Assembly: GCF_044324875.1 (NCBI RefSeq)
Contig: NZ_CP172185.1
Length of the DNA: 64,000 nt
Strand: one strand, 5' to 3'
Source of the DNA: Escherichia coli
GTDB lineage: Bacteria > Pseudomonadota > Gammaproteobacteria > Enterobacterales > Enterobacteriaceae
Shown: positions 1 through 64,000 of the stretch, one piece after another
Numbering within the stretch: the first letter of the stretch is position 1
Layout: every line of letters begins with the position of its first letter
Notes under the pieces: generated by a model
What the model was told of the DNA's origin: nothing
The model's database searches: none
Seen by the model: the letters and a program-made list of their open reading frames with translations, nothing else
Made by a program: the position numbers and the translations under genes

Positions 1-2966
<2,966 letters not shown>

Positions 2967-2970
2967 TATT

Positions 2971-2994
2971 TAACGCCGGTTTTAACCGGCGTTA
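2971..2994. terminator. palindromic hairpin between convergent lplT and tas (taacgccgg-tttt-aaccggcgtta)
   Basis: Perfect inverted repeat read directly; no strong T-tract, so efficiency uncertain. Confidence 0.35.
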
Positions 2995-2997
2995 ATC

Positions 2998-4038
2998 TTA
3001 TGGTGCAGGATACGTATAAACCTGATGCACCGCTTCAATTTCAGCTAATACGTCTTCGCTTAACTCCAGATGCAAACTTTCGACGTTAGTTTTCAGCTGC
3101 TCCATCGTGGTTGCGCCCAGCAGAGTGCTGGCAACAAACGGTTGACGGCGTACAAATGCGAGCGCCATCTGAGCAGGGTCCAGGCCATGACGTCTGGCGA
3201 TATCAACATACGCCGCGACGGCTTTTTGCGTTTGCTCACCGCTATAGCGGGTGAAGCGACTAAAGAGCGTATTACGTGCGCCAGCGGGTTTTGCACCATT
3301 GAGATATTTCCCGGTCAGCGTGCCGAAACCCAGGCACGAATAGGCCAGCAGTTCGACTCCTTCATACTGGCTGACTTCTGCCAGACCTACTTCAAAACTG
3401 CGGTTTAACAGACTGTAAGGGTTCTGAATGGTGACAATACGCGGCAGATCGTGTTTGTCCGCCAGATGCAGGTAGCGCATTACGCCAAATGCAGTTTCGT
3501 TCGACACGCCGATATAACGAATTTTTCCCGCGCGTTGGTACTCTGCCAGTGCGTCCAGCGTATCCAGCAGCGAAACCGCAGGCGCAGAATCTGTCCAGCT
3601 ATAACCGAGTTTGCCGAAGCAGTTGGTTGGGCGCTGCGGCCAGTGCACCTGATAAAGATCGAGGTAATCAGTCTGCAGACGCTTGAGGCTGTCATGCAGC
3701 GCTTCGCGGATATTCTTCCGATCCAGCGCCTGATCCGGGCGGATGCCCTTGTCATTATTGCGCGACGGTCCGCTCACTTTGGAGGCGATAATTAACTTTT
3801 CGCGGCTGCCATGTTTCGCCAGCCAGTTGCCGACGTAGGTTTCGGTTAACCCTTGCGTTTCGGGGCGCGGAGGTACTGGGTACATTTCGGCAACGTCGAT
3901 AAGGTTAATGCCCTGAGCGACGGCATAGTCGAGTTGTGCGTGGGCGTCGGCTTCGCTGTTCTGTTCACCAAACGTCATCGTGCCAAGCCCCAGCGTGCTG
4001 ACTTCCAGCGAACTGTGGGGTATACGGTGATATTGCAT
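2998..4038 (-). CDS. tas: NADP(H)-dependent aldo-keto reductase
   Basis: 346-aa ORF; aldo-keto reductase family sequence; conserved neighbourhood. Confidence 0.9.
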   Translation of the reverse strand: MQYHRIPHSSLEVSTLGLGTMTFGEQNSEADAHAQLDYAVAQGINLIDVAEMYPVPPRPETQGLTETYVGNWLAKHGSREKLIIASKVSGPSRNNDKGIRPDQALDRKNIREALHDSLKRLQTDYLDLYQVHWPQRPTNCFGKLGYSWTDSAPAVSLLDTLDALAEYQRAGKIRYIGVSNETAFGVMRYLHLADKHDLPRIVTIQNPYSLLNRSFEVGLAEVSQYEGVELLAYSCLGFGTLTGKYLNGAKPAGARNTLFSRFTRYSGEQTQKAVAAYVDIARRHGLDPAQMALAFVRRQPFVASTLLGATTMEQLKTNVESLHLELSEDVLAEIEAVHQVYTYPAP

Positions 4039-4145
4039 AGCCGTTTCCTTTTTATAATCACGACATAAGGAATATAAAAATGGCAGAGGGAAGGGAAAAG
4101 GGAAAGAGAAAAATCTTAAGGCCAGCCGGATGCTGACCTTATTTG

Positions 4146-4364
4146 TTAACGTTCAATAATTTGCGAAACATCATCACGGTTAATTTGCATCGCGTTACCT
4201 TGCTGATCGTGATAACTCACCAGCCCGGTATCATCATCAATTTCAGGTTTTCCATCGGTCAAAATCATACGGCCATCTTTGGTCGCCATGACGTAATCAC
4301 TGGAACACCCGGAAACAGCAAACGCCAGTCCGACTGCAGAAATTATTACTGCCCATTTTTTCAT
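4146..4364 (-). CDS. ygdR: small lipoprotein, DUF903 family
   Basis: 72-aa ORF with lipoprotein signal peptide and lipobox (LAFAVSG-C); paralog of ygdI in this window. Confidence 0.85.
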
Positions 4365-4501
4365 CCGGTTATCCTCATTTGGCCCACCTATGATAATAGT
4401 CTGTTTATAAACCGACGTTATATATCTTGAAAGCAGGAAAATCTTAAACTGTGAGGGGAACAGGAGTGAGTACGCCCTCCCGCAGGAGAGCGTACGGAGT
4501 A

Positions 4502-5215
4502 TCAGAGCGGGTTCTTTTTGTTGCGAATAAGGTTGAGGCTTTCAACCGCAATAGAGAAGAACATCGCGAAGTAGATGTAACCTTTCGGTACGTGGATGTC
4601 GAAACTTTCCAGAATCAGGGTAAAGCCCACCAGAATCAGGAAAGAGAGCGCCAGCATTTTTACCGAAGGATGGCGTTCGACAAAATCACCAATCGAGCGC
4701 GCGGCAAACATCATCACGCCTACGGCAATCACCACGGCTGCCATCATAATAAACAGGTGATCTGACAGACCCACAGCGGTAATCACCGAGTCGAGGCTGA
4801 AGATAATATCCAGCAGCATAATCTGCACGATAGCGCCGAGGAATGATGAAACGCGTGTTTTCAGCCCTTCTTCTTCACCTTCAATGGATTCGTGGATTTC
4901 CTTGCTGGCTTTCCAGATAAGGAACAAGCCACCCAGAAGCAGAATCAAATCACGGGCGGAAATTTCCTGGCTGAATATTGTAAAAAGCGGATTCGTCAGG
5001 CGCGTAACCCAGGCGATTGATGCCAGCAGCGCCAGACGCATAACCATGGCTCCCGCCAACCCCAGACGCCGCGCATGAGCACGTTGTGCTGTGGGGAGCT
5101 TTGCCACCACCAGAGAAAGGAAAATAATATTGTCGATCCCAAGAACGATCTCCAGCAGCGTCAGCGTACCGAGCGCAAGCCAGGCGTTAGGATCGGTTAT
5201 CCATGCAAATAACAT
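4502..5215 (-). CDS. ygdQ: TerC-family integral membrane protein
   Basis: 237-aa hydrophobic ORF; conserved position between ygdR and mutH. Confidence 0.85.
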
Positions 5216-5283
5216 CTAAAAAGCCCTGCCAAAAAAATGAAGCGGTAATTATATGCCCGGAAAGCGGCAGGTCAAAGCGATGG

Positions 5284-5973
5284 CTACTGGATCAGAAAAT
5301 GACGGGCCAGTAGCGCACTGGTGAAATTCTTCTTCAAATAAAATCCGCGCGGCAGCGTCAGAATCCGTTCGCCCCGGGCACCAATGGCTTCGGTCAGCGC
5401 TTTCGCATTCGCTGCTTTCGGTCGTATCTGTAAATATTCCCCGTGACGAGCGGTAATCCGCTCAACCTGACCGAGAACAATCATATCCATTAATTCTTCC
5501 CAGTCTTCGCGTAGCTGTCGGTCTTCCTCTTCATTCGGGCTCCACAGTAACGGTGATCCTACGCGACGCTGCGCCAGCGGGATGCTGCGCTCGCCTTCAA
5601 CCGGTATCCACAGTACGCGTTTGAGCTTGTGGCGTACGTGGCTGGTTTCCCAGGTCACCCCGCTATTACCCGTTAACGGGGCAACACAAACGAATGTTGT
5701 TTCCAGCGGACGACCAAGACTATCCACAGGGATAGTTTTAAGTTCCACGCCCAGGGCAGCAAAATCTTGCTCAGGTTTACTTCCTGCGCTGGCACCTAGC
5801 CAGATCTCCAGTAACACGCCAATCCAGCCCTTATCGCGTTTTAAATTCTCTGGTGTAACCAGCCCGGCAAGTGCCGCCAGTTCTCCCAATGTATAACCAG
5901 AAAGTTGCTGTGCTTGCGCTAACAACTGTTCTTCAGTTTCGGGAGGAGAGAGCAGTGGGCGAGGTTGGGACAT
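5284..5973 (-). CDS. mutH: DNA mismatch repair endonuclease MutH
   Basis: 229-aa ORF recognised as MutH; conserved neighbourhood. Confidence 0.92.
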
Positions 5974-6149
5974 GTCACGATACCTTGGTTAAAAAACAAA
6001 CAGCAATTATGTGCCGAATATTCGCAGTGTAACTTTTTCCACATGCGTTGTTCAATTCTCTGATTTATATTGCTTTTTAGGCTTCCTGTAATCGAGTTGC
6101 GCAACACTGCAATGGGTTTTCCAAATCTGGTCACTGAAAATAAACAGGA

Positions 6150-6520
6150 TCTTACACCATGTTATCCACAGAAAGCTGGGATAACTGTGAAAAACCTCCA
6201 CTACTGTTTCCATTTACAGCCTTGACGTGCGACGAAACTCCAGTTTTTAGTGGTTCAGTGCTTAACTTAGTGGCACATTCTGTGGATAAATACGGCATTG
6301 GTTGATCTTTCGCCAACCCGTAAATGAGAGGTGTGACCTGGGTCACGAATTACTCTTTTTTATTACTAAAATTACATGTAATGCATTGACTGATAATGAA
6401 TATTTTAAAATGTCTATATCGGGCTTATTCAGAATGCTCCGGGTTTTCCCGTAGTAATTCCGTAGTTCTTCACAACTCTATCCACAGAAAAGGTGAATAA
6501 AAACGGCTATCCACCCATTC
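6150..6520. promoter_or_regulatory. DARS2-like DnaA-reactivating sequence (DnaA-box cluster) plus divergent mutH / rppH-ptsP promoter region
   Basis: Perfect DnaA boxes TTATCCACA at 6162..6170 (+) and 6281..6289 (-), near-consensus cTATCCACA at 6478..6486 and TATCCACC at 6508..6515; DARS2 is described in the mutH-ygdP(rppH) intergenic region. Confidence 0.55.
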
Positions 6521-6657
6521 CTCTGTTTATAACTCTGCACATAACTGTGAGTTATTCAATTGTTATTAGTGTGTAATGCCCTGCAGAGAGTGGTTTACCG
6601 TCTTCCTGGAGTATGAAACAATCATTCGTATATAAAGCTTTATTTTGAGGTAGTCCG

Positions 6658-7188
6658 GTGATTGATGACGATGGCTACCGCCCAAACGTAGGTATCGTGA
6701 TTTGTAATCGCCAGGGGCAGGTAATGTGGGCCCGGCGATTTGGTCAGCACTCCTGGCAATTTCCGCAAGGCGGAATCAACCCCGGAGAATCCGCAGAGCA
6801 GGCGATGTACCGTGAATTGTTTGAAGAAGTAGGATTAAGCCGCAAAGACGTTCGAATCCTTGCTTCAACGCGTAACTGGTTGCGCTACAAATTACCGAAA
6901 CGTTTGGTGCGTTGGGACACGAAGCCGGTTTGTATCGGCCAAAAACAAAAATGGTTTCTCTTGCAGCTGGTGAGCGGCGATGCAGAAATCAATATGCAAA
7001 CCAGCAGTACACCAGAGTTTGACGGCTGGCGATGGGTAAGTTACTGGTATCCGGTCAGACAGGTGGTGTCATTTAAACGTGATGTCTACCGTAGGGTAAT
7101 GAAAGAGTTCGCGAGTGTGGTGATGTCACTGCAGGAAAATACGCCAAAACCACAAAACGCATCTGCTTATCGACGTAAAAGAGGTTAA
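6658..7188 (+). CDS. rppH: RNA pyrophosphohydrolase (Nudix)
   Basis: 176-aa ORF with GTG start; Nudix box ([22 protein letters not shown]). Confidence 0.92.
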
Positions 7189-7200
7189 GTCACGCCAATT

Positions 7201-9447
7201 ATGCTCACTCGCCTGCGCGAAATAGTCGAAAAGGTAGCCAGCGCACCACGCCTGAATGAGGCGTTAAATATTCTGGTTACCGACATCTGTCTTGCGATGG
7301 ATACCGAGGTCTGTTCGGTTTACCTTGCCGATCATGATCGACGTTGTTACTACCTGATGGCGACCCGGGGGCTGAAAAAACCACGCGGTCGCACTGTAAC
7401 GCTCGCGTTTGATGAAGGGATCGTCGGCCTGGTTGGCAGGCTGGCGGAACCGATAAACCTTGCAGATGCGCAAAAGCACCCCAGCTTCAAATACATCCCT
7501 TCCGTAAAAGAAGAACGTTTCCGCGCGTTTTTAGGCGTACCAATTATTCAACGTCGCCAGTTGCTTGGTGTACTGGTGGTACAGCAACGAGAGTTGCGCC
7601 AGTATGACGAAAGTGAAGAATCCTTCCTGGTGACGCTTGCCACTCAGATGGCAGCTATTCTTTCTCAGTCGCAGTTGACTGCCTTGTTTGGACAATATCG
7701 CCAGACGCGAATCCGCGCATTACCGGCAGCGCCTGGTGTGGCGATTGCCGAAGGCTGGCAGGATGCCACGTTACCTTTAATGGAACAGGTGTATCAGGCA
7801 TCAACGCTGGATCCGGCTCTGGAACGCGAACGACTGACCGGGGCGCTGGAAGAAGCGGCAAACGAGTTTCGCCGCTACAGCAAACGCTTTGCCGCCGGTG
7901 CACAAAAAGAAACGGCGGCTATTTTCGATCTTTACTCGCACCTGCTTTCGGACACCCGGCTGCGGCGCGAATTGTTTGCCGAGGTTGATAAAGGCTCGGT
8001 GGCAGAGTGGGCGGTAAAAACGGTCATTGAAAAATTTGCCGAACAGTTTGCCGCGCTAAGCGATAACTATCTCAAAGAGCGGGCTGGCGATTTACGTGCG
8101 CTGGGTCAGCGATTGCTGTTTCATCTTGATGACGCTAATCAAGGGCCGAACGCCTGGCCGGAACGTTTCATTCTGGTGGCAGATGAACTGTCAGCGACAA
8201 CGCTTGCAGAGCTGCCCCAGGATCGCTTAGTCGGTGTTGTCGTGCGAGATGGCGCAGCCAACTCCCATGCTGCGATCATGGTACGTGCGCTGGGGATCCC
8301 TACCGTAATGGGCGCGGACATTCAGCCTTCGGTGCTGCATCGTCGGACGTTGATCGTCGATGGTTATCGCGGTGAATTGCTGGTCGATCCGGAGCCGGTA
8401 CTGCTGCAAGAATATCAGCGGCTAATTAGTGAAGAGATTGAACTTAGCCGTCTGGCGGAAGATGACGTCAATTTACCCGCCCAGTTAAAAAGCGGCGAGC
8501 GCATTAAAGTCATGCTCAATGCCGGTTTAAGCCCGGAACATGAAGAAAAACTGGGCAGCCGTATTGATGGCATAGGACTTTATCGCACTGAAATCCCATT
8601 CATGCTGCAAAGTGGTTTTCCGTCGGAAGAAGAACAGGTGGCGCAGTATCAGGGGATGCTGCAAATGTTCAATGATAAACCCGTCACCTTGCGTACGCTG
8701 GATGTCGGAGCAGATAAGCAGCTGCCTTACATGCCGATCAGCGAAGAGAATCCATGCCTGGGTTGGCGTGGGATTCGCATTACGCTCGATCAGCCGGAGA
8801 TCTTCTTGATCCAGGTGCGGGCGATGCTGCGTGCTAATGCCGCTACGGGCAACCTGAATATTCTGTTGCCGATGGTCACCAGCCTCGATGAAGTTGACGA
8901 AGCACGCCGCCTGATTGAACGTGCCGGACGTGAAGTCGAGGAGATGATCGGTTACGAAATTCCCAAACCACGTATCGGCATCATGCTTGAAGTGCCGTCA
9001 ATGGTATTTATGCTGCCGCATCTGGCAAAGCGGGTCGATTTTATCTCTGTTGGCACCAACGATCTGACTCAATACATCCTGGCCGTTGATCGCAACAATA
9101 CCCGGGTGGCGAACATTTATGACAGTCTTCATCCTGCAATGTTACGAGCTCTGGCGATGATCGCTCGGGAAGCGGAAATACATGGTATCGATCTCCGTTT
9201 GTGCGGTGAAATGGCGGGCGATCCCATGTGCGTGGCAATCCTCATTGGGCTTGGGTATCGTCATCTGTCTATGAACGGACGTTCTGTAGCGCGCGTAAAA
9301 TACCTGCTGCGGCGCATTGATTATGCCGAAGCAGAAAATCTTGCGCAGCGTAGTCTGGAAGCGCAACTGGCGACCGAAGTTCGCCATCAGGTTGCAGCCT
9401 TTATGGAGCGTCGCGGCATGGGCGGGTTGATTCGCGGAGGGTTATAG
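7201..9447 (+). CDS. ptsP: phosphoenolpyruvate-protein phosphotransferase EI-Ntr (GAF + PEP-utilising domains)
   Basis: 748-aa ORF immediately downstream of rppH; enzyme-I family sequence. Confidence 0.93.
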   Translation: MLTRLREIVEKVASAPRLNEALNILVTDICLAMDTEVCSVYLADHDRRCYYLMATRGLKKPRGRTVTLAFDEGIVGLVGRLAEPINLADAQKHPSFKYIPSVKEERFRAFLGVPIIQRRQLLGVLVVQQRELRQYDESEESFLVTLATQMAAILSQSQLTALFGQYRQTRIRALPAAPGVAIAEGWQDATLPLMEQVYQASTLDPALERERLTGALEEAANEFRRYSKRFAAGAQKETAAIFDLYSHLLSDTRLRRELFAEVDKGSVAEWAVKTVIEKFAEQFAALSDNYLKERAGDLRALGQRLLFHLDDANQGPNAWPERFILVADELSATTLAELPQDRLVGVVVRDGAANSHAAIMVRALGIPTVMGADIQPSVLHRRTLIVDGYRGELLVDPEPVLLQEYQRLISEEIELSRLAEDDVNLPAQLKSGERIKVMLNAGLSPEHEEKLGSRIDGIGLYRTEIPFMLQSGFPSEEEQVAQYQGMLQMFNDKPVTLRTLDVGADKQLPYMPISEENPCLGWRGIRITLDQPEIFLIQVRAMLRANAATGNLNILLPMVTSLDEVDEARRLIERAGREVEEMIGYEIPKPRIGIMLEVPSMVFMLPHLAKRVDFISVGTNDLTQYILAVDRNNTRVANIYDSLHPAMLRALAMIAREAEIHGIDLRLCGEMAGDPMCVAILIGLGYRHLSMNGRSVARVKYLLRRIDYAEAENLAQRSLEAQLATEVRHQVAAFMERRGMGGLIRGGL

Positions 9448-9597
9448 CGCGGATCATATACATATCTTTTAACGGTATCCGGCAACCAGCCAGGTCCCCT
9501 TGTGCTATTATTCGCACCTTTGGAGCGCCTGAAACCTGCGGCGCGCATTTCAATCGCTGTTCTCTTTCAGCGAAATAACAAGAACTTGTGGTGACAG

Positions 9598-10473
9598 ATG
9601 ACCAGTAGCTATCTGCATTTTCCGGAGTTTGATCCGGTCATTTTCTCAATAGGACCCGTAGCGCTTCACTGGTACGGCCTGATGTATCTGGTGGGTTTCA
9701 TTTTTGCAATGTGGCTGGCAACACGTCGGGCGAATCGTCCGGGCAGCGGCTGGACCAAAAATGAAGTTGAAAACTTACTCTATGCGGGCTTCCTCGGCGT
9801 CTTCCTCGGTGGACGTATTGGTTATGTTCTGTTCTACAACTTCCCGCAGTTTATGGCCGATCCGCTGTATCTGTTCCGTGTCTGGGACGGCGGCATGTCC
9901 TTCCACGGCGGCCTGATTGGCGTTATCGTGGTGATGATTATCTTCGCCCGCCGTACTAAACGTTCCTTCTTCCAGGTCTCTGATTTTATCGCACCACTCA
10001 TTCCGTTTGGTCTTGGTGCCGGGCGTCTGGGCAACTTTATTAACGGTGAATTGTGGGGCCGCGTTGACCCGAACTTCCCGTTTGCCATGCTGTTCCCTGG
10101 CTCCCGTACAGAAGATATTTTGCTGCTGCAAACCAACCCGCAGTGGCAATCCATTTTCGATACTTACGGTGTGCTGCCGCGCCACCCATCACAGCTTTAC
10201 GAGCTGTTGCTGGAAGGTGTAGTGCTGTTTATTATCCTCAACCTGTATATTCGTAAACCGCGCCCAATGGGAGCTGTCTCAGGTTTGTTCCTGATTGGTT
10301 ACGGCGCGTTTCGCATCATTGTTGAGTTTTTCCGCCAGCCCGACGCGCAGTTTACTGGTGCCTGGGTGCAGTACATCAGCATGGGACAAATTCTTTCCAT
10401 CCCGATGATTGTCGCGGGTGTGATCATGATGGTCTGGGCATATCGTCGCAGCCCACAGCAACACGTTTCCTGA
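9598..10473 (+). CDS. lgt: prolipoprotein diacylglyceryl transferase
   Basis: 291-aa membrane ORF recognised as Lgt; followed 7 nt later by thyA. Confidence 0.93.
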
Positions 10474-10479
10474 GGAACC

Positions 10480-11274
10480 ATGAAACAGTATTTAGAACTG
10501 ATGCAAAAAGTGCTCGACGAAGGCACACAGAAAAACGACCGTACCGGAACCGGAACGCTTTCCATTTTTGGTCATCAGATGCGTTTTAACCTGCAGGATG
10601 GATTCCCGCTGGTGACAACCAAACGTTGCCACCTGCGTTCCATCATCCACGAACTGCTGTGGTTCCTGCAGGGCGATACTAACATTGCTTATCTACACGA
10701 AAACAATGTCACCATCTGGGACGAATGGGCCGATGAAAATGGCGACCTCGGGCCAGTGTATGGTAAACAGTGGCGCGCCTGGCCAACGCCAGATGGTCGT
10801 CATATTGACCAGATTACTACGGTATTGAACCAGCTGAAAAACGACCCGGATTCCCGCCGCATTATTGTTTCAGCGTGGAACGTAGGCGAACTGGATAAAA
10901 TGGCGCTGGCACCGTGCCATGCATTCTTCCAGTTCTATGTGGCAGACGGCAAACTCTCTTGCCAGCTTTATCAGCGCTCCTGTGACGTTTTCCTCGGGCT
11001 GCCGTTCAACATTGCCAGCTACGCGTTACTGGTGCATATGATGGCGCAGCAGTGCGATCTGGAAGTGGGTGATTTTGTCTGGACCGGTGGCGACACGCAC
11101 CTGTACAGCAACCATATGGATCAAACTCATCTGCAATTAAGCCGCGAACCGCGTCCGCTGCCGAAGTTGATTATCAAACGTAAACCCGAATCCATCTTCG
11201 ACTACCGTTTCGAAGACTTTGAGATTGAAGGATACGATCCACATCCGGGCATTAAAGCGCCGGTGGCTATCTAA
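10480..11274 (+). CDS. thyA: thymidylate synthase
   Basis: 264-aa ORF with the ThyA active-site region (..[24 protein letters not shown]..). Confidence 0.95.
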
Positions 11275-11293
11275 TTACGAAACATCCTGCCAG

Positions 11294-11322
11294 AGCCGAC
11301 GCCAGTGTGCGTCGGTTTTTTT
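11294..11322 (+). terminator. rho-independent terminator after thyA
   Basis: GC stem ccgacgc/gcgtcgg followed by T8 run. Confidence 0.6.
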
Positions 11323-11458
11323 TACCCTCCGTTAAATTCTTCGAGACGCCTTCCCGAAATTTTGCAACGTCCTGCAACGGCGTAAATAGTCCGGAAGATG
11401 CGCCGAAGAAATAGAAACTGGCCCTCGTCTTTTTTTCTCCTCGCCCCATACTGCCGGC

Positions 11459-11929
11459 ATGAAAACACAACGTGGTTATACGCTGATTGAAACGCTGGTC
11501 GCGATGCTGATTTTGGTCATGCTAAGCGCAAGTGGACTCTATGGCTGGCAATACTGGCAGCAGTCGCAACGGCTATGGCAAACCGCCAGCCAGGCGCGGG
11601 ACTATTTGCTCTATTTACGTGAAGATGCCAACTGGCATAACCGCGACCACAGTATCAGCGTTATCAGGGAGGGGGCGTTATGGTGCCTTGTGAGTTCCGC
11701 TGCTGGGGCCAATACCTGTCATGGCAGTTCACCATTGGTCTTTGTGCCACGCTGGCCCGAAGTCGAAATGAGCGACCTGACACCTTCGCTTGCTTTCTTT
11801 GGCCTGCGCAATACCGCATGGGCCGGGCATATTCGCTTCAAAAACTCAACGGGCGAGTGGTGGCTGGTGGTTTCGCCGTGGGGAAGACTCCGGCTTTGTC
11901 AGCAAGGAGAAACAGAAGGATGCCTGTAA
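11459..11929 (+). CDS. ppdA: prepilin-type (pseudopilin-like) protein
   Basis: 156-aa ORF; N-terminal prepilin motif [15 protein letters not shown]. Confidence 0.85.
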
Positions 11930-12483
11930 AAGAGCTAGGTTTTTCTCTGCTGGAAGTGTTGATTGCTATGGCGATCAGTAGCGTATTGTTGCTGGGGGCA
12001 GCACGCTTTCTGCCTGCGTTACAGCGTGACAGTTTAACGAGCACCCGTAAGCTGGCGCTGGAAGATGAAATCTGGCTGCGGGTATTTACCGTTGCGAAGC
12101 ATCTCCAGAGGGCGGGTTATTGTCATGGCAGCTGTACCGGCGAAGGGCTGGAAATTGTCGGACAGGGTGACTGTGTCATTGTGCAGTGGGATGCGAACAG
12201 TAACGGTATCTGGGATCGCGAACCGGTAAAAGAGTCCGACCAGATTGGATTTCGTCTGAAGGAGCATGTGCTGGAAACGCTACGCGGTGCGACATCCTGT
12301 GAAGGTAAGGGCTGGGATAAAGTCACTAATCCGGATGCCATCATTATCGACACTTTTCAGGTTACCCGACAGGATGTCAGCGGTTTCTCGCCGGTGTTGA
12401 CGGTTAATATGCACGCTGCCAGCAAGGCTGATCCGCAAACCGTGGTGGATGCCAGCTATAGCGTGACAGGATCCAACCTGTGA
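11920..12483 (+). CDS. ppdB: prepilin-type (pseudopilin-like) protein
   Basis: True start at ATG 11920 (ORF track is 5'-extended); N-terminus [19 protein letters not shown] is a prepilin leader with Glu+5; overlaps ppdA stop. Confidence 0.8.
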
Positions 12484-12887
12484 ACCGCGAAAAGGGTGTT
12501 TCGTCACTGGCTCTGGTCCTGATGCTGCTGATTTTGGGTAGCTTGCTATTACAAGGAATGAGCCAACAGGATCGCAGTTTTGCCTCTCGCGTGAGCATGG
12601 AAAGTCAGTCATTGCGCCGCCAGGCCATCGTTCAGTCGGCGCTGGAGTGGGGAAAAATGCACTCCTGGCAGACGCAGCCCGCAGTTCAGTGCTTACTGTA
12701 TGCTGCCACCGGTGCCCGGGTTTGTCTGCGTTTATTGGCAGATAATGAGGCCTTATTGATTGCCGGTTATGAAGGCGTTTCGTTGTGGCGAACAGGTGAA
12801 GTCATCGATGGAAACATTGTTTTTTCGCCACGCGGCTGGAGCGATTTTTGTCCGCTGAAAGAGAGGGCGTTATGTCAGCTTCCCTGA
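12480..12887 (+). CDS. ygdB: DUF2509-family protein with hydrophobic N-terminus, in the ppd operon
   Basis: 135-aa ORF, GTG start overlapping the ppdB stop. Confidence 0.8.
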
Positions 12888-13195
12888 AGAATCAACAAGG
12901 CTTTAGCCTGCCGGAGGTAATGTTGGCGATGGTGTTGATGGTGATGATTGTCACTGCGTTATCGGGTTTCCAGCGAACATTAATGAACAGTCTTGCCAGC
13001 AGAAACCAGTACCAACAGCTCTGGCGGCATGGCTGGCAGCAAACGCAACTGCGTGCGATTTCGCCACCTGCCAACTGGCAGGTCAACCGAATGCAGACAT
13101 CGCAGGCGGGATGTGTCAGCATCAGCGTTACGCTAGTTTCACCCGGGGGCAGAGAAGGCGAGATGACCCGCCTGCATTGCCCGAATCGTCAGTAG
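12872..13195 (+). CDS. ppdC: prepilin-type (pseudopilin-like) protein
   Basis: Start at ATG 12872 (ORF track is 5'-extended); N-terminus [24 protein letters not shown] is a prepilin leader. Confidence 0.8.
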
Positions 13196-13207
13196 TCAGG
13201 AGCCGCT

Positions 13208-16200
13208 ATGTTAAGGGTCTACCATTCCAATCGTCTGGACGTGCTGGAAGCGTTGATGGAGTTTATTGTCGAACGCGAACGGCTGGACGATCCTTTCGAA
13301 CCAGAGATGATTCTGGTGCAAAGTACCGGTATGGCGCAGTGGCTGCAAATGACCCTGTCGCAAAAGTTTGGTATTGCGGCAAACATTGATTTTCCGCTGC
13401 CTGCGAGCTTTATCTGGGATATGTTCGTCCGGGTGTTACCGGAAATCCCCAAAGAGAGCGCCTTTAACAAACAGAGCATGAGCTGGAAACTGATGACTCT
13501 GTTGCCGCAATTGCTGGATCGCGAAGACTTTACCCTGTTGCGGCATTATCTGACTGACGATAGCGACAAGCGAAAACTGTTCCAGCTTTCCTCAAAAGCG
13601 GCGGACCTGTTTGACCAGTATCTGGTCTATCGCCCGGACTGGCTGGCACAGTGGGAAGCCGGGAATCTGGTAGAAGGACTTGGAGAGGCGCAGGCCTGGC
13701 AAGCGCCGTTGTGGAAGGCGTTGGTGGAATATACCGACGAACTCGGGCAACCGCGCTGGCACCGCGCCAATCTTTATCAGCGCTTTATCGAAACGCTGGA
13801 GTCCGCGACGACCTGCCCGCCGGGGTTACCTTCGCGCGTCTTTATATGCGGTATTTCCGCGTTACCGCCTGTTTATCTCCAGGCGCTACAGGCGCTGGGT
13901 AAACATATTGAAATCCATCTCCTGTTTACCAACCCCTGCCGTTATTACTGGGGCGACATTAAAGATCCTGCTTATCTGGCGAAACTGCTGACTCGCCAGC
14001 GCCGACACAGTTTTGAAGATCGCGAATTACCGCTATTTCGCGACAGCGAAAATGCCGGACAGCTCTTTAACAGCGATGGTGAACAGGATGTCGGCAACCC
14101 GCTGCTGGCCTCATGGGGCAAGCTTGGGCGCGACTACATTTATCTCCTTTCTGATCTGGAGGGCAGCCAGGAGCTGGACGCCTTTGTCGATGTCACGCCA
14201 GATAACCTGCTGCATAACATTCAGTCTGACATTCTGGAACTTGAAAACTGCGCTGTTGCGGGTGTGAATATCGAAGAGTTTTCCCGTAGCGATAACAAAC
14301 GCCTGCTTGATCCACTGGATAACAGTATCACCTTCCACGTTTGCCATAGCCCGCAGCGCGAAGTTGAAGTTTTACACGATCGCCTGCTGGCGATGCTGGA
14401 GGAAGACCCGACACTCACTCCGCGCGACATCATCGTGATGGTGGCCGACATCGACAGCTACAGTCCGTTTATTCAGGCTGTGTTTGGTAGCGCACCTGCG
14501 GATCGTTACCTACCTTACGCCATTTCCGACCGTCGGGCGCGGCAGTCGCATCCTGTACTTGAAGCGTTTATCAGCCTGTTATCACTGCCTGACAGTCGCT
14601 TTGTGTCGGAGGACGTTCTGGCATTACTGGATGTGCCGGTGCTGGCGGCGCGGTTTGACATCACCGAAGAAGGGCTGCGTTATTTACGCCAGTGGGTCAA
14701 CGAGTCTGGCATTCGTTGGGGGATAGATGACGACAACGTTCGCGAGCTGGAACTCCCCGCCACCGGACAACACACCTGGCGATTTGGCCTGACGCGTATG
14801 TTGCTGGGCTACGCGATGGAGAGCGCGCAGGGCGAGTGGCAATCGGTTCTACCTTATGATGAATCGAGCGGCTTAATTGCAGAACTAGTGGGGCATCTGG
14901 CTTCACTGCTAATGCAGCTAAACATCTGGCGTCGCGGGCTGGCGCAGGAGCGTCCGCTGGAAGAGTGGTTGCCGGTTTGTCGCGATATGCTCAACGCCTT
15001 CTTCCTGCCGGATGCGGAAACCGAAGCGGCGATGACGCTGATCGAACAACAATGGCAGGCGATTATCGCCGAAGGTTTAGGTGCGCAGTATGGCGACGCG
15101 GTGCCGCTGTCACTATTGCGTGATGAACTGGCACAGCGCCTGGATCAGGAACGTATCAGCCAGCGTTTTCTCGCCGGACCGGTTAACATTTGTACTCTGA
15201 TGCCAATGCGTTCCATCCCATTCAAAGTGGTTTGCCTGCTGGGAATGAACGACGGCGTTTATCCACGCCAGCTTGCGCCATTGGGCTTTGACCTGATGAG
15301 CCAGAAACCGAAGCGTGGCGACCGTAGTCGTCGCGATGACGACCGCTATCTGTTCCTGGAAGCGTTAATTTCCGCGCAGCAAAAACTCTATATCAGCTAT
15401 ATCGGGCGTTCTATTCAGGATAACAGTGAACGTTTCCCGTCGGTACTGGTGCAGGAACTGATCGACTACATCGGGCAAAGCCATTATCTACCGGGCGATG
15501 AAGCGCTCAACTGTGATGAAAGCGAGGCAAGGGTAAAAGCGCATCTTACTTACCTCCATACCCGGATGCCGTTTGATCCGCAAAACTACCAGCCAGGCGA
15601 ACGACAAAGCTATGCTCGTGAATGGCTACCTGCGGCCAGCCAGGCTGGTAAAGCACATTCTGAATTTGTTCAGCCGCTGCCGTTTACCTTACCGGAAACC
15701 GTGCCGCTGGAAACGCTACAACGATTCTGGGCACATCCGGTACGGGCGTTCTTCCAGATGCGTTTGCAGGTGAACTTCCGTACTGAAGACAGCGAAATCC
15801 CCGACACCGAGCCATTTATTCTGGAAGGGCTTAGCCGTTATCAAATCAATCAGCAGTTATTGAATGCACTGGTTGAGCAGGATGATGCCGAACGCTTGTT
15901 CCGCCGCTTCCGGGCGGCAGGGGATTTACCGTATGGCGCTTTTGGTGAAATTTTCTGGGAAACACAGTGCCAGGAGATGCAGCAGCTTGCCGACAGAGTT
16001 ATTGCCTGTCGCCAGCCGGGGCAGAGTATGGAAATTGATCTCGCCTGCAACGGTGTGCAGATAACTGGCTGGTTGCCGCAGGTGCAGCCGGATGGCCTGT
16101 TGCGCTGGCGTCCCTCTTTATTAAGTGTGGCGCAGGGAATGCAACTTTGGCTGGAACACCTTGTCTACTGTGCCAGCGGTGGTAATGGTGAAAGTCGCCT

Positions 16201-16576
16201 TTTTCTACGCAAAGACGGCGAGTGGCGTTTTCCGCCGCTTGCAGCCGAACAGGCTTTGCATTACCTCTCACAACTGATTGAGGGGTATCGTGAAGGAATG
16301 TCCGCGCCATTGCTGGTGTTACCTGAAAGTGGCGGCGCGTGGCTAAAAACCTGTTATGACGCGCAAAACGATGCCATGCTGGATGACGATTCCACGTTAC
16401 AAAAAGCCCGTACGAAATTCCTTCAGGCTTACGAAGGCAACATGATGGTGCGTGGCGAAGGTGATGATATCTGGTATCAACGGCTCTGGCGGCAATTAAC
16501 ACCAGAGACAATGGAGGCCATCGTTGAACAGTCGCAACGTTTCCTGTTACCGCTGTTTCGCTTTAATCAGTCATGA
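13208..16576 (+). CDS. recC: exodeoxyribonuclease V gamma subunit
   Basis: 1122-aa ORF; RecC sequence; upstream of ptrA-recB-recD. Confidence 0.95.
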   Translation: MLRVYHSNRLDVLEALMEFIVERERLDDPFEPEMILVQSTGMAQWLQMTLSQKFGIAANIDFPLPASFIWDMFVRVLPEIPKESAFNKQSMSWKLMTLLPQLLDREDFTLLRHYLTDDSDKRKLFQLSSKAADLFDQYLVYRPDWLAQWEAGNLVEGLGEAQAWQAPLWKALVEYTDELGQPRWHRANLYQRFIETLESATTCPPGLPSRVFICGISALPPVYLQALQALGKHIEIHLLFTNPCRYYWGDIKDPAYLAKLLTRQRRHSFEDRELPLFRDSENAGQLFNSDGEQDVGNPLLASWGKLGRDYIYLLSDLEGSQELDAFVDVTPDNLLHNIQSDILELENCAVAGVNIEEFSRSDNKRLLDPLDNSITFHVCHSPQREVEVLHDRLLAMLEEDPTLTPRDIIVMVADIDSYSPFIQAVFGSAPADRYLPYAISDRRARQSHPVLEAFISLLSLPDSRFVSEDVLALLDVPVLAARFDITEEGLRYLRQWVNESGIRWGIDDDNVRELELPATGQHTWRFGLTRMLLGYAMESAQGEWQSVLPYDESSGLIAELVGHLASLLMQLNIWRRGLAQERPLEEWLPVCRDMLNAFFLPDAETEAAMTLIEQQWQAIIAEGLGAQYGDAVPLSLLRDELAQRLDQERISQRFLAGPVNICTLMPMRSIPFKVVCLLGMNDGVYPRQLAPLGFDLMSQKPKRGDRSRRDDDRYLFLEALISAQQKLYISYIGRSIQDNSERFPSVLVQELIDYIGQSHYLPGDEALNCDESEARVKAHLTYLHTRMPFDPQNYQPGERQSYAREWLPAASQAGKAHSEFVQPLPFTLPETVPLETLQRFWAHPVRAFFQMRLQVNFRTEDSEIPDTEPFILEGLSRYQINQQLLNALVEQDDAERLFRRFRAAGDLPYGAFGEIFWETQCQEMQQLADRVIACRQPGQSMEIDLACNGVQITGWLPQVQPDGLLRWRPSLLSVAQGMQLWLEHLVYCASGGNGESRLFLRKDGEWRFPPLAAEQALHYLSQLIEGYREGMSAPLLVLPESGGAWLKTCYDAQNDAMLDDDSTLQKARTKFLQAYEGNMMVRGEGDDIWYQRLWRQLTPETMEAIVEQSQRFLLPLFRFNQS

Positions 16577-16751
16577 GTGCTGTATAAAAATTGCGCAATA
16601 TATCTGCTTGCTTTATGATGCGCACCAGTCACGGACTGATGGATATATAGACATAGGCTGACTCGTGCAGCACAAGATTAAATTCTGGCAGATGATTTGC
16701 GTTAACCTGTTGAATCTGGCCAGAAAATAAAGTTGATTATGAGGTCCGTGA

Positions 16752-19640
16752 ATGCCCAGCAGCACCTGGTTCAAAGCATTATTGTTGTTTGTTGCCCTTT
16801 GGGCACCCTTAAGTCAGGCAGAAACGGGATGGCAGCCGATTCAGGAAACCATCCGTAAAAGTGATAAAGATAACCGCCAGTATCAGGCTATACGTCTGGA
16901 TAACGGTATGGTGGTCTTGCTGGTTTCTGATCCGCAGGCGGTTAAATCGCTCTCGGCGCTGGTAGTGCCCGTTGGGTCGCTGGAAGATCCCGAGGCGTAC
17001 CAGGGGCTGGCACATTACCTTGAACATATGAGTCTGATGGGGTCGAAAAAGTACCCGCAGGCTGACAGTCTGGCCGAATATCTCAAAATGCACGGCGGCA
17101 GTCACAATGCCAGCACGGCACCGTATCGCACGGCTTTCTATCTGGAAGTTGAGAACGACGCCTTGCCCGGTGCGGTAGACCGCCTGGCGGACGCTATTGC
17201 TGAACCCTTGCTCGACAAGAAATACGCCGAACGTGAACGTAATGCAGTGAATGCCGAATTAACCATGGCGCGTACGCGTGACGGGATGCGCATGGCACAG
17301 GTCAGCGCAGAAACCATTAACCCGGCACACCCCGGTTCAAAGTTTTCTGGTGGTAACCTCGAAACTTTAAGCGACAAACCCGGAAATCCGGTGCAGCAGG
17401 CGCTGAAAGATTTTCACGAGAAATATTACTCTGCCAATCTGATGAAGGCGGTTATTTACAGCAATAAACCGCTGCCGGAGTTGGCAAAAATGGCGGCGGA
17501 CACCTTTGGTCGCGTGCCGAACAAAGAGAGCAAAAAACCGGAAATCACCGTGCCGGTAGTCACCGACGCGCAAAAGGGCATTATCATTCATTACGTCCCG
17601 GCGCTGCCGCGTAAAGTTCTGCGCGTTGAGTTTCGCATCGATAACAATTCAGCGAAGTTCCGTAGTAAAACGGATGAATTGATTACCTATCTGATCGGTA
17701 ATCGCAGCCCAGGTACACTTTCTGACTGGCTGCAAAAGCAGGGATTAGTTGAGGGCATTAGCGCCAATTCCGATCCTATCGTCAACGGCAACAGCGGCGT
17801 ATTAGCGATCTCTGCGTCTTTAACCGATAAAGGTCTGGCGAATCGCGATCAGGTTGTGGCGGCCATTTTTAGCTACCTCAATCTGTTACGCGAAAAAGGG
17901 ATTGATAAACAATACTTCGATGAACTGGCGAATGTGCTGGATATCGACTTTCGTTATCCGTCAATCACCCGTGATATGGATTACGTCGAATGGCTGGCAG
18001 ATACCATGATTCGCGTTCCTGTTGAGCATACACTGGATGCAGTCAATATTGCCGATCGGTACGACGCTAAAGCAGTAAAAGAACGCCTGGCGATGATGAC
18101 GCCGCAGAATGCGCGTATCTGGTATATCAGCCCGAAAGAGCCGCACAACAAAACGGCTTACTTTGTCGATGCGCCGTATCAGGTAGATAAAATTAGCGCA
18201 CAAACTTTCGCTGACTGGCAGAAAAAAGCCGCCGACATTGCGCTCTCTTTGCCAGAGCTTAATCCTTATATTCCTGACGATTTCTCGCTGATTAAGTCAG
18301 AGAAGAAATATGACCACCCAGAGCTGATTGTTGATGAGTCGAATCTGCGCGTGGTGTATGCGCCAAGCCGTTATTTTTCCAGCGAACCCAAAGCTGATGT
18401 CAGCCTGATTTTGCGTAATCCGAAAGCCATGGACAGCGCCCGCAATCAGGTGATGTTTGCGCTCAATGATTATCTCGCAGGGCTGGCGCTTGATCAGTTA
18501 AGCAACCAGGCGTCGGTTGGTGGCATAAGTTTTTCCACCAATGCTAACAACGGCCTTATGGTTAATGCCAATGGTTACACCCAGCGCCTGCCGCAGCTGT
18601 TCCAGGCTCTGCTGGAGGGCTACTTTAGCTATACCGCTACGGAAGATCAGCTTGAGCAGGCGAAGTCCTGGTATAACCAGATGATGGATTCTGCAGAAAA
18701 GGGCAAAGCGTTCGAGCAGGCGATTATGCCCGCCCAGATGCTCTCGCAAGTGCCGTACTTCTCGCGAGATGAACGGCGCAAAATTTTGCCCTCCATTACT
18801 TTGAAAGAGGTGCTGGCCTATCGCGACGCCTTAAAATCAGGGGCTCGACCAGAGTTTATGGTTATTGGCAACATGACCGAAGCCCAGGCAACAACGCTGG
18901 CACGCGATGTGCAAAAACAGTTGGGCGCTGATGGTTCGGAGTGGTGTCGTAACAAAGATGTCGTGGTCGATAAAAAACAATCCGTCATCTTTGAAAAAGC
19001 CGGTAACAGCACCGACTCCGCACTGGCAGCGGTATTTGTACCGACTGGCTACGATGAATACACCAGCTCAGCCTATAGCTCTCTGTTGGGGCAGATCGTA
19101 CAGCCGTGGTTCTACAATCAGTTGCGTACCGAAGAACAGTTGGGCTATGCCGTGTTTGCGTTTCCAATGAGCGTGGGACGTCAGTGGGGCATGGGCTTCC
19201 TGTTGCAAAGCAATGATAAACAGCCTTCATTCTTGTGGGAGCGTTACAAGGCGTTTTTCCCAACCGCAGAGGCAAAATTGCGGACGATGAAGCCAGAAGA
19301 GTTTGCGCAAATCCAGCAGGCGGTAATAACCCAGATGCTGCAGGCACCGCAAACGCTCGGCGAAGAAGCATCGAAGTTAAGTAAAGATTTCGATCGCGGC
19401 AATATGCGCTTCGATTCGCGTGATAAAATCGTGGCCCAGATAAAACTGCTGACGCCGCAAAAACTTGCTGATTTCTTCCATCAGGCGGTGGTCGAGCCGC
19501 AAGGCATGGCTATTCTGTCGCAGATTTCCGGCAGCCAGAACGGGAAAGCCGAATATGTGCATCCTGAAGGCTGGAAAGTGTGGGAGAACGTCAGCGCGTT
19601 GCAGCAAACAATGCCCCTGATGAGTGAAAAGAATGAGTGA
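16752..19640 (+). CDS. ptrA: periplasmic protease III (pitrilysin), M16 family
   Basis: 962-aa ORF with signal peptide and inverzincin motif HYLEHM. Confidence 0.95.
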   Translation: MPSSTWFKALLLFVALWAPLSQAETGWQPIQETIRKSDKDNRQYQAIRLDNGMVVLLVSDPQAVKSLSALVVPVGSLEDPEAYQGLAHYLEHMSLMGSKKYPQADSLAEYLKMHGGSHNASTAPYRTAFYLEVENDALPGAVDRLADAIAEPLLDKKYAERERNAVNAELTMARTRDGMRMAQVSAETINPAHPGSKFSGGNLETLSDKPGNPVQQALKDFHEKYYSANLMKAVIYSNKPLPELAKMAADTFGRVPNKESKKPEITVPVVTDAQKGIIIHYVPALPRKVLRVEFRIDNNSAKFRSKTDELITYLIGNRSPGTLSDWLQKQGLVEGISANSDPIVNGNSGVLAISASLTDKGLANRDQVVAAIFSYLNLLREKGIDKQYFDELANVLDIDFRYPSITRDMDYVEWLADTMIRVPVEHTLDAVNIADRYDAKAVKERLAMMTPQNARIWYISPKEPHNKTAYFVDAPYQVDKISAQTFADWQKKAADIALSLPELNPYIPDDFSLIKSEKKYDHPELIVDESNLRVVYAPSRYFSSEPKADVSLILRNPKAMDSARNQVMFALNDYLAGLALDQLSNQASVGGISFSTNANNGLMVNANGYTQRLPQLFQALLEGYFSYTATEDQLEQAKSWYNQMMDSAEKGKAFEQAIMPAQMLSQVPYFSRDERRKILPSITLKEVLAYRDALKSGARPEFMVIGNMTEAQATTLARDVQKQLGADGSEWCRNKDVVVDKKQSVIFEKAGNSTDSALAAVFVPTGYDEYTSSAYSSLLGQIVQPWFYNQLRTEEQLGYAVFAFPMSVGRQWGMGFLLQSNDKQPSFLWERYKAFFPTAEAKLRTMKPEEFAQIQQAVITQMLQAPQTLGEEASKLSKDFDRGNMRFDSRDKIVAQIKLLTPQKLADFFHQAVVEPQGMAILSQISGSQNGKAEYVHPEGWKVWENVSALQQTMPLMSEKNE

Positions 19641-22600
19641 TGTCGCCGAGACACTAGATCCTTTGCGCTTGCCCTTACAGGGCGAGCGCCTGATTGAAGC
19701 CTCTGCCGGCACAGGCAAAACCTTTACGATTGCGGCGCTCTATTTGCGCCTGTTACTTGGACTAGGCGGTTCTGCCGCCTTTCCCCGCCCGCTGACCGTT
19801 GAAGAACTGCTGGTGGTCACCTTTACCGAGGCTGCCACGGCAGAATTGCGCGGTCGTATCCGTAGCAATATCCATGAGTTGCGCATCGCCTGTCTGCGTG
19901 AAACCACCGACAATCCACTGTACGAACGCCTGCTGGAAGAGATCGACGATAAAGCGCAAGCCGCGCAGTGGTTGTTGTTAGCCGAACGGCAGATGGATGA
20001 AGCGGCAGTCTTTACTATTCACGGTTTTTGCCAGCGCATGCTCAACCTGAATGCCTTTGAATCCGGCATGCTGTTTGAGCAGCAGCTGATTGAAGATGAG
20101 TCTCTGCTACGCTACCAGGCCTGCGCCGATTTCTGGCGTCGCCACTGCTACCCGCTGCCGCGTGAAATTGCCCAGGTGGTCTTTGAAACCTGGAAAGGGC
20201 CGCAGGCGTTGCTGCGCGATATTAATCGTTATCTGCAAGGCGAAGCACCGGTTATCAAAGCACCGCCGCCCGATGATGAAACGCTGGCTTCCCGCCACGC
20301 GCAAATTGTGGCGCGTATCGACGCCGTAAAACAGCAGTGGCGCGACGCAGTGGGTGAACTGGATGCGCTGATCGAATCTTCTGGTATTGATCGACGCAAG
20401 TTTAACCGTAGCAATCAGGCTAAATGGATCGAGAAGATCAGCGCCTGGGCAGAAGAAGAGACCAACAGTTATCAGTTGCCAGAGTCGCTGGAAAAATTCT
20501 CTCAGCGTTTCTTAGAAGATCGCACGAAAGCCGGGGGGGAAACCCCGCGACATCCACTGTTTGAGGCGATCGATCAACTGCTTGCAGAACCATTGTCGAT
20601 CCGCGATCTGGTGATCACCCGCGCATTGGCTGAGATCCGCGAAACAGTAGCGCGTGAAAAACGCCGCCGTGGCGAATTGGGTTTTGATGACATGTTAAGT
20701 CGGCTCGATTCCGCGCTGCGTAGCGAAAGCGGAGAGGTGTTGGCAGCGGCGATCCGTACGCGATTCCCGGTGGCAATGATCGATGAATTTCAGGATACCG
20801 ACCCCCAGCAGTACCGAATTTTTCGCCGTATCTGGCACCATCAGCCGGAAACCGCATTGTTGCTGATTGGCGACCCGAAACAGGCCATATATGCATTCCG
20901 GGGTGCGGATATCTTCACTTATATGAAGGCGCGTAGCGAAGTTCACGCCCACTACACTTTAGATACCAACTGGCGCTCCGCACCAGGAATGGTGAACAGT
21001 GTGAACAAGCTTTTCAGCCAGACTGATGACGCGTTCATGTTTCGCGAAATTCCTTTTATTCCAGTGAAATCAGCCGGGAAAAATCAGGCGTTACGTTTTG
21101 TGTTTAAAGGTGAAACGCAGCCTGCGATGAAAATGTGGCTGATGGAAGGCGAAAGCTGCGGCGTTGGCGACTATCAAAGTACCATGGCGCAGGTATGTGC
21201 TGCGCAAATCCGCGACTGGCTACAAGCCGGACAGCGGGGCGAAGCGTTGCTGATGAACGGCGACGACGCGCGTCCGGTGCGTGCTTCGGACATTAGTGTG
21301 CTGGTGCGCAGCCGCCAGGAGGCCGCCCAGGTGCGCGACGCCTTAACGTTGCTGGAAATCCCTTCCGTTTACCTTTCGAACCGCGACAGTGTTTTTGAAA
21401 CTCTGGAAGCGCAGGAAATGCTTTGGCTGTTGCAGGCGGTGATGACGCCCGAACGTGAGAACACCCTGCGTAGTGCGCTGGCAACGTCAATGATGGGGCT
21501 GAATGCGCTGGATATTGAAACGCTGAATAATGACGAACATGCGTGGGATGCGGTAGTCGAAGAGTTCGATGGTTATCGGCAAATCTGGCGCAAACGTGGC
21601 GTTATGCCGATGCTGCGGGCGCTGATGTCGGCGCGTAAGATTGCAGAAAACTTGCTGGCAACGGCAGGCGGTGAGCGGCGTCTTACCGATATCTTGCATA
21701 TCAGCGAACTGCTACAAGAAGCCGGAACGCAGCTGGAAAGTGAACATGCGCTGGTACGCTGGTTATCGCAACATATCCTCGAGCCAGACAGTAATGCCTC
21801 CAGCCAACAAATGCGCCTCGAAAGTGATAAACATCTGGTGCAGATTGTCACGATCCATAAATCAAAAGGGCTGGAATATCCGCTGGTTTGGTTGCCATTT
21901 ATTACCAATTTCCGCGTCCAGGATCAGGCGTTCTATCACGATCGCCACTCGTTTGAGGCTGTTCTGGATCTTAACGCTGCGCCAGAAAGTGTCGATCTCG
22001 CGGAGGCCGAACGTCTGGCGGAAGATCTGCGTTTGCTTTACGTGGCGCTGACGCGTTCGGTTTGGCATTGCAGTCTCGGCGTTGCACCGCTGGTGCGCCG
22101 TCGTGGCGATAAAAAAGGTGACACCGACGTCCACCAAAGTGCGCTCGGGCGTTTGCTGCAAAAAGGGGAACCGCAAGATGCGGCAGGGCTTCGCACCTGT
22201 ATTGAAGCGTTATGCGATGATGATATTGCCTGGCAAACGGCACAAACTGGTGATAACCAGCCCTGGCAGGTTAATGATGCTATAACTGCAGAACTGAATG
22301 CGAGGATACTACAACGATTGCCCGGCGATAACTGGCGTGTCACCAGCTACTCCGGTTTGCAGCAGCGTGGTCACGGTATCGCTCAGGATCTGATGCCACG
22401 GCTGGATGTTGATGCCGCAGGCGTGGTCAGCGTCGTTGAAGAACCGACGTTAACACCGCATCAGTTCCCGCGCGGTGCGTCACCGGGGACATTCTTGCAC
22501 AGTTTGTTTGAAGACCTCGATTTTACCCAGCCGGTTGACCCGAACTGGGTACAGGAAAAACTGGAACTCGGCGGCTTTGAATCGCAGTGGGAACCGGTGT

Positions 22601-23175
22601 TGACCGAGTGGATCACGGCTGTCCTCCAGGCACCTCTCAATGAAACGGGTGTTAGCCTGAGTCAGCTTTCCGACCGCGATAAACAGGTGGAGATGGAGTT
22701 TTACCTGCCGATTAGTGAACCGCTCATCGCCAGCCAGCTTGATGCACTAATTCGCCAGTTTGATCCGCTATCCGCTGGCTGCCCGCCGCTGGAGTTCATG
22801 CAGGTACGCGGCATGTTAAAAGGCTTTATCGACCTGGTATTCCGCCACGAAGGGCGTTATTACCTGCTCGACTATAAATCCAACTGGCTGGGTGAAGACA
22901 GTTCGGCTTACACCCAACAGGCTATGGCAGCGGCGATGCAGGCACACCGCTATGATCTGCAATATCAGCTTTATACCCTGGCGCTGCACCGTTATCTGCG
23001 CCATCGCATTGCTGATTACGACTATGATCGTCACTTTGGCGGCGTTATCTATCTGTTCCTGCGTGGCGTTGATAAAGAACATCCGCAACAAGGGATTTAC
23101 ACAACCCGACCCAACGCCGGGTTGATTGACCTGATGGATGAGATGTTTGCCGGTATGACCCTGGAGGAGGCGTAA
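19633..23175 (+). CDS. recB: exodeoxyribonuclease V beta subunit (helicase-nuclease)
   Basis: ORF 19624..23175; likely start at ATG 19633 ([10 protein letters not shown]..) overlapping ptrA end; Walker A GTGKT. Confidence 0.93.
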
Positions 23176-25001
23176 TGAAATTGCAAAAGCAATTACTGGA
23201 AGCTGTGGAGCACAAACAGCTACGCCCGCTGGATGTGCAATTTGCCCTGACCGTGGCGGGAGATGAACATCCTGCCGTCACCCTCGCGGCAGCCCTGTTA
23301 AGCCACGACGCCGGGGAAGGGCATGTCTGTTTACCGCTCTCACGACTGGAAAATAACGAGGAGTCACATCCGCTGTTAGCAACCTGTGTCAGTGAAATCG
23401 GTGAGTTACAAAATTGGGAAGAATGCTTGCTGGCTTCACAAGCGGTCAGCCGGGGAGATGAACCAACGCCGATGATCCTCTGTGGTGATCGTCTTTATTT
23501 GAATCGCATGTGGTGTAACGAGCGCACAGTGGCACGCTTTTTCAACGAAGTGAATCATGCCATTGAGGTTGATGAAGCTCTACTGGCGCAAACCCTGGAC
23601 AAACTTTTTCCAGTAAGCGATGAAATTAACTGGCAAAAAGTTGCGGCGGCAGTGGCGCTGACGCGGCGGATCTCGGTGATTTCCGGCGGCCCTGGCACCG
23701 GTAAAACGACCACCGTAGCGAAGTTGCTGGCAGCGTTAATTCAAATGGCCGACGGCGAACGCTGCCGTATCCGTTTGGCTGCACCAACGGGTAAAGCTGC
23801 CGCGCGCTTAACCGAATCTCTCGGCAAGGCTTTGCGACAGTTACCGCTGACCGATGAACAAAAGGAACGCATTCCGGAAGATGCCAGTACTTTGCATCGA
23901 TTGCTGGGTGCACAGCCGGGTAGCCAGCGTTTACGTCATCATGCCGGTAACCCGCTGCATCTTGATGTGCTGGTGGTAGATGAAGCGTCAATGATCGATC
24001 TGCCTATGATGTCGAGACTGATCGACGCCTTGCCCGATCATGCGCGAGTGATCTTTCTCGGCGATCGTGATCAACTGGCCTCGGTTGAGGCTGGGGCTGT
24101 GCTGGGCGATATTTGTGCTTATGTCAATGCCGGCTTTACCGCCGAGCGTGCCGGGCAGCTAAGCCGCCTGACGGGAACTCACGTTCCGGCAGGAACTGGC
24201 ACAGAAGCGGCATCTTTGCGCGACAGTCTCTGCCTGCTGCAAAAAAGCTATCGTTTCGGCAGCGATTCTGGCATTGGTCAGTTAGCTGCGGCGATCAACC
24301 GTGGTGATAAAACGGCAGTGAAAACCGTTTTTCAGCAGGATTTTTCTGATATCGAAAAACGGCTTTTACAGAGCGGCGAAGATTATATTGCGATGCTTGA
24401 GGAAGCTCTTGCGGGTTATGGACGTTATCTGGATCTGCTGCAAGCGCGTGCCGAGCCGGATTTAATCATTCAGGCGTTCAATGAGTACCAACTTTTGTGC
24501 GCCCTGCGGGAAGGGCCGTTTGGCGTGGCTGGACTGAATGAGCGAATTGAGCAGTTTATGCAACAGAAGCGCAAAATTCATCGTAATCCGCACTCTCGTT
24601 GGTACGAAGGCCGACCGGTGATGATTGCCCGTAATGACAGCGCGCTTGGGTTGTTTAATGGCGATATCGGTATCGCTCTGGATCGTGGGCAGGGGACGCG
24701 CGTCTGGTTTGCGATGCCGGACGGCAATATTAAGTCTGTGCAACCGAGTCGCTTGCCAGAGCACGAAACTACGTGGGCGATGACGGTACATAAATCGCAG
24801 GGATCGGAGTTCGACCATGCGGCGTTGATTTTACCGAGCCAACGCACGCCGGTAGTAACACGAGAGCTGGTTTACACTGCGGTAACCCGCGCGCGTCGAC
24901 GTTTGTCGCTGTATGCCGATGAGCGTATTTTGAGTGCGGCAATCGCCACGCGCACTGAGCGGCGCAGTGGTCTGGCGGCATTGTTTAGTTCGCGGGAATA
25001 A
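23175..25001 (+). CDS. recD: exodeoxyribonuclease V alpha subunit
   Basis: 608-aa ORF; start overlaps recB stop (TAATG); Walker [10 protein letters not shown]. Confidence 0.95.
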
Positions 25002-25009
25002 ACGTAATT

Positions 25010-25050
25010 GCCGGATGCGACGCACGGGTGTTACGCATGTCGCATCCGGC
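25010..25050. repeat. REP-like palindrome between convergent recD and argA
   Basis: gccggatgcgacgc ... gtcgcatccggc inverted repeat read directly. Confidence 0.45.
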
Positions 25051-25062
25051 GATTTTCATCGC

Positions 25063-26394
25063 TTACCCCAAATCCGCCATCAACACTTTGGATTTACGCT
25101 GGTAGTTGTACAACTGCTTTTTGCTCTCGGGCAGTAAATCAATATCCACTGGGGTAAATCCACGTTCCTGGAACCAGTGAATACTGCGCGTGGTCAGCAC
25201 AAATAATTTGCTTAAGCCGCTCTGCTTCGCCTGAGCGGCAATGCGTTCCAGCAGAACCTCGCCCCGTGATGAACTGCGGTAATCCGGGTGAACTGCCACA
25301 CAGGCCATTTCCCCAATCTTCTCTTCCGGGAACGGATAGAGCGCGGCGCAGGCAATAGTCGTGTTATCGCGCTGAATAATGGTGAATTTGTCGATTTCCA
25401 TCTCCAGCTGCTCGCGAGAACGGCGCACCAGAATACCTTGCTGCTCCAGCGGGCGAATCAACTCCAGAATACCGCCAATATCGTTGATTGTTGCGCGACG
25501 AATCTGCTCGGCGCTTTCCATCACAATCTGCGTACCGATACCGTCGCGTGAGAACAACTCTTGCAACAGCGCGCCATCTTCCTGATAACTGATTAAATGA
25601 CAGCGACGCACGCCGCTGCGGCAGGCTTTCACTGCGCCACGCAAAAAGCGCACCGTACCGGAGTTGTAATCGCCTTTCTCTTCCTGGGCTTCTACCCGTG
25701 CTTGCGCTTCGTTAGGGAAAAGTTCGGAGACAATATCACCGTCGTCATTAGTGACGCCCTGGGAAGAGCAAAAACCAATCATCTTTTCAGCTTTCAGTTT
25801 GATGGCCAGTTGAGTGGCAATCTCTTCCGAGGTCAGATTAAAGCTCTCGCCAGTGACTGAAACAGCGACCGGCCCCATTAGCACTATTGCACCGCTGTCC
25901 AGTTGACGATGGATCGCGTCTTCATCAATCCGCCGGATACGCCCGCTATGGCAGTAATCCACGCCGTCATCGACGCCCAGCGGCTGGGCAATAATAAAAT
26001 TGCCACTGACGACGTTGATATGCGCGCCCTGCAGCGGCGTGTTATTGAGACTCATCGACAGGCGAGCAGTAATATCCAGTTGCAATGTTCCCGCAGCCTG
26101 CTTCACCAGTTCCAGTGTTTTGGCGTCGGTCACACGTATATTCTTGTGATACAGCGGTTCGTGGTGATGCGCGGCCAGATTTGCGTCGATCTGCGGACGT
26201 GCGCCATAGACCACCACCAGACGGATGCCGAGGCTGTGCAGCAACCCGATATCATTAACGATACTGGAGAAATTCTCATGCTCAATGGCTTCACCGCCGA
26301 GCATGATGACAAACGTTTTTCCCCGGTGGGTATTGATATAGGGAACCGAATGGCGGAATCCCTCGACCAGCTCGGTTTTACGTTCCTTTACCAC
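25063..26394 (-). CDS. argA: amino-acid N-acetyltransferase (N-acetylglutamate synthase)
   Basis: ORF track 25063..26460; start placed at GTG 26394 ([13 protein letters not shown]..) giving 443 aa; AAK + GNAT domain order. Confidence 0.92.
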
Positions 26395-26625
26395 GGCACA
26401 CCTCTTTGCATGATTATTCGAAATTAGTGTATTTTTATTCTGTTTTTTCGCAGGGTGCAAGTGTAAATTTTATGCGAGAGCGACTTTTTTATCAGTAATG
26501 CCGTGAATATAAAAAGAATGTTTACCGTTTATTAGATGACAGATTATGCGTCTTTCGCTAAAGTTTCCGGTCAAATTAGTCGTTTACTTGTTACACAGCT
26601 TAGATTTCTTTTGCTCGGGAGAGGC

Positions 26626-27879
26626 ATGTCAGGATCCAACACTGCAATCAGCCGTCGTCGTTTACTGCAAGGCGCGGGTGCCATGTGGCTATTGAGCGTA
26701 AGTCAGGTCAGTCTGGCTGCGGTCAGCCAGGTCGTGGCGGTGCGCGTCTGGCCTGCGTCCAGCTACACCCGCGTGACGGTAGAATCAAATCGTCAGCTGA
26801 AATATAAGCAGTTCGCGTTGAGTAACCCGGAACGCGTGGTGGTGGATATCGAAGATGTAAACCTGAACTCGGTACTCAAGGGGATGGCGGCACAAATTCG
26901 TGCAGACGACCCGTTCATCAAGTCGGCGCGCGTCGGGCAATTTGACCCGCAAACCGTACGCATGGTTTTTGAATTAAAGCAAAACGTAAAACCGCAGCTG
27001 TTTGCCCTTGCGCCGGTCGCCGGGTTTAAAGAGCGTCTGGTGATGGACCTCTATCCGGCCAATGCACAGGATATGCAGGACCCGCTGCTGGCGCTGCTGG
27101 AGGATTACAACAAAGGCGACCTCGAAAAGCAGGTGCCGCCAGCGCAAAGTGGTCCACAACCAGGTAAAGCAGGGCGCGATCGTCCGATTGTCATTATGCT
27201 TGACCCTGGCCACGGTGGCGAAGACTCCGGTGCGGTGGGGAAATACAAAACGCGCGAAAAAGACGTGGTATTGCAAATAGCTCGCCGTCTGCGCTCTCTG
27301 ATCGAGAAAGAGGGCAATATGAAGGTGTACATGACGCGCAATGAAGACATCTTCATTCCGTTGCAAGTGCGCGTAGCAAAAGCCCAGAAACAGCGTGCCG
27401 ACCTGTTTGTCTCTATCCATGCCGACGCCTTTACCAGTCGCCAGCCGAGCGGTTCCTCTGTGTTTGCGCTCTCAACCAAAGGTGCAACCAGTACTGCGGC
27501 AAAATATCTGGCACAAACCCAGAACGCCTCGGACTTGATTGGTGGCGTGAGCAAAAGCGGTGACCGCTATGTCGACCACACCATGTTCGATATGGTGCAG
27601 TCGCTGACCATTGCCGACAGCCTTAAGTTTGGTAAAGCGGTGCTGAATAAGCTCGGTAAAATCAACAAGCTGCATAAAAATCAGGTTGAACAGGCCGGGT
27701 TTGCCGTGCTGAAAGCGCCTGATATTCCCTCCATTCTGGTCGAAACGGCGTTTATCAGTAACGTTGAGGAAGAGCGTAAACTGAAAACGGCGACCTTCCA
27801 GCAGGAAGTTGCGGAGTCTATTCTTGCGGGGATTAAAGCGTATTTTGCCGATGGGGCGACGCTGGCGAGAAGGGGATGA
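26626..27879 (+). CDS. amiC: N-acetylmuramoyl-L-alanine amidase with Tat signal peptide
   Basis: Start at ATG 26626 ([19 protein letters not shown]..), twin-arginine motif; 417 aa; ORF track is 5'-extended. Confidence 0.92.
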
Positions 27880-27881
27880 TA

Positions 27882-27907
27882 AAAAGGCGCTGAATGGCGC
27901 TTTTTTT
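27882..27907 (+). terminator. rho-independent terminator after amiC (A-tract/stem/T-tract, potentially bidirectional)
   Basis: aaaaaggcgc-tgaatg-gcgcttttttt read directly. Confidence 0.5.
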
Positions 27908-27953
27908 ATGGGAGAGCAGAAACAAAAAAACACCCGTTAGGGTGTTCAATAAT

Positions 27954-28030
<77 letters not shown>

Positions 28031-28238
28031 TCCGTGGATGCGCACTATACTCCGCTCGCGTTTTCATGCAACCTTTTTTTTACCCCGATCACGGATTCGG
28101 CATGATTTTGAACAAAAACAAATCACTAAAGCCTATTTTTTGTGCAAAATTTGCGTCAGGGAGAGGCTGCTCATTTCATTAAACGCGGCGGTTTGTTATC
28201 TTCGTTGCGCCTTATTTTTTAACCTGAAGAAGAGAACA

Positions 28239-29336
28239 ATGAAAGGACGTTGGGTAAAGTACCTTCTTATGGGCACGGTTGTGGCAATGCTTGCCGCCTG
28301 CTCTTCCAAACCAACCGATCGCGGACAGCAATATAAAGACGGGAAATTTACCCAGCCTTTCTCTCTGGTGAACCAGCCAGATGCCGTTGGCGCGCCGATT
28401 AACGCCGGTGATTTTGCCGAGCAAATTAACCATATCCGTAATTCGTCACCGCGTCTGTATGGCAACCAGAGTAATGTTTATAACGCGGTGCAAGAGTGGC
28501 TGCGCGCAGGCGGTGATACCCGCAATATGCGCCAGTTCGGCATTGATGCCTGGCAGATGGAAGGTGCCGACAACTATGGTAACGTGCAGTTTACAGGCTA
28601 TTACACGCCGGTAATTCAGGCGCGCCATACCCGCCAGGGCGAGTTCCAGTATCCGATTTACCGTATGCCGCCAAAACGTGGTCGTCTGCCGTCTCGTGCG
28701 GAGATCTACGCGGGGGCATTGAGTGATAAATATATTCTCGCTTACAGTAACTCCCTGATGGATAACTTCATTATGGATGTGCAGGGTAGTGGGTATATCG
28801 ACTTTGGTGATGGCAGTCCGCTTAACTTTTTCAGCTATGCAGGGAAAAACGGTCATGCCTATCGCAGCATTGGTAAGGTGCTGATCGACCGTGGCGAAGT
28901 GAAAAAAGAAGATATGTCGATGCAGGCGATTCGTCACTGGGGCGAAACACACAGTGAAGCCGAGGTTCGCGAGCTGCTGGAACAGAACCCGTCTTTCGTC
29001 TTCTTTAAACCGCAATCTTTTGCACCGGTGAAAGGGGCAAGTGCGGTGCCGCTGGTTGGCCGTGCTTCTGTTGCCTCCGATCGTTCAATTATTCCGCCAG
29101 GTACTACCTTGCTGGCAGAAGTGCCGCTGCTGGATAATAACGGCAAATTTAACGGTCAGTACGAATTGCGTCTGATGGTGGCGCTGGATGTCGGTGGCGC
29201 AATCAAAGGCCAACACTTCGATATCTATCAAGGGATCGGGCCGGAAGCCGGGCACCGCGCAGGTTGGTACAACCACTATGGACGTGTCTGGGTGCTGAAA
29301 ACGGCTCCGGGCGCAGGTAACGTCTTTAGCGGCTGA
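28239..29336 (+). CDS. mltA: membrane-bound lytic murein transglycosylase A (lipoprotein)
   Basis: Start at ATG 28239 (MKGRWVKYLLMGTVVAMLAAC, lipobox); 365 aa; the ORF-track extension would overlap the tRNA and is rejected. Confidence 0.93.
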   Translation: MKGRWVKYLLMGTVVAMLAACSSKPTDRGQQYKDGKFTQPFSLVNQPDAVGAPINAGDFAEQINHIRNSSPRLYGNQSNVYNAVQEWLRAGGDTRNMRQFGIDAWQMEGADNYGNVQFTGYYTPVIQARHTRQGEFQYPIYRMPPKRGRLPSRAEIYAGALSDKYILAYSNSLMDNFIMDVQGSGYIDFGDGSPLNFFSYAGKNGHAYRSIGKVLIDRGEVKKEDMSMQAIRHWGETHSEAEVRELLEQNPSFVFFKPQSFAPVKGASAVPLVGRASVASDRSIIPPGTTLLAEVPLLDNNGKFNGQYELRLMVALDVGGAIKGQHFDIYQGIGPEAGHRAGWYNHYGRVWVLKTAPGAGNVFSG

Positions 29337-29411
29337 TGTGATATTCTGTATGCCGTTTTTACGTATACGACAGGGTGAGGGATAACCTCGCCCTTTTTAT
29401 TCTGAGGTGCT

Positions 29412-30218
29412 ATGTCTGTGGTAATTAGTGATGCATGGCGTCAGCGTTTTGGTGGCACAGCGCGTCTGTATGGTGAAAAAGCGTTGCAACTGTTTGCTGA
29501 CGCGCATATTTGTGTGGTCGGTATTGGCGGTGTCGGTTCCTGGGCGGCGGAAGCGCTGGCGCGCACAGGGATTGGCGCAATCACGCTTATCGATATGGAT
29601 GATGTGTGCGTCACCAATACCAATCGGCAAATTCATGCCCTGCGCGATAACGTTGGGCTGGCAAAAGCGGAAGTTATGGCGGAGCGTATTCGCCAGATTA
29701 ACCCGGAGTGCCGTGTAACGGTGGTGGATGATTTCGTGACGCCGGATAACGTAGCGCAGTATATGAGCGTGGGTTATTCGTACGTGATTGATGCCATTGA
29801 TAGTGTACGGCCCAAAGCGGCGCTGATTGCTTATTGTCGGCGCAATAAAATCCCACTGGTCACAACCGGTGGCGCGGGTGGGCAGATTGACCCGACGCAG
29901 ATTCAGGTTACCGATCTGGCGAAAACGATTCAGGACCCGCTGGCGGCGAAGTTGCGTGAGCGCCTGAAAAGCGATTTTGGCATAGTGAAAAACAGTAAAG
30001 GTAAGCTCGGCGTGGATTGCGTGTTCTCTACCGAAGCATTGGTGTACCCGCAGTCAGACGGTACGGTGTGTGCTATGAAAGCCACGGCGGAAGGGCCGAA
30101 GCGGATGGATTGTGCATCTGGATTTGGCGCGGCGACGATGGTGACCGCCACCTTTGGTTTTGTTGCGGTTTCTCATGCGCTGAAGAAGATGATGGCGAAA
30201 GCGGCCCGTCAGGGGTAA
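29412..30218 (+). CDS. tcdA: tRNA threonylcarbamoyladenosine dehydratase (ThiF/MoeB-like E1 fold)
   Basis: 268-aa ORF with nucleotide-binding motif VVGIGGVGSWAAEALARTG. Confidence 0.9.
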   Translation: MSVVISDAWRQRFGGTARLYGEKALQLFADAHICVVGIGGVGSWAAEALARTGIGAITLIDMDDVCVTNTNRQIHALRDNVGLAKAEVMAERIRQINPECRVTVVDDFVTPDNVAQYMSVGYSYVIDAIDSVRPKAALIAYCRRNKIPLVTTGGAGGQIDPTQIQVTDLAKTIQDPLAAKLRERLKSDFGIVKNSKGKLGVDCVFSTEALVYPQSDGTVCAMKATAEGPKRMDCASGFGAATMVTATFGFVAVSHALKKMMAKAARQG

Positions 30219-30225
30219 ACAATCA

Positions 30226-30257
30226 GGTCGGATGCGACGCGAACGTCTTATCCGACC
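30226..30257. repeat. REP-like palindrome between convergent tcdA and csdE
   Basis: ggtcggatgcgacgc gaacg tcttatccgacc. Confidence 0.45.
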
Positions 30258-30268
30258 TGGTTCTGTGC

Positions 30269-30712
30269 TTAAACCTGCTTCGCCACAGCGATAATCGCCT
30301 CGCTTAACGCATTCAACCCTTGGCTGCGTGAGGCGCTAAGCTGCGCACGCAATCCCAGCTCATCAAACAATGCCAGCGGCGACTGTGCCTGCAATTCGGC
30401 GGCGGTTTTCCCCTCAACGGCAGTCAACAACACCGCCAGCAGGCCGCGCACAATGCGCCCTTCGCTGTCGCCAAAGAAGTGCATTTTACCGTTTTCAGCC
30501 ACGGTATATCCCAGCCAGACGCGGTTTTCGCATCCGGCAATCTCTTTAGCCTGCGCTTTTAACTCGTCTGGCAAAGCCGGAAGCTGTTTCCCCAGCATGA
30601 TCAACTGGCGATATTTATCTTCCCATTGCGACAACGGTGCGAAGGTATTGCGTAACGTTTCTGCGGTTACGGTTGTGCCGAACGGATGTCCGGCGAATTG
30701 CGGGTTTGTCAT
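30269..30712 (-). CDS. csdE: cysteine desulfurase sulfur-acceptor protein (SufE-like)
   Basis: 147-aa ORF immediately downstream of csdA on the minus strand. Confidence 0.9.
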
Positions 30713-31917
30713 TAATCCACCAATAATTCCAGCGCGCGGTCAACGGCATTCACCAGCGCATCCACATCACTCTTTGTATTATATGGCGCAAATGAGGCAC
30801 GCAGTGTGCCGGTTACGCCTAATTCTGCCAGTAGCGGCTGAGCGCAATGCTGCCCGGCGCGCAGGGCAATACCGTACTCCGCCAGCAGCGTCACCATATC
30901 GCTGTGATGAACGCCAGCAAAATCGAAGGCCAGCAGGCTGGAATCCTGGCAGCGGAATGAACGAAAGCCTGGACGTTTCGCCAGCGCATCTTCCGCCAGC
31001 GTTGCTAAGCTACGGCTCCAGTTTTCAGCCTGGTTGATATCGTAATCTGCCAGCCATTCCAGCGCCGCGCTTAATCCTATGACACCAGCGACATTTGGCG
31101 TTCCGGCTTCCAGTTTCCACGGCGCAGATTGAGTCGTGAAGCCGTCAAAACTCACTTCGTGAATCATTTTGCCGCCACCCAGCCAGGGTGACATCGCTTC
31201 CAGCAGTTCTGATTTGCCATACAGCACGCCGATACCCGTCGGGCCATACAGTTTGTGACCTGAAAAAGCATAGAAATCAATATCCAGTTGCTGAACATCC
31301 GCAGGGAAATGCACCGCCCCCTGAGCACCATCAACCATCACCACCATCCCGGCTGAATGAGCAAAGGTAATCGCTCGCGCCAGATCCGGGCAACCGCCAG
31401 TGACATTCGACATTTGTCCCAGAGCAAGAATTCGACTACGAGGTGTGATCAGTTCTGGCAACAAATCGACATCCGGCAGTCGCTGCGCATTAAGCGGCAA
31501 TTTCACCACTTTGGATCCAGTTTGTTGGGCGACCATCAGCCAGGGGACAAGGTTGGCGTGGTGTTCTGCCACGCTGACAATAATCTCATCGCCCGGTTGC
31601 AGATGCGGACGCGCATAGCATTGTGCCACCATGTTGATGGATTCAGTGGTGCCGCGCGTCCAGACGATAGTTTTATCATCCGGTGCATTCAGTAATTGCG
31701 CCACTTTCTCTCGTGCAGCTTCATAACGCGCGGTCAGGCGTTGGGCTTCGGCAAACTGGCTGCGATGGACGTTTCCGGCGCTCAGGCTGTAAAACTGTCG
31801 GGTGGCTTCAACCACGGCTTCAGGTTTAAGCGCGGTCGCGGCGCTGTCGAGATAGACGCCCGCATCCTGTAGTGCGGGAAACTGGGCGCGAAACTGCGCG
31901 GGATTAAAAACGTTCAT
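30712..31917 (-). CDS. csdA: cysteine desulfurase / sulfinate desulfinase (PLP-dependent)
   Basis: Start at ATG 31917 ([16 protein letters not shown]..), 401 aa; class-V aminotransferase-like. Confidence 0.92.
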
Positions 31918-32108
31918 GGTACTCCTCGGCTTGATGCACCGATCGTGACGCAAAATTCACTTTGATACAAGGAGAGTGCTAACCATCAGAATTATCTGGA
32001 TATCCTGGCGAAGCCGCGTCAGTAACATATGCTGAATAGTGTTAGGCGTTAATTTTAGCCTGTTAATCAATACTATTAAGATTTATTAATCGCTTTAAGG
32101 AGAAGATG

Positions 32109-32336
32109 ATGAAAAAGACTGCCGCAATTATTTCTGCCTGTATGCTGACTTTTGCCCTGAGCGCCTGTTCCGGTTCGAACTATGTGATGCACACCAATGA
32201 CGGACGTACCATCGTCTCTGACGGCAAACCACAGACTGATAACGATACCGGTATGATTTCGTATAAAGACGCTAATGGCAACAAACAGCAGATCAACCGT
32301 ACTGACGTGAAAGAGATGGTCGAACTGGATCAGTAA
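32109..32336 (+). CDS. ygdI: small lipoprotein, DUF903 family (paralog of ygdR)
   Basis: [20 protein letters not shown] lipobox; start chosen at second ATG for SD spacing (AGGAG at 32098..32102). Confidence 0.85.
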
Positions 32337-32351
32337 TTCGCGATCGCAAGG

Positions 32352-32558
32352 TAAAAAAAAGCACCGCAATTAGGCGGTGCTACATTAATCACTATGGACA
32401 GACAGGGTAAATGTACAGGAAGTGAAAAAAGGTAGCTTTGCTACCATGGTCTGAATCGCAGACCAATTGCAAACACAACAACACAACATCACAACCGTAA
32501 GCCAAAAGTTCACCAGAACACGCATTCCGATAAAACTTTTCGTTCCGGCTCAGGAAGT
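32352..32558 (-). ncRNA. gcvB: GcvB small regulatory RNA (Hfq-dependent, amino-acid transporter regulon)
   Basis: Reverse complement begins ACTTCCTGAGCCGGAACGAAAAGTTTTATCGG.., contains the GU-rich region GTTGTGATGTTGTGTTGTTGTGTTTGCAATTGG and ends in terminator GCACCGCCTAATTGCGGTGCTTTTTTTT; divergent from gcvA. Confidence 0.85.
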
Positions 32559-32686
32559 GCCGCCACTATAGGTATTTGCTGGTAGAAGCTCAACGGACAA
32601 TTTATAATGGCTCAGATTAAAAAAACTAATAGGTTACACAGTGTGATCTAATTGTTAAATTCATTTAACATCAAAGTTTAAAAGCC

Positions 32687-33604
32687 ATGTCTAAACGATT
32701 ACCACCGCTAAATGCCTTACGAGTTTTTGATGCCGCAGCACGCCATTTAAGTTTCACTCGCGCAGCAGAAGAGCTTTTTGTGACCCAGGCCGCAGTAAGT
32801 CATCAAATCAAGTCTCTTGAGGATTTTTTGGGGCTAAAACTGTTCCGCCGCCGTAATCGTTCACTCCTGCTGACCGAGGAAGGGCAAAGCTATTTCCTCG
32901 ATATCAAAGAGATATTTTCGCAATTAACCGAAGCGACGCGTAAACTCCAGGCCCGTAGCGCCAAGGGGGCGTTGACGGTCAGTTTACTCCCCAGTTTCGC
33001 CATTCATTGGTTGGTTCCGCGACTTTCCAGCTTTAATTCAGCTTATCCGGGAATTGACGTTCGAATCCAGGCGGTTGATCGTCAGGAAGATAAGCTGGCG
33101 GATGATGTTGATGTGGCGATATTTTATGGTCGGGGCAACTGGCCGGGGCTACGGGTGGAAAAACTTTACGCCGAATATTTATTGCCGGTGTGTTCGCCGC
33201 TACTGCTGACTGGCGAAAAACCCTTGAAGACCCCGGAAGATCTGGCTAAACATACGTTATTACATGATGCGTCACGCCGTGACTGGCAGACATATACTCG
33301 CCAATTGGGGTTAAATCATATCAACGTTCAGCAAGGGCCAATTTTTAGCCATAGCGCCATGGTGCTGCAAGCGGCTATTCACGGGCAGGGAGTGGCGCTG
33401 GCAAATAACGTGATGGCGCAATCTGAAATCGAGGCCGGACGTCTTGTTTGCCCGTTTAATGATGTTTTGGTCAGTAAAAATGCTTTTTATCTGGTTTGTC
33501 ATGACAGTCAGGCAGAACTGGGTAAAATAGCCGCCTTTCGCCAATGGATCCTGGCGAAAGCCGCTGCTGAACAAGAAAAATTCCGCTTTCGTTATGAACA
33601 ATAA
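32687..33604 (+). CDS. gcvA: LysR-family transcriptional regulator of the glycine cleavage system
   Basis: 305-aa ORF with LysR HTH N-terminus; adjacent to gcvB. Confidence 0.93.
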   Translation: MSKRLPPLNALRVFDAAARHLSFTRAAEELFVTQAAVSHQIKSLEDFLGLKLFRRRNRSLLLTEEGQSYFLDIKEIFSQLTEATRKLQARSAKGALTVSLLPSFAIHWLVPRLSSFNSAYPGIDVRIQAVDRQEDKLADDVDVAIFYGRGNWPGLRVEKLYAEYLLPVCSPLLLTGEKPLKTPEDLAKHTLLHDASRRDWQTYTRQLGLNHINVQQGPIFSHSAMVLQAAIHGQGVALANNVMAQSEIEAGRLVCPFNDVLVSKNAFYLVCHDSQAELGKIAAFRQWILAKAAAEQEKFRFRYEQ

Positions 33605-33622
33605 TTTACGTAGGGTACGACC

Positions 33623-34018
33623 ATGACCAGCCGTTTTATGCTGATTTTCGCCGCCATTAGCGGCTTCATTTTTGTGGCTCTGGGCGCTTTTGGCGCGCAT
33701 GTGTTAAGTAAAACCATGGGGGCCGTTGAGATGGGCTGGATCCAGACCGGTCTCGAATACCAGGCGTTCCACACGCTGGCGATCTTAGGTCTGGCGGTGG
33801 CAATGCAGCGTCGCATCAGTATCTGGTTTTACTGGAGTAGCGTTTTCCTCGCGTTAGGCACGGTGCTGTTCAGCGGCAGCCTTTATTGCCTGGCACTGTC
33901 CCATCTGCGTTTGTGGGCGTTTGTCACTCCGGTTGGCGGCGTGAGCTTCCTTGCGGGCTGGGCGTTAATGTTAGTTGGTGCTATCCGTTTAAAACGCAAG
34001 GGCGTAAGTCATGAATAA
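33623..34018 (+). CDS. ygdD: inner membrane protein, DUF423 family
   Basis: 131-aa hydrophobic ORF; conserved position. Confidence 0.85.
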
Positions 34019-35111
34019 GGTTGTATTGCTGTGCCGTCCGGGCTTTGAAAAAGAGTGCGCCGCAGAAATTACCGATAAAGCCGGCCAGCGGGAAATTTTC
34101 GGTTTTGCCCGCGTGAAAGAGAATGCGGGTTATGTGATTTATGAATGTTATCAACCTGATGATGGCGATAAGTTAATCCGTGAGCTGCCGTTCAGTTCAT
34201 TAATTTTTGCCCGCCAGTGGTTTGTAGTGGGGGAACTCCTGCAGCATTTGCCGCCAGAAGATCGTATTACTCCCATTGTCGGCATGTTACAGGGCGTAGT
34301 AGAGAAGGGCGGTGAACTGCGTGTTGAAGTTGCCGATACCAACGAAAGCAAAGAGTTGCTGAAATTCTGCCGTAAATTCACCGTGCCGCTACGCGCTGCC
34401 TTGCGCGATGCGGGTGTGCTGGCGAACTATGAAACGCCGAAGCGTCCGGTTGTGCATGTATTCTTTATTGCACCAGGCTGCTGCTATACCGGTTACTCAT
34501 ACAGCAACAATAATTCGCCGTTCTATATGGGCATTCCGCGCCTGAAATTTCCGGCAGATGCGCCGAGTCGTTCCACGCTCAAACTGGAAGAGGCATTTCA
34601 TGTGTTTATTCCTGCGGATGAGTGGGATGAACGCCTGGCGAACGGGATGTGGGCGGTGGATTTAGGCGCTTGCCCAGGCGGCTGGACCTACCAACTGGTG
34701 AAGCGCAACATGTGGGTTTATTCCGTCGACAACGGCCCGATGGCGCAAAGTCTGATGGATACCGGACAGGTGACGTGGCTGCGGGAAGACGGTTTCAAAT
34801 TCCGTCCGACACGCAGCAATATCTCCTGGATGGTATGCGATATGGTTGAAAAACCGGCGAAAGTTGCGGCATTGATGGCGCAGTGGCTGGTTAATGGCTG
34901 GTGCCGTGAAACCATTTTCAACCTCAAACTGCCGATGAAAAAACGCTACGAAGAAGTGTCACACAATCTGGCGTATATTCAGGCACAGCTTGATGAACAT
35001 GGCATAAATGCTCAGATCCAGGCGCGGCAGTTGTATCACGATCGCGAAGAAGTGACGGTGCACGTCCGCCGTATCTGGGCTGCGGTGGGTGGTCGTCGCG
35101 ACGAGCGATAA
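34011..35111 (+). CDS. rlmM: 23S rRNA 2'-O-ribose C2498 methyltransferase
   Basis: 366-aa ORF overlapping ygdD stop; recognised from memory. Confidence 0.9.
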
Positions 35112-35154
35112 CAGGCAAGGCCGGGGCGTCGTCTCCGGCCTGCTACCCTTTCCG

Positions 35155-35886
35155 TCAGGCTGTTACCAAAGAAGTTGCAACCTGGCGCTCATCAGAAATA
35201 ATGTGCGTTACCTCATCCAGATGCCCGATGCGGGCTTCCCCTGAACGATTAAATTTACTTTTATCAATCAATAACAACGATTGCGCGGCGCGTTTTAATA
35301 GCATTGATTTGTAATCAGCGTTGATGGCATTGGAGTCCCACAGTGCGCCGCTGCTATCGATCCCTTCACAAGAAAAAATAAACAGATCGATTTCCAGCGA
35401 TTTAAGTTGAGAAATCAGCGAGGGATTGACGTAACAGCCATATTTGCGCTCAAGTGTGCCGCCGGAACTGATCAGTTGAATGCGTTCGCGTTTACCGAGT
35501 TCATGGCAAATCGGATGGCTATTGGTGAAGACCTGGATGTTGATGTCAGGCAACTGGCGTGCCAGATACCAGCAGGTTGAACTTGCGTCTAAGGCTATTA
35601 CCATCCCTTCTTCAATCCACGCGAGCGCCTCGCGCGCGATATCTGCTTTATGCGCATAATGGCTTTTCAGCCGGATGTGAAAGGGATCGCCACTGTCTTG
35701 ATTTTGACGGTGGATATATTTAGCGCGCCCATGATTGCGCAGAATTTTACCCTGCGTCTGTAATTCATTGAGATCGCGACGAATGGTTTCTTTACTGACC
35801 TTTAGCTGTTCAGAGAGAGCTTCCGTGGTCAGGCTGGTATGGTTCAGCAGCAGGTCGACTATCGCTTGCTGGCGTGCCGCTTTCAT
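35155..35886 (-). CDS. fucR: DeoR-family transcriptional activator of the fucose regulon
   Basis: ORF track 35155..35895; start placed at ATG 35886 (MKAARQQAIVDLL..), 243 aa. Confidence 0.9.
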   Translation of the reverse strand: MKAARQQAIVDLLLNHTSLTTEALSEQLKVSKETIRRDLNELQTQGKILRNHGRAKYIHRQNQDSGDPFHIRLKSHYAHKADIAREALAWIEEGMVIALDASSTCWYLARQLPDINIQVFTNSHPICHELGKRERIQLISSGGTLERKYGCYVNPSLISQLKSLEIDLFIFSCEGIDSSGALWDSNAINADYKSMLLKRAAQSLLLIDKSKFNRSGEARIGHLDEVTHIISDERQVATSLVTA

Positions 35887-35943
35887 ATTTTTCACCCCAT
35901 CATTCGATAACCGCCCGCGTCATGCGGGCGTACCGGTATGAGA

Positions 35944-36366
35944 TTACGGTGTTACCCCTTTTTTTAAAAGAATATTCCCGTACTTCGCTCGTTCGCCTGT
36001 GATAACGATCGCAAAGGCTTTTTGTGCCCGTTCATAAAACGCAAAACGATTGATGCGGATGATGTCAGGACACGGGGCTTGTAGTGAAAGCGCATTACGG
36101 TAACGTCGTTCTACTTCAGGATCGAGAGTGTCACCTTCTACCGCCGCCATCATCACCAGCGGCGGTGCATAACTGTCCAGTTCAAATAACGGGATAATCG
36201 CCTGGAGCAAGTCGCTCACCAACAGGCCATCAGCGCGGATCACCTGCGGTCCCATCGAATGGGCGGGAAAGTGAGCATCGGAAAAAATAATTTCATCTCC
36301 ATGCCCCATCTCTGCCAGCACTTTCAATAGTTCGGGAGAAATTAACGGCGAAATTGTTTTCAGCAT
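35944..36366 (-). CDS. fucU: L-fucose mutarotase
   Basis: 140-aa ORF, RbsD/FucU family; within fucPIKUR. Confidence 0.92.
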
Positions 36367-36367
36367 T

Positions 36368-37786
36368 TCACACTTCCTCTATAAATTCAGGTTCAGTTTG
36401 CGGGTAGAAATAACGGTACTGATAATGAATCTGCGCGCGGGCTTCTTCCGGGCTGTTAAATTCCCCTACGCCATACCAACCGAACAGCGCAGCTCCTGCG
36501 ACGGTCGTTTCTGCGTCGTCGAGAACTTTTACCGGAATATCAAGCATATTGGCTTTAATCTGATTCCACAAAGTGTTGCGACTTCCTCCGCCGACTAACA
36601 ATAATTCAGAGGCTTTAAAGTGCCCGATTTTTTCCAGCATCTGTAGATTGCGCTGTAATTGCTCAGTTAACCCTTCCAGCGCCGCGCGATAGAAATGCCC
36701 CCGCGTGGTATTAAGCGTCACTCCTTGCCAGCCAGCGTTCTGACACGACAATAAATCACACTGCATTTTCACACCATCCGCGCCAGGTGCGATCAGACGA
36801 GCCTCTTCAATCAACATTTGCCAGGGAGTTTCAGCCGTCCAGAACAGTTTTCTCACCCATTCCAGCACGCCGGATGCCAGCCATTGCATACCTGGGTTAT
36901 ACAACCCTGCCTGACTATCCAGTTCGCAGGTGGAACCGGCATACTGACTTAACAGCGAAGTATCAACCTGGGCGCTACGGACCATTAAAATTTCCCATGT
37001 ACCGGAAGAGAGCACGGGTTCATTTTGTTCAGCACCAGCGCCAAAAAGGGCGAACTGGGTATCGTGACCTGCGGAAATCACCGGTATGCCAACGGGTAAG
37101 CCGAGCATTGCTGCGGCGCTGTTCTGTAACGTACCAATCTGTTCACCCGCTTCCACCAGACGAGGGAAGAGGCGGCGTGGAATACCGGTGGCGTGTAAAA
37201 TTTGCGGACTGAAATCGCGTTGCTGGATATCCAGCATCTGGCTGGTTCCGGCCATCGTGATATCAGTAGTGAATTCGCCGGTTAAACGGTGGTTAATCAG
37301 CGACGAAATAAAGAGCCAGGCGTGCGCGCGTTCCAGCAGTTGTGGATGATTTTCTTTCAACCACACCAACTTATATAACGTATTGAAACTAAAGGCTCCG
37401 ACGCCAGAAATAGCCTGCAACTGCTGTGCGGAGATCAACCGTTCAATATTGTCCATTACCGCTGCTGTTCGCGGACATTTCCAGCTAATGATCGGATAGA
37501 GCAGATTGCCTTGCTTATCTACCAGAGCGCCATCCACACCAAAGGTGGTGACGGCGATACCGCGGATGTGGCATTCAGTCAGTTCACTATTGATTTGCCG
37601 ACAGCAATCAGCAAAGCGTTGCAAAATGGCGTCTAAAGACCACTGGTGCCAGGTGGTGTTTTCCATCGCGATATCGCTGGCATTAGGCGTTGAGGCGCGG
37701 GCAACAATTTTTCCCTGCCGATTAACCGCGATGGCCCTGACATTGGTCGCGCCACAGTCGAGTACCAGGATAACTTCTTGTTTCAT
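36368..37786 (-). CDS. fucK: L-fuculokinase
   Basis: FGGY-kinase ORF; start placed at ATG 37786 ([17 protein letters not shown]..) because of AGGAG SD 7 nt upstream; ORF track extends to 37816. Confidence 0.9.
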
Positions 37787-37894
37787 AATCGCTCCTGCAA
37801 TATAGCCGGATAACATTGCTTATCCGGCTAACCACTCTTGCTTGTTCAGGCCCGGTAGCCGGAGCGACCGGGCATCACATCAGGGAGTAATGTA

Positions 37895-39670
37895 TTAACG
37901 CTTGTACAACGGGCCGTAGTTCTGGCAAGCGCGGTAATCCTGGCCTTCAATATCCATGCCGTGCGCGGCCCAGGCAGAAGGACGATACACTTTGGTCTCT
38001 TCAACGTTGTGCATACATACCGGGATACGCAGCATGGAGGCAAGAGTGATAAAGTCTGCGCCAACGTGGCCGATGGTTAGAACCCCGTGGTTAGCGCCCC
38101 AGTTCGCCATTACCGAGTACACATCCGTAAACGGCCCTTTACCGGTGAGGCGCGGTGCAAACCAGGTGGTTGGCCAGGTTGAGTTGGTGCGTTTGTTGAG
38201 GATGTCATGCACATCCTTCGGCAATTCCACGCTCCAGCCTTCCGCGATTTGCAGTACCGGTCCCAGGCCTTTGATGATGTTGACACGAGTCATGGTGAAC
38301 GGGACGCCGCCTTCGGTAAGGAAGCGGGAAGAGTAACCGCCGCCACGGAAGTATTCGTGGATCGCCGGGCACCATTCGGTAGCGGCGAGGCAAGCGTCAG
38401 CCTCTTGCTGAGAGATTTCCCAGTGTGGCTTCATCGTCGGGTTACCTTCGCTGTCGCGTTGTTTACAGGAACCGTCCAGCGCAGCAGAACCGGAGTTGAT
38501 CAAATGGATGATGCCGTGTTCTGCCAGTCCATCGAGTTTATGCCCCGTTACACGTTCAATTGCTTCTGGTGACCAGTAGGTACGCACATCGGCAAATACC
38601 TGAGCGGTGCCGGTGAGCTGGTGACCCATTAGCATTGCCACGCCGTTAAGACTGTCGTTTTCGGTCGCCACGACAAAGGGTTCGCGCACGCCATTCCAGT
38701 CAAATGAACTGTTAAGGATCGCTTCGGCGGTGTCGCCATTGGGATATTGATCGGTCCAGTGGCGTTGTCCCTGGAAGCCCGCAGCGATGGCGTTGTAGCC
38801 AAGTGATTCTTCTACGCGACCAATATCGGCCAGTTTGCTGTTGCCTTGCATCATGTCGCGGATACACATCGCCATCAGTAAACTTTCGCGCAGAACTGCG
38901 CGGCTTTGCTCGGCATTGCGTTGATACTGTTTGTTATTTTCATCTTCGCCATAGCGGAAGTTTTTATCAGCCCAGGCCAGCGCCATTTCCAGTTCGGCTT
39001 CGTCGTAAATCTTCTGATCGATACGGCGACGAAGTTCGGTCATATCCACCGCCTGGACTTTCATTCCCAGCCAGGATTCAAAGAAGTTGTGATCAACAAT
39101 AGAACCGGCGATACCCATCGAAACGCCACCCAGCGACAGATAGCTTTTACCTTTCATGCTGGCGACGGCCAAACCGGCGCGGGCAAAGCGCAGCAGTTTT
39201 TCTTCAACATCAGCAGGAATCGATGTGTCATCGGCATCCTGAACGTCATGACCGTAAATGGAGAATGCCGGGATGCCTTTCTGGCTGTGAGCTGCCAAAG
39301 CCGCAGCCAGGTAAACAGCGCCGGGGCGTTCAGTGCCGTTAAAGCCCCAAATGGCTTTCGGGCGGGTTGGATCCATGTCGATAGTTTCACTGCCATAGCA
39401 CCAGCAAGGCGTTACCGTAATGGTGAGGCCTACATTCTGACTGCTGAATTTTTCTTCGCAAGCAGCGGCTTCAGCCATACCCGCGATACAGGTATCGGAA
39501 ATGACACACTCGACGGCAGCTCCGCAGGCATGGCGCAGTTTCTCGGTCAGCAGTGCGGCCGTAGCTTTCGCCATATTCATTGTTTGTTCTTCAAGCGACT
39601 CACGAACACCCATGCGACGACCGTCAATAACCGGGCGGATACCAATTTTCGGTAAGCTGATTTTTTTCAT
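37895..39670 (-). CDS. fucI: L-fucose isomerase
   Basis: 591-aa ORF recognised as FucI. Confidence 0.95.
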
Positions 39671-39702
39671 TACAGATTCCTCACTTTATTCGGAAAATAT
39701 GT

Positions 39703-41019
39703 TCAGTTAGTTGCCGTTTGAGAACGGAAACGGGCAAAGATAAAGATGACCGCGAAGCAGAGTGCGGGGATCAGTTCAGCAGTGGGGATGTTGCCCGCCG
39801 CGTCACTGACAAAACCCATGACCGGAGTGACAATACCGCCGCCAATAATGGTCATAACGATGAAGGACGAACCGTATTTGGTGTCCTGGCCGAGATTCTT
39901 AATGCCCAGCGAGAAGATTGTTGGGTACTGAATCGACATAAAGGCACTGCATAATGTCAGGGCTATTAAGCCCACATGACCGCCAGCGAAGGCTGAGATC
40001 AGGCACAGTGCCATAGCGATTAATGCGTAGGCTGCCAGGACTTTGTGTGGTGCGAAGCGACTGATGAGCCAGGTACCGGTGAAACGACCAATAAAGAAGC
40101 ACACCATGGTTCCGGTTAAATAGTTAGCGGCAAAGCCTGCGGTCATACCTGGAATTTCTTCTACAGCGTAGCGAATCAAATAGCTCCAGCAGGCCGTTTG
40201 CGCGCCGACATAGCAGAATTGCGCTAATACCGCCCAGCGCCAGTGACGAATACGCGCCAGACGAGAAAGCGATGCGGAGAACGATCCTTGTTTGGCGTCA
40301 CTGTGATTATCACTCTGCAATGCCGGGAATTTCGTCAGCATGATCAGCAGGGCGACCAGTAACACGATAGCCACGATGATCATATAAGGTGTCTGTACCG
40401 ATAATACCAGGCTGTGTTTATACGCACTCAATTGCTCTGGAGACATTTTATCGAGAACGTCTTGCGATTGATGTGGCACGTTAGACAAAATAAGACTTTG
40501 CCCAAAGACAACCGCGATAATTGCGCCAAACGAGTTAAATGTTTGCGCAAGATTTAAGCGGAAGTGACCACTGCTTTCCGGCCCTAATACCGTAACAAAA
40601 GGGTTTGCGGCAGTTTCCAGACAACCTAATCCGGCTGCAATAATAAATAGGCCAACTAAAAATAAGGTGTAGTTCATTATTTCTGCAGCGGGCCAGAATA
40701 ATGCAGCGCCCAAGGCATATAAAAATAATCCGGTAATAATCCCTGCTTTATAACTGAGTTTTTTCATCAATATCCCAGCAGGGATTGGGATAATGAAATA
40801 ACCAAAGTAAAAGGCCGATTGGATCAGGCCAGCCTGGAAATTTGTCAGCGTAAAAGCCTGCTGGAATTGAGGTAATAAAATGTCGTTAAGGTTATTGGCT
40901 ACCGCCCAAAGAAAAAACAGTGAGCACAGCAGCGCGAATGGAATAATGTAACTTCTGCTTTGCCCTGCATCTTTATCTACCGCACGGTAACTCTGCGTTT
41001 GTATTGATGTGTTTCCCAT
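39703..41019 (-). CDS. fucP: L-fucose:H+ symporter (MFS)
   Basis: 438-aa multi-TM ORF. Confidence 0.95.
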   Translation of the reverse strand: MGNTSIQTQSYRAVDKDAGQSRSYIIPFALLCSLFFLWAVANNLNDILLPQFQQAFTLTNFQAGLIQSAFYFGYFIIPIPAGILMKKLSYKAGIITGLFLYALGAALFWPAAEIMNYTLFLVGLFIIAAGLGCLETAANPFVTVLGPESSGHFRLNLAQTFNSFGAIIAVVFGQSLILSNVPHQSQDVLDKMSPEQLSAYKHSLVLSVQTPYMIIVAIVLLVALLIMLTKFPALQSDNHSDAKQGSFSASLSRLARIRHWRWAVLAQFCYVGAQTACWSYLIRYAVEEIPGMTAGFAANYLTGTMVCFFIGRFTGTWLISRFAPHKVLAAYALIAMALCLISAFAGGHVGLIALTLCSAFMSIQYPTIFSLGIKNLGQDTKYGSSFIVMTIIGGGIVTPVMGFVSDAAGNIPTAELIPALCFAVIFIFARFRSQTATN

Positions 41020-41565
41020 AGCATCCTCTTAGGTTCAGAAGCTTAAGCACGTAATCGGTTATGTTTTCAAAAGTGCAAAACCAGCGAGTTCGGGCTTCAT
41101 ATCAGTGAATATTTGCCTGTCAGAAATGAACTCATGGATTCATTTTCAAATAAAAAACGCTCTGTAATATGACGGCGGTCACACTTATTAGCTGGGAGGT
41201 GACTTTATGTGACTACCATCACTTTAATAATCGAAATTTCATGCCCGTTTCAGAAAATAAATCATAAAAAACACAAACCCGATGACCGTATTAATTGTTT
41301 GTGCCGAAAACGGGCATTTCTGGCGAGGGGGAATGGAAAAATGACCGTTTTGATAAATATTTTTAAGAGCGGTCATTTTTAATAGGGTTATAAAAAGAGA
41401 ACTTGCAGTTATTTACTGTGATTAGTTGAACCAGGTCACAAAATATAAGCTTGTGAATTTCTTTCTGGTTAATCAGGAAGAAGATGGTGGGTAATTAAAC
41501 GGCTAATTCAATAGTGTGAAAGGAACAACATTATTGCCCTGTTTTGAATCAGAGAGAGGTAGCTA
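41020..41565. promoter_or_regulatory. divergent fucPIKUR / fucAO control region with candidate CRP site and repeated ATGACCG/CGGTCAT motifs
   Basis: 546-bp AT-rich intergenic region between divergent fucP and fucA; TGTGActaccaTCACT at 41208..41223. Confidence 0.6.
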
Positions 41566-42213
41566 ATGGAACGAAATAAACTTGCTCGTCAGATTATTGA
41601 CACTTGCCTGGAAATGACCCGCCTGGGACTGAACCAGGGGACAGCGGGTAACGTCAGTGTACGTTATCAGGATGGGATGCTGATTACGCCTACAGGTATT
41701 CCATATGAAAAACTGACGGAGTCGCATATTGTCTTTATTGATGGCAACGGTAAACATGAGGAAGGAAAACTCCCCTCAAGCGAATGGCGTTTCCATATGG
41801 CGGCCTATCAAAGCAGACCGGATGCCAACGCGGTTGTTCACAATCATGCCGTTCATTGCACAGCAGTTTCCATTCTTAACCGACCGATCCCCGCTATTCA
41901 CTACATGATTGCGGCGGCTGGCGGTAATTCTATTCCTTGCGCGCGTTATGCGACCTTTGGAACACGCGAACTTTCTGAACATGTTGCGCTGGCTCTCAAA
42001 AATCGTAAGGCAACTTTGTTACAACATCATGGGCTTATCGCTTGTGAGGTGAATCTGGAAAAAGCGTTATGGCTGGCGCATGAAGTTGAAGTGCTGGCGC
42101 AACTTTACCTGACGACCCTGGCGATTACGGACCCGGTGCCAGTGCTGAGCGATGAAGAGATTGCCGTAGTGCTGGAGAAATTCAAAACCTACGGGTTACG
42201 GATTGAAGAGTAA
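41566..42213 (+). CDS. fucA: L-fuculose-phosphate aldolase (class II)
   Basis: 215-aa ORF. Confidence 0.95.
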   Translation: MERNKLARQIIDTCLEMTRLGLNQGTAGNVSVRYQDGMLITPTGIPYEKLTESHIVFIDGNGKHEEGKLPSSEWRFHMAAYQSRPDANAVVHNHAVHCTAVSILNRPIPAIHYMIAAAGGNSIPCARYATFGTRELSEHVALALKNRKATLLQHHGLIACEVNLEKALWLAHEVEVLAQLYLTTLAITDPVPVLSDEEIAVVLEKFKTYGLRIEE

Positions 42214-42237
42214 TTTCGTAAAGCAACAAGGAGAAGG

Positions 42238-43389
42238 ATGATGGCTAACAGAATGATTCTGAACGAAACGGCATGGTTTGGTCGGGGTGCTGTTGGGGCT
42301 TTAACCGATGAGGTGAAACGCCGTGGTTATCAGAAGGCGCTGATCGTCACCGATAAAACGCTGGTGCAATGCGGCGTGGTGGCGAAAGTGACCGATAAGA
42401 TGGATGCTGCAGGGCTGGCATGGGCGATTTACGACGGCGTAGTGCCCAACCCAACAATTACTGTCGTCAAAGAAGGGCTCGGTGTATTCCAGAATAGCGG
42501 TGCGGATTACCTGATCGCTATTGGTGGTGGTTCTCCACAGGATACTTGTAAAGCGATTGGCATTATCAGCAACAACCCGGAGTTTGCCGATGTGCGTAGC
42601 CTGGAAGGACTTTCCCCGACCAATAAACCCAGTGTACCGATTCTGGCAATCCCCACCACAGCAGGCACTGCGGCAGAAGTGACCATTAACTACGTGATCA
42701 CTGACGAAGAAAAACGGCGCAAGTTTGTTTGCGTTGATCCGCATGATATCCCGCAGGTGGCGTTTATTGACGCTGACATGATGGATGGTATGCCTCCAGC
42801 GCTGAAAGCTGCGACGGGTGTCGATGCGCTCACTCATGCTATTGAGGGGTATATTACCCGTGGCGCGTGGGCGCTAACCGATGCACTGCACATTAAAGCG
42901 ATTGAAATCATTGCTGGGGCGCTGCGAGGATCGGTTGCTGGTGATAAGGATGCCGGAGAAGAAATGGCGCTCGGGCAGTATGTTGCGGGTATGGGCTTCT
43001 CGAATGTTGGGTTAGGGTTGGTGCATGGTATGGCGCATCCACTGGGCGCGTTTTATAACACTCCACACGGTGTTGCGAACGCCATCCTGTTACCGCATGT
43101 CATGCGCTATAACGCTGACTTTACCGGTGAGAAGTACCGCGATATCGCGCGCGTTATGGGCGTGAAAGTGGAAGGTATGAGCCTGGAAGAGGCGCGTAAT
43201 GCCGCTGTTGAAGCGGTGTTTGCTCTCAACCGTGATGTCGGTATTCCGCCACATTTGCGTGACGTTGGTGTACGCAAGGAAGACATTCCGGCACTGGCGC
43301 AGGCGGCGCTTGATGACGTTTGTACCGGTGGCAACCCGCGCGAAGCAACGCTTGAGGATATTGTAGAGCTTTACCATACCGCCTGGTAA
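42238..43389 (+). CDS. fucO: lactaldehyde reductase (1,2-propanediol oxidoreductase), Fe-ADH family
   Basis: ORF with tandem ATGs at 42238 and 42241 (true start could be either); Fe-ADH motifs. Confidence 0.92.
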   Translation: MMANRMILNETAWFGRGAVGALTDEVKRRGYQKALIVTDKTLVQCGVVAKVTDKMDAAGLAWAIYDGVVPNPTITVVKEGLGVFQNSGADYLIAIGGGSPQDTCKAIGIISNNPEFADVRSLEGLSPTNKPSVPILAIPTTAGTAAEVTINYVITDEEKRRKFVCVDPHDIPQVAFIDADMMDGMPPALKAATGVDALTHAIEGYITRGAWALTDALHIKAIEIIAGALRGSVAGDKDAGEEMALGQYVAGMGFSNVGLGLVHGMAHPLGAFYNTPHGVANAILLPHVMRYNADFTGEKYRDIARVMGVKVEGMSLEEARNAAVEAVFALNRDVGIPPHLRDVGVRKEDIPALAQAALDDVCTGGNPREATLEDIVELYHTAW

Positions 43390-43407
43390 ATGCGCTGATG
43401 TGATAAT

Positions 43408-43440
43408 GCCGGATGCGACGCTAGCTGCGTCTTATCCGGC
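43408..43440. repeat. REP element between convergent fucO and xni
   Basis: gccggatgcgacgc tagct gcgtcttatccggc, followed by a partial second copy (ttgcatccggcacgcc). Confidence 0.5.
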
Positions 43441-43493
43441 GTATAAGTTCATTAAATTCAATGTGTTGATAATCGTTTGCATCCGGCACGCCG

Positions 43494-45727
<2,234 letters not shown>

Positions 45728-45784
45728 AGGAAATACATCGCGTTAAAACGGAGGAAGCGCCGCCCGAAAGCGGCGCGAAAGGAC

Positions 45785-47074
45785 TTAGCTGAACAGAGAG
45801 TAGAAGATTGCGGAGATTGCAATCAGACCCATCACGACAACGAATACGTTGCTGATGTGACCGCTGTACTTACGCATTGCCGGTACTTTCTGAATTGCGT
45901 ACATCGGCATCAGGAACAGGATCATCGCGATGATTGGGCCGCCCAGGGTTTCAATCATACCCAGGATGCTCGGGTTCAGGGTGGCAACAATCCAGGTCGT
46001 TACCAGCATGAACAGCGCAGTAATACGGTTCAGCTTGTTGATTTCGATAGACTTACCTTTACCACGCAGAGATTTAATCACCATACCGTTGAAGCCTTCA
46101 CGTGCGCCCAGGTAGTGGCCGAGGAAGGATTTGGTGATAGCGATAATCGCGATAATCGGTGCCATCCACGCGATAACCGGTGCGTTAAAGTGGTTAGCCA
46201 GGTAAGACAGAATCGAGATGTTCTGCTCTTTAGCCGCAGCCAGGTCTGCCGGAGTCAGGCTCAGTACGCAGCTGAATACGAAGAACATTACGGTCAGCAC
46301 CATCATGATGTGTGCGAATGCCAGGATCTTCGAGCATTTCTGTTCTGCCATATCGCCGTACTCTTCACGCTTCGCAACAGCGAAAGAAGAGATGATCGGA
46401 GAGTGGTTGAACGAGAACACCATTACCGGAATTGCCAGCCACAGGGTCATCCACAGACCGTTTCCGGTTGCCGATGCAGTGTCCAGAGACAGCGTTTCCA
46501 GTGCTGCGCCGTTCCACTGCGGGATCAGGTACAGAGCCAGCAGCATCAGTACGCCAACAAACGGGAATACCAGAATACTCATCGCTTTAACGATCATCTG
46601 CTCACCGAAGCGAACGATGGTCATCATACCCACGATCAGGATCAGCGACAGAATCGCACGCGGCGGTGGTGTCATACCCAGCTGGTGAGACATGAAGCTT
46701 TCAACTGTATTGGTGATTGCCACGCTATAAACCAGCAGGATCGGGTAGATAGCGAAGAAGTAGAGCAGGGTAATCAGTTTACCTGCGCCAATACCAAAGT
46801 GTTCTTCTACAACCTCGGTGATGTCTTCGCCCGGGTTTTTACCAGACAGTACGAAGCGAGTCAGACCGCGGTGAGCAAAAAATGTCATCGGGAACGCAAG
46901 GATAGCCATGATGATCAGCGGGATCATACCGCCAACACCGGCGTTGATTGGCAGGAACAGCACGCCCGCGCCGATTGCCGTGCCGTAAAGGCCCAGCATC
47001 CACATGGTGTCTGTCTTGCGCCAGGCACTACGAGAGTCTTTCGACGCAATCGTGCTGGTTTGAGTCGTTTCCAT
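45785..47074 (-). CDS. sdaC: serine:H+ symporter (HAAAP family)
   Basis: 429-aa multi-TM ORF. Confidence 0.95.
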
Positions 47075-47629
47075 CTATTTCTCCTGGAGGAATGCAAATA
47101 ATTCAGCTTTTAGCCAGTTCAGCCCGGGAAGGTGCCTGACCGTAAAAATGAAATCTGTCTATCGGCGATGGCTTAATCATTTACCGCCGTAATAATTTGA
47201 GGGCGGAAAGATACACACAAGTTATGTATCTATCAGTGATCTTGATCCCAAATACAATAATCTACTTGGAAGATAGATTATCCCAACGCTTTACTCTGTA
47301 AATCAAAAGTAAAAGAGAATTTAAGGGCAATATTTGCCCATTAAACGACATCTGACTTCTTCCGGGGCGCGCAATATATGTAGGTTGAACTGAAAAAATC
47401 AATACTTTTAGTTAATCATGGCGATAATTTCTTTTTCATAGCGATAAAATGTGGTTTATGAAAATAGGTAAACGTTTGCGTTACAACATAAATTGTATGA
47501 CATATTAACTGTAATGATATTTATCGCGTGAGGGTGGTAAGAAACATTCATATAACAAATGAAATAAATTGATGGGTATGTGACCAAAAACGAGAAAACC
47601 CGGCAACAAACGTCACCGGGGGAGGGAGA

Positions 47630-48994
47630 TTACGTGCAGATTTCGTAGCAAGGGATGTAGGCTGAGCCTGGCAACTTCATACGATGCTGGGCAACAAAAC
47701 CCTGTAGCAGGTCATCCATACGACGCATAATCTCTTTATCGCCGTTGATTTTATAAGGACCAAACTCTTCAATGGCGCGAATACCGACTTCTTTTACGTT
47801 ACCCGCCACAATACCGGAGAACGCACGGCGCAGGTCGGCAGCCAGCACTTCAACGGGTTGATCCGGGTAAAGCTTCAGATTAGCCATATTCTCGTGAGAC
47901 GGCTCAAACGGCATTTGCAAATCTGGCGCAATGCGCATTGACCAGTTAAAGCTGTAGGCATCGCCTGTGTCGCGGCGATTTTCTTTCACCAGCGGCATCG
48001 ATTTTTTCATCTGACGAGCGACTTCAGCGGCGTCATCAATGATGATGCGGTAATGGCGGCGCGCGTTTTCACCCAACGTATGCACGACAAACTCGTCCAG
48101 TACGCGGAAGTAGTCGGCGCTCTCTTTCGGGCCGGTGAGGATCAATGGTAAAACCTGATCTTTGTTGGCCGGGTTCATTAAAATTCCCAGCAAATACAGC
48201 AACTCTTCTGCCGTACCCACACCGCCAGGGAAGATAATGATACCGTGAGCGATACGGACAAACGCTTCCAGACGTTTTTCGATATCTGGCATGATGATCA
48301 ATTCGTTGACCAGCGGGTTAGGCGGTTCAGCGGCGATAATCGACGGCTCTGTCATACCAATAAAACGACTGTCTTTGTAACGCTGCTGTGCGTGTCCGAC
48401 CGCAGCGCCTTTCATCGGCGCTTCCATCGCTCCCGGACCACAGCCGGTGCAGATATTCAGCTCACGCAGGCCCAGCTGATTCCCGACGCGACGGGCATAC
48501 AAATACTCGTTTTCGTTAATTGAGTGCCCGCCCCAGCAGACCACCATATTTGGCGCTTCACCGACATGCAGTGCGCGAGCGTTACGCAAGATGGAAAAGA
48601 CCAGGTTAGTGATGTGGACGGAGTTGTCGAGATTCAGGTTGGGAAAACGAACGGTGTTATGGATTTGCCCGTAAACGAAGAGAATGTCACGCAGAACCGC
48701 GAACAAGTTGGCCTGCAAAGCGCGAATAATTCGCCCATCGACAAAAGCCTCTTCCGGGGGATTAATCAGTTCCAGCTTTACGCCGCGTTCACGGCGCAGG
48801 ACGTTAATATCGAAATTTTCAAAACGAGACAGCAATTCTTTGCTGTTATCGGTCAAACTACCGGAGTTCAGTACGGCAAGTGAACAGTTGCGAAACAGTT
48901 GATAGAGGTCGCTGCTGGCGGTGCGTTTAAGCATATCCACTTCCAGCTGCGACAACATATCCATGGAGCCAAGCGGGCTAATATGTGTAATCAA
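47630..48994 (-). CDS. ppnN: pyrimidine/purine nucleotide 5'-monophosphate nucleosidase (LOG family)
   Basis: 454-aa ORF recognised as YgdH/PpnN. Confidence 0.9.
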
Positions 48995-49105
48995 GAAAAA
49001 CTCCTTATGGGACGAATATCGTCATTCCCTTTGATTACAATAGCCCTGCCTGATGACCTTTCACAACCTTCTGCGTGAATCCAGCACGCAAAATTGAGAA
49101 AAAAT

Positions 49106-49954
49106 TTATTGCCGAACCAGTCTTGTGGTCGATGGGACAAAATCGCTATTACTGCGCCACGGGTTAATGTCCAGACCGCCACGACGGGTATAACGTGCGT
49201 AAACGCTCAATTTCTCTGGCTGGCAGAAGCGTAACAGGTCATTAAAGATGCGTTCCACGCACTGTTCGTGGAACTCGTTGTGATGACGGAAAGAAACCAG
49301 GTAACGCAGCAGTTTTTCTCTGTCAATTTGGCGTCCACGATACTGAATTTGGATCGATCCCCAATCTGGTTGATGGGTGATCAGGCAATTTGATTTCAGC
49401 AGGTGGCTGACGAGCGTCTCTTCTACTACTTTTTCGCCACTGGTGGCATTCTCCAGATAGTCAGTAGTGAATTCATAGTTATCGATAGTGATATCCTGGT
49501 CATCAATGCAAGTGCCATTGAAATGACCTATCGGTTGGCCTTCCAGTTCATCAAGACGATATAACGCCACGCTAACCTTACCCTGAGCGCAAGTGCTTAA
49601 GTCGCGCTCCAGCGTCTGGCGCACCTCATCCCAGTTATTAAAACGCGTCTGGTTAAAACTGTTGAGATAGAGCTTAAAACTCTTCGACTCAATCAGATTT
49701 GCGCTGGTGTAATCAAGTTCAACATGACCGACGGCGACCTGCGGCAAACCTTTCGCATTCAGCCAGGAAAGTTCATATAGCGTCCAGATATCCGTACCGT
49801 GAAAAGGCAGGTTATCCGCTTTCAGACCCAGCGGATCGCGATTCAGACTACGCGGAACGCCTTGCAGTAGGCTGGCGTCATAGGTATCCCGGTAATCGGT
49901 TGATTTTCCAAGAGTCAGGCCCGCAAGTGCCTGATGGTTTGCATAAGAAGACAT
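49106..49954 (-). CDS. queF: NADPH-dependent 7-cyano-7-deazaguanine (preQ0) reductase
   Basis: 282-aa ORF, two-domain QueF type. Confidence 0.92.
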
Positions 49955-50021
49955 GTTTCACCGTCATAAACCAGATAAACTAAACGACAAGTGTATCTGG
50001 TTTAAGTGAAGAGAGAAATTA

Positions 50022-50567
50022 GTGGACGATTTGACCGCACAAGCCCTGAAAGATTTTACTGCACGCTACTGCGATGCGTGGCATGAAGAGCATAAAAGCT
50101 GGCCGTTGAGTGAGGAACTGTACGGCGTTCCTTCACCGTGCATTATTTCAACCACCGAAGACGCCGTATACTGGCAACCCCAGCCGTTTACCGGGGAACA
50201 AAATGTAAACGCGGTTGAACGCGCTTTTGATATTGTGATACAACCCACAATTCATACCTTTTATACGACTCAGTTTGCCGGGGATATGCACGCGCAGTTT
50301 AGCGATATTAAACTGACATTGCTGCAAACCTGGAGTGAAGACGACTTCCGTCGGGTGCAGGAAAATCTGATTGGTCATCTGGTGACTCAGAAAAGGCTAA
50401 AATTGCCGCCCACGCTATTTATCGCGACGCTGGAAGAAGAGTTAGAGGTGATCTCGGTGTGTAATCTCTCCGGTGAAGTGTGTAAAGAGACGCTGGGAAC
50501 ACGTAAACGGGCGCATTTAGCCTCAAATCTTGCGGAATTCCTTAATCAACTTAAGCCTCTTCTGTAA
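50022..50567 (+). CDS. syd: SecY-interacting protein Syd
   Basis: 181-aa ORF divergent from queF. Confidence 0.92.
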
Positions 50568-50777
50568 TCCAAATACCCCATCTGGTTGTGAGAGATCTCT
50601 TACAGACTCTGTAGGAGATCGCCAGGAAATAAGCGAATACTTAAAAAGATAAGAATCGTTATTTTCATTTAAAATCAATATATTGCTTGTTAATCCTTAA
50701 CTTTCATATTAAATTTTCCTTAAGGCATTGTCTGTAAGCGCCTTGTAAGACTTCGCGAAAAAGACGATTCTATCTTC

Positions 50778-51143
50778 GTCGACAGGGAGTCAGACAACGA
50801 AGTGAACATCAGGATGATGACACTTCTGAAGGACACACCAGGATGGTGTTTCAGGGAAAGGCTTCTGGATGAAGCGAAGAGGATGACGCAGGACGCGTTA
50901 AAGGACACCTCCAGGATGGAGAATGAGAACCGGTCAGGATGATTCGGTGGGTCAGGAAGGCCAGGGACACTTCAGGATGAAGTATCACATCGGGGTGGTG
51001 TGAGCAGGAAGCAATAGTTCAGGATGAACGATTGGCCGCAAGGCCAGAGGAAAAGTTGTCAAGGATGAGCAGGGAGCAACAAAAGTAGCTGGAATGCTGC
51101 GAAACGAACCGGGAGCACTGTGAATACAGTGCTCCCTTTTTTT
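50778..51143 (+). ncRNA. csrB: CsrB small RNA (CsrA-sequestering, multiple GGA motifs)
   Basis: About 366 nt with roughly 15-18 repeats of CAGGA(U/A/C)G-like motifs (catCAGGATGatg, acCAGGATGgtg, tCAGGATGatt, ttCAGGATGaag, ttCAGGATGaac, cAAGGATGag ...) and terminal hairpin gggagcactgtgaatacagtgctccc + T7; boundaries approximate. Confidence 0.85.
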
Positions 51144-51188
51144 ATTCCTGCTATTCTTCGCGGCAGTTTTTCTTATTGAGGTTGCTTT

Positions 51189-51518
51189 ATGACCACTCAT
51201 GACCGCGTTCGTCTCCAGTTGCAGGCGCTTGAAGCGTTACTGCGTGAACATCAGCACTGGCGAAACGATGAACCCCAGCCGCATCAATTTAATAGTACCC
51301 AACCGTTCTTTATGGACACCATGGAACCACTGGAGTGGTTGCAGTGGGTGCTGATCCCGCGAATGCACGATTTGTTAGAAAACAACCAGCCGTTACCGGG
51401 CGCTTTTGCCGTTGCTCCCTATTATGAAATGGCGCTGGCGACGGACCACCCGCAACGCGCGCTTATTCTGGCTGAGCTGGAAAAACTGGATGCTCTTTTT
51501 GCGGATGATGCGAGCTAA
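51189..51518 (+). CDS. yqcC: DUF446-family protein
   Basis: 109-aa ORF; conserved position upstream of truC. Confidence 0.85.
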   Translation: MTTHDRVRLQLQALEALLREHQHWRNDEPQPHQFNSTQPFFMDTMEPLEWLQWVLIPRMHDLLENNQPLPGAFAVAPYYEMALATDHPQRALILAELEKLDALFADDAS

Positions 51519-52300
51519 TGCTGGAAATACTCTATCAGGATGAATGGCTGGTTGCGGTAAATAAACCCTCCGGCTGGCTGGTTCACCGCAGCTGGCTGGA
51601 TCGCGACGAGAAAGTAGTGGTCATGCAAACCGTGCGTGACCAGATAGGCCAGCATGTGTTTACTGCTCATCGTCTGGACCGACCAACTTCTGGTGTGTTG
51701 TTGATGGGATTATCCAGCGAGGCCGGACGGCTGCTGGCACAACAGTTTGAACAGCACCAAATCCAGAAACGTTACCATGCGATTGTGCGCGGCTGGTTGA
51801 TGGAAGAAGCAGTTCTGGATTATCCACTGGTGGAAGAACTGGACAAAATCGCTGATAAATTTGCCCGCGAAGATAAAGGCCCACAGCCAGCAGTGACGCA
51901 TTATCGCGGTCTGGCGACCGTAGAAATGCCGGTAGCGACCGGACGTTACCCGACCACGCGCTACGGCCTGGTGGAACTGGAGCCGAAAACCGGACGCAAG
52001 CACCAGCTCCGTCGCCATCTTGCCCATTTGCGCCACCCGATTATTGGCGACAGCAAACATGGTGATTTACGCCAGAATCGCAGCGGTGCTGAGCATTTTG
52101 GCCTTCAGCGGTTAATGTTGCATGCCAGTCAGTTGTCATTGACGCATCCTTTTACTGGCGAGCCGCTGACTATTCACGCGGGCCTGGACGACACCTGGAT
52201 GCAGGCGTTATCACAATTTGGCTGGCGCGGTCTGCTTCCTGAAAATGAAAGGGTTGAGTTCAGTGCGCCATCGGGTCAGGATGGAGAGATAAGTTCCTAA
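51518..52300 (+). CDS. truC: tRNA pseudouridine(65) synthase
   Basis: 260-aa ORF, RluA-family motif [12 protein letters not shown]; start overlaps yqcC stop (TAATG). Confidence 0.92.
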
Positions 52301-52317
52301 TCCAGGGAGAAAACGGT

Positions 52318-52767
52318 ATGGCGGAAATTGGTATTTTTGTCGGCACCATGTACGGAAATTCGCTGTTAGTGGCGGAAGAAGCAGAAGCAATTCTGACCGC
52401 ACAGGGCCACAAAGCAACGGTATTTGAAGATCCTGAATTAAGCGACTGGCTGCCCTATCAGGATAAGTATGTTCTGGTGGTTACGTCCACGACCGGGCAG
52501 GGCGACCTTCCTGATAGCATTGTGCCGCTCTTTCAGGGAATCAAAGATACCCTGGGCTTCCAGCCGAATCTGCGTTATGGCGTGATTGCGCTCGGCGACA
52601 GTAGTTATGTGAATTTCTGCAATGGCGGCAAACAGTTCGATGCCTTGTTGCAGGAACAGAGCGCTCAGCGAGTGGGAGAAATGCTGTTGATTGACGCCAG
52701 TGAGAACCCGGAACCGGAAACGGAATCAAATCCGTGGGTCGAACATTGGGGCACGCTGTTGTCCTGA
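52318..52767 (+). CDS. yqcA: flavodoxin-like protein
   Basis: 149-aa ORF with flavodoxin fold signature ([10 protein letters not shown]..). Confidence 0.9.
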
Positions 52768-53201
52768 TACGTTCAGCGAGCGGTAAATGCCGTTTTAGCG
52801 GTGCTGAATCGAATCTTTTCAGGCAAATGCCAGTAAAAACTGCTTCATAGCGCGGATTTTTACTGGCGTTTGCCTGGAGTCAAGCGATCCATTTCATACT
52901 CTTCTTTATTTCTTCGTTTTAACCCTTCCTTTCTTGTTCTTGTTTTCATTTCCGTGAAGTGGATTCCACCGTCCAGGGCTAATGCCAAAATCGGGCCTCA
53001 TTGAACGCATTAATGTTGTGTTGTTGCACGGTGAGCCACTATGGCGCGCTTTTTATACTGCTATTGCCAGATATAAACACGCGCCGTATTCGGCGAACGA
53101 CCTATAAAAACGGCAAAAAACACCCTACGTCACCTCTGATTTCCTGGCGATGTCGCAGTCCAGAGTGAGCGTGGCTAACGCGAATTTTCAGGAGTGCAAC
53201 A

Positions 53202-54554
53202 ATGAGTTCTTTAAGTCAGGCTGCGAGCAGTGTGGAAAAACGCACAAATGCTCGTTACTGGATAGTGGTGATGTTGTTTATCGTCACATCCTTCAACTAC
53301 GGCGACCGCGCTACGCTTTCTATTGCCGGTTCGGAAATGGCCAAAGATATCGGCCTTGATCCCGTGGGAATGGGCTATGTGTTCTCTGCTTTCTCATGGG
53401 CTTATGTTATCGGACAGATCCCTGGTGGTTGGTTGCTGGATCGTTTTGGTTCAAAACGCGTCTACTTCTGGTCGATCTTTATCTGGTCGATGTTTACCTT
53501 GCTGCAAGGCTTCGTCGATATTTTTAGTGGATTCGGCATTATCGTTGCCCTGTTTACGCTGCGCTTCCTGGTCGGGCTTGCTGAAGCGCCATCTTTCCCC
53601 GGCAACAGTCGCATTGTTGCGGCCTGGTTTCCGGCGCAGGAAAGGGGAACGGCGGTGTCGATTTTTAACTCCGCTCAATACTTCGCAACGGTGATCTTCG
53701 CGCCGATTATGGGCTGGCTGACGCATGAAGTGGGCTGGTCACACGTCTTCTTCTTTATGGGCGGTCTGGGCATTGTCATCAGCTTTATCTGGTTGAAAGT
53801 CATCCACGAGCCAAATCAACATCCGGGTGTAAATCAGAAAGAGCTGGAGTACATCGCCGCGGGTGGCGCGCTGATCAATATGGATCAGCAAAATACCAAA
53901 GTTAAAGTGCCGTTCAGCGTGAAGTGGGGGCAGATCAAACAGCTGCTCGGGTCACGGATGATGATCGGCGTTTATATCGGTCAGTACTGTATCAACGCCC
54001 TGACTTACTTTTTCATTACCTGGTTTCCGGTTTATCTGGTGCAGGCGCGTGGGATGTCGATCCTGAAAGCGGGCTTTGTGGCTTCCGTTCCGGCGGTTTG
54101 CGGTTTTATCGGCGGTGTGCTGGGTGGGATTATTTCCGACTGGCTGATGCGCCGCACGGGATCGCTGAACATTGCGCGTAAAACACCGATCGTAATGGGC
54201 ATGTTGCTGTCGATGGTGATGGTGTTCTGCAACTACGTCAACGTTGAGTGGATGATCATCGGTTTTATGGCGCTGGCCTTCTTCGGTAAGGGCATCGGGG
54301 CGCTGGGTTGGGCAGTAATGGCAGATACCGCGCCAAAAGAGATCAGCGGTCTTTCCGGTGGCCTGTTCAACATGTTCGGTAACATTTCTGGCATCGTCAC
54401 GCCAATCGCAATTGGTTATATCGTTGGCACGACTGGCTCGTTTAATGGGGCGCTGATTTATGTTGGTGTTCATGCCTTAATCGCGGTGCTGAGCTACCTG
54501 GTGCTGGTGGGCGATATCAAGCGTATCGAGCTGAAACCTGTCGCGGGGCAATAA
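53202..54554 (+). CDS. gudP: D-glucarate/galactarate transporter (MFS)
   Basis: 450-aa multi-TM ORF at head of gudPXD. Confidence 0.92.
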
Positions 54555-54555
54555 G

Positions 54556-55896
54556 ATGACGACACAATCCAGTCCTGTTATTACTGATATGAAAGTCATT
54601 CCGGTCGCCGGGCACGATAGCATGTTGCTTAATATTGGTGGGGCGCATAACGCATATTTCACTCGCAATATTGTGGTACTCACCGATAACGCCGGGCATA
54701 CCGGCATTGGTGAAGCGCCAGGCGGAGAGGTGATTTATCAGACACTGGTCGATGCTATTCCGATGGTGTTGGGCCAGGAAGTTGCGCGCCTGAATAAAGT
54801 GGTTCAGCAGGTGCATAAAGGTAATCAGGCAGCCGATTTTGATACCTTCGGCAAAGGTGCCTGGACTTTTGAATTGCGCGTTAATGCCGTGGCGGCGCTG
54901 GAAGCCGCCTTGCTTGACCTGCTAGGTAAGGCGCTGAATGTTCCGGTCTGCGAACTGTTGGGGCCAGGCAAGCAACGCGAGGCTATTACCGTCCTCGGTT
55001 ATCTGTTTTATATCGGTGATCGGACCAAAACCGATCTTCCTTATCTGGAAAATACGCCGGGCAACCATGAGTGGTATCAATTGCGGCATCAGAAAGCGAT
55101 GAACAGCGAAGCCGTTGTGCGTCTGGCGGAAGCCTCACAGGATCGCTACGGCTTTAAAGATTTCAAACTTAAGGGCGGCGTGTTACCTGGCGAGCAAGAA
55201 ATCGACACTGTTCGTGCATTGAAGAAACGCTTCCCGGATGCGCGGATTACCGTTGATCCCAACGGTGCATGGCTGCTTGATGAAGCTATTTCTCTGTGCA
55301 AAGGGCTGAATGATGTTCTTACCTATGCTGAAGATCCATGCGGAGCAGAACAGGGGTTCTCCGGACGTGAAGTGATGGCGGAGTTTCGACGGGCGACCGG
55401 CTTGCCCGTCGCGACTAACATGATCGCCACCAACTGGCGCGAAATGGGCCATGCGGTGATGCTCAATGCGGTAGATATTCCACTTGCCGATCCGCATTTC
55501 TGGACGCTTTCCGGTGCAGTCCGCGTAGCGCAGCTTTGCGACGACTGGGGGCTGACCTGGGGCTGCCATTCCAATAATCACTTCGATATCTCTCTGGCGA
55601 TGTTTACCCATGTGGGTGCGGCGGCACCGGGTAATCCTACCGCTATCGATACCCACTGGATTTGGCAGGAGGGCGATTGTCGCCTGACCAAAAATCCGCT
55701 GGAGATTAAAAACGGAAAAATTGCCGTTCCTGATGCGCCCGGTCTGGGCGTGGAACTGGACTGGGAGCAGGTACATAAGGCGCATGAGGCCTATAAACGT
55801 CTGCCTGGCGGTGCGCGTAACGACGCGGGCCCGATGCAGTACCTGATCCCCGGCTGGACCTTTGACCGTAAACGTCCCGTTTTCGGCCGTCATTGA
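54556..55896 (+). CDS. gudX: glucarate dehydratase-related protein (enolase superfamily paralog)
   Basis: 446-aa ORF clearly paralogous to the next ORF (shared blocks e.g. [37 protein letters not shown]). Confidence 0.92.
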
Positions 55897-55916
55897 TTTT
55901 GAAAAAGGACATAAAT

Positions 55917-57257
55917 ATGAGTTCTCAATTTACGACGCCTGTTGTTACTGAAATGCAGGTCATCCCGGTGGCGGGCCATGACAGTATGCTGATGAATCTG
56001 AGTGGTGCACACGCACCGTTCTTCACGCGTAATATTGTGATTATCAAAGATAATTCTGGTCACACCGGGGTAGGGGAAATTCCCGGCGGCGAGAAAATCC
56101 GTAAAACGCTGGAAGATGCGATTCCGCTAGTGGTGGGTAAAACGCTGGGTGAATACAAAAACGTTCTGACGCTGGTGCGTAATACATTTGCCGATCGTGA
56201 TGCCGGCGGGCGCGGTTTGCAGACATTTGATTTGCGGACCACTATTCATGTGGTTACCGGGATAGAAGCGGCAATGCTGGATCTGCTGGGGCAACATCTG
56301 GGGGTTAACGTGGCATCGCTGCTGGGCGATGGTCAACAGCGTAGCGAAGTCGAAATGCTCGGTTATCTGTTCTTCGTCGGTAATCGCAAAGCCACACCGC
56401 TGCCGTATCAAAGCCAGCCGGATGATAAATGTGACTGGTATCGCCTGCGTCACGAAGAAGCGATGACGCCGGATGCGGTGGTGCGCCTGGCGGAAGCGGC
56501 ATATGAAAAATATGGCTTCAACGATTTCAAACTGAAGGGCGGTGTACTGGCCGGGGAAGAAGAAGCAGAATCTATTGTGGCACTGGCGCAACGCTTCCCA
56601 CAGGCGCGTATTACCCTCGATCCTAACGGTGCCTGGTCGCTGAACGAAGCGATTAAAATTGGTAAATACCTGAAAGGTTCGCTGGCTTATGCAGAAGATC
56701 CGTGTGGTGCGGAGCAAGGTTTCTCCGGGCGTGAAGTGATGGCAGAGTTCCGTCGCGCGACTGGCCTGCCGACCGCAACCAATATGATCGCCACCGACTG
56801 GCGGCAGATGGGCCATACGCTCTCGTTACAATCCGTTGATATCCCGCTGGCGGATCCGCATTTCTGGACGATGCAAGGTTCGGTACGTGTGGCGCAAATG
56901 TGCCATGAATTTGGCCTGACCTGGGGTTCGCACTCTAACAACCACTTCGATATTTCCCTGGCGATGTTTACCCATGTAGCCGCTGCTGCACCGGGTAAAA
57001 TTACTGCTATTGATACGCACTGGATCTGGCAGGAAGGCAATCAGCGTCTGACCAAAGAACCGTTTGAGATCAAAGGCGGGCTGGTACAGGTGCCGCAAAA
57101 ACCAGGATTGGGCGTAGAAATCGATATGGATCAGGTGATGAAAGCCCACGAGCTGTATCAGAAACATGGGCTTGGTGCGCGAGACGATGCGATGGGAATG
57201 CAGTATCTGATTCCTGGCTGGACGTTTGATAACAAGCGCCCGTGCATGGTGCGTTAA
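55917..57257 (+). CDS. gudD: D-glucarate dehydratase
   Basis: Start at ATG 55917 ([20 protein letters not shown]..), 446 aa; ORF track is 5'-extended. Confidence 0.93.
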
Positions 57258-57331
57258 GACAGAAAACCAAAACCGGCTTCATAAGAAGTCGGTTTGAGAT
57301 TACTGACGAAGTGGTTTACGGGGCCGGTTTT

Positions 57332-57433
57332 CCCCCTCGCCCTTTCAGGGAGAGGGGCGGGGTGAGGGTAATCATTCGCACTTGCGTTGGCCTGTTCCCC
57401 TCACCCTAACCCTCTCCCCGGAGGGGCGAGGGG
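57332..57433. repeat. large imperfect palindrome (about 37-bp G/C-rich arms, about 28-nt spacer) between convergent gudD and barA
   Basis: Left arm ccccctcgccctttcagggagaggggcggggtgaggg vs right arm cccctcaccctaaccctctccccggaggggcgagggg are near reverse complements. Confidence 0.55.
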
Positions 57434-57497
57434 ACTGTCTGTGCTGCTCCCAGCATTGGCATTGGACGGAACCTATTTTGACTCGACAAGACGTCCA

Positions 57498-60254
57498 TTA
57501 CCCGAGAATTTTGCTGGCTTCGCGCGCGACATTATCCATCTCGTCCAACAGTTCCAGCAGCTCCGGCTCCAAATCTTCTTCTTTAGTACCGCTACGTAGC
57601 TGTTGTTCGATCAGCTGGCAGAGATTCTTCATACGCGGCACACCGCTATAGCCGCAACTGCCATGCAGTTTATGAATCAAATCAACCAGGCCTTCCGGGT
57701 TTTCTCCAACCAGCTGTTCCTCAACTTTGTTGCGAACTTCAGGCAGGAAATCGAGTAACATTTGCAGCATATCGCGCGCTAAATCGGTTTTTCCTGCTGC
57801 CTGGCGTAGTGCCAGTTGCCAGTCGAGGGTCGCATTCGGGTTCACCACAATTTCGTTGACTTCGGGCGTCACGACGCGAGACGAAATACCGCTGCCAGGC
57901 TTGTAGCGCAACAACAAATTATGCAATCGCTCTTCTTCAATCGGTTTCGCCAGATAATCGCTCATCCCTGCGCCAAGCAGCTTCTCTTTTTGCCCGGCCA
58001 TTGCATGCGCCGTTACCGCGATAACTGGCGTTTGTTGCTGATGGGGGAGCTGGTGGATGAGTTCGCAGGCCCGAATGCCGTCCATGTCCGGCATTTGAAT
58101 ATCCATTAAGATCAAATCGAACGGCATCTGTTTCGCCCGTTCAACCGCCTGATGCCCGCTATCGCAAAGTTCCACATGTTGCACCATATCTTCCAGCAAT
58201 GCGCCGATAAGTTTCAGGTTAGCGGGGTTGTCATCAACCGCCATGACTGTCATTGCCAGCTTACTTTCATCGGTTACAGGCAAAAGCGTGTTTTGTTTGT
58301 GATGACAAAATTCCGTCAGGGCAGGTAACAGGCGCGTAGGTGTTAATGGTTTCAGCAGACACGCGCCGATACCATCTTGCTTAAGTTTTTCAGCATTGAC
58401 TTGTGCATGGCAAGGAAGTGCCAGCATCAGGAAATCGGTCATCGATACCGCTTTCGCTAATCGCTCATGTTGCATTGTTAGCGGCTCGCGGAAGGTCACC
58501 GCAATGCCTAATAACATCATGTCGTAATGCGCGGGAGGCAGCGCGGAGAACGTTGGGCTATAAACCACTTCCAGCGGCGTTTCACTTAAAATATCCAGCG
58601 TGCATTGCGCTGCTGCGGAGTTTGGTTCGACATAGGCCAGGCGCTTGCCGGCGAGGCACTGGGTGGATGGCCCTTCGATAATAATGTTCGGGTTCAGATC
58701 GAGATTAATGTGGAACCAGAAAGTTGAACCGCGATTCGGCTGGCTATGGAACGAAATATCGCCGCCCATTTCATTAACCAGTTTTTGTGTAATCACCAGC
58801 CCCAGCCCGGTGCCACCATGACGGCGGGAAATACTGGCATCAGCCTGTCGGAAGGCCTGGAATAAGCGCGATTGATCGCGTTCAGGAATACCAATGCCGG
58901 TATCCCGAATCTGCACTTCAATCTGCACTTTAGTATTACTCAGCGCACGTTTTTCTACCAGAATATCAATGTTGCCATTCTCGGTGAATTTAATTGCATT
59001 CCCTACCAGGTTAGTGATGATTTGCTGTAATCGCAGTGGGTCGCCAATTACGTTATCGGGCACGTCGCTCTTAATATTGAGCGTCAGTTCCAGCCCTTTA
59101 TCGTGAGAAGAATGTGCCAGCAGGGTAACGACTTCATCCAGCGTGCTGCGTAGTGGGAATGGAATACTTTCCAGAATCAGCTTACCTGCTTCCAGTTTCG
59201 AGAAGTCGAGAACATCATTAATAATTGCCAGCAAATTATTTGCCGAACGTTCAATCGTATTCAGGTGATCGCGCTGCGTTGGTGTTAATTCTGTTTTCAG
59301 CGTCAGGCGGGTAAAGCCAATAACACCATTCAGTGGTGTACGCAGCTCGTGTGACATATTTGCCAAAAACTCGGATTTAATACGCGCCGCTTCCTGGGCG
59401 CGCTTTTTCGCCAGATCCAACTCAACGTTCTGAATTTCCATCTGCTCCAGCGTTTCACGCAGATCGGACGTCGCCTGGTCGATATTGTGCTGCATCTCTT
59501 CGTGATAAGCAGCCAGCGACATTGCCATCGAGTTGATACCGTTTTTCAGCATATCCAGCTCGCCGAGCATAAATCCTTCCACCCGGCTGTCGAGTTGCCC
59601 GCGACGGATGCGGTCGACGGTATTCACCATGTTGCGAATCGGACCGGTTACATCGCGCATTAAGCGCCAGCCAAAAATAAGCGCAATACCGATACAAAAC
59701 AGCATCATCACGCTGGAAATAAAGATCTCTTTATATTGCTGCAAGCGAACCGATTTAAGATCCAGCTCCAGCGCAATATATCCCAGCATATTTTGACTAT
59801 TTTTGGCATCGCTACTGGGCGATTCGTCGGGGGAGTAACTCTCAGAAATAATCGGCGTGCGGAGGATCATAATATCGCCGTCACGAGTGACAGTGAGCTG
59901 GCGAGGAAACGGCACGTTGCTGCCGAGCTGCATTGATGAAGGATCAAGATGAAAATTGGAGGTGACAAAGAGTCGGTTATTTTCATCATAAACCGAAATC
60001 GCGCGAACAATATCGGAATGGCGACGATGCAGTACGCTTATTAACTGACCGATAGATTCGCGATTTTGCAGGCTCATGCCATATTCAGTAGAAACTGCAA
60101 GCGGCTCAATAATGCTGGCTCCGGCATCTTCCAGTTGACGCTGCAAGTCGTTATAGCGATGCACAACGAAAAAGATACTCAGCAATAAACCAATAAGGAC
60201 GGTCGGTGCCAGGATCAGAATCATCATGCGTGCGCGCAGGCTGTAGTTGGTCAT
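57498..60254 (-). CDS. barA: hybrid sensor histidine kinase BarA (HAMP-HisKA-HATPase-REC-HPt)
   Basis: 918-aa ORF with H-box ([12 protein letters not shown]), receiver and HPt regions. Confidence 0.95.
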
Positions 60255-60310
60255 GGAGTTCCGTTATGGGACAATTAAGGTCACACTGTTAAATTGAGAA
60301 AGTCTCGCCA

Positions 60311-61612
60311 ATGGCGCAATTCTACTCTGCAAAACGACGCACGACGACGCGTCAGATCATAACTGTTTCAGTCAACGACCTCGACTCTTTTGGTCAGGGC
60401 GTGGCGCGACATAACGGCAAAGCGTTATTTATTCCTGGATTACTGCCACAGGAAAACGCGGAAGTTACTGTTACTGAAGATAAAAAACAGTATGCCCGCG
60501 CTAAAGTCGTGCGCCGGTTAAGCGATAGCCCGGAACGCGAAACGCCACGCTGCCCTCATTTTGGCGTATGCGGTGGCTGTCAGCAACAACACGCCAGCGT
60601 GGATTTACAGCAGCGAAGCAAAAGTGCGGCACTCGCCCGATTAATGAAACACGAAGTCTCTGAAGTGATCGCCGATGTTCCCTGGGGCTATCGCCGTCGC
60701 GCGCGTTTAAGTTTGAACTACTTACCGAAAACACAGCAACTTCAGATGGGGTTTCGCAAAGCGGGCTCCAGTGACATTGTCGACGTTAAACAATGCCCCA
60801 TTTTAGTGCCCCAACTTGAAGCATTGCTGCCCAAAGTCAGGGCATGCCTGGACAGCTTACAAGCTATGCGCCATCTTGGTCATGTTGAACTGGTACAGGC
60901 AACCAGCGGCACGCTGATGATTTTGCGCCATACCGCACCGCTAAGTTCGGCTGATCGCGAAAAACTGGAACGCTTTTCGCATTCTGAAGGCCTGGATCTG
61001 TATCTCGCCCCCGATAGTGAGATACTCGAAACCGTCGCTGGTGAGATGCCCTGGTATGACTCAAACAGGTTGCGCTTAACTTTTAGCCCGCGCGATTTTA
61101 TTCAGGTCAATGCGGGTGTGAACCAAAAAATGGTAGCGCGTGCGTTGGAATGGCTGGATGTGCAACCTGAAGATCGCGTACTGGATTTGTTCTGCGGTAT
61201 GGGCAACTTTACACTGCCATTAGCGACACAAGCTGCCAGTGTGGTGGGTGTAGAAGGTGTTCCGGCGCTGGTGGAAAAAGGCCAGCAGAATGCGCGTCTT
61301 AATGGCTTACACAATGTGACGTTTTATCACGAAAATCTTGAAGAAGATGTCACAAAGCAGCCGTGGGCGAAAAACGGCTTCGATAAAGTGTTGCTGGACC
61401 CGGCGCGAGCAGGTGCCGCAGGTGTTATGCAGCAAATTATAAAACTGGAACCTATTCGTATAGTTTATGTATCCTGTAACCCTGCAACGCTGGCTCGGGA
61501 TAGCGAAGCGTTATTAAAAGCAGGATATACCATTGCGCGACTGGCGATGCTGGATATGTTCCCACACACGGGACATCTGGAATCGATGGTACTTTTCTCG
61601 CGCGTTAAATAG
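60311..61612 (+). CDS. rlmD: 23S rRNA m5U1939 methyltransferase (TRAM + Fe-S + SAM MTase)
   Basis: 433-aa ORF with Cys cluster [14 protein letters not shown]. Confidence 0.93.
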
Positions 61613-61659
61613 TTGCGATTTGCCGATTTCGGCAGGTCTGGTCCCTAAAGGAGAGGACG

Positions 61660-63894
61660 ATGGTTGCGGTAAGAAGTGCACATATCAATAAGGCTGGTGA
61701 ATTTGATCCGGAAAAATGGATCGCAAGTCTGGGTATTACCAGCCAGAAGTCGTGTGAGTGCTTAGCCGAAACCTGGGCGTATTGTCTGCAACAGACGCAG
61801 GGGCATCCGGATGCCAGTCTGTTATTGTGGCGTGGTGTTGAGATGGTGGAGATCCTCTCGACATTAAGTATGGACATTGACACGCTGCGGGCGGCGCTGC
61901 TGTTCCCTCTGGCGGATGCCAACGTAGTCAGCGAAGATGTGCTGCGTGAGAGCGTCGGTAAGTCGGTCGTTAACCTTATTCACGGCGTGCGTGATATGGC
62001 GGCGATCCGCCAGCTGAAAGCGACGCATACCGATTCTGTTTCCTCCGAACAGGTCGATAACGTTCGCCGGATGTTATTGGCGATGGTCGATGATTTTCGC
62101 TGCGTGGTCATCAAACTGGCAGAGCGTATTGCTCATCTGCGCGAAGTAAAAGACGCGCCGGAAGATGAACGCGTACTGGCGGCAAAAGAGTGCACCAATA
62201 TCTACGCGCCGTTGGCGAACCGTCTTGGGATTGGACAACTGAAATGGGAGCTGGAAGATTACTGCTTCCGTTATCTCCACCCGACCGAATACAAACGCAT
62301 CGCAAAACTGCTGCATGAACGCCGTCTCGACCGCGAACACTATATCGAAGAGTTTGTCGGCCATCTGCGCGCTGAGATGAAAGCTGAAGGCGTTAAAGCT
62401 GAAGTGTATGGTCGTCCGAAACACATCTACAGCATCTGGCGCAAAATGCAGAAAAAGAACCTCGCCTTCGATGAGCTGTTTGATGTGCGTGCGGTACGTA
62501 TTGTCGCCGAGCGTTTACAGGATTGTTATGCCGCACTGGGGATAGTGCACACTCACTATCGCCACCTGCCGGATGAGTTTGACGATTACGTCGCTAACCC
62601 GAAACCAAACGGTTATCAGTCTATTCATACCGTGGTTCTGGGACCAGGTGGCAAAACCGTTGAGATCCAAATCCGCACTAAACAGATGCATGAAGATGCA
62701 GAGTTGGGTGTTGCTGCGCACTGGAAATATAAAGAGGGCGCGGCAGCTGGCGGCGCACGTTCGGGACATGAAGACCGGATTGCCTGGCTGCGTAAACTGA
62801 TTGCGTGGCAGGAAGAGATGGCTGATTCCGGCGAAATGCTCGACGAAGTACGCAGCCAGGTATTTGACGACCGGGTGTATGTCTTTACGCCGAAAGGTGA
62901 TGTCATTGATTTGCCTGCGGGATCAACACCGCTGGACTTCGCTTACCACATCCACAGTGATGTCGGACACCGCTGCATCGGGGCAAAAATTGGCGGGCGC
63001 ATTGTGCCGTTCACCTACCAGCTGCAGATGGGCGACCAGATTGAAATTATCACCCAGAAACAGCCGAACCCCAGCCGTGACTGGTTAAACCCAAACCTCG
63101 GTTACGTCACAACCAGCCGTGGGCGTTCGAAAATTCACGCCTGGTTCCGTAAACAGGACCGTGACAAAAACGTTCTGGCTGGGCGGCAAATCCTTGACGA
63201 CGAGCTGGAACATCTGGGGATCAGCCTGAAAGAAGCAGAAAAACATCTGCTGCCGCGTTACAACTTCAATGATGTCGACGAGTTGCTGGCGGCGATTGGT
63301 GGCGGGGATATCCGTCTCAATCAGATGGTGAACTTCCTGCAATCGCAATTTAATAAGCCGAGTGCCGAAGAGCAGGACGCCGCCGCGCTGAAGCAACTTC
63401 AGCAAAAAAGCTACACGCCGCAAAACCGCAGTAAAGATAACGGTCGTGTGGTGGTTGAAGGTGTCGGTAACCTGATGCACCACATCGCGCGCTGCTGCCA
63501 GCCGATTCCTGGAGATGAGATTGTCGGCTTCATTACCCAGGGACGCGGTATTTCAGTACACCGCGCCGATTGCGAACAACTGGCGGAACTGCGCTCCCAT
63601 GCGCCAGAACGCATTGTTGACGCGGTATGGGGTGAGAGCTACTCCGCCGGATATTCGCTGGTGGTCCGCGTGGTGGCTAATGATCGTAGTGGGTTGTTAC
63701 GTGATATCACGACCATTCTTGCCAACGAGAAGGTGAACGTACTTGGCGTTGCCAGCCGTAGCGACACCAAACAGCAACTGGCGACCATCGACATGACCAT
63801 TGAGATTTACAACCTGCAAGTGCTGGGGCGCGTGCTGGGTAAACTCAACCAGGTGCCGGATGTTATCGACGCGCGTCGGTTGCACGGGAGTTAG
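61660..63894 (+). CDS. relA: GTP pyrophosphokinase, (p)ppGpp synthetase I
   Basis: 744-aa ORF recognised as RelA. Confidence 0.95.
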   Translation: MVAVRSAHINKAGEFDPEKWIASLGITSQKSCECLAETWAYCLQQTQGHPDASLLLWRGVEMVEILSTLSMDIDTLRAALLFPLADANVVSEDVLRESVGKSVVNLIHGVRDMAAIRQLKATHTDSVSSEQVDNVRRMLLAMVDDFRCVVIKLAERIAHLREVKDAPEDERVLAAKECTNIYAPLANRLGIGQLKWELEDYCFRYLHPTEYKRIAKLLHERRLDREHYIEEFVGHLRAEMKAEGVKAEVYGRPKHIYSIWRKMQKKNLAFDELFDVRAVRIVAERLQDCYAALGIVHTHYRHLPDEFDDYVANPKPNGYQSIHTVVLGPGGKTVEIQIRTKQMHEDAELGVAAHWKYKEGAAAGGARSGHEDRIAWLRKLIAWQEEMADSGEMLDEVRSQVFDDRVYVFTPKGDVIDLPAGSTPLDFAYHIHSDVGHRCIGAKIGGRIVPFTYQLQMGDQIEIITQKQPNPSRDWLNPNLGYVTTSRGRSKIHAWFRKQDRDKNVLAGRQILDDELEHLGISLKEAEKHLLPRYNFNDVDELLAAIGGGDIRLNQMVNFLQSQFNKPSAEEQDAAALKQLQQKSYTPQNRSKDNGRVVVEGVGNLMHHIARCCQPIPGDEIVGFITQGRGISVHRADCEQLAELRSHAPERIVDAVWGESYSAGYSLVVRVVANDRSGLLRDITTILANEKVNVLGVASRSDTKQQLATIDMTIEIYNLQVLGRVLGKLNQVPDVIDARRLHGS

Positions 63895-63902
63895 TCTTAC
63901 AT

Positions 63903-63940
63903 AGCTGGATATGGCGTCAGCCGTATCCAGCGATATCTTT
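63903..63940 (+). terminator. hairpin terminator after relA
   Basis: gctggata-tggcgtcagccg-tatccagc stem-loop followed by a T-rich tract. Confidence 0.5.
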
Positions 63941-64000
63941 TACTCGAAGGTATTACACCTGACAGACCCGCAATTTTCAGGACAATTCAATGAATCAAAT

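Follow-up and report, generated by a model that had tools for sequence, protein, structure and literature searches.

The 684-bp spacer between mutH and rppH (5974-6657), delimited by open reading frames and RefSeq annotation in a 64-kb window of Escherichia coli DNA (the window being the whole stretch of 64,000 nucleotides that was analysed), raises the question of what its cluster of DnaA boxes represents. The gene order is mutH, spacer, rppH, ptsP. In the RefSeq records of a K-12 derivative and of the MG1655 reference, the small gene ygdT is the only feature inside the spacer and a DARS2 feature is absent. A permissive Rfam scan of 5800-6800 matched zero RNA families, so nothing points to a small RNA here. 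Of 5426 complete E. coli genomes, 5424 contain the spacer, with an identity of 95-100%; one of these strains matches it at 100%, and K-12 at 98.8%. We conclude that it almost certainly holds DARS2, which is E. coli's second DnaA-reactivating sequence, as the initial annotation had proposed. This is an already known element, which that annotation rediscovered. The observations made on this copy concern its sequence identity, its geometry, its genomic context and its conservation. As to context, the position between mutH and rppH, in the promoter region of mutH, is the one at which a review places DARS2 (PMC5835720).

The element lends itself to direct mapping by way of the primers and oligonucleotides from the Katayama and Løbner-Olesen laboratories. 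DARS2 has reportedly been dissected since 2009. We drew on Table S1 of Kasho 2014, Table S2 of Miyoshi 2021 and the primers that Frimodt-Møller 2015 used for deletions, most of which match the window exactly, the others being positioned via the alignment to K-12; every described DARS2 element could thus be placed on the spacer (Table 1). Published drawings follow the minus strand of the window, with the core at the left. The first 13 nucleotides of primer MutH-2 match exactly at 6069-6081 and MutH-4 corresponds to 6505-6523 with one SNP, so that the span between the two is 455 bp, equal to the published length.

Table 1. Window coordinates of the features of the mutH-rppH spacer and its neighbours, with the evidence that places them
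Feature	Position	Strand	Basis or remark
mutH	5284-5973	-	ORF
SNPs relative to K-12	5978, 5988, 6082, 6084, 6087, 6113, 6361, 6517		Alignment
Full-length experimental DARS2, 455 bp	6069-6523	-	MutH-2, MutH-4
FBS6, non-essential Fis site	6099-6113	-	FIS-4U, FIS-4L
Minus-strand ORF, 64 aa	6152-6346	-	Named in the initial annotation
ygdT (b4610), 48 aa	6159-6305	+	RefSeq-annotated; overlaps boxes VI and V
DnaA box VI, perfect TTATCCACA	6162-6170	+	Ksh-34/Ksh-35 flank; right half of DARS2
FBS2-5 fragment	6268-6319		FBS2-5-f oligonucleotide, exact match
DnaA box V, perfect TTATCCACA	6281-6289	-	Ksh-32/Ksh-33 flank; inside FBS2-5 fragment
Essential 21-mer with FBS2-3, TACGGCATTGGTTGATCTTTC	6291-6311	-	MutH-11, MutH-17, MutH-24/25
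FBS1 region, non-essential Fis site	6333-6363		FIS-1U, FIS-1L; Fis consensus at 6341-6355
ISVsa5 insertion of NZ_CP084026.1	about 6377-6393		Locus L123 of that genome, about 3404-4758
IBS1, IHF site, TAATGCATTGACT	6379-6391	+	traIL-L1/traIR-U1 translocated unit
IBS2, IHF site, TAAAATATTCATT	6395-6407	-	traIL-L1/traIR-U1 translocated unit
DnaA box IV, accessory, TTATTCAGA, 1 mismatch	6425-6433	+	Ksh-30/Ksh-31 flank
DARS2 core, 35 bp	6466-6500	-	Core-deletion primers MutH-14 and MutH-15 flank exactly
Core box III, TTCTTCACA	6466-6474	+
Core box II, CTATCCACA, 1 mismatch	6478-6486	+
Core box I, TTATTCACC	6492-6500	-	Window plus strand reads GGTGAATAA
Fourth box of the initial annotation, CTATCCACC, 2 mismatches	6507-6515	+	Outside the core deletion
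DnaA-box-like 9-mer without published name, TTATAAACA, 1 mismatch	6524-6532	-
Blocks AGTGGTTTACCG, GTATGAAACAATCA, TTTACC, 17 bp, TG-n-AACAAT	6590-6625	+	Upstream of rppH
rppH (ygdP/nudH)	6658-7188	+	ORF
ptsP	7201-9447	+	ORF

Aligned with K-12 MG1655, the spacer displays eight substitutions and no insertions or deletions, which together with the mapped primers bears out its assignment to DARS2. The initial annotation had staked its reading on alignment to the DARS2 core; the core aligns, and all eight SNPs lie outside the essential elements. Six of them (6082, 6084, 6087, 6113, 6361 and 6517) fall within the 455-bp fragment, leaving core boxes I-III, boxes IV-VI, IBS1-2 and FBS2-5 unchanged. 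The SNP at 6113 (G to A on the published strand) abolishes the first consensus G of FBS6 relative to K-12, and is the position altered in the published subFBS6 mutant.

The catalytic core reads, on the plus strand, TTCTTCACA (box III), ACT, CTATCCACA (box II), GAAAA, GGTGAATAA (box I), with gaps of 3 and 5 bp. Boxes I and II are thus opposed and 5 bp apart while box III stands in tandem with box II, and box II carries the single mismatch expected of DARS2, being perfect in DARS1 (PMC6868365). An independent deletion of boxes I-III (Frimodt-Møller 2015) takes out 6467-6502. This 9-5-9-3-9 layout occurs once in the 64-kb window and in none of 200 randomised 64-kb sequences; the core was found in 18 of 18 species compared, and 23 of its 27 box positions are invariant among the 11 Enterobacterales. 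The head-to-head pair that releases ADP is box II (6478-6486) and box I (6492-6500), 5 bp apart. This corrects the emphasis of the initial annotation on the two perfect opposed boxes: they lie exactly where it put them (6162-6170 on the plus strand and 6281-6289 on the minus strand) and are the only exact copies of TTATCCACA in the window, yet they are accessory boxes VI and V. It had rightly picked out CTATCCACA, one mismatch from consensus, at 6478-6486, and overlooked core boxes I and III and accessory box IV. Its remaining near-consensus box, at 6508-6515, does exist as the 9-mer CTATCCACC beginning one base earlier, and is not a described DARS2 element; across the Enterobacterales it has no invariant position (mean majority fraction 0.44), it is not conserved beyond Escherichia, and it is probably non-functional.

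A second arrangement with the geometry and orientation of the core surrounds box VI at 6150-6184, where TCTTACACC, 3 bp, TTATCCACA, 5 bp and CTGGGATAA follow one another. It shares 23 of 35 positions with the true core, and among about 128,000 35-mers in the window only two others agree with the core as well as this. The sequence GGGTTTTCC precedes both (6114-6122 and 6441-6449), and the flanks AACAGGATCTTACACC and TGGGATAAC of the arrangement are invariant or nearly so in Enterobacterales and absent in Vibrionales. We rejected it as a second catalytic core, its outer boxes having two and three mismatches and being conserved only within the Enterobacterales.

Only two sites within one mismatch of the IHF consensus TAANNNNTTGATW are present in the spacer, and these are the published IBS1 and IBS2, which lie 3 bp apart in a unit (6379-6407) with the same sequence as the unit translocated with traIL-L1/traIR-U1. 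This unit has been described as about equidistant between the core and the Fis sites (PMC11724364), and here 96 bp separate its centre from the core and 92 bp separate it from FBS2-3. K-12 has an identical copy of the essential 21-mer (6291-6311), within which GATCTTT (6304-6310) is retained in nearly all 18 species. The exact match of the FBS2-5 oligonucleotide (6268-6319) takes in a perfect box V, and the weak boxes flanking it overlap Fis sites. In the FBS1 region the one SNP relative to K-12 (6361) falls outside the 15-mer. Overlapping FBS1 is a palindrome, TGTGACCTGGGTCACG (6332-6347), one mismatch from the CRP core TGTGA-N6-TCACA, whose half-sites are retained in Citrobacter, Enterobacter and Mangrovibacter with a variable centre. 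Matches resembling terminators coincided with the palindromes of the core and FBS1 and were rejected as terminators.

In the complete E. coli genome NZ_CP084026.1, that of a laboratory conjugation derivative, an IS4-like element, ISVsa5, is inserted in DARS2 at IBS1 and puts about 1.3 kb between the core and the Fis sites. This insertion should inactivate IHF- and Fis-dependent activation in that strain.

We extracted 17 complete mutH-rppH spacers and compared 18 species, seven of them Vibrionales. The 11 Enterobacterales show little or no variation in the core boxes and box VI and none in box V, unlike in IBS1-2, FBS1, box IV, FBS6 and the box at 6507-6515; outside Escherichia, Citrobacter and Enterobacter the conservation of box IV is poor. 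Box VI has the perfect consensus in all 18 species, from Enterobacterales to Vibrionales, and box V is present in all 18 and perfect in 16, with one substitution in each of Aliivibrio and Grimontia. Box VI lies 118-120 bp from box V, which in turn is separated from the core by 185-194 bp. Exactly +57 from where the core starts, here at 6524-6532, all 18 species likewise have a 9-mer resembling a box, which is perfect in two Vibrio; it lies one base beyond the published 455-bp fragment, a published tet marker was inserted adjacent to it, and from its sequence it would be a DnaA-binding box. There is more variation in how far the boxes stand from the starts of the genes (63-209 bp for mutH and 187-205 bp for rppH), so that boxes VI, V and +57, which hold their distance to the core, appear to be positioned relative to the core and not to the promoters.

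The conservation of boxes V and VI exceeds that of the essential IHF and Fis sites, although in the plasmid assay these two boxes are dispensable: they belong to a part of DARS2 not required for stimulating initiation from a plasmid, and substitution of box IV, V or VI failed to abolish this activity (PMC4245941). A role in negative feedback has been described for box V (Miyoshi 2021, PMC8682772). The IHF and Fis sites drift in sequence beyond the closest genera and the regulatory details may therefore be lineage-specific, the essential sites of the present copy being the same as in K-12.

Scanning the core-layout pattern over one genome per species returned at least 120 loci, compared to roughly 0.5 expected by chance (an estimate from the specificity of the pattern and the size of the collection). 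Among the matches listed, mutH or rppH is a neighbour at 26 loci, uvrB or bioD at 22 and priA at 25, and no neighbour was identified at 47. At the priA-linked loci among the matches listed (L003, L005, L009, L011, L018, L021, L022, L025, L026, L044 and 15 others), the triple box resembling a DARS core is upstream of priA, as a rule by 50-200 bp (by 518 bp in two loci and by 1075 bp in one), and its box I end always faces priA. The hosts are Xanthomonas, Pseudoxanthomonas, Stenotrophomonas, Rugamonas, Chitinibacter, Thiothrix and many metagenome-assembled genomes of Beta- and Gammaproteobacteria. In our literature search no description of DARS-like sites near priA was found. The priA-upstream core, and boxes V, VI and +57 with their spacing fixed from E. 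coli to Vibrio, may be new observations. It is possible, though we are inclined to doubt it, that the conserved DARS2 unit is both larger than the minimal element and different from it, with boxes VI, V and +57 serving a chromosomal role that plasmid assays missed (for example as a higher-order DnaA scaffold or loop), and that the priA-upstream cores are the DARS counterpart where a mutH-linked site is absent.

The conservation of boxes with no need in the plasmid assay also bears on the strongest alternative, namely that the cluster is chiefly a sink titrating DnaA, or a DnaA operator for mutH or for rppH-ptsP, with nucleotide exchange secondary. Before DARS sites were recognised, the mutH promoter region was counted as one of five high-affinity DnaA-binding loci, according to the review cited above (Roth and Messer 1998, cited in PMC5835720), and boxes V and VI, perfect and the most conserved, are the very ones unneeded for exchange activity on plasmids. 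In relatives, moreover, a DnaA-box-like 9-mer lies over the putative -10 element of rppH. However, the spacing of boxes VI, V and +57 to the core and not to the gene starts looks like DARS2 architecture, and nucleotide exchange has been directly shown by published genetics and biochemistry. We therefore consider this explanation unlikely as it stands, a sink or operator function being more plausible as an additional role of DARS2 than as its replacement.

The putative rppH promoter referred to here comprises the two blocks at 6590-6625, AGTGGTTTACCG and GTATGAAACAATCA, which are invariant in the 11 Enterobacterales; they likely form the promoter of rppH, judging by their resemblance to the consensus, and were not called by a simple promoter scan. 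That scan returned for the spacer one weak promoter-like site facing mutH, no more than in shuffled sequences. The 9-mer overlapping the putative -10 in relatives is TGTTTCACA (TTTTCCACA or TTTTTCACA in Vibrionales), and E. coli has the weaker TGTTTCATA at 6612-6620.

It is far less probable that the conservation of 6159-6305 is due to a small-protein gene, ygdT, with the DnaA boxes incidental. The gene is annotated by RefSeq in K-12 and in all E. coli genomes listed, and among the species compared E. coli, E. albertii and one Citrobacter have an intact reading frame, but only these: stop codons or loss of the ATG are found in Citrobacter werkmanii, both Enterobacter, Mangrovibacter, Serratia and Yersinia, and a 1-nt indel disrupts the frame in Yersinia and Acerihabitans. 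Codon positions 1, 2 and 3 account for 22, 19 and 13 variable columns, respectively, so that the third position varies least, the opposite of what coding selection produces, and the conserved stretches coincide with DNA motifs, namely box VI, ATTTACAGCCTTGACG and box V. We found no functional literature on ygdT, two apparent mentions in bacteria being misspellings of ydgT (cnu). The annotated gene is thus probably an artefact lying over DARS2. The minus-strand frame at 6152-6346, which the initial annotation had considered probably not a gene, is not one: stop codons interrupt it in most other genera compared, and its variable columns (28, 29 and 21 by codon position) lack an excess at the third position. 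The motif ATTTACAGCCTTGACG (6211-6227) is nearly invariant in the 11 Enterobacterales and contains TTGACG, a possible -35 element, with no conserved -10.

About 0.005 exact copies of TTATCCACA would be expected in 684 bp from base composition, and the 455-bp span contains eight sites within one mismatch of TTWTNCACA compared to 0.69 expected (Poisson P about 7e-7); nowhere else in the window are 455-bp stretches as dense in such sites as in DARS2. Over the whole 64-kb window, 19 sites lie within one mismatch of TTATCCACA compared to 11.2 expected, a number reached in 2 of 100 shuffles. The initial annotation also listed a repeat, ATAACTGTGA, which is indeed present at 6181-6190 and 6541-6550 and is not a described element of DARS2; exact direct 10-mer repeats occur in 27% of random 684-mers of matched composition, which places it within chance, and we rejected it on this ground and since it is not conserved as a unit, nor beyond Escherichia. 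That the whole cluster is a chance pile-up of DnaA-box-like words in an AT-rich spacer, a reading favoured by the mild enrichment across the window and the chance level of this repeat, has a negligible probability and is already refuted by the local density, the absence of the core layout from every randomisation, conservation across two bacterial orders and the match to an experimentally defined element.

Taking the element as DARS2, its mode of action can be set out from work on K-12, for which nucleotide exchange (IHF- and Fis-dependent release of ADP, with an increase of ATP-DnaA in vivo) rests on direct evidence (PMC4245941). The unchanged essential elements lead us to expect similar activity from this strain's copy, and ADP release that would likewise depend on IHF and Fis. 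ADP-DnaA would occupy the three core boxes at 6466-6500, where the protomers on boxes I and II would make head-to-head contact via the AAA+ residue Gln208, leading to release of ADP, while the protomer on box III would steady the pair head-to-tail through Leu290 (PMC6868365); the apo-DnaA set free could then bind ATP. Unlike DARS1, the core would be weak alone and would depend on IHF bound to IBS1-2 and on Fis bound to FBS2-3 (PMC4245941). Binding of IHF, which requires negative supercoiling, would bend the DNA at 6379-6407 and bring Fis to the DnaA on the core, activating it; the residue proposed to touch the DnaA dimer over the resulting loop is Gln68 of Fis (PMC11724364). Once ATP-DnaA is abundant, an oligomer extending from box V (6281-6289) over the Fis sites would evict Fis and so turn the element off (PMC8682772). 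The relative distance of DARS2 from oriC, which lies outside the window, is conserved on the chromosome (PMC4585315). According to one recent paper, however, cells in which the extrinsic regulators of DnaA, DARS2 included, have all been deleted can have surprisingly normal cell cycles (PMC11331064), and on that account the physiological weight of DARS2 is debated.

As a discovery, the DARS2 described here adds nothing. It is nevertheless one of the few non-coding sites that time E. coli chromosome replication, and its recognition therefore matters for annotation. What the analysis yields of use is the coordinate map of published elements, the correction of the catalytic pair and the evidence that ygdT is probably mis-annotated, and the leads from conservation (box VI, the +57 box and the priA-upstream sites) could guide experiments on DARS biology.

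Among known systems the closest is DARS2 of K-12 MG1655 (NC_000913.3, about 2,969,112-2,969,566), with the same locus, flanking genes and spacings; this strain differs by the eight SNPs given above, of which the one at 6113 weakens the non-essential FBS6. DARS1, in the bioD-uvrB spacer, shares the chemistry of ADP release and has the same core layout (box I, 5 bp, inverted box II, 3 bp, box III), reading TTATCCACT-ATTCC-TGTGGATAA-CCA-TGTGTATTA where DARS2 reads TTATTCACC-TTTTC-TGTGGATAG-AGT-TGTGAAGAA. However, DARS1 lies at another locus, is only 101 bp long, has a perfect box II as opposed to the single mismatch in DARS2, and works without IHF or Fis, whereas the weak activity that DARS2 has by itself rises about 10-fold once both are bound. 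We rejected DARS1 as the identity of the present element, which is flanked by mutH and rppH, K-12 DARS1 differing in both sequence and locus. The datA locus likewise consists of clustered DnaA boxes and an IHF site in non-coding DNA, with binding of IHF that is timed in the cell cycle, but it does the opposite job, promoting hydrolysis of ATP on DnaA; it lies near glyVXY-queG, close to oriC, and its boxes suit oligomers of ATP-DnaA, whereas boxes I and II of DARS2 form a head-to-head pair. The DnaA-oligomerisation region of oriC also combines 9-mer DnaA boxes of graded affinity with an IHF site, but its boxes stand head-to-tail next to an AT-rich unwinding element.

Follow-up and report, generated by a model that had tools for sequence, protein, structure and literature searches.

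Four small pilin-like genes lie directly upstream of recC in the DNA analysed here, which raises the question of which machine their products would serve and how they relate to recC. The window (the complete stretch analysed, 64 kb) spans aas to relA. It belongs to the core chromosome of Escherichia coli and shows 100% sequence identity to strain 118UI. Compared to K-12, the DNA of the locus is 98% identical, with genes, gene order, and neighbors unchanged. The locus is real and conserved, and it has already been described in the literature: it is the ppdAB-ygdB-ppdC locus of E. coli K-12 and EHEC (PpdD, or HCP, type IVa pilus), with strain-level differences only. We are confident that the chromosomal PpdD type IVa pilus obtains its four core minor pilins from this ppdA-ppdB-ygdB-ppdC operon. 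The operon would supply the initiation complex for the cryptic type IV pilus and DNA-uptake machinery of E. coli, which bears on the question if, and under which conditions, this species takes up DNA, as well as on the engineering of pili or nanowires.

The four co-directional and overlapping genes fill positions 11459-13195 (plus strand) and end 12 nt before recC. These are ppdA (11459-11929, 156 aa), ppdB (11920-12483, 187 aa), ygdB (12480-12887, GTG start, 135 aa), and ppdC (12872-13195, 107 aa), the latter encoding the smallest minor pilin of the set. Overlaps of 10 nt, 4 nt, and 16 nt connect the four genes in this order. The 12-nt gap between ppdC and recC (13208-16576, plus strand, ATG start) holds a separate Shine-Dalgarno sequence for recC (AGGAG, 13198-13202). 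Together with the stop codon of ppdC, this shows that the operon is not fused to recC, as had been stated originally, but is only adjacent to it. For ppdC, the program-made ORF list offers a longer version with a TTG start at 12848. We consider the ATG at 12872 to be the start codon because the N-terminus is conserved and the annotation agrees. The RefSeq annotation of the identical 118UI sequence has the same ppdA, ppdB, ygdB, and ppdC, followed by recC. The gene identities given in the original prediction also agree with the scores of the proteins against their own NCBIfam equivalogs: 249 bits for PpdA (NF007800, cut-off 158), 326 bits for PpdB (NF007848, cut-off 120), 255 bits for YgdB (cut-off 159), and 217 bits for PpdC (NF007660, cut-off 86).

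Canonical prepilin leaders had been proposed for three of the proteins, and we find these in the sequence as well as across species. The leaders read MKTQRG^YTLIE in PpdA and MPVKELG^FSLLE in PpdB (the caret marks the predicted cleavage point), and FSLPE directly follows this point in PpdC. The pattern G^[FY][ST]Lx-E is conserved across species in all three. PpdA, PpdB, and PpdC have a class III signal peptide, with a short basic leader up to the Gly and then a hydrophobic helix of about 20 residues that has Glu at +5, and TIGR02532 scores above its cut-off in each of them. In a set of 78 sequences (the window and 77 species), Pfam N_methyl matches PpdA in 78/78, PpdB in 78/78, and PpdC in 71/78 cases, and YgdB in none (0/78). 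The N-terminus of YgdB had been called hydrophobic and degenerate. It is indeed hydrophobic, but it is not degenerate. YgdB (MNREKG^VSSLAL) retains the Gly and a hydrophobic N-terminal helix, and its leader is kept as R/K-G^x-S-S-L-x-x-V-L across the window and 77 species, with only Glu5 missing. Such a Glu5-less leader is the hallmark of GspK/PilX-type subunits, being their known exception pattern, and YgdB would conform to it. The locus has the composition of a core minor pilin set, with four pilin-like genes in one operon and one member devoid of Glu5.

The assignment of each protein to one of the GspH/I/J/K roles is tentative. PpdA may be a GspH/FimU/FimT-like subunit. Pfam GspH matches 4/78 PpdA sequences at E<=1e-3 and 27/78 at E<=0.1, and published work has compared PpdA to FimT by AlphaFold. 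Binding of DNA by PpdA has been proposed (PMC12616744). PpdB, possibly GspJ/PilW-like, has a weak N-terminal match to the gspJ model, and a profile of PpdB orthologs matches the Thermus pilin TTHA1219 (residues 4-150, E = 0.0074). PpdC is presumed to be GspI/PilV-like and matches Pfam T2SSppdC in 78/78 sequences. In the HMM comparison with GspH/I/J/K that had been suggested, the gspH equivalog (TIGR01708) reaches just 18.3 bits, far under its cut-off of 80, and the gspJ equivalog (TIGR01711) 20.8 bits, far under its cut-off of 64.85. A pilin fold, which the original prediction expected from structure prediction, is present in the confident YgdB model (pLDDT 91.7). This model resembles GspK and GspI, and a GspK/PilX-like role would fit. 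YgdB (135 aa) is devoid of the large alpha-domain insertion of GspK, which has a chain of 280 residues. The PpdC model is of low confidence (pLDDT 71.7, pTM 0.30) and consists of a helix (residues 13-58) and three strands; a fold search with it returned nothing informative. PDB profile searches with the four proteins mainly matched N-terminal helices.

No secretin, ATPase, platform protein, prepilin peptidase, or gsp gene is annotated in the 64-kb window, in accordance with the earlier view of a minor (pseudo)pilin module with its machine encoded elsewhere. In K-12, ppdD-hofBC, hofMNOPQ, and gspO are found at other loci, with gspO located within the gsp operon. Among 5426 complete E. coli genomes, ppdD-hofBC is present in 5424 and hofMNOPQ in 5425. 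The cognate major pilin, ATPase, platform, alignment complex, and secretin are all encoded in the same genome. In the literature, ppdAB-ygdB-ppdC supply the minor pilins of a plasmid system that also contains hofB, hofC, hofMNOPQ, and gspO and that assembles PpdD pili. The genes are therefore neither orphans nor poorly understood, as had been thought; published work covers their role as minor pilins of the PpdD pilus, the priming of PulG, induction via Sxy and CRP-S sites, and orthology to comNOPQ. We envisage that each protein would enter the inner membrane through its N-terminal hydrophobic helix and that a prepilin peptidase encoded elsewhere (GspO or PppA) would trim PpdA, PpdB, PpdC, and probably YgdB after the conserved Gly. 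The four subunits would then form a small complex at the pilus tip, with the Glu5-less YgdB as the capping GspK/PilX-type subunit, and prime polymerization of the major pilin PpdD. This polymerization would proceed via the HofB ATPase, the HofC platform, HofMNOP, and the HofQ secretin, which are encoded at two other loci.

One might instead consider the four proteins as spare minor pseudopilins of a type II secretion system (T2SS), which serve the cryptic Gsp secreton and no type IV pilus. The four proteins are known to prime PulG pseudopilus assembly in a pulHIJK mutant, so that they can functionally replace PulHIJK, and the weak matches of PpdA to gspH and of PpdB to gspJ, the similarity of the YgdB model to GspK and GspI, and the Pfam family name "Type II secretion" of PpdC point in the same direction. 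However, the gsp operon of K-12 has its own gspH, gspI, gspJ, and gspK, and the ppd genes, when compared to GspH-GspI-GspJ-GspK of a T2SS (e.g., ETEC GspIJK, PDB 3CI0), are located outside any gsp operon. Because of this separate gspHIJK set, and because the scores for the gspH and gspJ equivalogs fall so far short of their cut-offs, we consider the proteins to be minor pilins of a type IV pilus rather than T2SS pseudopilins. The literature groups the operon with ppdD and hofM-Q in the Sxy regulon and describes the combined use of all these genes for building PpdD pili. We thus see only the slimmest chance that the T2SS assignment is correct. The set of type IV pilus minor pilins also differs from its counterpart in Pseudomonas aeruginosa (fimU-pilV-pilW-pilX). 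There, the gene order is H-I-J-K, whereas it would be H-J-K-I in E. coli. The E. coli operon has no adjoining pilY1 or pilE, its subunits are much smaller (135 aa for YgdB and 107 aa for PpdC), and it lies next to recC, without linkage to any gene of the machine.

A second alternative is that the operon is a decaying relic of an ancestral competence system, which is retained for the sake of a recC promoter and of its position between essential neighbors. E. coli is not known to be naturally transformable, and PpdD pili were obtained only with artificial Sxy or plasmid expression; PpdD pilin was not detected without forced Sxy expression, 72 ECOR strains included. Decay would also be compatible with the degraded CRP-S half-site (TTCGA) in E. 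coli, with the invariant nucleotide element for recC within ppdC (both described below), and with the speed of sequence evolution, which is much higher for the minor pilins (41-76% identity) than for ThyA (91-100%) or RecC (75-98%). The conservation of the locus argues against such a relic. The gene order thyA-ppdA-ppdB-ygdB-ppdC-recC and the overlaps are retained in 79/79 species loci (Enterobacteriaceae loci with upstream DNA). In 77 of these, none of the four ORFs is disrupted, and their lengths, overlaps, and leaders are conserved. The exceptions are one Escherichia locus in which ygdB is truncated to 79 aa, which would again favor decay, and one locus that ends at a sequence edge. Conservation by codon position is 2 > 1 > 3 in every one of the four genes (78 sequences), which indicates purifying selection on the four proteins. 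Furthermore, the locus is found in 5425/5426 complete E. coli genomes, the cognate machine is equally retained, and the proteins function once expressed, as is known from the literature. We consider it highly improbable that the operon is a mere relic.

How the minor pilin operon may be expressed is suggested by the region upstream of ppdA. An intrinsic terminator of thyA (hairpin and T8, 11292..11323, plus strand) was overlooked by a simple terminator scan but is evident from RNA folding (-16.6 kcal/mol, z = -4.98; 0/200 shuffles as good) and from conservation of its stem and T-run in 69 sequences (the window and 68 species loci). This strong terminator would insulate the ppd operon from thyA transcription. 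It is followed by a candidate CRP-S-type site (Sxy-dependent CRP site; 11337..11358, plus strand), which was identified by phylogenetic footprinting and has the core TTCGA-GACGCC-TTCCC at 11340-11355. Relatives have TGCGA-N6-TTCC in the same alignment columns where the window has TTCGA-N6-TTCCC, and the published asymmetric E. coli CRP-S motif is TGCGA-N6-TTCCA (PMC6728893), CRP-S sites being CRP-like sites of 22 bp that have C at position 6 (half-site TGCGA). These similarities suggest a CRP-S function. The E. coli half-site is weaker than that of its relatives because TTCGA has a T where CRP normally contacts G5. While CRP-S sites are palindromic in H. influenzae, they are asymmetric in enterobacteria (PMC6728893), and we did not find a palindromic CRP-S site near ppdA when allowing up to 2 mismatches. 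A sequence scan did not reveal a consensus sigma-70 promoter. Within the thyA-ppdA spacer, conservation is highest in a direct repeat in 10-bp register, TGCAAC-N4-TGCAAC (11363..11378, plus strand). The second of the two copies, CTGCAACG (11372-11379), is a candidate for the -35 region. CTGCAACG occurs exactly 16 nt past the CRP-S core in both the ppdA and the K-12 ppdD promoters. We consider it rather unlikely, but conceivable, that CTGCAACG is a so far undescribed element which is confined to pilin promoters that depend on Sxy (ppdA, ppdD). Transcription of the operon has been reported to require Sxy and cAMP-CRP in a paper that credits Sinha (2009) and Jaskolska & Gerdes (2015) for this finding, and ppdA is the gene most strongly induced upon Sxy activation. 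The operon would thus be essentially silent until Sxy (TfoX) and cAMP-CRP act via the CRP-S site, which is weak and asymmetric and precedes ppdA by about 110 nt.

With such a silent operon directly upstream, it is of interest how recC is transcribed. The ppdC-recC junction is highly conserved, and neither a terminator nor a stable structure was found between the two genes by terminator scan and RNA folding. As no terminator precedes recC, this gene can receive read-through from the operon, and in one paper ppdAB-ygdB-ppdC-recC is treated as a polycistronic unit. Within ppdC, we encountered an invariant 30-nt element (13094..13123, plus strand), which reads cAGACA, 17 nt, TGtCAGCAT. Neither AGACA nor TGTGTCAGCAT varies in any of the 78 sequences, synonymous positions included, and the spacing between them is constant. 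The element holds the sole run of at least 9 nt with at least 88% conservation in the 1.75-kb operon. The third base is kept in 29% of the conserved codons in ppdC vs. 0-4% elsewhere. We infer that the element is a weak promoter of recC, made up of a -35 and an extended -10 region, so that recC is most likely also driven by a weak constitutive promoter of its own in the 3' part of ppdC. This candidate promoter and the identical position of CTGCAACG in the promoters of ppdA and ppdD are what the current analysis adds to the published data, and both would help to clarify recC expression independent of the silent upstream operon.

The element in ppdC and the terminator-less junction might go beyond a housekeeping promoter and form a deliberate regulatory node, although we consider this rather unlikely. 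In that case, the internal promoter would provide a very low, constitutive amount of RecC. Read-through from the ppdA promoter upon Sxy induction would raise RecC relative to RecB and RecD while the DNA-uptake pilus is being built, and the raised RecC level would tune degradation or recombination of the incoming DNA. If true, this would explain why the linkage between minor pilins and recC has survived across Enterobacteriaceae and Pasteurellaceae. In Haemophilus influenzae, the comNOPQ genes (HI0938-HI0941), which are needed for DNA uptake, are likewise four small genes directly upstream of and co-oriented with recC. They are likewise regulated by Sxy/CRP-S, the product of the first gene is a prepilin similar to FimT/GspH, and published work relies on synteny in treating comNOPQ and ppdAB-ygdB-ppdC as orthologs.

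The originally noted four small genes that precede recC are confirmed by the list of ORFs and by the sequence itself, which show them to be co-directional. On the plus strand, ppdA (11459-11929, 156 aa), ppdB (11920-12483, 187 aa), ygdB (12480-12887, 135 aa, GTG start) and ppdC (12872-13195, 107 aa) are followed by recC (13208-16576, 1122 aa). Successive ppd genes overlap by 10, 4, and 16 nt. The genes had been described as fused to the 5' end of recC, which they merely abut: a 12-nt gap, containing recC's own Shine-Dalgarno sequence (AGGAG, 13198-13202), lies between ppdC and recC. The window is an E. coli chromosome segment reaching from aas to relA. Its ppd stretch shows 100% sequence identity to E. 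coli strain 118UI and is found, over at least 80% of its length, in 5425 of the 5426 complete E. coli genomes, with the annotation ppdA, ppdB, ygdB, ppdC, recC.

We consider it very probable that this is the known minor-pilin operon of the E. coli type IVa pilus, a member of the Sxy/CRP-S competence-gene regulon whose products would form a priming or tip complex for polymerisation of the major pilin PpdD. An earlier design for the production of PpdD pili in E. coli has been rebuilt with the assembly genes hofB, hofC, hofM-Q, ppdA, ppdB, ygdB, ppdC, as well as gspO, and ppdA, ppdB, ygdB, and ppdC are each labelled "minor pilin" (bioRxiv 10.1101/856302); the same EHEC PpdD-pilus system, originating in Luna Rico et al. 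(2019), is employed in bioRxiv 10.1101/2021.04.14.439816. As Cisneros et al. (2012) are summarised in PMC5131608, assembly of the PulG pseudopilus can be primed by PpdAB-YgdB-PpdC when pulHIJK is mutated. Four "prepilin peptidase dependent" genes adjoin recC in Pasteurellaceae and Enterobacteriaceae, and the ppd genes are regarded as orthologues of H. influenzae HI0938-HI0941 (Cameron & Redfield, 2006; PMC1635313). DNA uptake requires comNOPQ, which has gene order and recC linkage in common with ppdAB-ygdB-ppdC; the E. coli ppd operon is under Sxy regulation, with ppdA as the strongest-induced gene, and the E. coli PpdA model is that of a FimT-like minor pilin for which DNA binding is possible (PMC12616744). 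The genes ppdAB-ygdB-ppdC-recC have been handled as a single polycistronic unit (PMC3936743). PpdD pilin is induced by Sxy, and natural transformation of E. coli was not obtained (PMC3330819). Locus identity, general function, regulation, and recC synteny are thus already known from published papers, and the locus cannot be called poorly understood.

According to the annotation, the 64-kb window encodes no secretin, assembly ATPase, platform protein, or prepilin peptidase. In K-12, ppdD-hofB-hofC maps to 0.11 Mb and hofMNOPQ to 3.52 Mb; gspO stands last in the gsp operon, an operon with a gspH, gspI, gspJ, and gspK of its own. The outline of the original prediction, a minor-pilin module with its machine at other loci, is borne out. 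The module is dispersed but not an orphan: ppdD-hofB-hofC is present in 5424 and hofMNOPQ in 5425 of the 5426 complete E. coli genomes, and both loci are as universally retained as the ppd operon.

For a comparison across species, 80 species-representative Enterobacteriaceae loci were fetched with the RecC N-terminus as search anchor. The order ppdA-ppdB-ygdB-ppdC immediately before recC was found in all 79 loci with upstream DNA, and thyA is upstream of ppdA wherever the sequence extends that far. Gene lengths are near-constant, as are the overlaps (10 or 7, 4, and 16 nt), and the ppdC-recC gap is mostly 12 nt. All four proteins score above the curated cut-offs of their own NCBIfam equivalog models. 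In each gene, nucleotide conservation decreases from codon position 2 to 1 to 3, which indicates selection acting on the proteins. Compared with these loci, the minor pilins of the window show 41-76% identity; ThyA reaches 91-100% and the RecC N-terminus 75-98%. Fast divergence with fixed N-terminal helices and with every cysteine fixed, as seen in the minor pilins, is typical of proteins exposed at the surface of a pilus tip.

A few loci deviate in detail. In Escherichia sp. MOD1-EC7003 (L004, 1156-1560), ygdB is apparently truncated (79 aa), with a 152-nt gap to ppdC. Some database entries (P0004, P0020, P0031; 228-237 aa) are YgdB-PpdC fusions, which probably result from frameshifts or assembly errors. 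The thyA-ppdA spacer, usually about 185 nt, is 2844 nt in Kluyvera sichuanensis (L040), which indicates that DNA has been inserted between the two genes, and 300-468 nt in Raoultella, Superficieibacter, and one Enterobacter sp. (L026, L029, L034, L042).

Prepilin leaders are kept across species in PpdA (G/[YF]TL[IL]E, the slash marking the cleavage position), PpdB (G/FSL[LP]E), and PpdC (G/FSL[PTV]E). Pfam N_methyl matches PpdA and PpdB in 78 of 78 sequences, PpdC in 71, and YgdB in none; the Pfam matches of YgdB are limited to DUF2509 and, in two members, PilX_N. The YgdB leader had been called degenerate. It is instead conserved ([RK]G/xSSLxxVL), with G6, L10, and L14 invariant and Glu5 absent. 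Leaders that contain Gly but lack Glu5 are the known signature of GspK/PilX-type minor subunits of type II secretion systems (T2SS) and type IV pili, so that the YgdB N-terminus is specialised rather than degenerate. By membership tests, the four proteins stand outside the T2SS GspHIJK families, although they work like GspHIJK. YgdB, the least certain member, was confidently modelled by AlphaFold2 from the alignment (pLDDT 91.7, pTM 0.74) as a helix (residues 2-60) plus a five-stranded sheet, which argues against the lack of a pilin fold. The PpdC model (helix and three strands) is of low confidence (pLDDT 71.7, pTM 0.30), and a fold search with it was uninformative, its hits being long helices with no relation to pilins. 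Sequence profiles searched against the PDB gave little overall: PpdB matched Thermus TTHA1219 (E = 0.0074), PpdA weakly matched only pilin N-terminal helices, PpdD among them, and YgdB and PpdC had no match.

Two minor, testable leads concern regulatory DNA: CTGCAACG, common to the ppdA and ppdD promoters, and a candidate recC promoter within ppdC. We infer the function of these elements from their sequence. The thyA-ppdA spacer opens with a strong, conserved thyA intrinsic terminator (11292-11323; 11-bp stem followed by T8; -16.6 kcal/mol, z = -4.98), and the ppd operon therefore needs its own promoter. This clear terminator was missed by a simple terminator scan, so negative results of that scan should not be over-read. 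Neither a palindromic CRP-S site nor a consensus sigma-70 promoter was found upstream of ppdA. An alignment of 69 sequences (window plus 68 species loci) revealed a conserved TGCGA-N6-TTCC in the spacer, in agreement with the asymmetric CRP-S motif that PMC6728893 quotes for E. coli; the version in E. coli itself is TTCGA-GACGCC-TTCCC (11340-11355). At 11340-11344, E. coli and E. albertii have TTCGA, many other Enterobacteriaceae the canonical half-site TGCGA, and others TTCGG or TTCGA. The CRP-contacted G5 is thereby replaced in E. coli and E. albertii, where the site may be particularly weak. Conserved even better than the CRP-S core is CTGCAACG (11372-11379), 16 nt past that core; it is the second copy of the direct repeat TGCAAC-N4-TGCAAC, and nothing else in the spacer is as well conserved. 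In the K-12 ppdD promoter (L083, the K-12 ppdD region, 4651-4658, minus strand), TTCGT-AACGCC-TCGCA is likewise followed by CTGCAACG exactly 16 nt on; the hofM promoter does not contain it. According to PMC6728893, conservation beyond the CRP site has not been described for CRP-S promoters. With CTGCAA as -35 hexamer, the CRP-S centre would be near -60, corresponding to the class I-like geometry proposed there.

Two blocks in the 3' part of ppdC show no variation, even at synonymous third positions, among the 78 sequences (window plus 77 Enterobacteriaceae species): AGACA (in CAGACA, 13094-13099) and TGTGTCAGCAT (13112-13122), which flank a variable segment of constant length. The element (13094-13123, with the second block read as TGTGTCAGCAT(C)) precedes the recC ATG by 85-114 nt and contains the sole run of at least 9 nt with at least 88% conservation in the whole operon. 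Third bases are kept in 29% of the conserved codons of ppdC, compared to 0-4% elsewhere in the operon. The invariant blocks fit a weak putative promoter with -35 cAGACA, a 17-nt spacer, and an extended -10 TGtCAGCAT, which has the key A-11 and T-7. Its predicted start near 13129 would give a 78-nt leader to recC. RecC abundance is very low (~5 molecules per cell) and recC has been remarked to have its own promoter, with both of which a weak internal promoter would be consistent. Terminator scan and RNA folding found no terminator or stable structure between ppdC and recC, so read-through from the induced ppdA promoter is also expected. A second candidate -10, TACGCT (13128-13133), is TAAAAT, TATAAT, or TACTAT in relatives.

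Follow-up and report, generated by a model that had tools for sequence, protein, structure and literature searches.

Several neighbouring genes in this stretch of the Escherichia coli chromosome, recB and recD among them, share bases between the stop codon of one and the codon that starts the next, and the question is whether these overlaps mark translational coupling. Overlaps of this kind are already known as a common signature of genes on one mRNA that pass ribosomes along, and termination-reinitiation coupling is a textbook mechanism. A reading of the sequence alone had listed a number of such junctions and described them as consistent with translational coupling and supportive of the operon assignments. 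We examined the junctions in the whole stretch of DNA analysed, a 64,000-nt segment of the chromosome that extends from aas to relA (the window). The gene map was the PGAP annotation carried over from the closest complete E. coli genome, and all CDS in the window were intact.

Overlapping gene junctions in the window

The overlaps are confirmed as real: nine pairs of adjacent genes on the same strand, with intact ORFs, overlap. The coordinates given earlier for TAATG at recB/recD and yqcC/truC were right, as were the overlap lengths for aas/lplT, ppdA/ppdB, ppdB/ygdB and ygdD/rlmM. csdA and csdE had been said to abut at 30712; the position stands, but that base is common to both genes, which makes the junction a third TAATG. 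The list, though right on the positions of the junctions it named, was incomplete, as the ptrA/recB (8 nt) and ygdB/ppdC (16 nt) overlaps had been missed. Shine-Dalgarno (SD) strength was calculated as the energy of the duplex formed with the 16S rRNA tail, with random 20-mers from the window as the background. The features are as follows (spacings are negative for overlaps).

1773-1780, plus strand: aas/lplT overlap of 8 nt, ATGAGTGA, spacing -8; SD weak (-3.5 kcal/mol)
11920-11929, plus strand: ppdA/ppdB overlap of 10 nt; ppdB has its own SD, AAGGAGAA (-8.5 kcal/mol)
12480-12483, plus strand: ppdB/ygdB overlap of 4 nt, GTGA, with a GTG start, spacing -4
12872-12887, plus strand: ygdB/ppdC overlap of 16 nt; ppdC has its own SD, GAGAGGG (-8.3 kcal/mol)
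16702-16737, plus strand: counterpart of the 36-nt stretch of the ptrA 5' UTR that binds Hfq
19633-19640, plus strand: ptrA/recB overlap of 8 nt, ATGAGTGA, without SD; recB ATG at 19633, ptrA TGA at 19638-19640
23163-23170, plus strand: recD SD, GGAGGAGG, within the last recB codons (Leu-Glu-Glu-Ala); duplex energy -12.1 kcal/mol
23173-23177, plus strand: recB stop (TAA 23173-23175) and recD start (ATG 23175-23177) with one base in common, TAATG, spacing -1
30710-30714, minus strand: csdA stop at 30714-30712, csdE start at 30712-30710, with base 30712 in common, TAATG, spacing -1
34011-34018, plus strand: ygdD/rlmM overlap of 8 nt, ATGAATAA, spacing -8
36366-36370, minus strand: fucK stop and fucU start, 1 nt apart, spacing +1
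51516-51520, plus strand: yqcC stop and truC start with one base in common, TAATG, spacing -1; SD weak or none (-3.3 kcal/mol)
54552-54558, plus strand: gudP stop and gudX start, 1 nt apart, spacing +1
lgt/thyA: near-abutting pair, spacing +6

Spacings of about -8 to +6 nt were taken as supporting reinitiation. This range includes recB/recD, yqcC/truC, csdA/csdE, ppdB/ygdB, aas/lplT, ptrA/recB and ygdD/rlmM, whereas ppdA/ppdB (-10) and ygdB/ppdC (-16) fall outside it.

Chance occurrence and typicality

The pentamer TAATG was rejected as a signal in itself, as 146 copies are present on the two strands of the window, against 127 expected from a first-order Markov (dinucleotide-based) model. TAA or TGA stop codons were followed by TG in 6 of 46 cases, compared with 2.9 expected (p=0.065), and a gene starts in only three of the six; no gene begins at the remaining three stop+TG pentamers, which follow ptrA, mltA and barA. 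The pentamer alone is meaningless, and what counts is whether it sits at a true boundary between genes.

The arrangement of the genes was more informative than the motif. Overlaps were found in 9 of 37 same-strand pairs and in none of 14 opposite-strand pairs (Fisher p=0.041), and spacings of 20 nt or less in 17 of 37 versus 0 of 14 (p=0.001). Ten of the 37 same-strand pairs are spaced between -8 and +6 nt, compared with 24% of unidirectional pairs in the whole E. coli genome (PMC10666635), and the window is thus typical of E. coli in its frequency of tight junctions. Consensus scans near the junctions found no promoter-like or terminator-like sites above chance. Where two genes overlap, a terminator cannot fit between them.

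Termination-reinitiation as the probable mechanism

We consider it quite probable that the junctions are ordinary intra-operon junctions of E. coli and that termination-reinitiation is the mechanism by which they are coupled. The members of each pair would be co-transcribed, and since the downstream start codon overlaps the upstream stop codon or lies a little upstream of it, a ribosome ending the upstream gene would already be placed at the downstream start, where it could reinitiate; synthesis of the second protein would then be tied to translation of the first. What the analysis shows is the junction sequences, how far they are conserved and where an SD is present or lacking; reinitiation and its efficiency are inferred.

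The junctions appear to form two classes. At recB/recD, ppdA/ppdB, ygdB/ppdC and, more weakly, csdA/csdE, reinitiation would be reinforced by an SD inside the upstream gene, which is able both to retain a terminating 30S subunit and to permit fresh initiation. The second class, ptrA/recB, yqcC/truC, aas/lplT, ppdB/ygdB and ygdD/rlmM, would work without an SD; since these downstream genes should have little ribosome recruitment of their own, they probably depend on the ribosomes of the upstream gene. SD strength of the overlapping downstream genes as a group did not differ from that of the other genes (p=0.50). The informative SD signal lies in the split into strong and absent classes. The SDs of recD, ppdB and ppdC are strong enough for independent initiation, which counts against coupling.

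Three spacings are enriched among co-directional pairs in E. coli and in prokaryotes generally, namely -1, -4 and -8 nt, and termination-reinitiation coupling has been demonstrated experimentally at these spacings (PMC6728339, PMC10666635, PMC12548453). Overlaps of -10 and -16 nt fall outside the most efficient coupling window (review PMC12548453). The products of several pairs belong together in one complex (RecB-RecD of RecBCD, CsdA-CsdE and the Ppd pseudopilins), and tight E. coli pairs show a 4.5-fold enrichment for heteromeric complexes (PMC10666635); matched output is a plausible selected benefit for such pairs. As cautiously worded in the sequence-only reading, the coupling interpretation is supported by the enriched spacings, an operon known from the literature and the upkeep of the overlaps across species.

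Conservation of the junctions

The main alternative is that compaction of the genome and stop/start drift left the overlaps as by-products; free 30S subunits would then initiate the downstream genes on their own, and the overlaps would have no regulatory role. The very strong SD of recD and the good SDs of ppdB and ppdC are in line with this explanation, and so are published data: in Huber et al., of five E. coli pairs tested that have a -4 overlap four were coupled but bioBF was uncoupled (PMC6728339), so that overlap alone is no proof of coupling; genome-wide, translation-efficiency ratios are about as variable in overlapping as in non-overlapping pairs (PMC5318159); and the -4 motif evolves easily, as three of the four bases in it come from a start codon (PMC12548453). 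In Burkhardt et al. 2017 the supplement covers well-expressed genes only, with yqcC, yqcA and ygdD in it and recB, recD, truC, csdE and lplT out.

The cross-species comparison argues against this alternative. It included up to 80 Enterobacteriaceae species, with a different denominator for each junction, and covered recB/recD, ptrA/recB, ygdD/rlmM, csdA/csdE and yqcC/truC. The results showed that: (i) recB and recD overlap in 80 of 80 species (-4 in 65, -1 in 15); (ii) ptrA and recB overlap in 76 of 77 (-4 in 41, -8 in 31, -1 in 2, -20 in 2, and +413 in 1); (iii) ygdD/rlmM is spaced at -8 in all 41 species that had both genes inside the fetched flank, with ATGAATAA in 11 of the 11 loci printed; (iv) csdA/csdE lies between -4 and 0 in 45 of 46 species (-1 in 30, 0 in 8, -4 in 7), the exception being +52; and (v) yqcC/truC, compared in four other genera only, is spaced at -1, -4, -1 and -1. 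The control spacers behaved differently, with 34 distinct lengths (15 to 212 nt) for recC/ptrA and 13 lengths (9 to 93 nt) for gcvA/ygdD. That the overlaps were kept while ordinary spacers drifted supports selection for tight junctions, and in the five junctions compared the architecture appears to be under purifying selection relative to uncoupled spacers. Part of the conservation could come from the constraint that coding sequences place on each other where they overlap, and not from selection for coupling.

The SDs give further evidence against independent initiation. The energies before recB (-2.8 kcal/mol), truC and lplT are at the level of the random background, and independent initiation of these genes would be poor. 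When the SD core was scored across species as GGAG, GAGG or AGGA, it was found before recB in only 1 of 77 species, and this species, Intestinirhabdus alba (locus L069), is also the sole one in which ptrA and recB are separated (+413 nt). The separated csdA/csdE pair (+52 nt, locus L082) has GGAG before csdE, and its SD energy (-5.8 kcal/mol) is inside the range of the overlapping pairs. RecB translation is moreover controlled from an Hfq site located at the ribosome-binding site of ptrA (see below), which is also at odds with overlaps lacking any regulatory role. Taken together, the by-product explanation appears unlikely.

RNA structure and start-codon assignment

Coupling could also be real and work through RNA unfolding, an established alternative model (PMC12548453) in which the upstream ribosomes melt structure that hides the downstream start, and new ribosomes then use it. 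The starts of lplT and ygdB had the lowest predicted accessibility among the overlapping genes (0.31 and 0.29, compared with a mean of 0.49 for other genes), as this model would have it, but the overlapping starts as a group were no less accessible than the others (0.47 vs 0.49, p=0.88) in a thermodynamic prediction on 140-nt pieces, which is a weak test. As the accessibility of overlapping starts does not differ from that of other starts, we found no sign of structure-unmasking coupling by this measure, which lends the unfolding model no support but is not strong evidence against it either. Unfolding would also leave the SD-less starts without recruitment of free 30S subunits, and we regard this explanation as improbable, somewhat more so than the by-product one.

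That some overlaps are annotation artefacts, with the true downstream start elsewhere, is very improbable: alternative in-frame starts do exist (recB GTG 19624, ppdC TTG 12848, ppdB ATG 11680), and the -10 and -16 overlaps of the ppd cluster lie outside the cross-species comparison, but 78 of 80 species keep the start codon aligned to residue 1 of RecD, and most species keep that of RecB (for 2 recD and about 10 recB loci, in which the alignment set in later, the closest start in frame was used), the first 60 residues of RecB (1180 aa) and RecD (608 aa) are identical to chains B and D of the solved RecBCD structure PDB 1W36, and with the listed starts of ppdA, ppdB and ppdC the prepilin leaders are short and end in G|F/Y-(T/S)-L-x-E (MPVKELG|FSLLE for ppdB, |FSLPE for ppdC), whereas the alternatives give leaders of 18 or 80 residues. 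PGAP names the two RecBCD genes recB and recD.

The ptrA-recB-recD operon

With termination-reinitiation as the preferred reading, the two junctions of this operon differ in design. The recD SD (-12.1 kcal/mol) beats 99.9% of the random 20-mers, and an SD core precedes recD in 80 of 80 species, though the RecB tail peptide occurs in 65 distinct forms. GAG and GAA codons are used 118:25 in the RecB tail versus 715:657 in the gene body (p=5e-13). Upkeep of the core and preference for GAG within a variable peptide indicate, at the level of sequence comparison, nucleotide-level selection for the recD SD.

ptrA, recB and recD form one polycistronic operon, and in K-12 the translational efficiency of RecB (proteins per mRNA) doubled on deletion of an Hfq site that lies 2.9 kb upstream, at the ribosome-binding site of ptrA (PMC12342828). 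This is what coupling from ptrA to recB predicts. A secondary source gives 33-93 RecB copies per cell.

These observations raise the tentative possibility, to which we give somewhat less than even weight, that the operon holds two conserved junction designs with opposite roles, an SD-less step-down at ptrA/recB and an SD-reinforced hand-over of about 1:1 at recB/recD. If so, the step-down would be fixed, RecB synthesis would be an obligate small fraction of PtrA translation, and this would account for how Hfq, bound 2.9 kb upstream at the ribosome-binding site of ptrA, tunes RecB, while the second junction would hand RecB ribosomes on to recD in a ratio near 1:1. Intestinirhabdus alba, with the overlap lost and an SD core present, fits the notion that overlap and SD are interchangeable ribosome supplies.

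Relation to known systems and significance

TeRe-coupled pairs (trpE/trpD, trpB/trpA and galT/galK, and hyfHI, astDB, ydbH/ynbE and menDH in Huber et al. 2019) are likewise co-directional operon neighbours. They share with the window pairs the spacing classes -1 (TAATG), -4 (GTGA) and -8 (ATGNNTGA / ATGNNTAA); in both sets the use of an intragenic SD varies, and subunits of one complex are often paired. Unlike them, the window pairs are known here from sequence rather than reporter assay, and the window adds the longer overlaps of -10 and -16, beyond the most efficient range.

The sequence of ptrA-recB-recD, including recD, was reportedly first described in papers by Finch et al. in 1986. Compared with the K-12 operon of Kalita et al. 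(eLife 2025, PMC12342828), the genes, their order and the junction sequences in the window are the same, the recB ribosome-binding site lies inside ptrA, and the Hfq-bound region of the ptrA 5' UTR is present, with 3 of the 36 positions of the published 36-mer differing in the window strain. The recB/recD junction is undiscussed in that paper, and the conservation and the SD contrast come from the present analysis.

Beyond annotation the overlaps themselves are of little importance: they corroborate operon and start-codon assignments in a well-studied region of E. coli, and are one further example of a general rule. The junction contrast in ptrA-recB-recD may be modestly useful, as it offers a testable mechanism by which the very low level of RecB could be set and regulated through ptrA translation, and by which RecB and RecD could be kept in step.

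Gene map and junctions of the window

The gene map was obtained with blastn by carrying over the PGAP gene calls of NZ_CM149870.1, the closest genome. Among 5,426 complete E. coli genomes, 5,425 matched the 2.5-kb piece around the recB/recD junction, and the best match (99.6% identity) was annotated as recB/recD. The window extends from aas to relA, and all 51 CDS aligned over their full length except three that were incompletely represented: aas runs off the window edge, relA is truncated by the boundary of the fetched locus, and sdaC is a pseudogene in the reference. Indels were confined to gudP, whose reference copy carries a frameshift, and every window gene has a start and a stop codon and is free of internal stops. 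The window carries intact copies of both sdaC (45785-47074) and gudP (53202-54554), whereas the closest complete genome has a frameshifted gudP and an sdaC truncated next to an ISVsa5 insertion.

The junctions were as follows (positions in the window):

1773-1780: aas/lplT, 8-nt overlap, ATGAGTGA
11920-11929: ppdA/ppdB, 10-nt overlap
12480-12483: ppdB/ygdB, 4-nt overlap, GTGA
12872-12887: ygdB/ppdC, overlap
19633-19640: ptrA/recB, overlap, ATGAGTGA
23173-23177: recB/recD, TAATG
30714-30712 (csdA TAA) and 30712-30710 (csdE ATG), minus strand: csdA/csdE, TAATG
34011-34018: ygdD/rlmM, 8-nt overlap
51516-51520: yqcC/truC, TAATG

The sequence-only reading had listed seven of these junctions, and its descriptions of recB/recD, yqcC/truC, aas/lplT, ppdA/ppdB, ppdB/ygdB, and ygdD/rlmM were exact. 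The list as an observation holds, with one correction and two additions: the csdA/csdE junction is present, but its codons do not abut, since the csdA stop and the csdE start share base 30712 and form a third TAATG, and ptrA/recB and ygdB/ppdC had been omitted. Three further pairs nearly abut (fucK/fucU, +1; gudP/gudX, +1; lgt/thyA, +6). The octamer ATGAGTGA is identical at aas/lplT and ptrA/recB, and LplT and RecB both begin with Met-Ser; this identity is probably a coincidence within the ATGNNTGA class.

The N-termini of RecB (1180 aa) and RecD (608 aa) are those found in RecBCD structures (1W36 and others). The assigned starts of the ppd genes give short prepilin-type leaders (ppdA, MKTQRG/YTLIE; ppdB, MPVKELG/FSLLE; ppdC, ten residues preceding FSLPE), whereas leaders of 18 or 80 residues would result from the alternative upstream starts.

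Chance and typicality of the spacing

The two strands of the window contain 146 TAATG pentamers, with approximately 127 expected. TG directly follows a TAA or TGA stop at 6 of 46 stops (2.9 expected, p = 0.065), and three of these six sites, after ptrA, mltA, and barA, start no gene. The pentamer is thus not significant by itself. Overlaps were found in 9 of 37 same-strand pairs vs none of the 14 pairs in convergent or divergent orientation (p = 0.041), and a spacing of at most 20 nt in 17 of 37 vs 0 of 14 (p = 0.001); the non-random feature is the arrangement of the junctions, not the pentamer. The spacing is typical of E. coli, as 10 of the 37 same-strand pairs (27%) lie at -8 to +6 nt, compared with 707 of 2,987 (24%) genome-wide (PMC10666635; binomial p = 0.70). 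The spacing classes known to be enriched are -4, -1, and -8 (PMC12548453, PMC10666635).

Conservation across Enterobacteriaceae

One RecD scan of representative bacterial genomes yielded 80 Enterobacteriaceae loci with 10-kb flanks (RecD identity 62-98%), in which upstream stops and downstream starts were placed by tblastn. A start codon was aligned with residue 1 of RecD in 78 of the 80 loci and with residue 1 of RecB in most loci; loci whose alignment began further in were assigned the nearest in-frame start.

Junction spacing in the surveyed species (negative, overlap in nt; positive, gap in nt)
recB/recD (n = 80): -4 in 65, -1 in 15
ptrA/recB (n = 77): -4 in 41, -8 in 31, -1 in 2, -20 in 2, +413 in 1
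csdA/csdE (n = 46): -1 in 30, 0 in 8, -4 in 7, +52 in 1
ygdD/rlmM (n = 41): -8 in all; ATGAATAA in every locus printed
recC/ptrA, control (n = 75): 34 different lengths, 15-212 nt
gcvA/ygdD, control (n = 43): 13 different lengths, 9-93 nt

Escherichia belongs to the -1 minority at recB/recD. In four other genera, yqcC/truC was spaced at -1, -4, -1, and -1, whereas the neighbouring truC/yqcA spacer of the same loci ranged from +6 to +19. Taken together, these comparisons indicate that the overlapping state is maintained while switching among -1, -4, and -8, whereas ordinary spacers drift. A 179-residue database protein (P0007) carries both YqcC (PF04287) and pseudouridine synthase (PF00849) domains and is an apparent YqcC-TruC fusion call, most likely caused by an indel or a one-base error at the -1 junction in a short contig.

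Shine-Dalgarno sequences at the overlapping starts

When duplex energies with the 16S rRNA tail were calculated, the overlapping junctions fell into two groups, with and without a Shine-Dalgarno sequence. Against a random background of -2.7 ± 2.5 kcal/mol, the first group comprised recD (-12.1), ppdB (-8.5), ppdC (-8.3), and csdE (-6.8), whereas recB (-2.8), truC (-3.3), lplT (-3.5), ygdB (-4.1), and rlmM (-5.3) were at background level. A GGAG/GAGG/AGGA core precedes recD in 80 of 80 loci, despite 65 distinct forms of the RecB C-terminal heptapeptide, and Glu codons in the RecB tail are biased to GAG (GAG:GAA 118:25, compared with 715:657 over the 300 codons before it; odds ratio 4.3, p = 5e-13). 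Selection therefore acts here on the nucleotides and not on the protein.

Before recB, the core was found in only 1 of 77 loci, that of Intestinirhabdus alba (L069), which is also the sole species of the 77 with a gap between ptrA and recB (413 nt); its ptrA-recB-recD operon may be a naturally occurring uncoupled form. The only separated csdA/csdE pair (L082, +52 nt) has GGAG before csdE, with an energy (-5.8) inside the range of the overlapping pairs. Both loci, each a single case, are consistent with the idea that overlap can substitute for a Shine-Dalgarno sequence.

Transcriptional surroundings

The CsrB sRNA gene (50787-51146, +; 383 bits) ends in a strong terminator hairpin (51111-51136), and only 52 nt separate this hairpin from the start of yqcC (51189), which lies downstream on the same strand. 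This leaves almost no room for a promoter belonging to the yqcC-truC-yqcA operon, whose transcription may come from a promoter inside csrB or from polymerases reading through the csrB terminator. The highest-scoring promoter-like match of the region (33501-33528, +; ATGACA, 16-nt spacer, TAAAAT; 10/12) lies in the gcvA 3' end, approximately 95 nt upstream of the ygdD start, and may drive ygdD-rlmM independently of gcvA. Consensus scans near the junctions, which are weak as a method, gave nothing above chance.

The gap between ygdI and gcvA holds the GcvB sRNA gene (32353-32558, -; 199 bits), oriented divergently from gcvA, which is the arrangement expected for E. coli. A single initiator tRNA-Met gene (CAT; 27954-28030, -) lies between amiC and mltA in the window; at this site, three tandem copies are present in the closest complete genome, and the window is approximately 219 nt shorter. 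Of 5,425 E. coli genomes, only 225 were collinear over at least 80% of this 411-nt interval, and even the best of the 225 has two tRNA copies; either the copy number in the window is a rare variant, or a tandem repeat collapsed when the source genome was assembled.

Probable translational coupling

The best-supported reading of these junctions is termination-reinitiation coupling in co-transcribed genes. The earlier, hedged claim that the overlaps are consistent with translational coupling and back the operon assignments is supported, as overlaps are maintained across species while spacers drift. Huber et al. found four of five native E. coli -4 pairs to be coupled, with gene-specific Shine-Dalgarno dependence, and the bioBF pair uncoupled (PMC6728339). 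Coupling efficiency drops sharply with distance, and faster for longer overlaps (PMC12548453, PMC10666635); the ppdA/ppdB (-10) and ygdB/ppdC (-16) overlaps lie outside the optimal range.

Kalita et al. described ptrA-recB-recD as polycistronic, noted ptrA-recB coupling as possible, and showed that the RecB proteins per mRNA doubled, from 7.9 to 16.3, when a 36-nt Hfq site was deleted from the ptrA 5' UTR (PMC12342828). The counterpart of this 36-mer lies at 16702-16737 (+), with 3 of 36 mismatches to the published K-12 sequence. If recB, without a Shine-Dalgarno sequence, were fed by ptrA ribosomes, the effect of the deletion would be expected; we infer this ourselves, and it is not claimed in PMC12342828.

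Besides the uncoupled bioBF pair and the two overlaps outside the optimal range, two points count against coupling or limit it. The strong Shine-Dalgarno sequence of recD could allow its independent initiation, and translation-efficiency ratios genome-wide are about as variable for overlapping as for non-overlapping pairs (PMC5318159). The variant of coupling based on RNA unfolding gains no support from predicted accessibility, which did not differ between overlapping and other starts (0.47 vs 0.49, p = 0.88).

The junctions are members of a well-described class, short co-directional overlaps in prokaryotic operons, and are not novel in themselves. The literature already describes the ptrA/recB overlap along with the genes and the operon, and the recB/recD overlap was reportedly described by Finch et al. 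in 1986. Only one element is mildly new: within ptrA-recB-recD, one junction lacks a Shine-Dalgarno sequence and the other is reinforced by one, and this contrast is conserved.

Follow-up and report, generated by a model that had tools for sequence, protein, structure and literature searches.

The convergent recD and argA genes of Escherichia coli are separated by a short gap with a GC-rich palindrome, which raises the question of what this palindrome is, how it came about and what it does for the two transcripts that run towards it. A sequence-only reading of the region had called it REP-like and had proposed that it acts as a bidirectional terminator or mRNA stabiliser. We analyzed it within the window (the whole stretch of 64,000 nucleotides from contig NZ_CP172185.1), together with its counterparts in other genomes. 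The observations as a whole are best explained, with a probability of about 0.8, by a copy of the REP207 locus in which a two-REP unit (BIME) has decayed and now acts at the RNA level.

Position and Folding of the Palindrome

recD, the last gene of ptrA-recB-recD, occupies positions 23175–25001 on the plus strand and ends with the stop codon TAA at 24999–25001, and argA runs against it on the minus strand from 25063 to 26394, with its stop codon at 25063–25065 (open reading frame list and annotation; the gene names come from the annotation of an E. coli strain identical to the window over 24700–25400). The gap between the two convergent stop codons is confirmed to be 61 bp (25002–25062) and, as delimited by the sequence and the open reading frames, it contains the entire element. 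From the stop of recD to that of argA the sequence reads GAA TAA acgtaatt GCCGGATGCGAC gcacgggtgttacgcat GTCGCATCCGGC gattttcatcgc TTA ccc. The end of recD consists of two in-frame stops one codon apart (TAA ACG TAA, 24999–25007), with the second TAA at 25005–25007, directly before the hairpin.

The palindrome at 25010–25050 was recovered by the repeat finder and reads aattGCCGGATGCGACgcacgggtgttacgcatGTCGCATCCGGCgatt on the plus strand. Its left arm GCCGGATGCGAC (25010–25021) and right arm GTCGCATCCGGC (25039–25050) are 12 bp long, complementary at 12 of 12 positions, and separated by a spacer, or loop, of 17 nt (25022–25038). The arm quoted in the sequence-only reading was correct in its 12-bp core, and the additional 'gc' (25022–25023) falls outside the perfect stem. 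Both arms can be extended to 16 nt (25006–25021 and 25039–25054), still 17 nt apart, at 94% complementarity with one mismatch (AATT...GATT), giving an extended hairpin of 25006–25054. In the 64 kb the palindrome is the sole perfect inverted repeat of at least 12 bp with a spacer of 3–30 nt, and the mean expected by chance is 0.135 such repeats per window (200 dinucleotide shuffles).

A GC-rich hairpin can be folded in the RNA of both strands. The predicted folding energy is -31.2 kcal/mol for the recD-sense (plus) RNA (z = -4.1) and -34.7 kcal/mol for the argA-sense (minus) RNA (z = -4.7), and for neither strand was any of 200 shuffles as good. In the minus-strand RNA, four inner pairs are added by the spacer. 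The helix predicted for the argA-sense RNA is longer than the palindrome, because GGGUAAGCG, a segment containing the argA stop, base-pairs with CGUUUAUUC, which is complementary to the recD stop; this extra helix (24996–25004 with 25060–25068) consists mostly of G-U pairs and is absent on the other strand.

The sequences that follow the stem differ between the strands. On the plus strand it is followed by GATTTT (25051–25056), a short U-tract of 4 U 3' of the hairpin in recD-sense RNA, which was flagged as a terminator-like site by the scan. On the minus strand the stem is followed by AATTACGTTTATT, which was not flagged, the terminator-like site of the scan lying on the plus strand only. The argA-sense RNA has AAUUA (25005–25009) 3' of the hairpin and no real U-tract.

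REP Features of the Element

The E. coli REP family has the consensus GCCGGATGCGGCG...CGCCTTATCCGGCCTAC, with Y and Z forms (PMC12306157, PMC2817692); the consensus is quoted as GCCGGATGCGGCGTGAACGCCTTATCCGGCCTACGA in PMC12306157, and the Y and Z forms are given in PMC2817692. A REP is described as a palindrome of 20–50 nt preceded by GTAG, and all of the E. coli types Y, Z1 and Z2 carry an AA/GC bulge (PMC8266576). For the activity of E. coli TnpA-REP the GTAG is essential and the bulge is required, and activity is abolished when a regular stem is restored (PMC8266576).

Comparison of the palindrome with these patterns revealed the head half of a REP on both strands. The 13-nt head pattern GCCKGATGCGRCG matches without mismatch at 25010 on the plus strand and with one mismatch at 25050 on the minus strand. 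Together with positions 25009 and 25022–25023, the left arm forms TGCCGGATGCGACGC, a Z-type REP head on the plus strand, which shares 14 of its 15 positions with the Z consensus given in PMC2817692, the variable K position being the sole exception. The right arm is an inverted REP head, found by head match and by alignment, and its homologue in a 95-bp form of the gap is the head of a Y-type inverted REP. The remaining REP parts were not detected: no match to the tail pattern CTTATCMGGCCTAC was found at the palindrome within two mismatches, the GTAG/CTAC tag is absent from the ends of the element, where the flanks are AATT and GATT, and the AA/GC bulge is absent from the stem, both arms reading GC where REPs set AA against GC. 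A check against the REP consensus, as proposed earlier, thus holds for the head half (0 and 1 mismatches) and fails for the 3' tail half, the tag and the bulge.

When the whole element was aligned semi-globally, it scored 7–8 against the general consensus, a value equalled by 2.6% to 5% of random 55-mers of the window, and 13 against the Z form; the two canonical REPs of the same window score 12–23 in the same alignment. Rfam returned only a sub-threshold match, to naRNA4 (REP325-derived RNA), with 13.4 bits against a gathering score of 59.5 and E = 9. The head-head form is single-copy, occurring at one place per genome, and the canonical REPs in the window lie at 30227–30262 and 43408–43441. 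Judged by its sequence, the element is a REP remnant made of two facing heads and no other REP part, and not a complete REP.

With canonical REPs and BIMEs (Y, Z1, Z2) the element shares its extragenic location in the 3' UTR between convergent genes, a GC-rich palindrome and the 15-nt Z head, but it lacks the GTAG/CTAC tag, the AA/GC bulge and the CTTATC tail half, and is single-copy as such. It also resembles a REPIN (a REP doublet forming one long hairpin), in that two inverted REP-derived arms pair and the longer alleles are doublet-like. However, both of its REPs are truncated, and there is no intact REP and no sign of mobility or of multiple copies.

Allele Series at the Junction and Probable Origin

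To place the element among E. coli strains, the 701-nt stretch round the junction was compared with 5426 complete E. coli genomes, of which 5425 gave a match in which the junction lies between annotated recD and argA genes. The stretch is found unchanged (100% identity) in several strains, and its identity with K-12 is about 98.5%. The 61-bp form of the gap is found at a query coverage of at least 80% in 4637 of the 5426 genomes (106-nt query), and an 81-bp form at the same coverage in 731 (~13%), including strains 536, MS6198, PM06121 and an ST-131 strain. Taken together, these two alleles preserve the outer arms in >98% of the complete E. coli genomes.

The 81-bp form has the outer arms and flanks of the 61-bp form plus a clean block of 20 nt, CATAGGCATGATAAGACCCA, which completes a Z-type REP with bulge (xTAGGCATGATAAGAC...GTCGCATCAGGCA). 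This Z REP scores 27 against the Z consensus, higher than all random controls; at the place of the GTAG tag, the 81-bp form has ATAG or CCAG. The 95-bp gap, a two-REP unit, comes from a genome that bears the label E. coli although its DNA identity is only 91%. It opens, in the same register, with an inverted REP of the Y type that is complete and includes CTAC, GTCGGATGCGGCGTGGACGCCTTATCCGACCTAC, followed by a short linker and a degenerate Z REP that ends in the same register; among the 5426 complete E. coli genomes it was found in none at a coverage of at least 80%. The description of the palindrome as REP-like thus gains support from the heads on both strands, from the REP207 annotation in K-12 and from the full Z REP in the 81-bp allele.

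In a four-way alignment, two nested gaps set the shorter forms apart from the longest one. Compared with the 95-bp allele, a gap of 17 nt (junction at about 25032|25033 in the window) takes away the Y tail and its CTAC, and one of 20 nt (junction at about 25026|25027) removes xTAG and the 5' arm of the Z REP relative to the 81-bp allele, so that both putative deletion junctions lie in the spacer (25022–25038). The linker between the REPs is recognisable across alleles (AATGTCCCGCAG / AATGCCCCCAG), and folding of the 61-bp as well as of the 81-bp allele predicts the head-head helix as the basal stem. Tail-to-tail REP pairs also occur at the argA-recD junction in Salmonella arizonae and Pseudocitrobacter faecalis.

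The simplest reading of these alignments is that the 61-bp form derives from a two-REP unit that lost two internal segments, where the direction of change is taken from one Escherichia outgroup plus more distant genera. In the ancestor, a tail-to-tail pair would have occupied the argA-recD gap, with an inverted Y REP ending in CTAC followed by a Z REP starting with GTAG. Deletions of about 17 nt and 20 nt would then have removed both tails, and with them the GTAG/CTAC tags and the AA side of the bulge, leaving the outer heads GCCGGATGCGAC / GTCGCATCCGGC to pair as a perfect 12-bp stem. Decay by two deletions would account for the perfect stem as well as for the loss of GTAG and bulge. Because it has neither GTAG nor bulge, the element is probably no longer a substrate for a REP transposase, and it is likely to be a fixed, immobile remnant.

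An adaptive version of this history might be imagined, in which the BIME was 'domesticated': the two deletions would have removed the halves recognised by the transposase, frozen the element and perfected its stem, after which the 61-bp form rose to ~85% of E. coli genomes as a better two-way terminator/stabiliser than the 81- and 95-bp forms. We consider this version improbable.

Two rare, longer alleles of the gap were also observed, of 143 bp in PapRG-04-4 (L084 444–586) and of 234 bp in ecoli019 (L087 70–303). Each of them contains a complete Y-type REP with CTAC at its end. Immediately behind this REP comes a diverged duplicate of the terminal ~36 nt of argA with its stop codon, after which the usual gap element appears for a second time; the arrangement resembles an old duplication, or a joint formed by recombination at the REP.

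Conservation Across Enterobacteriaceae

The convergence of argA and recD is kept across 80 Enterobacteriaceae loci (region downstream of argA, L005–L083). The gap nearly always holds a GC-rich hairpin or REP, of a type that differs per genus; the hairpin is GCCCTCACC...GGTGAGGGC in Enterobacter, GCCCCCGC...GCGGGGGC in Kosakonia and TTGCCGGATGCGGTATAAATGCCTTATCCGGCAA in Citrobacter. A few genera have an argA-recD gap of 0–15 bp, and a few carry insertions of several hundred bp. This pattern fits conservation of a hairpin rather than of a sequence, and a generic need for a 3'-end hairpin at the junction.

Within the 61-bp allele, the stem is perfect in the window and in ETEC1701. It is changed to GTCGG in K-12, O157 and two further strains, and to CAGGC in O111 and another two. 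A search for covariation in about ten alleles revealed only single uncompensated changes in the stem, each weakening one pair. The stem changes being uncompensated, covariation provides no evidence, either way, for selection on pairing.

The K-12 Counterpart and Its Transcript Ends

In K-12 MG1655 the argA-recD gap (NC_000913.3 2950574–2950634) is also 61 bp long, and 3 of the 61 bases differ from the window, of which two lie in the spacer and one in the arm next to argA. The arm base changes GCCGG of the window to GTCGG in K-12, which turns one pair into a G-U wobble (argA-sense RNA) or a C-A mismatch (recD-sense RNA); in a direct comparison, the recD-sense fold was -27.0 kcal/mol for K-12 and -33.2 kcal/mol for the window.

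According to Table 16 of a recent preprint (bioRxiv 10.64898/2026.03.23.713779), the K-12 counterpart is row 233 of the bidirectional terminators. This row gives the interval 2950580–2950631 (52 nt), a hairpin of -27.5 kcal/mol, the class 'gene_convergent_transcription' with argA:recB:recD, detection in log and stationary phase, and overlap with REP207. The overlap between REP207 and the 52-nt terminator interval is listed as 13 nt only, so the annotated REP207 may cover just part of the hairpin. The RefSeq record of MG1655 holds no repeat features over 49 kb by which REP207 could be placed. An independent source, Table 2 of PMC10100675, also ties REP207 to argA. In the same preprint, REPs are reported in ~30% of E. 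coli convergent gaps, and 78 REPs in mapped bidirectional terminators, which makes the element a typical case. The Term-seq supplement of PMC7815308 contains no argA or recD rows.

When row 233 was mapped on the K-12 sequence, recBD transcripts were found to end at the last U of ...CCGACGAUUUU and argA transcripts at ...CCGGCAAUUA, both 5–6 nt past the 12-bp stem. Transferred by alignment, these positions predict the 3' end of the recBD mRNA of the window at 25056 (K-12 position 2950580) and that of the argA mRNA at 25005 (K-12 position 2950631). The allele of the window would thus have 3' ends like those of K-12, with a slightly more stable stem. In locus, flanking genes, gap length (61 bp) and hairpin architecture, the element corresponds to REP207 of K-12 as its ortholog, but the stem of the window is perfect (12/12), whereas that of K-12 has one weakened pair.

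The list of 306 bidirectional terminator sites reportedly originates from a SEnd-seq study. As the list is presented in the preprint (bioRxiv 10.64898/2026.03.23.713779), the element shares with these bidirectional intrinsic terminators a single hairpin serving both strands, an A-run on one side that is the U-run for the other strand, and overlapping 3' ends that span the hairpin. It differs from them in its weak flanking tracts (4 A / 3 U in the published K-12 row) and in a hairpin that is derived from REPs and not from a dedicated terminator.

Proposed Function and Alternative Explanations

We propose that recBD and argA mRNAs are both transcribed into the gap, as in the K-12 counterpart, and that a GC-rich hairpin, at about -31 to -35 kcal/mol, forms in the RNA of either strand. 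As in K-12, each mRNA would end 5–6 nt beyond the stem, and because of these ends the two transcripts would overlap across the hairpin alone, with no antisense run into the neighbouring gene. Most likely, the RNA hairpin terminates and/or protects both mRNAs, and there is good reason to describe the element as a 'two-way 3'-end-defining hairpin'. The earlier proposal of a 'bidirectional terminator or mRNA stabiliser' is supported in this respect through the K-12 counterpart (row 233, log and stationary phase).

The share of termination and protection may differ between the two sides. Steady-state 3' ends, on which the terminator list is based, cannot separate termination from trimming, and work on Rho-dependent transcripts has shown that exonucleases can produce such ends by trimming the RNA back to a stem-loop that protects it (PMC6061677). 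For the argA-sense RNA, which is without a U-tract, hairpin-assisted termination and 3'-exonuclease trimming to the hairpin are both possible, singly or together. A hairpin that only stabilises, with the polymerase reading through and stopping diffusely downstream (e.g., by Rho or by collision of convergent polymerases) and PNPase or RNase II trimming back to the stem, would suit this side, and REP325, which is both a partial terminator and a stabiliser, provides a precedent for protection. However, on the recD-sense side the K-12 end lies exactly at the end of GAUUUU, the classic geometry of an intrinsic terminator, and among the supplement rows listed REP207 appears once, as an entry of the terminator table rather than of the Rho-binding table. 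On that side termination is the more likely process, as stem, GAUUUU and an end at the last U fit intrinsic termination, and we regard stabilisation alone as a doubtful account of the junction as a whole. An effect on translation is compatible with the other readings. The hairpin starts 8 nt past the recD stop and 12 nt past the argA stop, so near that a terminating ribosome must melt its base, and REPs less than 16 nt from a stop codon are reported to stall ribosomes and thereby to reduce translation (PMC12306157, after its reference 17). The hairpin might by analogy act as a brake that stalls the terminating ribosome and leaves less RecD and ArgA, though we think this unlikely; the second in-frame stop after recD (25005–25007) argues neither way.

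An active element at the DNA level, i.e., a substrate of TnpA-REP/RAYT or a site for gyrase, IHF or Pol I, is far less credible than a two-way hairpin in RNA. Such a role would agree with the REP head sequence and with the high allelic turnover at the locus, including duplications beside the REP, but the palindrome lacks the GTAG and the bulge that TnpA-REP needs (PMC8266576), and it occurs at one place per genome. The specific candidate of an active transposase substrate was rejected, as GTAG and bulge are both absent. The absence of compensatory changes is the only point in favour of a chance palindrome with no function, an explanation that was rejected on the shuffle expectation (~0.135 per 64 kb). 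It is also hard to square with outer arms that over 98% of the complete genomes of E. coli retain, with a GC-rich hairpin in the same gap in almost every Enterobacteriaceae genus and with the transcript ends that row 233 places at the K-12 hairpin, so that its probability is close to nil.

The two-way hairpin preferred here is already catalogued and profiled in E. coli (REP207, bidirectional terminator 233), and what is added is limited to the allele frequencies and to the description of the element as a pair of REPs that are both truncated. As a catalogued repeat at a listed bidirectional terminator, the element matters little on its own. The argA-recD junction offers an allelic series, from the 61-bp remnant through the 81-bp form with an intact Z REP and the 95-bp two-REP unit to the duplication forms, which could be used to weigh GTAG and bulge against a bare hairpin for termination, mRNA stability and mobility.

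Other REPs and Features in the Window

Other REP sequences were also observed elsewhere in the window. The convergent gap between fucO and xni (43390–43493) is 104 bp long in the window and contains a complete REP GCCGGATGCGACGCTAGCTGCGTCTTATCCGGCGTAT (43408–43441), a linker and a lone inverted head GCATCCGGCA. In K-12 and CFSAN061763 the same gap is 54 bp (L003 5812–5865; L096 43609–43662), and the heads form a short palindrome, GCCGGATRCGACGTTTGCGSCGTATCCGGC. This is the long-versus-collapsed pattern seen at argA-recD with the strains swapped, and the collapse of REP pairs into head-head hairpins may thus be a recurrent route of REP decay. The canonical REP GTCGGATGCGACGCGAACGTCTTATCCGACCTGG at 30227–30262 fills the 50-bp convergent gap between tcdA (29412–30218, plus strand) and csdE (30269–30712, minus strand). 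Between fucI and fucK, a 'tail-tail' palindrome AGCCGGATAACATTGCTTATCCGGCT at 37806–37831 consists of two REP tail halves without heads and is the mirror image of the head-head element at recD/argA.

Besides these repeats, a difference in tRNA copy number was detected. The window carries a single initiator-type tRNA-Met (CAT) gene after amiC (27954–28030), and there are three tandem initiator-type tRNA-Met copies in K-12 (metZ, metW, metV) and in CFSAN061763. The difference between one and three copies accounts for the 219-bp offset between the window and CFSAN061763.

Follow-up and report, generated by a model that had tools for sequence, protein, structure and literature searches.

A solitary REP-family palindrome that has lost its GTAG tag at the convergent tcdA/csdE junction of Escherichia coli

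What is the palindrome that sits between the convergent genes tcdA and csdE of Escherichia coli, how did it get there, and what may it do for the two transcripts that meet in it? REPs are among the longest-known repeats in bacteria, and in the stretch of 64,000 nucleotides of an E. coli genome that we analyzed (contig NZ_CP172185.1; hereafter the window) a 32-nt palindrome at this junction had been described, from the sequence alone, as REP-like and as filling most of a 50-bp spacer. Our answer is that the palindrome is most likely what is left of a decayed BIME: a single REP that is probably immobile, is fixed in the species, and now forms a 3′ hairpin that probably has the roles of other REPs. 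We give this account as a whole a probability of roughly 85%, and its parts are of different strength: the data show that it is a REP, how many copies there are, that it is fixed, that GTAG is lost, and how the junction varies among species, and from these we infer how it was inserted, its immobility, and what it does.

The location is the simplest part of the question. The identities of the two flanking genes, tcdA and csdE, are unambiguous, and the gene coordinates and stop positions agree with a convergent junction and a spacer of 50 nt, just as the original prediction had it (Table 1). By direct reading, the 32 nt quoted there are found exactly at 30226-30257, where the window reads GGTCGGATGCGACGCGAACGTCTTATCCGACC. 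The palindrome is real at that position, but its limits had been drawn slightly too narrow, as the Watson-Crick palindrome runs from 30224 to 30259. Counting extra A-U and U-G pairs brings the stem to within 3 nt of the tcdA stop.

Table 1. Coordinates of the junction features in the window, ordered by first position
Feature	Position	Strand	Remarks
tcdA	29412-30218	+	Gene upstream of the spacer
tcdA stop codon TAA	30216-30218	+	5 nt ahead of the Watson-Crick stem
Spacer, 50 nt	30219-30268	.	Between both stop codons
Extended lower stem, left arm CAGGTCGGAT	30224-30233	.	From sequence and RNA/ssDNA folding
REP proper, y-type, 35 nt, CCAGGTCGGATAAGACGTTCGCGTCGCATCCGACC	30226-30260	-	From the R1 model; the sense strand of csdE carries the REP
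2x2 mismatch (conserved)	30234-30235 vs 30248-30249		On the REP strand, AA (30248-30249) opposite GC (30234-30235); from the model alignment
Upper stem GACG/CGTC, 4 bp	30236-30239 with 30244-30247	.	From the model alignment
Loop CGAA	30240-30243	.	Between the upper-stem halves
Extended lower stem, right arm ATCCGACCTG	30250-30259	.	Pairs with left arm CAGGTCGGAT
GTAG tetranucleotide position	30257-30260	-	Reads CCAG; CCGG in K-12
GGTTCTGTGC, putative BIME linker remnant	30259-30268	+	Resembles Citrobacter GGTTCGTGCG: 9 matching bases, one indel
csdE	30269-30712	-	Convergent with tcdA; csdA comes after csdE
csdE stop codon TAA	30269-30271	-	9 nt ahead of the stem on the csdE strand

The palindrome is also statistically secure, far past what chance would produce. 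As RNA, it folds with -27.8 kcal/mol on the plus strand (z-score -6.2) and with -24.8 kcal/mol on the minus strand (z-score -5.3), and none of 200 shuffled sequences folds as stably. As single-stranded DNA, the corresponding values are -14.6 and -14.9 kcal/mol, with z-scores of -4.7 and -5.3. In the 64-kb window there are two instances of the core pattern GGATGCGRCG..CGYCTTATCC, for a chance expectation of 0.00.

Is it a REP? A search with a REP consensus had been proposed as the check, and the outcome depends on which consensus is used. A simple y-REP consensus reports no match when up to 3 mismatches are allowed, as there are 7 differences between it and this copy, and two compensatory pairs account for 4 of these. 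On the other hand, a covariance model derived from K-12 does match. For this model (R1), REP-like sequences were gathered with a loose pattern from about 200 kb of K-12, and 11 independent GTAG-tagged REPs of the y type were aligned and combined with the published REP structure. R1 ranks the palindrome as the best match in the whole window, with a score of 35.1 bits and an E-value of 3.3e-7 (30260-30226, minus strand), which supports the REP-like reading. The alignment is full length (model positions 1-35 of 35), all 11 modelled pairs are standard base pairs, and the AA and GC bulge bases are present. The match is specific to one strand: the plus strand of the same palindrome scores 7.2 bits. 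The tcdA mRNA carries the complement of the REP strand (iREP). With respect to the calibration of the model, the canonical y copies used for training score 60-65 bits, bona fide z2-type REPs score 32-40 bits, and the K-12 orthologue of our palindrome scores 28.6 bits, so that the copy in the window falls inside the range of z2 REPs under a y model, and below the canonical y copies.

The details of the sequence point in the same direction. In comparison with the y REP that has been crystallised, GTAGGACGGATAAGGCGTTTACGCCGCATCCG (PMC3479197), 25 of 32 positions are identical. Wherever the stems depart from the y consensus, the changes compensate each other, with a C-G pair replaced by T-A in the lower stem and a G-C pair replaced by A-T in the upper stem, and the same stem variants are present in other K-12 REPs. 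The copy keeps T11, C27, and G32, which are the bases contacted by TnpA-REP, and it keeps the AA/GC bulge that has been described as a defining feature of the E. coli REP (PMC8266576, PMC3479197). It is extragenic, between the stop codons of two convergent genes, as REPs typically are found at the 3′ ends of transcription units. Moreover, the 50-nt spacer is multicopy and dispersed; across 5425 genomes we count at least 11-45 places per genome, with a median of at least 32. A search of Rfam reports a sub-threshold match to naRNA4 (RF02564) at 30204-30257 on the minus strand, with 30.6 bits for a gathering score of 59.5. The R1 score, the 25/32 identity, the compensatory stems, the multicopy spacer, and this sub-threshold naRNA4 match together support the REP reading, and we conclude that the palindrome is a solitary y-type E. 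coli REP, the REP strand being the sense strand of csdE.

Solitary, in this context, means that neither the pattern nor the R1 model detects a second REP in the spacer, whereas a BIME consists of at least two alternating REPs and a linker. Annotation is of no help here, since the NC_000913.3 record that we examined has no curated REP features anywhere, and a missing annotation is therefore uninformative for this copy. The GenBank K-12 record annotates a REP at about 5565-5669, and that feature is not present in the record examined.

What the copy does lack is the conserved 5′ GTAG of the y-type REP, and for that reason it is not a fully canonical member of the family. The C, A, and G of the CCAG found in its place pair with the CTG at 30224-30226, and the lower stem grows from 7 to 10 bp. 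Other REP-like copies in K-12 are also without GTAG, with GAAG or ATTG as examples, and in Citrobacter the corresponding tetranucleotide is still GTAG. The E. coli TnpA-REP tolerates no mutation of GTAG (PMC8266576, PMC3479197). Because CCAG stands where the REP transposase (RayT/TnpA-REP) requires GTAG, the copy is predicted to be immobile: it would have lost TnpA-REP binding and cleavage, and it probably no longer moves.

How widespread is the copy, and does its variation say anything about its structure? The 701-bp stretch around the palindrome is 100% identical to that of strain 118UI, and 5425 of the 5426 complete genomes have a match to it. With a query of 151 nt that includes the spacer, at least 80% of the length is likewise covered in 5425/5426, and we therefore take the REP copy to be fixed in the species. 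Among the variants, those of K-12 and W2-5 are changed in the bulge and at the position of GTAG; that of WL297 has three changes, one at a loop base, one at a bulge base, and one that breaks a pair in the 3′ arm; that of locus L030 breaks a pair as well; and that of AHM8C160RI has a longer, z2-like loop. Among the sampled Escherichia variants, we see no compensatory changes at this locus. The spacer differs between the window and K-12 at 2 of 50 positions, which is similar to the divergence of the flanking genes (96.3% identity). With divergence like that of the flanks, variants that break pairs, and no compensation, nothing points to selection acting specially on the structure.

Other REP-like elements are found elsewhere. 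Between mltA and tcdA (29337-29411), the window is without a 163-bp BIME that is present in K-12 and in 118UI. This BIME consists of a y REP and a z1 REP, both with the GTAG tag (L001 4844-5081; L002 1275-1512), and it is present in 2755 of the 5425 E. coli genomes, the others having the short form. The carriers have a direct repeat of about 20 bp on either side of it, and this repeat is the terminator hairpin of mltA. Because the same BIME is also found in E. albertii and in two other Escherichia species, the short form is probably the result of a deletion between the repeats. A second REP-like element at 43407-43444 on the minus strand, which starts 17 nt past the stop of the open reading frame at 42238-43389, has a z2-like loop of 7 nt, scores 32.7 bits under the y model, and reads ATAC at the GTAG position. 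Weak R1 matches at 63904-63931, 37804-37832, and 25009-25050 (12-13 bits, E-values 0.2-0.5) are GC-rich palindromes with GGATA..TATCC-like arms, and they may be terminators or very decayed REPs.

To ask where the REP came from, we have to look at other species. With one degenerate DNA pattern for a motif of TcdA, we obtained 120 loci among the species representatives, and the comparison of junctions uses the 92 Enterobacterales species loci in which both genes were found convergent. The Escherichia and Citrobacter junctions were compared by eye; MAFFT misaligned the repeated palindrome arms. In 33 of the 92 junctions the two reading frames overlap, and in another 21 the gap is 0-7 nt. The commonest overlap is 10 nt long, at a palindrome like TCAGGCCTGA in which each gene has its stop codon read from the opposite strand, and both proteins end in RQA. 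Overlaps of 10-16 nt at such a near-perfect palindrome are found in many Enterobacterales. Where the gaps are longer, they are filled by genus-specific types of REP in either orientation (for example in Klebsiella, Superficieibacter, Pseudescherichia, Citrobacter, and Escherichia). Relative to the species with overlapping genes, the E. coli insert is about 60 nt long and lies exactly between the CAGG and the CCTG of the palindrome. It comprises the spacer, both TAA stop codons, and the adjacent bases, and thus the REP.

The junctions of Citrobacter are the most instructive for the origin of this insert. In C. youngae, C. werkmanii, and others, a REP with an intact GTAG follows right after the tcdA stop, in the same orientation as in E. 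coli, and its stem, GTCGGAT..ATCCGAC, is identical to the E. coli stem. After this first REP comes GGTTCGTGCG, and then another REP, which overlaps the stop codon of csdE. By its resemblance to the Citrobacter sequence, the E. coli GGTTCTGTGC is probably the remnant of a BIME linker. At the E. albertii junction (L016 2398-2413), the fragment GCGCCGCATCCGG is kept between the REP and the csdE stop, which it directly precedes; it resembles what the 3′ arm of a second REP, since lost, would have left, in agreement with the decay of a BIME.

The comparison suggests an ancestral state in which tcdA and csdE, as convergent frames, had overlapping ends in a small palindrome, and a later insertion of a REP pair (a BIME) into the center of that palindrome in the Escherichia/Citrobacter lineage. 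The insert would have separated the genes by 50 nt and supplied the two TAA stops that are used at present, and in E. coli the pair would then have decayed to one REP without GTAG. The upper stem and loop are y-like in E. coli, z2-like in E. albertii and in AHM8C160RI, and z1-like in Citrobacter, and because the type differs among lineages there is still room for independent insertions or for conversion. Salmonella enterica offers two other arrangements. In subsp. arizonae (L121), tcdA and csdE are separated by 1223 nt, and in subsp. diarizonae (L073), csdE is absent from the approximately 740 nt downstream of tcdA. In both, the intergenic stretch starts with an apparent degenerate REP remnant (..GACGCGTKTTATCCGGCCCTGC).

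We turn to the transcripts. A promoter and terminator scan of the spacer (30219-30268) reports neither a terminator nor a promoter. An intrinsic terminator is expected to have a GC-rich hairpin and a U-rich tract of about 7-8 nt; here we find the hairpin, and we do not find an uninterrupted U run. The tails are partly U-rich and interrupted, with 5/8 U on the csdE strand (AUUGUUUA) and 4/8 U on the tcdA strand (GUUCUGUG). In K-12, a region of termination by Rho has been mapped to 2945321 (+), on the strand antisense to tcdA, with a score of 4.7 and a p-value of 1e-10 (Adams et al. 2021, PMC7815308 supplement 2). This region is about 310 nt past the REP on the csdE strand, and therefore polymerase coming from csdAE transcribes the REP without ending there, until Rho stops it.

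Term-seq, which had also been proposed as a check, gives a less simple picture. Among the entries examined in the PMC7815308 supplements, the only mapped csdE 3′ end is at K-12 2945008 (+), and it is listed three times in a file with three condition tabs. This position corresponds to L001 4009 and to window position 30246 on the minus strand; it is the last A of GGAUAAG-A and thus falls within the REP, in its 5′ arm. The coordinate convention of the table was checked against the K-12 sequence and with the rows for tRNAs and sgrS. For other REPs, the table gives 3′ ends that are 5-7 nt past the hairpin (PMC7815308 supplements). Read-through of the REP and termination by Rho agree with a model in which REPs and similar stem-loops protect Rho-terminated transcripts from 3′ exonucleases (PMC6061677), but a csdE 3′ end inside the 5′ arm is a poor fit to simple protection by a hairpin; one possibility is that it results from the processing of a sense/antisense duplex. 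For tcdA, the K-12 3′-end supplement (PMC7815308) lists no 3′ end.

From this analysis, the likely role of the element is that of a 3′ RNA hairpin for both mRNAs, and not that of an efficient intrinsic terminator. Transcription from either side would produce the stable hairpin shortly after the stop codon of the gene just transcribed. Like other REPs, the hairpin would slow 3′-to-5′ exonucleases and make RNA polymerase pause, with the final termination of csdAE transcription left to Rho further downstream. A hairpin between convergent genes can, moreover, be a place where polymerase pauses and collisions assist termination (bioRxiv 10.1101/2022.10.23.513370). Because it lies within 15 nt of both stops, it might also reduce slightly the efficiency of translation termination for tcdA and csdE.

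Several other readings have to be weighed against this one. The main effect of the element could be on translation, if ribosomes stall when they unwind the hairpin and the output of TcdA and CsdE is cut through tmRNA rescue. The terminating ribosomes would have to unwind it, because it starts 5 nt and 9 nt past the stops, and these distances are under the 15 nt within which REPs are reported to impede terminating ribosomes and affect translation (summarised in PMC12306157). The stem is in addition three pairs longer than that of a standard REP. However, many species have overlapping stops and no hairpin, and we hold a mainly translational effect to be a tentative reading, with a fair way to go before even odds. 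We think it unlikely that the palindrome is mainly a bidirectional intrinsic (Rho-independent) terminator for both convergent operons, with its REP ancestry incidental. Such a terminator would make sense of a hairpin that is rich in GC and folds with -25 to -28 kcal/mol on either strand, of the position between convergent genes, and of the partly U-rich tails, and convergent-gene hairpins in E. coli can act as bidirectional terminators with the help of collisions, even if they are weak alone (bioRxiv 10.1101/2022.10.23.513370). But the scan reports no terminator here, the U run is interrupted in both tails, the K-12 Rho site downstream implies that polymerase reads through, and the mapped csdE 3′ end is away from the 3′ foot of the hairpin.

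Gyrase and IHF activities have been described for clustered REP elements. An action at the level of the DNA, through binding or cleavage by gyrase, IHF, or DNA polymerase I as in BIMEs, draws on the report of REP clusters as gyrase targets (PMC3733652), but our copy is a single REP and not a BIME, and a 50-nt spacer is too small for an IHF-binding linker. With a lone REP and no second one, we rejected a gyrase/IHF site as the primary reading, and consider it very improbable. The idea of a chance palindrome, or of a regulatory hairpin specific to this locus and outside the REP family, could appeal to the missing GTAG and to the simple consensus, which fails at up to 3 mismatches. It has a negligible probability in view of the strand-specific R1 E-value of 3e-7, the pattern expectation of 0.00, the median of at least 32 similar places per genome, and the GTAG-bearing counterpart in Citrobacter; the pattern expectation, the copy number, and the R1 score contradict chance in particular. 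An sRNA gene like naRNA4 was rejected as the primary reading as well, on its score.

There is one more speculative possibility. TcdA and CsdE are functionally linked by the CsdA-CsdE sulfur relay and the synthesis of ct6A. It is conceivable, and in our view very improbable, that the transcripts of tcdA and csdE form a duplex over the REP and undergo joint processing (for instance by RNase III), so that the two partners would be linked in their stability or translation. The basis for this proposal is a shared complementary hairpin at most 15 nt from both stops, and the internal 3′ end of csdE. If true, it would be a new use for a domesticated, immobilised REP. Neither tcdA nor csdE appears in the supplements of RepRanger, and our literature search found no paper in which csdE, tcdA, and "convergent" occur together.

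What do we learn from this locus? The palindrome is an E. coli REP that has decayed in an ordinary way, of a kind already known, and its value is modest. It provides a clean worked example, in which the empty site can be reconstructed from relatives as overlapping stops in a 10-bp palindrome, and, on the insertion reading, one in which the insert created both present stops and altered the C-termini of both proteins. Within 0.8 kb, a GTAG-less copy that is fixed (5425/5426) contrasts with a GTAG-bearing BIME found in about half of the genomes, and this contrast between fixed and variable copies is useful for studies of REP turnover. It is also a warning for annotation, as consensus searches miss REP copies that have no GTAG.

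Finally, how does the element compare with known systems? The y-type REP of E. coli (palindromic unit Y) is reportedly the GTAG-3 family of Di Nocera et al. 2013. The copy at the tcdA/csdE junction has in common with it the length and the layout (7-bp lower stem, AA/GC mismatch, 4-bp upper stem, and 4-nt loop), the bases contacted by TnpA-REP, the extragenic location at gene 3′ ends, and the multicopy nature; it differs in having CCAG for GTAG, a lower stem of 10 bp, no partner, and 35 bits instead of 60-65. The nearest BIMEs for comparison are the Citrobacter junction BIME and, grouped with it, the K-12 mltA-tcdA BIME. With the Citrobacter element, the E. coli one shares the insertion site, the orientation, and the stem of the first REP, and the linker is similar, but E. 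coli has no second REP, and its upper stem and loop are of another type. The naRNA4 RNA (RF02564) is REP-derived and comes from the REP325 element. The palindrome is similar to it in sequence and structure over the stretch matched by Rfam, but it is not a member, because the match covers the single-REP part only and scores 30.6 bits where 59.5 are needed. The stem-loops of Rho-terminated mRNAs (Dar and Sorek 2018) are likewise stable hairpins with no U tract and with Rho acting downstream, as on the csdE strand here, with the difference that the K-12 csdE 3′ end, in the entries examined, is inside the 5′ arm of the hairpin and not just past it. As for bidirectional terminators such as that of ynaJ-uspE, in which one hairpin element is also common to two convergent units, the tcdA/csdE spacer differs from them in its poor U tracts, and we found no evidence of termination in it; what the two have in common is a single hairpin at the 3′ ends of two genes facing each other.

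Follow-up and report, generated by a model that had tools for sequence, protein, structure and literature searches.

Two small lipoprotein genes of one family, ygdI and ygdR, lie on opposite strands of a 64,000-nucleotide stretch of the Escherichia coli chromosome (the window), which raises the question of whether they are paralogues and why both copies have been kept. The original prediction, made from the letters of the window alone, described them as duplicated genes of unknown function about 28 kb apart, retained within one conserved region and perhaps differing in regulation or partners. Our analysis makes it very probable that the two are the known genes ygdI and ygdR, that they arose by an ancient duplication, and that their products are independently controlled stress lipoproteins which most likely act as a binding or protective module and were kept for different stresses.

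Paralogy and identity of the two genes

Both open reading frames are intact and lie on opposite strands where they had been placed, with a measured spacing of 27.7 kb. The ygdI gene (32109..32336, plus strand) encodes 75 aa plus stop and ygdR (4146..4364, minus strand) encodes 72 aa plus stop, each being recorded in the ORF list and recognised by Pfam, NCBIfam and the RefSeq annotation. YgdI has a signal peptide of residues 1–19 with the lipobox LSAC, a lipobox cysteine, Cys20, encoded at 32166..32168, and a mature DUF903 domain of residues 20–75; in YgdR the signal peptide spans residues 1–18, the lipobox is VSGC, the Cys19 codon lies at 4308..4310 and the mature DUF903 domain spans residues 19–72. 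Pairwise BLASTP aligned the proteins along their whole length with 43 of 72 residues identical (60%), 75% positives, one 1-residue gap and E = 1e-31, well above chance. The identity past the lipidated cysteine is 57–58%, showing that the match is not owed to the signal peptides, and the pattern quoted in the original prediction (YVM.T.DGR.I..DGKP..D.DTG..SY.D..GN...QINR.DV) consists of exactly the residues common to both. Tblastn with both proteins found no third copy in the 64-kb window, where the next matches had E > 0.6.

The gene names, the DUF903 assignment and the description as proteins of unknown function all hold against BLASTP, the HMMs, the RefSeq annotation and the literature. Pfam PF06004 (DUF903) matches both proteins over profile positions 1–49 of 49, with 83.9 bits for YgdI and 85.9 bits for YgdR against a cut-off of 27, and NCBIfam NF033216 (lipo_YgdI_YgdR, 'YgdI/YgdR family lipoprotein') matches over positions 1–71 of 71, with 113.2 and 105.9 bits against a cut-off of 42; the HMM scores of both proteins are 3–4 times the curated cut-offs. 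Among 5,426 complete E. coli genomes in RefSeq, at least 5,423 annotate the one as ygdI and at least 5,414 the other as ygdR (>99.7%), and nearly all carry both segments at ≥99% identity, so that the window represents E. coli core chromosome. The DNA here is 100% identical to that of many genomes annotating those names, and the RefSeq neighbours under the matches (csdA, ygdI, gcvA and tas, ygdR, ygdQ) establish orthology by neighbourhood. The pair is thus one of already known and already annotated paralogues after which the family itself is named, and nothing about it is new; with the genes, paralogy, family and structures all in public databases, its discovery value is small.

Fold, family and sorting of the mature domain

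YgdR residues 21–72 are 100% identical to PDB 2JN0/3FIF ('lipoprotein YgdR'), and YgdI matches PDB 2RA2 with E = 2.5e-29, differing at 4 of 54 aligned residues. Five further DUF903 structures have been solved (5CAI, 3BDU, 2RD1, 2RB6 and 2K57); the depositors' names for the solved structures carry no function ('putative' or 'uncharacterized' lipoprotein), and the PDB entries of the family contain 6–8 chains, a count that is no guide to assembly in solution. An AlphaFold model of YgdI, built with a 51-sequence family alignment, predicted six strands and reached pLDDT >90 across the mature part, which is a small beta-barrel of about 50 residues, as in the solved family members. The mature proteins are acidic, with a mass of about 6 kDa and a pI of 4.2–4.7. 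The turn and loop residues DG[RK], GKP, D.DTG and QINR.DV are kept between the copies, and it is well supported that YgdI and YgdR have diverged at about 40% of surface residues. The only invariant column of the 51-sequence alignment, from which frameshifted or chimeric assembly products among 'representative' proteins were left out, is the lipobox cysteine.

Each protein opens with MKK and a hydrophobic core followed by LSAC (YgdI) or VSGC (YgdR), a lipoprotein signal with the cysteine that had been predicted for both. The residue at +2 after this cysteine is serine in the two proteins (C-S-G and C-S-S). Aspartate at +2 is the inner-membrane retention signal of lipoproteins, and it is present in neither, so the serine predicts Lol-dependent sorting of YgdI and YgdR to the outer membrane. 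Published proteomics detects both and lists them as lipoproteins with these lipobox cysteine sites (PMC3210124). YgdI has been treated as an outer-membrane lipoprotein in published work that detected it in outer-membrane fractions and in vesicles, where oxidative stress enriched it (PMC8284480); the literature searched gave no localisation for YgdR.

The barrel is of the Sm type, but its sequence identity to the Sm/LSm/Hfq small barrels is low (6–12%, and 6–18% to Hfq and Sm in the structural alignments), the LSM profile gave no match, and hmmscan at E ≤ 0.01 returned DUF903 alone, which leaves the proteins outside the Sm1/Sm2 class. As exported proteins with a lipid anchor in the periplasm, YgdI and YgdR are implausible RNA chaperones. 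MliC, Ivy, OsmB, OsmE and YbaY are likewise small, Rcs- or sigma-S-induced and either Lol-sorted or periplasmic, and published lists of what Lol inhibition or ampicillin induces name them together with ygdI and ygdR. Their folds and families are different, DUF903 proteins are not known to inhibit lysozyme or any other enzyme, and the likeness is one of mode of working only.

The family comprises 288 clusters at 50% identity among 1.84 billion representatives (E ≤ 1e-3) and consists almost wholly of single-domain lipoproteins of 66–82 aa. A protein of 508 aa (P0248) has seven short DUF903 profile matches at profile positions 36–56; it may contain repeats of a short motif that resembles the domain, or the matches may be spurious. 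PHROGs gave weak matches only, restricted to the first two-thirds of YgdI, and PADLOC returned nothing, so these searches provide no link to a known phage-protein or defence family. Phage records that matched turned out to be wrongly filed contigs of bacteria or very small fragments lacking annotation, and were set aside.

An ancient duplication in two separate neighbourhoods

To date the duplication, we compared the copies with each other and across species. The nucleotide identity between ygdI and ygdR is 59%, and third positions agree at 21 of the 43 codons with identical amino acids, meaning that the synonymous sites of the two copies are essentially randomised with respect to each other. 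Around each copy a distinct local gene order is conserved. The order csdA←ygdI→gcvB←gcvA was found in 80 of 80 Enterobacteriaceae species loci, two of which end before gcvA, and also in one Erwiniaceae-labelled genome; the profile scan of genome contigs that supplied these loci yielded Enterobacteriaceae YgdI orthologues only, and the synteny of ygdR and of distant taxa was collected gene by gene. The order rppH←mutH→(ygdQ)→ygdR→tas, in which ygdQ is a TerC gene, is present in Salmonella, Enterobacter, locus L092, Musicola (Pectobacteriaceae) and Rouxiella (Yersiniaceae). A neighbour-joining tree of about 55 columns, drawn without support values, places ygdI and ygdR in separate clades with several families in each. 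The dN/dS ratio of both genes is 0.04–0.13 for E. coli against Salmonella, Enterobacter and Kosakonia; a value of 1.17 against K. oxytoca was discarded, as an indel shifts the ungapped codon comparison. Taken together, the scrambled synonymous sites, separate syntenies, separate clades and dN/dS values indicate that the duplication predates the radiation of these Enterobacterales families and that both copies have been kept under strong purifying selection since then.

No partner gene is conserved beside either copy or beside distant family members, and since distant DUF903 members stand among unrelated genes, the neighbourhood points to none. In some Enterobacterales a third DUF903 paralogue is present elsewhere on the chromosome besides ygdI and ygdR, for example between carB and kefF in Enterobacter (L086/L087, 5001–5234) and adjoining a YfaZ-family gene in Pantoea (L089, 4001–4237).

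The idea that the copies are retained within one conserved region goes further than the gene map supports. The interval between them contains mutH, rppH, ptsP, lgt, thyA, ppd, recCBD, ptrA, argA, amiC, tRNA-Met, mltA, tcdA and csdEA, that is, unrelated housekeeping genes, and in some strains a genomic island splits it. In E. coli ATCC 11775, a type VI secretion island is located at the tRNA-Met locus within the ygdI–ygdR interval, so the distance between the genes is strain-dependent. The tRNA-Met gene (27954..28030, minus strand) is present as one copy here and as three tandem copies in E. coli N3 and ATCC 11775. Elsewhere in the window lies the CsrB small RNA gene (50787..51146, plus strand; Rfam RF00018, 383 bits), which is unrelated to the lipoprotein pair.

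Start sites and control regions

By direct reading of the sequence, the ribosome-binding site of ygdI is AAGGAG (32097..32102, plus strand), which is kept across 18 aligned genera. It stands 6 nt from the ATG at 32109 but only 3 nt from an adjacent in-frame ATG that opens a longer, intact frame of 76 codons in the ORF list (32106..32336, plus strand), and this difference in spacing makes the 75-aa form of YgdI likelier than the 76-aa form. Compared with the reference E. coli ygdI, the ATG at 32106 is extra, and some annotations start there (76 aa). Positions 32106..32111 read AAGATGATG in the window as against AAGAAGATG in E. coli E69 (L001), and the extra in-frame ATG created by AAGATGATG accounts for the coexistence of 75-aa and 76-aa annotations.

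The csdA–ygdI spacer of 155 bp is common to ygdI and the divergent csdA. In its alignment across 18 Enterobacteriaceae genera, the top-conserved block is aTATGCTgaaTAGTGTTAGG (32027..32049, plus strand), composed of (T)TATGCT followed by TAGTGTTAGG and the only strongly conserved block in the spacer, with TTATGCT invariant and GT..GG nearly invariant. We infer from this conservation that TATGCT at 32028..32033 (plus strand) is a candidate −10 element of ygdI. An earlier guess for a sigma-S −10 element, CAATACT (32068..32074), is E. coli-specific and not kept in other genera, and it was dropped in favour of TATGCT. A sigma-70 promoter scan gave zero plus-strand matches upstream of ygdI and zero minus-strand matches in the ygdQ–ygdR spacer, with overall counts similar to those in shuffled sequence.

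The ygdR gene is preceded by the ribosome-binding site GAGGA (4372..4376, minus strand), which by direct reading lies 7 nt ahead of the start codon and is also kept in Salmonella and Enterobacter. Further upstream, the motif TTTAAGATTTTCC (4436..4448, minus strand) is conserved in E. coli, Salmonella, Enterobacter and L092 and is a candidate RcsB-type activator site of ygdR. Its half-sites TAAGA/TCCT are separated by a spacer 1 nt shorter than in the RcsAB-box consensus. In Enterobacter, L092 and Rouxiella, ygdQ is missing upstream of ygdR while ygdR and its upstream region remain, and this persistence argues for a promoter belonging to ygdR itself. An inverted repeat, GTACGCTCTCC..GGAGGGCGTAC (4470..4497, minus strand), immediately follows the stop codon of ygdQ and lacks a trailing T-run, and it may be a ygdQ 3′ structure that parts ygdQ from ygdR transcription. 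At the other end of the gene, the terminator scan found an intrinsic terminator between ygdR and tas (4117..4141, minus strand), with a 10-bp stem, a T-rich tail and a folding energy of −15.5 kcal/mol (z = −3.2).

Published stress responses

Literature on expression bears on the prediction of distinct regulation. Expression of ygdI depends strongly on sigma-S in E. coli and Salmonella and is lower in a Citrobacter rodentium cpxRA mutant (PMC6153362, PMC5437024), with PMC5105897 likewise a source for its sigma-S/Cpx dependence. The ygdR gene is Rcs induced according to a table comment in PMC5105897, a secondary source. Inhibition of LolCDE raises ygdI 25–53 fold and ygdR 8–12 fold (PMC5105897), an acid shift raises both (PMC2270276), and YgdI is among the most actively made proteins in ampicillin-treated persister cells, with RpoS, MliC and Ugd (PMC6414554). 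These published data indicate that the stress control of ygdI and ygdR is distinct yet overlapping. The proposal of distinct regulation therefore stands in part: it agrees with the reported regulators (sigma-S and Cpx for ygdI, Rcs for ygdR) and with the upstream conserved blocks, which differ between TATGCT... at ygdI and TTTAAGATTTTCC at ygdR, whereas the responses themselves overlap, both genes being among the more strongly induced ones after envelope damage. A role of YgdR in the import of the peptide aldehyde ALLN with SbmA was considered and dropped after a full-text literature search gave nothing relevant.

The junction of ygdI with GcvB

Immediately downstream of ygdI is the gene for the small RNA GcvB (32353..32558, minus strand; Rfam RF00022, 199 bits against a gathering score of 42). 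The two genes converge, with the GcvB 3′ end 16 nt past the ygdI stop codon, and this convergent arrangement is kept in 80 of 80 species loci. The sole hairpin that the terminator scan found downstream of ygdI is the GcvB terminator hairpin (32360..32381), which folds on the plus strand too, but without a U-tract in the ygdI direction. Given the distance of only 16 nt, phenotypes of ygdI knock-out or transposon mutants need checking for effects on GcvB. This applies to the one deletion or insertion phenotype that turned up in the literature searched, in which ygdI transposon mutants, and also hfq mutants, grow better in trimethoprim and sulfamethoxazole (PMC8767339); the advantage may be a polar effect on GcvB, which is Hfq-dependent, and not one of the lipoprotein. 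The ygdI–gcvB junction is a matter of transcription termination and is not evidence for a common function.

Proposed role and alternatives

The reading that we consider very probable, that of an anciently duplicated pair kept for different stresses, would work as follows. It is well supported that each gene forms an independent unit by itself, with a separate ribosome-binding site and control region upstream; ygdR has its own terminator, and ygdI would end against the hairpin of the convergent GcvB. From the signal sequences and general lipoprotein biology, each prolipoprotein would be exported by Sec, lipidated at the lipobox cysteine through Lgt, LspA and Lnt, and handed over to the Lol pathway with serine, not aspartate, at +2. 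The Sm-like barrel would then hang from the inner leaflet of the outer membrane on a tether of 2–4 residues. On the published data, sigma-S (general stress and stationary phase) and Cpx would deploy ygdI, and Rcs (cell-wall and lipoprotein-trafficking damage) would deploy ygdR. A domain of about 50 residues with no match to a catalytic family and no conserved adjoining gene is unlikely to be an enzyme, and the barrel is most likely a small stress-induced binding or protective module of the periplasmic envelope. Both copies would have been kept through the difference in stress deployment together with the divergence of their surfaces.

The alternative that fares best, although we regard it as unlikely, is that YgdI and YgdR are biochemically interchangeable and that the second copy provides dosage or back-up only. 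It overlaps the regulatory part of the preferred explanation and differs only on the functional divergence of the proteins. The 60% identity, the equal length and fold, the sharing of every turn and loop motif, and the induction of both genes by Lol inhibition and acid shift are all consistent with it. However, each copy is under strong purifying selection with paralogue-specific residues in at least four bacterial families, and the upstream motifs and reported regulators differ.

It is considerably less probable that the two proteins assemble into one hetero-oligomer in which both subunits are needed, such as an Sm-like ring at the inner face of the outer membrane. The genes are unlinked, on opposite strands and under different reported regulators, and many genomes outside Enterobacterales, e.g. 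that of Niveibacterium, have a single copy. Likewise, about 200 plasmids of roughly 2.5 kb have just one of the two plasmid types described below. The number of chains in the PDB entries says nothing on assembly in solution, and co-purification data were not found in the literature searched.

We give very little weight to the suggestion that the closeness of the genes reflects a functional link to the envelope enzymes encoded by lgt, amiC and mltA, or to gcvB. The first three are indeed located between the paralogues, and ygdI and gcvB are 16 nt apart with a common hairpin in 80 species. But the interval consists mainly of housekeeping genes with no relation to the pair (recBCD, thyA, ptsP, mutH and argA), it is split by a genomic island in some strains, distant family members have unrelated neighbours, and the ygdI–gcvB junction concerns termination.

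Finally, a likeness due to chance or the signal peptide, or a copy that is recent, horizontally acquired or a decaying pseudogene, can be dismissed almost with certainty, as nothing was found in favour beyond GC contents of 46% and 43% against a window mean of 52%, low GC being common among short secreted-protein genes, and it is already refuted by E = 1e-31 and the 57–58% mature identity, with open reading frames intact in >99.7% of genomes, dN/dS of 0.04–0.13, scrambled synonymous sites and synteny kept at the order level also against it.

DUF903 genes on small mobilizable plasmids

Relatives also occur outside the chromosome. Mature YgdI matches 381 plasmid records in tblastn, 278 of them mobilizable, and DUF903 relatives are the principal or sole cargo of hundreds of mobilizable ColE1-type plasmids of 2.5–4.1 kb. 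Neither PHROGs nor PADLOC recognises these proteins. The hosts are Enterobacter, Klebsiella and Salmonella, and the relatives are 53–64% identical to YgdI. On the 4.1-kb ColE1-type plasmids, two divergent DUF903 types form a fixed tandem pair, as in plasmid NZ_CP029125.1 (L094, 25–258 and 280–507) and in L095, the plasmid records with relatives numbering about 264–381 in all; the second gene of the pair occurs alone on the plasmids of roughly 2.5 kb already mentioned, again in Enterobacter, Klebsiella and Salmonella.

That such tiny plasmids bear DUF903 genes suggests a selectable benefit. One tentative extension, which we regard as unlikely, is that DUF903 proteins confer a directly selectable benefit on the envelope, for instance protection from an outside agent (bacteriocin, phage, type VI effector or compound acting on the cell wall), with the chromosomal pair as resident stress-regulated versions that perhaps form Sm-like oligomers. 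The question of what DUF903 proteins do is in any case a tractable one, given a separately kept pair, strong induction after envelope damage and carriage on small plasmids.

The same two-type pair was also seen on a metagenomic contig (L090, 3753–3986 and 4001–4231), where it adjoins a MipA gene and a two-component system. This contig has TraI_2 relaxase and integrase genes as well, which suggests that the DUF903 tandem pair moves on larger mobile elements too.

Follow-up and report, generated by a model that had tools for sequence, protein, structure and literature searches.

A palindrome lying between two convergent genes raises the question of whether a single element ends both of their transcripts and, if so, by what means. 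We address this for positions 32,337 to 32,686 of a 64,000-nucleotide stretch of Escherichia coli DNA (contig NZ_CP172185.1), the whole of which is referred to here as the window. A sequence-only reading of this interval had placed the small RNA GcvB on the minus strand, divergent from gcvA, and had proposed that its terminator also serves ygdI. We conclude, with high confidence, that the stretch is the gcvB locus of Escherichia coli and that one hairpin sets both RNA ends; the manner in which it does so differs between the two strands.

The gcvB locus and its neighbours

When the whole window was compared with Rfam 15, the complete GcvB model (RF00022, positions 1-204 of 204) matched on the minus strand at 32353..32558, scoring 199 bits against a gathering threshold of 42 (E 1.1e-46). 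The gene so defined is 206 nt long and agrees at 206/206 positions with K-12 gcvB (b4443, 2942696..2942901). Both results bear out the placing of GcvB on the minus strand, the first of them being the covariance-model check that had been proposed for it; the coordinates originally given, 32352..32558, hold at the 5' end, but run one base too far at the 3' end (32353). Because the sequence is identical to that of an experimentally characterised gene, the identity of GcvB is realistically irrefutable, and what we describe is the reference GcvB, already known. Two minus-strand open reading frames inside gcvB, of 46 and 37 amino acids, were rejected as mechanical ORFs lying in a known non-coding RNA. 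Elsewhere in the window, a second small RNA, full-length CsrB, is found at 50787..51146 (+) (RF00018, 382.9 bits, E 2e-111); it has a terminator and numerous hairpins with GGA loops.

Relative to MG1655 the window is in reverse orientation (K-12 coordinate = 2975254 minus window coordinate), and over 401 aligned bases (32300..32700) the two differ by only two substitutions, at 32639 and 32682, both in the gcvA-proximal intergenic sequence and outside gcvB. Set against K-12 gcvB (b4443), the neighbours, the promoter, R1 and the two terminator hairpins are the same, with no difference in gcvB. More widely, of 5426 complete E. coli genomes all but one (5425) contain the 801-nt region around the locus (32000..32800), which matches many complete E. 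coli chromosomes, that of the type strain ATCC 11775 included, at 100% identity. At some distance from this region, between mltA and amiC, the window carries a single initiator tRNA-Met(CAU) gene at 27954..28030 (-), where K-12 MG1655 has three tandem copies (metZ, metW, metV); copy number here differs between the two.

The genes and control elements on either side of gcvB are as follows.

32109..32336 (+): ygdI, gene for a lipoprotein of the DUF903 / YgdI-YgdR family, convergent with gcvB (ORF, and RefSeq annotation of identical sequence)
32565..32593 (-): gcvB sigma-70 promoter, -35 TTGAGC, 17-nt spacer, -10 TATAGT (consensus promoter scan)
32603..32631 (+): conserved block, with TATAAT at 32603-32608 (likely the gcvA -10) and ATTAAAAAAACTAAT at 32616-32630 (likely a GcvA box)
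32687..33604 (+): gcvA, LysR-type activator of gcvTHP and gcvB (ORF and RefSeq annotation)

As had been read, gcvA is divergent from gcvB, and 128 bp separate it from the gcvB +1 at 32558 (-), before which the gcvB -10 ends by 7 nt. A block at 32559..32630, conserved across 83 distinct intergenic sequences, takes in the -10 and -35 of gcvB together with the plus-strand TATAAT and ATTAAAAAAACTAAT. GcvA binds CTAAT sites, and this is our ground for calling ATTAAAAAAACTAAT a putative GcvA box. That assignment, along with that of the TATAAT at 32603..32608 to the gcvA -10, is likely, given these sites and the overlapping promoters described in PMC3879156, where GcvA is reported to activate gcvB from a promoter that overlaps gcvA's own. 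GcvB is transcribed leftwards from its sigma-70 promoter, back-to-back with the gcvA promoter and under activation by GcvA. What GcvB does thereafter we take from published work on the identical RNA of K-12 and Salmonella: repression is Hfq-dependent, with R1 pairing to CA-rich sites near ribosome-binding sites; the targets are dozens of mRNAs of amino-acid transport and metabolism; and the RNA acts mainly during fast (exponential) growth in rich medium (PMC3879156).

Along the RNA, from 5' to 3', we recognise the following features.

32501..32549 (-): SL1, the 5' stem-loop, outer arms GCCGGAA / UUUUGGC, predicted in the MFE fold and the Rfam consensus
32465..32496 (-): R1, GU-rich single-stranded seed region, GcvB nt 63-94, 87.5% G+U, unpaired in the centroid fold
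32448..32464 (-): SL2 stem-loop, GGUCUG...CAGACC, in the MFE fold and the Rfam consensus
32425..32445 (-): T1/SL3, internal terminator-like hairpin GGUAGCAAAGCUACC followed by U6 (terminator scan; dG -6.9 kcal/mol, tail score 4.44)
32396..32424 (-): ultra-conserved 3' domain CACUUCCUGUACAUUUACCCUGUCUGUCC, R2 included, near-invariant in 97 distinct sequences
32360..32381 (both strands): terminator T2 hairpin, the palindrome serving both strands as GcvB terminator and as 3'-terminal hairpin of ygdI mRNA
32353..32360 (-): U8 tail of GcvB, which is A8 on the plus strand (tail score 5.28)

The fold is more stable than shuffled versions of the sequence (z-score -3.6), the outer helix of SL1 is kept in 97/97 sequences, and SL2 occurs in the alignment in two variants, GUCCGG/CCGGAC and GUCUGG/CCAGAC. 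The GU-rich seed that had been noticed at the outset is present as R1, and its core, UGUGAUGUUGUGUUUGC, is invariant among 97 distinct homologues. For structure we relied on the Rfam model, RNAalifold on an alignment that is not structure-aware having returned partial GcvB structure with almost no covariation. Between families, R1 varies in length, being longer in Enterobacteriaceae (CUUACGGUUGUGAUGUUGUGUUGUUGUGUUUGC) than in Yersinia, Serratia and Morganellaceae (C-UUUGUGGUUGUGAUGUUGUGUUUGC) when 32465..32500 (-) is compared with the loci L003, L006 and others; this looks like an expansion of GU repeats in the seed region.

One hairpin and two RNA ends

The palindrome itself has the stem GCACCGC-CTAATT-GCGGTGC at 32380..32361 (-), with arms at 32361-32367 and 32374-32380. 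Seven G/C-rich pairs and a closing A-U make eight pairs around a 6-nt loop, with a folding energy of -13.8 kcal/mol as GcvB RNA and -14.4 kcal/mol as ygdI RNA. It is GC-rich, sits between convergent genes and forms a hairpin on either strand, as a bidirectional terminator should, and it lies close behind the ygdI stop codon (32334..32336), as had been noted, with 24 nt between the two. The classical form of such a terminator, intrinsic in both directions, also has a U-tract after the stem on each strand, and here the U-tract follows in one direction only. The original description, of A8 on one flank and a T-run on the opposite one, does not hold in this respect: there is a single homopolymer run at the hairpin, 32353..32360, which is A8 on the plus strand and the U8 of GcvB, and the opposite plus-strand flank is TACATTAATCAC, from which the ygdI-side tail reads UACAUUAAUC, with a T-content like that of random sequence. 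By a d'Aubenton-Carafa-type T-tail score the ygdI-side tail TACATTAATC reaches 0.44-1.3 against 5.28 on the GcvB side, a level attained by 16-51% of all 15-mers in the window. A consensus terminator scan gave two terminators at the locus, T1 and T2, both of them minus-strand; it gave no plus-strand terminator.

The GcvB side of the hairpin is a canonical intrinsic terminator, and GcvB transcription ends there, at the hairpin 32381..32360 and the U8 that follows it. As in Hfq-dependent small RNAs generally, T2 and U8 presumably also form the Hfq-binding 3' module of GcvB. Read on the other strand, the same palindrome forms a hairpin of like stability with which the ygdI mRNA closes, the mapped 3' end falling 3-4 nt beyond it.

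Published data bear directly on these two ends. The K-12 sequence at the hairpin is identical to that of the window, and 3' ends of MG1655 have been mapped by Term-seq in three conditions (Adams 2021, eLife, PMC7815308); the order of the sheets (LB OD 0.4, LB OD 2.0, M63) is here that of the file caption, not of sheet headers. The ygdI end translates to the window as follows.

32384..32385 (+): mapped 3' end of ygdI mRNA, K-12 2942870/2942869 (-), 3-4 nt past the stem (PMC7815308)

It is listed as a ‘primary’ 3' end in all three sheets (Supplementary file 1), with scores of 36,630, 1,164,820 and 441,780, respectively. For GcvB, a 3' end at 2942894(+), window 32360, with a score of 134,815, appears in the first sheet only; in the second and third the GcvB ends are all internal and fall within R1, at nt 73 and nt 68 (PMC7815308). 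These internal ends, at window positions 32486 and 32491 (-), suggest processed 5' fragments at times when full-length GcvB is scarce; the strongest GcvB end corresponds to the first U of U8 (nt 199), which is 7 nt before the end as annotated.

Term-seq, put forward as the check for ends on both strands, has in these K-12 tables given the expected result, at 2942870/69(-) and 2942894(+). Since both mapped ends flank one hairpin, one DNA element defines both RNA ends, and the ygdI mRNA and GcvB overlap by ~32 nt at their 3' ends. The proposal that one palindrome terminates both convergent transcripts is upheld in so far as both ends map there; it does not carry over to termination on the ygdI strand, where the U-tract is lacking and Term-seq does not separate termination from trimming. 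The ygdI end is present, and has its highest scores, in the two sheets without a full-length GcvB end, and there is therefore no obvious need for active gcvB transcription; the end appears to be independent of concurrent full-length GcvB synthesis.

Two further published observations touch the same region. A strong Rho-termination region is listed near window 32120 (-) (K-12 2943134 (+)), opposite the start of ygdI and in antisense to it, with a Rho score of 10.25 and p 2e-71 (PMC7815308); one possible origin is transcription that passes the GcvB terminator and is ended by Rho in antisense ygdI, but the source is ambiguous, the 800-nt windows taking in gcvB upstream and csdA downstream. In Hfq-CLASH (Iosub 2020), ygdI is counted among the 3'UTR fragments found in chimeras, a weak observation that consists of one chimeric read in which the fragment AAGGTAAAAAAAAGCACCGCAATTAGG (32346..32372 +), holding the A8-hairpin, is joined to aldB.

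Comparison across related genomes shows how far this asymmetry extends. A scan for the R1 pattern in one genome per species gave 120 loci. By nhmmer, 111 of them, all in Enterobacterales, contain a homologue of GcvB; the remaining nine, from unrelated taxa, are chance hits and were set aside. Terminators were compared in the 110 Enterobacterales loci for which one could be parsed. Where enough flank is available, gcvA is divergent from gcvB in every related locus, and ygdI lies convergent downstream in 77/110; among the related loci compared, none from Morganellaceae or Edwardsiella has a ygdI match beside gcvB. In 65 of the 77 a gap of 13-50 nt (median 22) separates the ygdI stop codon from the hairpin, too short for a separate ygdI hairpin to fit. 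In the other 12 (Yersinia, Rahnella, Hafnia and one Serratia locus, L088), ygdI is 67-284 nt away, and a search for a terminator of its own gave a weak candidate in only two.

Across all 110 loci the GcvB-side T-tail is strong (minimum score 4.7), and a T-run on the ygdI side is found in none (maximum score 1.33). The score on that opposite side averages 0.44 with ygdI adjacent against 0.67 with ygdI absent and, being no higher beside ygdI, gives no sign of selection for a ygdI U-tract; the ygdI-strand flank ACAUUAAUCACUAUG is the complement of the conserved GcvB 3' domain. Neither in E. coli nor in these relatives, then, is there a bidirectional terminator shared with ygdI in the classical structural sense. 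The stem arms, GCACCGC/GCGGUGC, are invariant in 109/110 loci, with ygdI adjacent or not, the sole exception being a compensatory change of the outer pair, G-C to A-U, in Moellerella (L042). The T2 loop, by comparison, takes 50 different sequences of 3-8 nt. The T2 stem is conserved at the level of sequence, beyond what structure alone asks.

How the ygdI 3' end may arise

On the ygdI side, where it has no U-tract, the hairpin would act either as a non-canonical terminator or as a stop for exonuclease trimming. The reading that we prefer, albeit tentatively and with slightly less than even confidence, is that the ygdI end represents a Rho-independent, hairpin-dependent stop, that is to say weak or non-canonical intrinsic termination, perhaps followed by trimming of a few nucleotides. 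Speaking against an intrinsic stop are the tail UACAUUAAUC, which scores like random sequence, and the lack of a plus-strand terminator in the scan.

Trimming alone is a serious contender, though we think it somewhat doubtful: transcription would read through into antisense gcvB and stop further on, by Rho or diffusely, after which PNPase/RNase II would trim the RNA back to the base of the hairpin, leaving this as a protective 3' cap. Intrinsic termination typically gives ends 7-9 nt past the stem, and the ygdI end, only 3-4 nt after it, is nearer than this, which fits trimming by an exonuclease. The missing U-tract points the same way, and Dar and Sorek (2018) have described stem-loop ends of this U-tract-less kind (PMC6061677). 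Term-seq, it should be said, records steady-state ends and not termination events, and trimming to a stable hairpin looks alike in such data. Weighing against this explanation, the ygdI strand downstream of ygdI is free of listed Rho-termination regions between 2940539 and 2945321 (PMC7815308 Supplementary file 2; bicyclomycin, DirectRNA-seq), and it bears no other 3' end ahead of rlmM (PMC7815308). The absence of a Rho signal is weak evidence, because peaks less than 100 bp apart were merged to the strongest, and because the Rho scores come from 800-nt windows in one condition only (Adams 2021, PMC7815308). Read-through would in addition yield an RNA fully complementary to GcvB and running into gcvA, of which we found no report.

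An unlikely explanation, but one with precedent, is a head-on collision between the ygdI and gcvB polymerases at a pause-inducing stem-loop, which would need convergent traffic and not a U-tract (Ju et al. 2019, Wang et al.). The geometry fits, with convergent genes, one hairpin and overlapping 3' ends, and hundreds of convergent E. coli gene pairs have been reported to have shared terminators of this sort; those described by the Liu laboratory bear no resemblance to intrinsic terminators and work without Rho, but require a stem-loop (bioRxiv 10.1101/2022.10.23.513370). Against a collision, the ygdI 3' end is at its strongest in precisely those two Term-seq sheets from which the full-length GcvB end is missing, GcvB is reported to be active mainly during exponential growth in rich medium (PMC3879156), and GcvB transcription needs no such help, its own intrinsic terminator being perfect.

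The symmetric bidirectional intrinsic terminator that was first suggested, its palindrome flanked on each side by A-tract and U-tract, we regard as next to impossible: a GC-rich palindrome that separates convergent genes and is preceded by A8 on the ygdI strand does recall it, but the one homopolymer run, the unequal tails and the lack of a ygdI-side U-tract in all 110 related loci, whether ygdI is adjacent or absent, exclude it by sequence.

Known counterparts and meaning

The locus can be placed beside known systems. Overlapping bidirectional terminators between convergent E. coli genes were reportedly described with SEnd-seq by Ju, Li and Liu in 2019. Like these, and like the terminators of convergent genes in the Wang et al. 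2022 preprint, the hairpin here is one stem-loop with 3' ends on both strands, overlapping by about the length of the hairpin; unlike them, it is a textbook intrinsic terminator in the GcvB direction, and its ygdI end persists where the GcvB end is undetected. On the ygdI strand there is a likeness to the protective stem-loops of Dar and Sorek 2018 (PMC6061677), in the stable hairpin, the absence of a U-rich tail and the precise steady-state end just past the stem. That class, however, was defined for Rho-dependent transcripts and has no upstream A-tract, whereas ygdI has A8 upstream and no reported Rho signal; the A8 is incidental to the U8 of GcvB. In full-text searches no paper turned up that discusses a terminator shared by ygdI and gcvB, and neither gene is entered in the SMRT-Cappable-seq and TERMITe supplements. 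Published tables show the hairpin in use on both sides, a use that falls within classes of 3' end already known from E. coli.

We also entertain, as a long shot, the notion that the hairpin acts as a U-tract-independent insulator on the ygdI strand, and that the 3' overlap brings the abundant mRNA of ygdI into interaction with GcvB or lets it titrate this RNA. The 32-nt complementary overlap includes perfectly complementary 6-nt loops, and the A8 of the ygdI 3'UTR has been seen once in an Hfq chimera. Were this so, the hairpin would shield the gcvB/gcvA control region from heavy stationary-phase transcription of ygdI; without it, that transcription would make a full-length anti-GcvB RNA and run into gcvA.

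GcvB being among the best-studied of enterobacterial small RNAs, the finding has little importance beyond correct annotation. It does carry a caution, in that a palindrome between convergent genes may mark both RNA ends without a symmetric arrangement of A-tract and U-tract, and the ygdI end offers an example of a U-tract-less mRNA end defined by a hairpin, be it through termination, trimming or collision. If the insulating role were real, this dual use could be part of the reason why the sequence of the stem is invariant across Enterobacterales.
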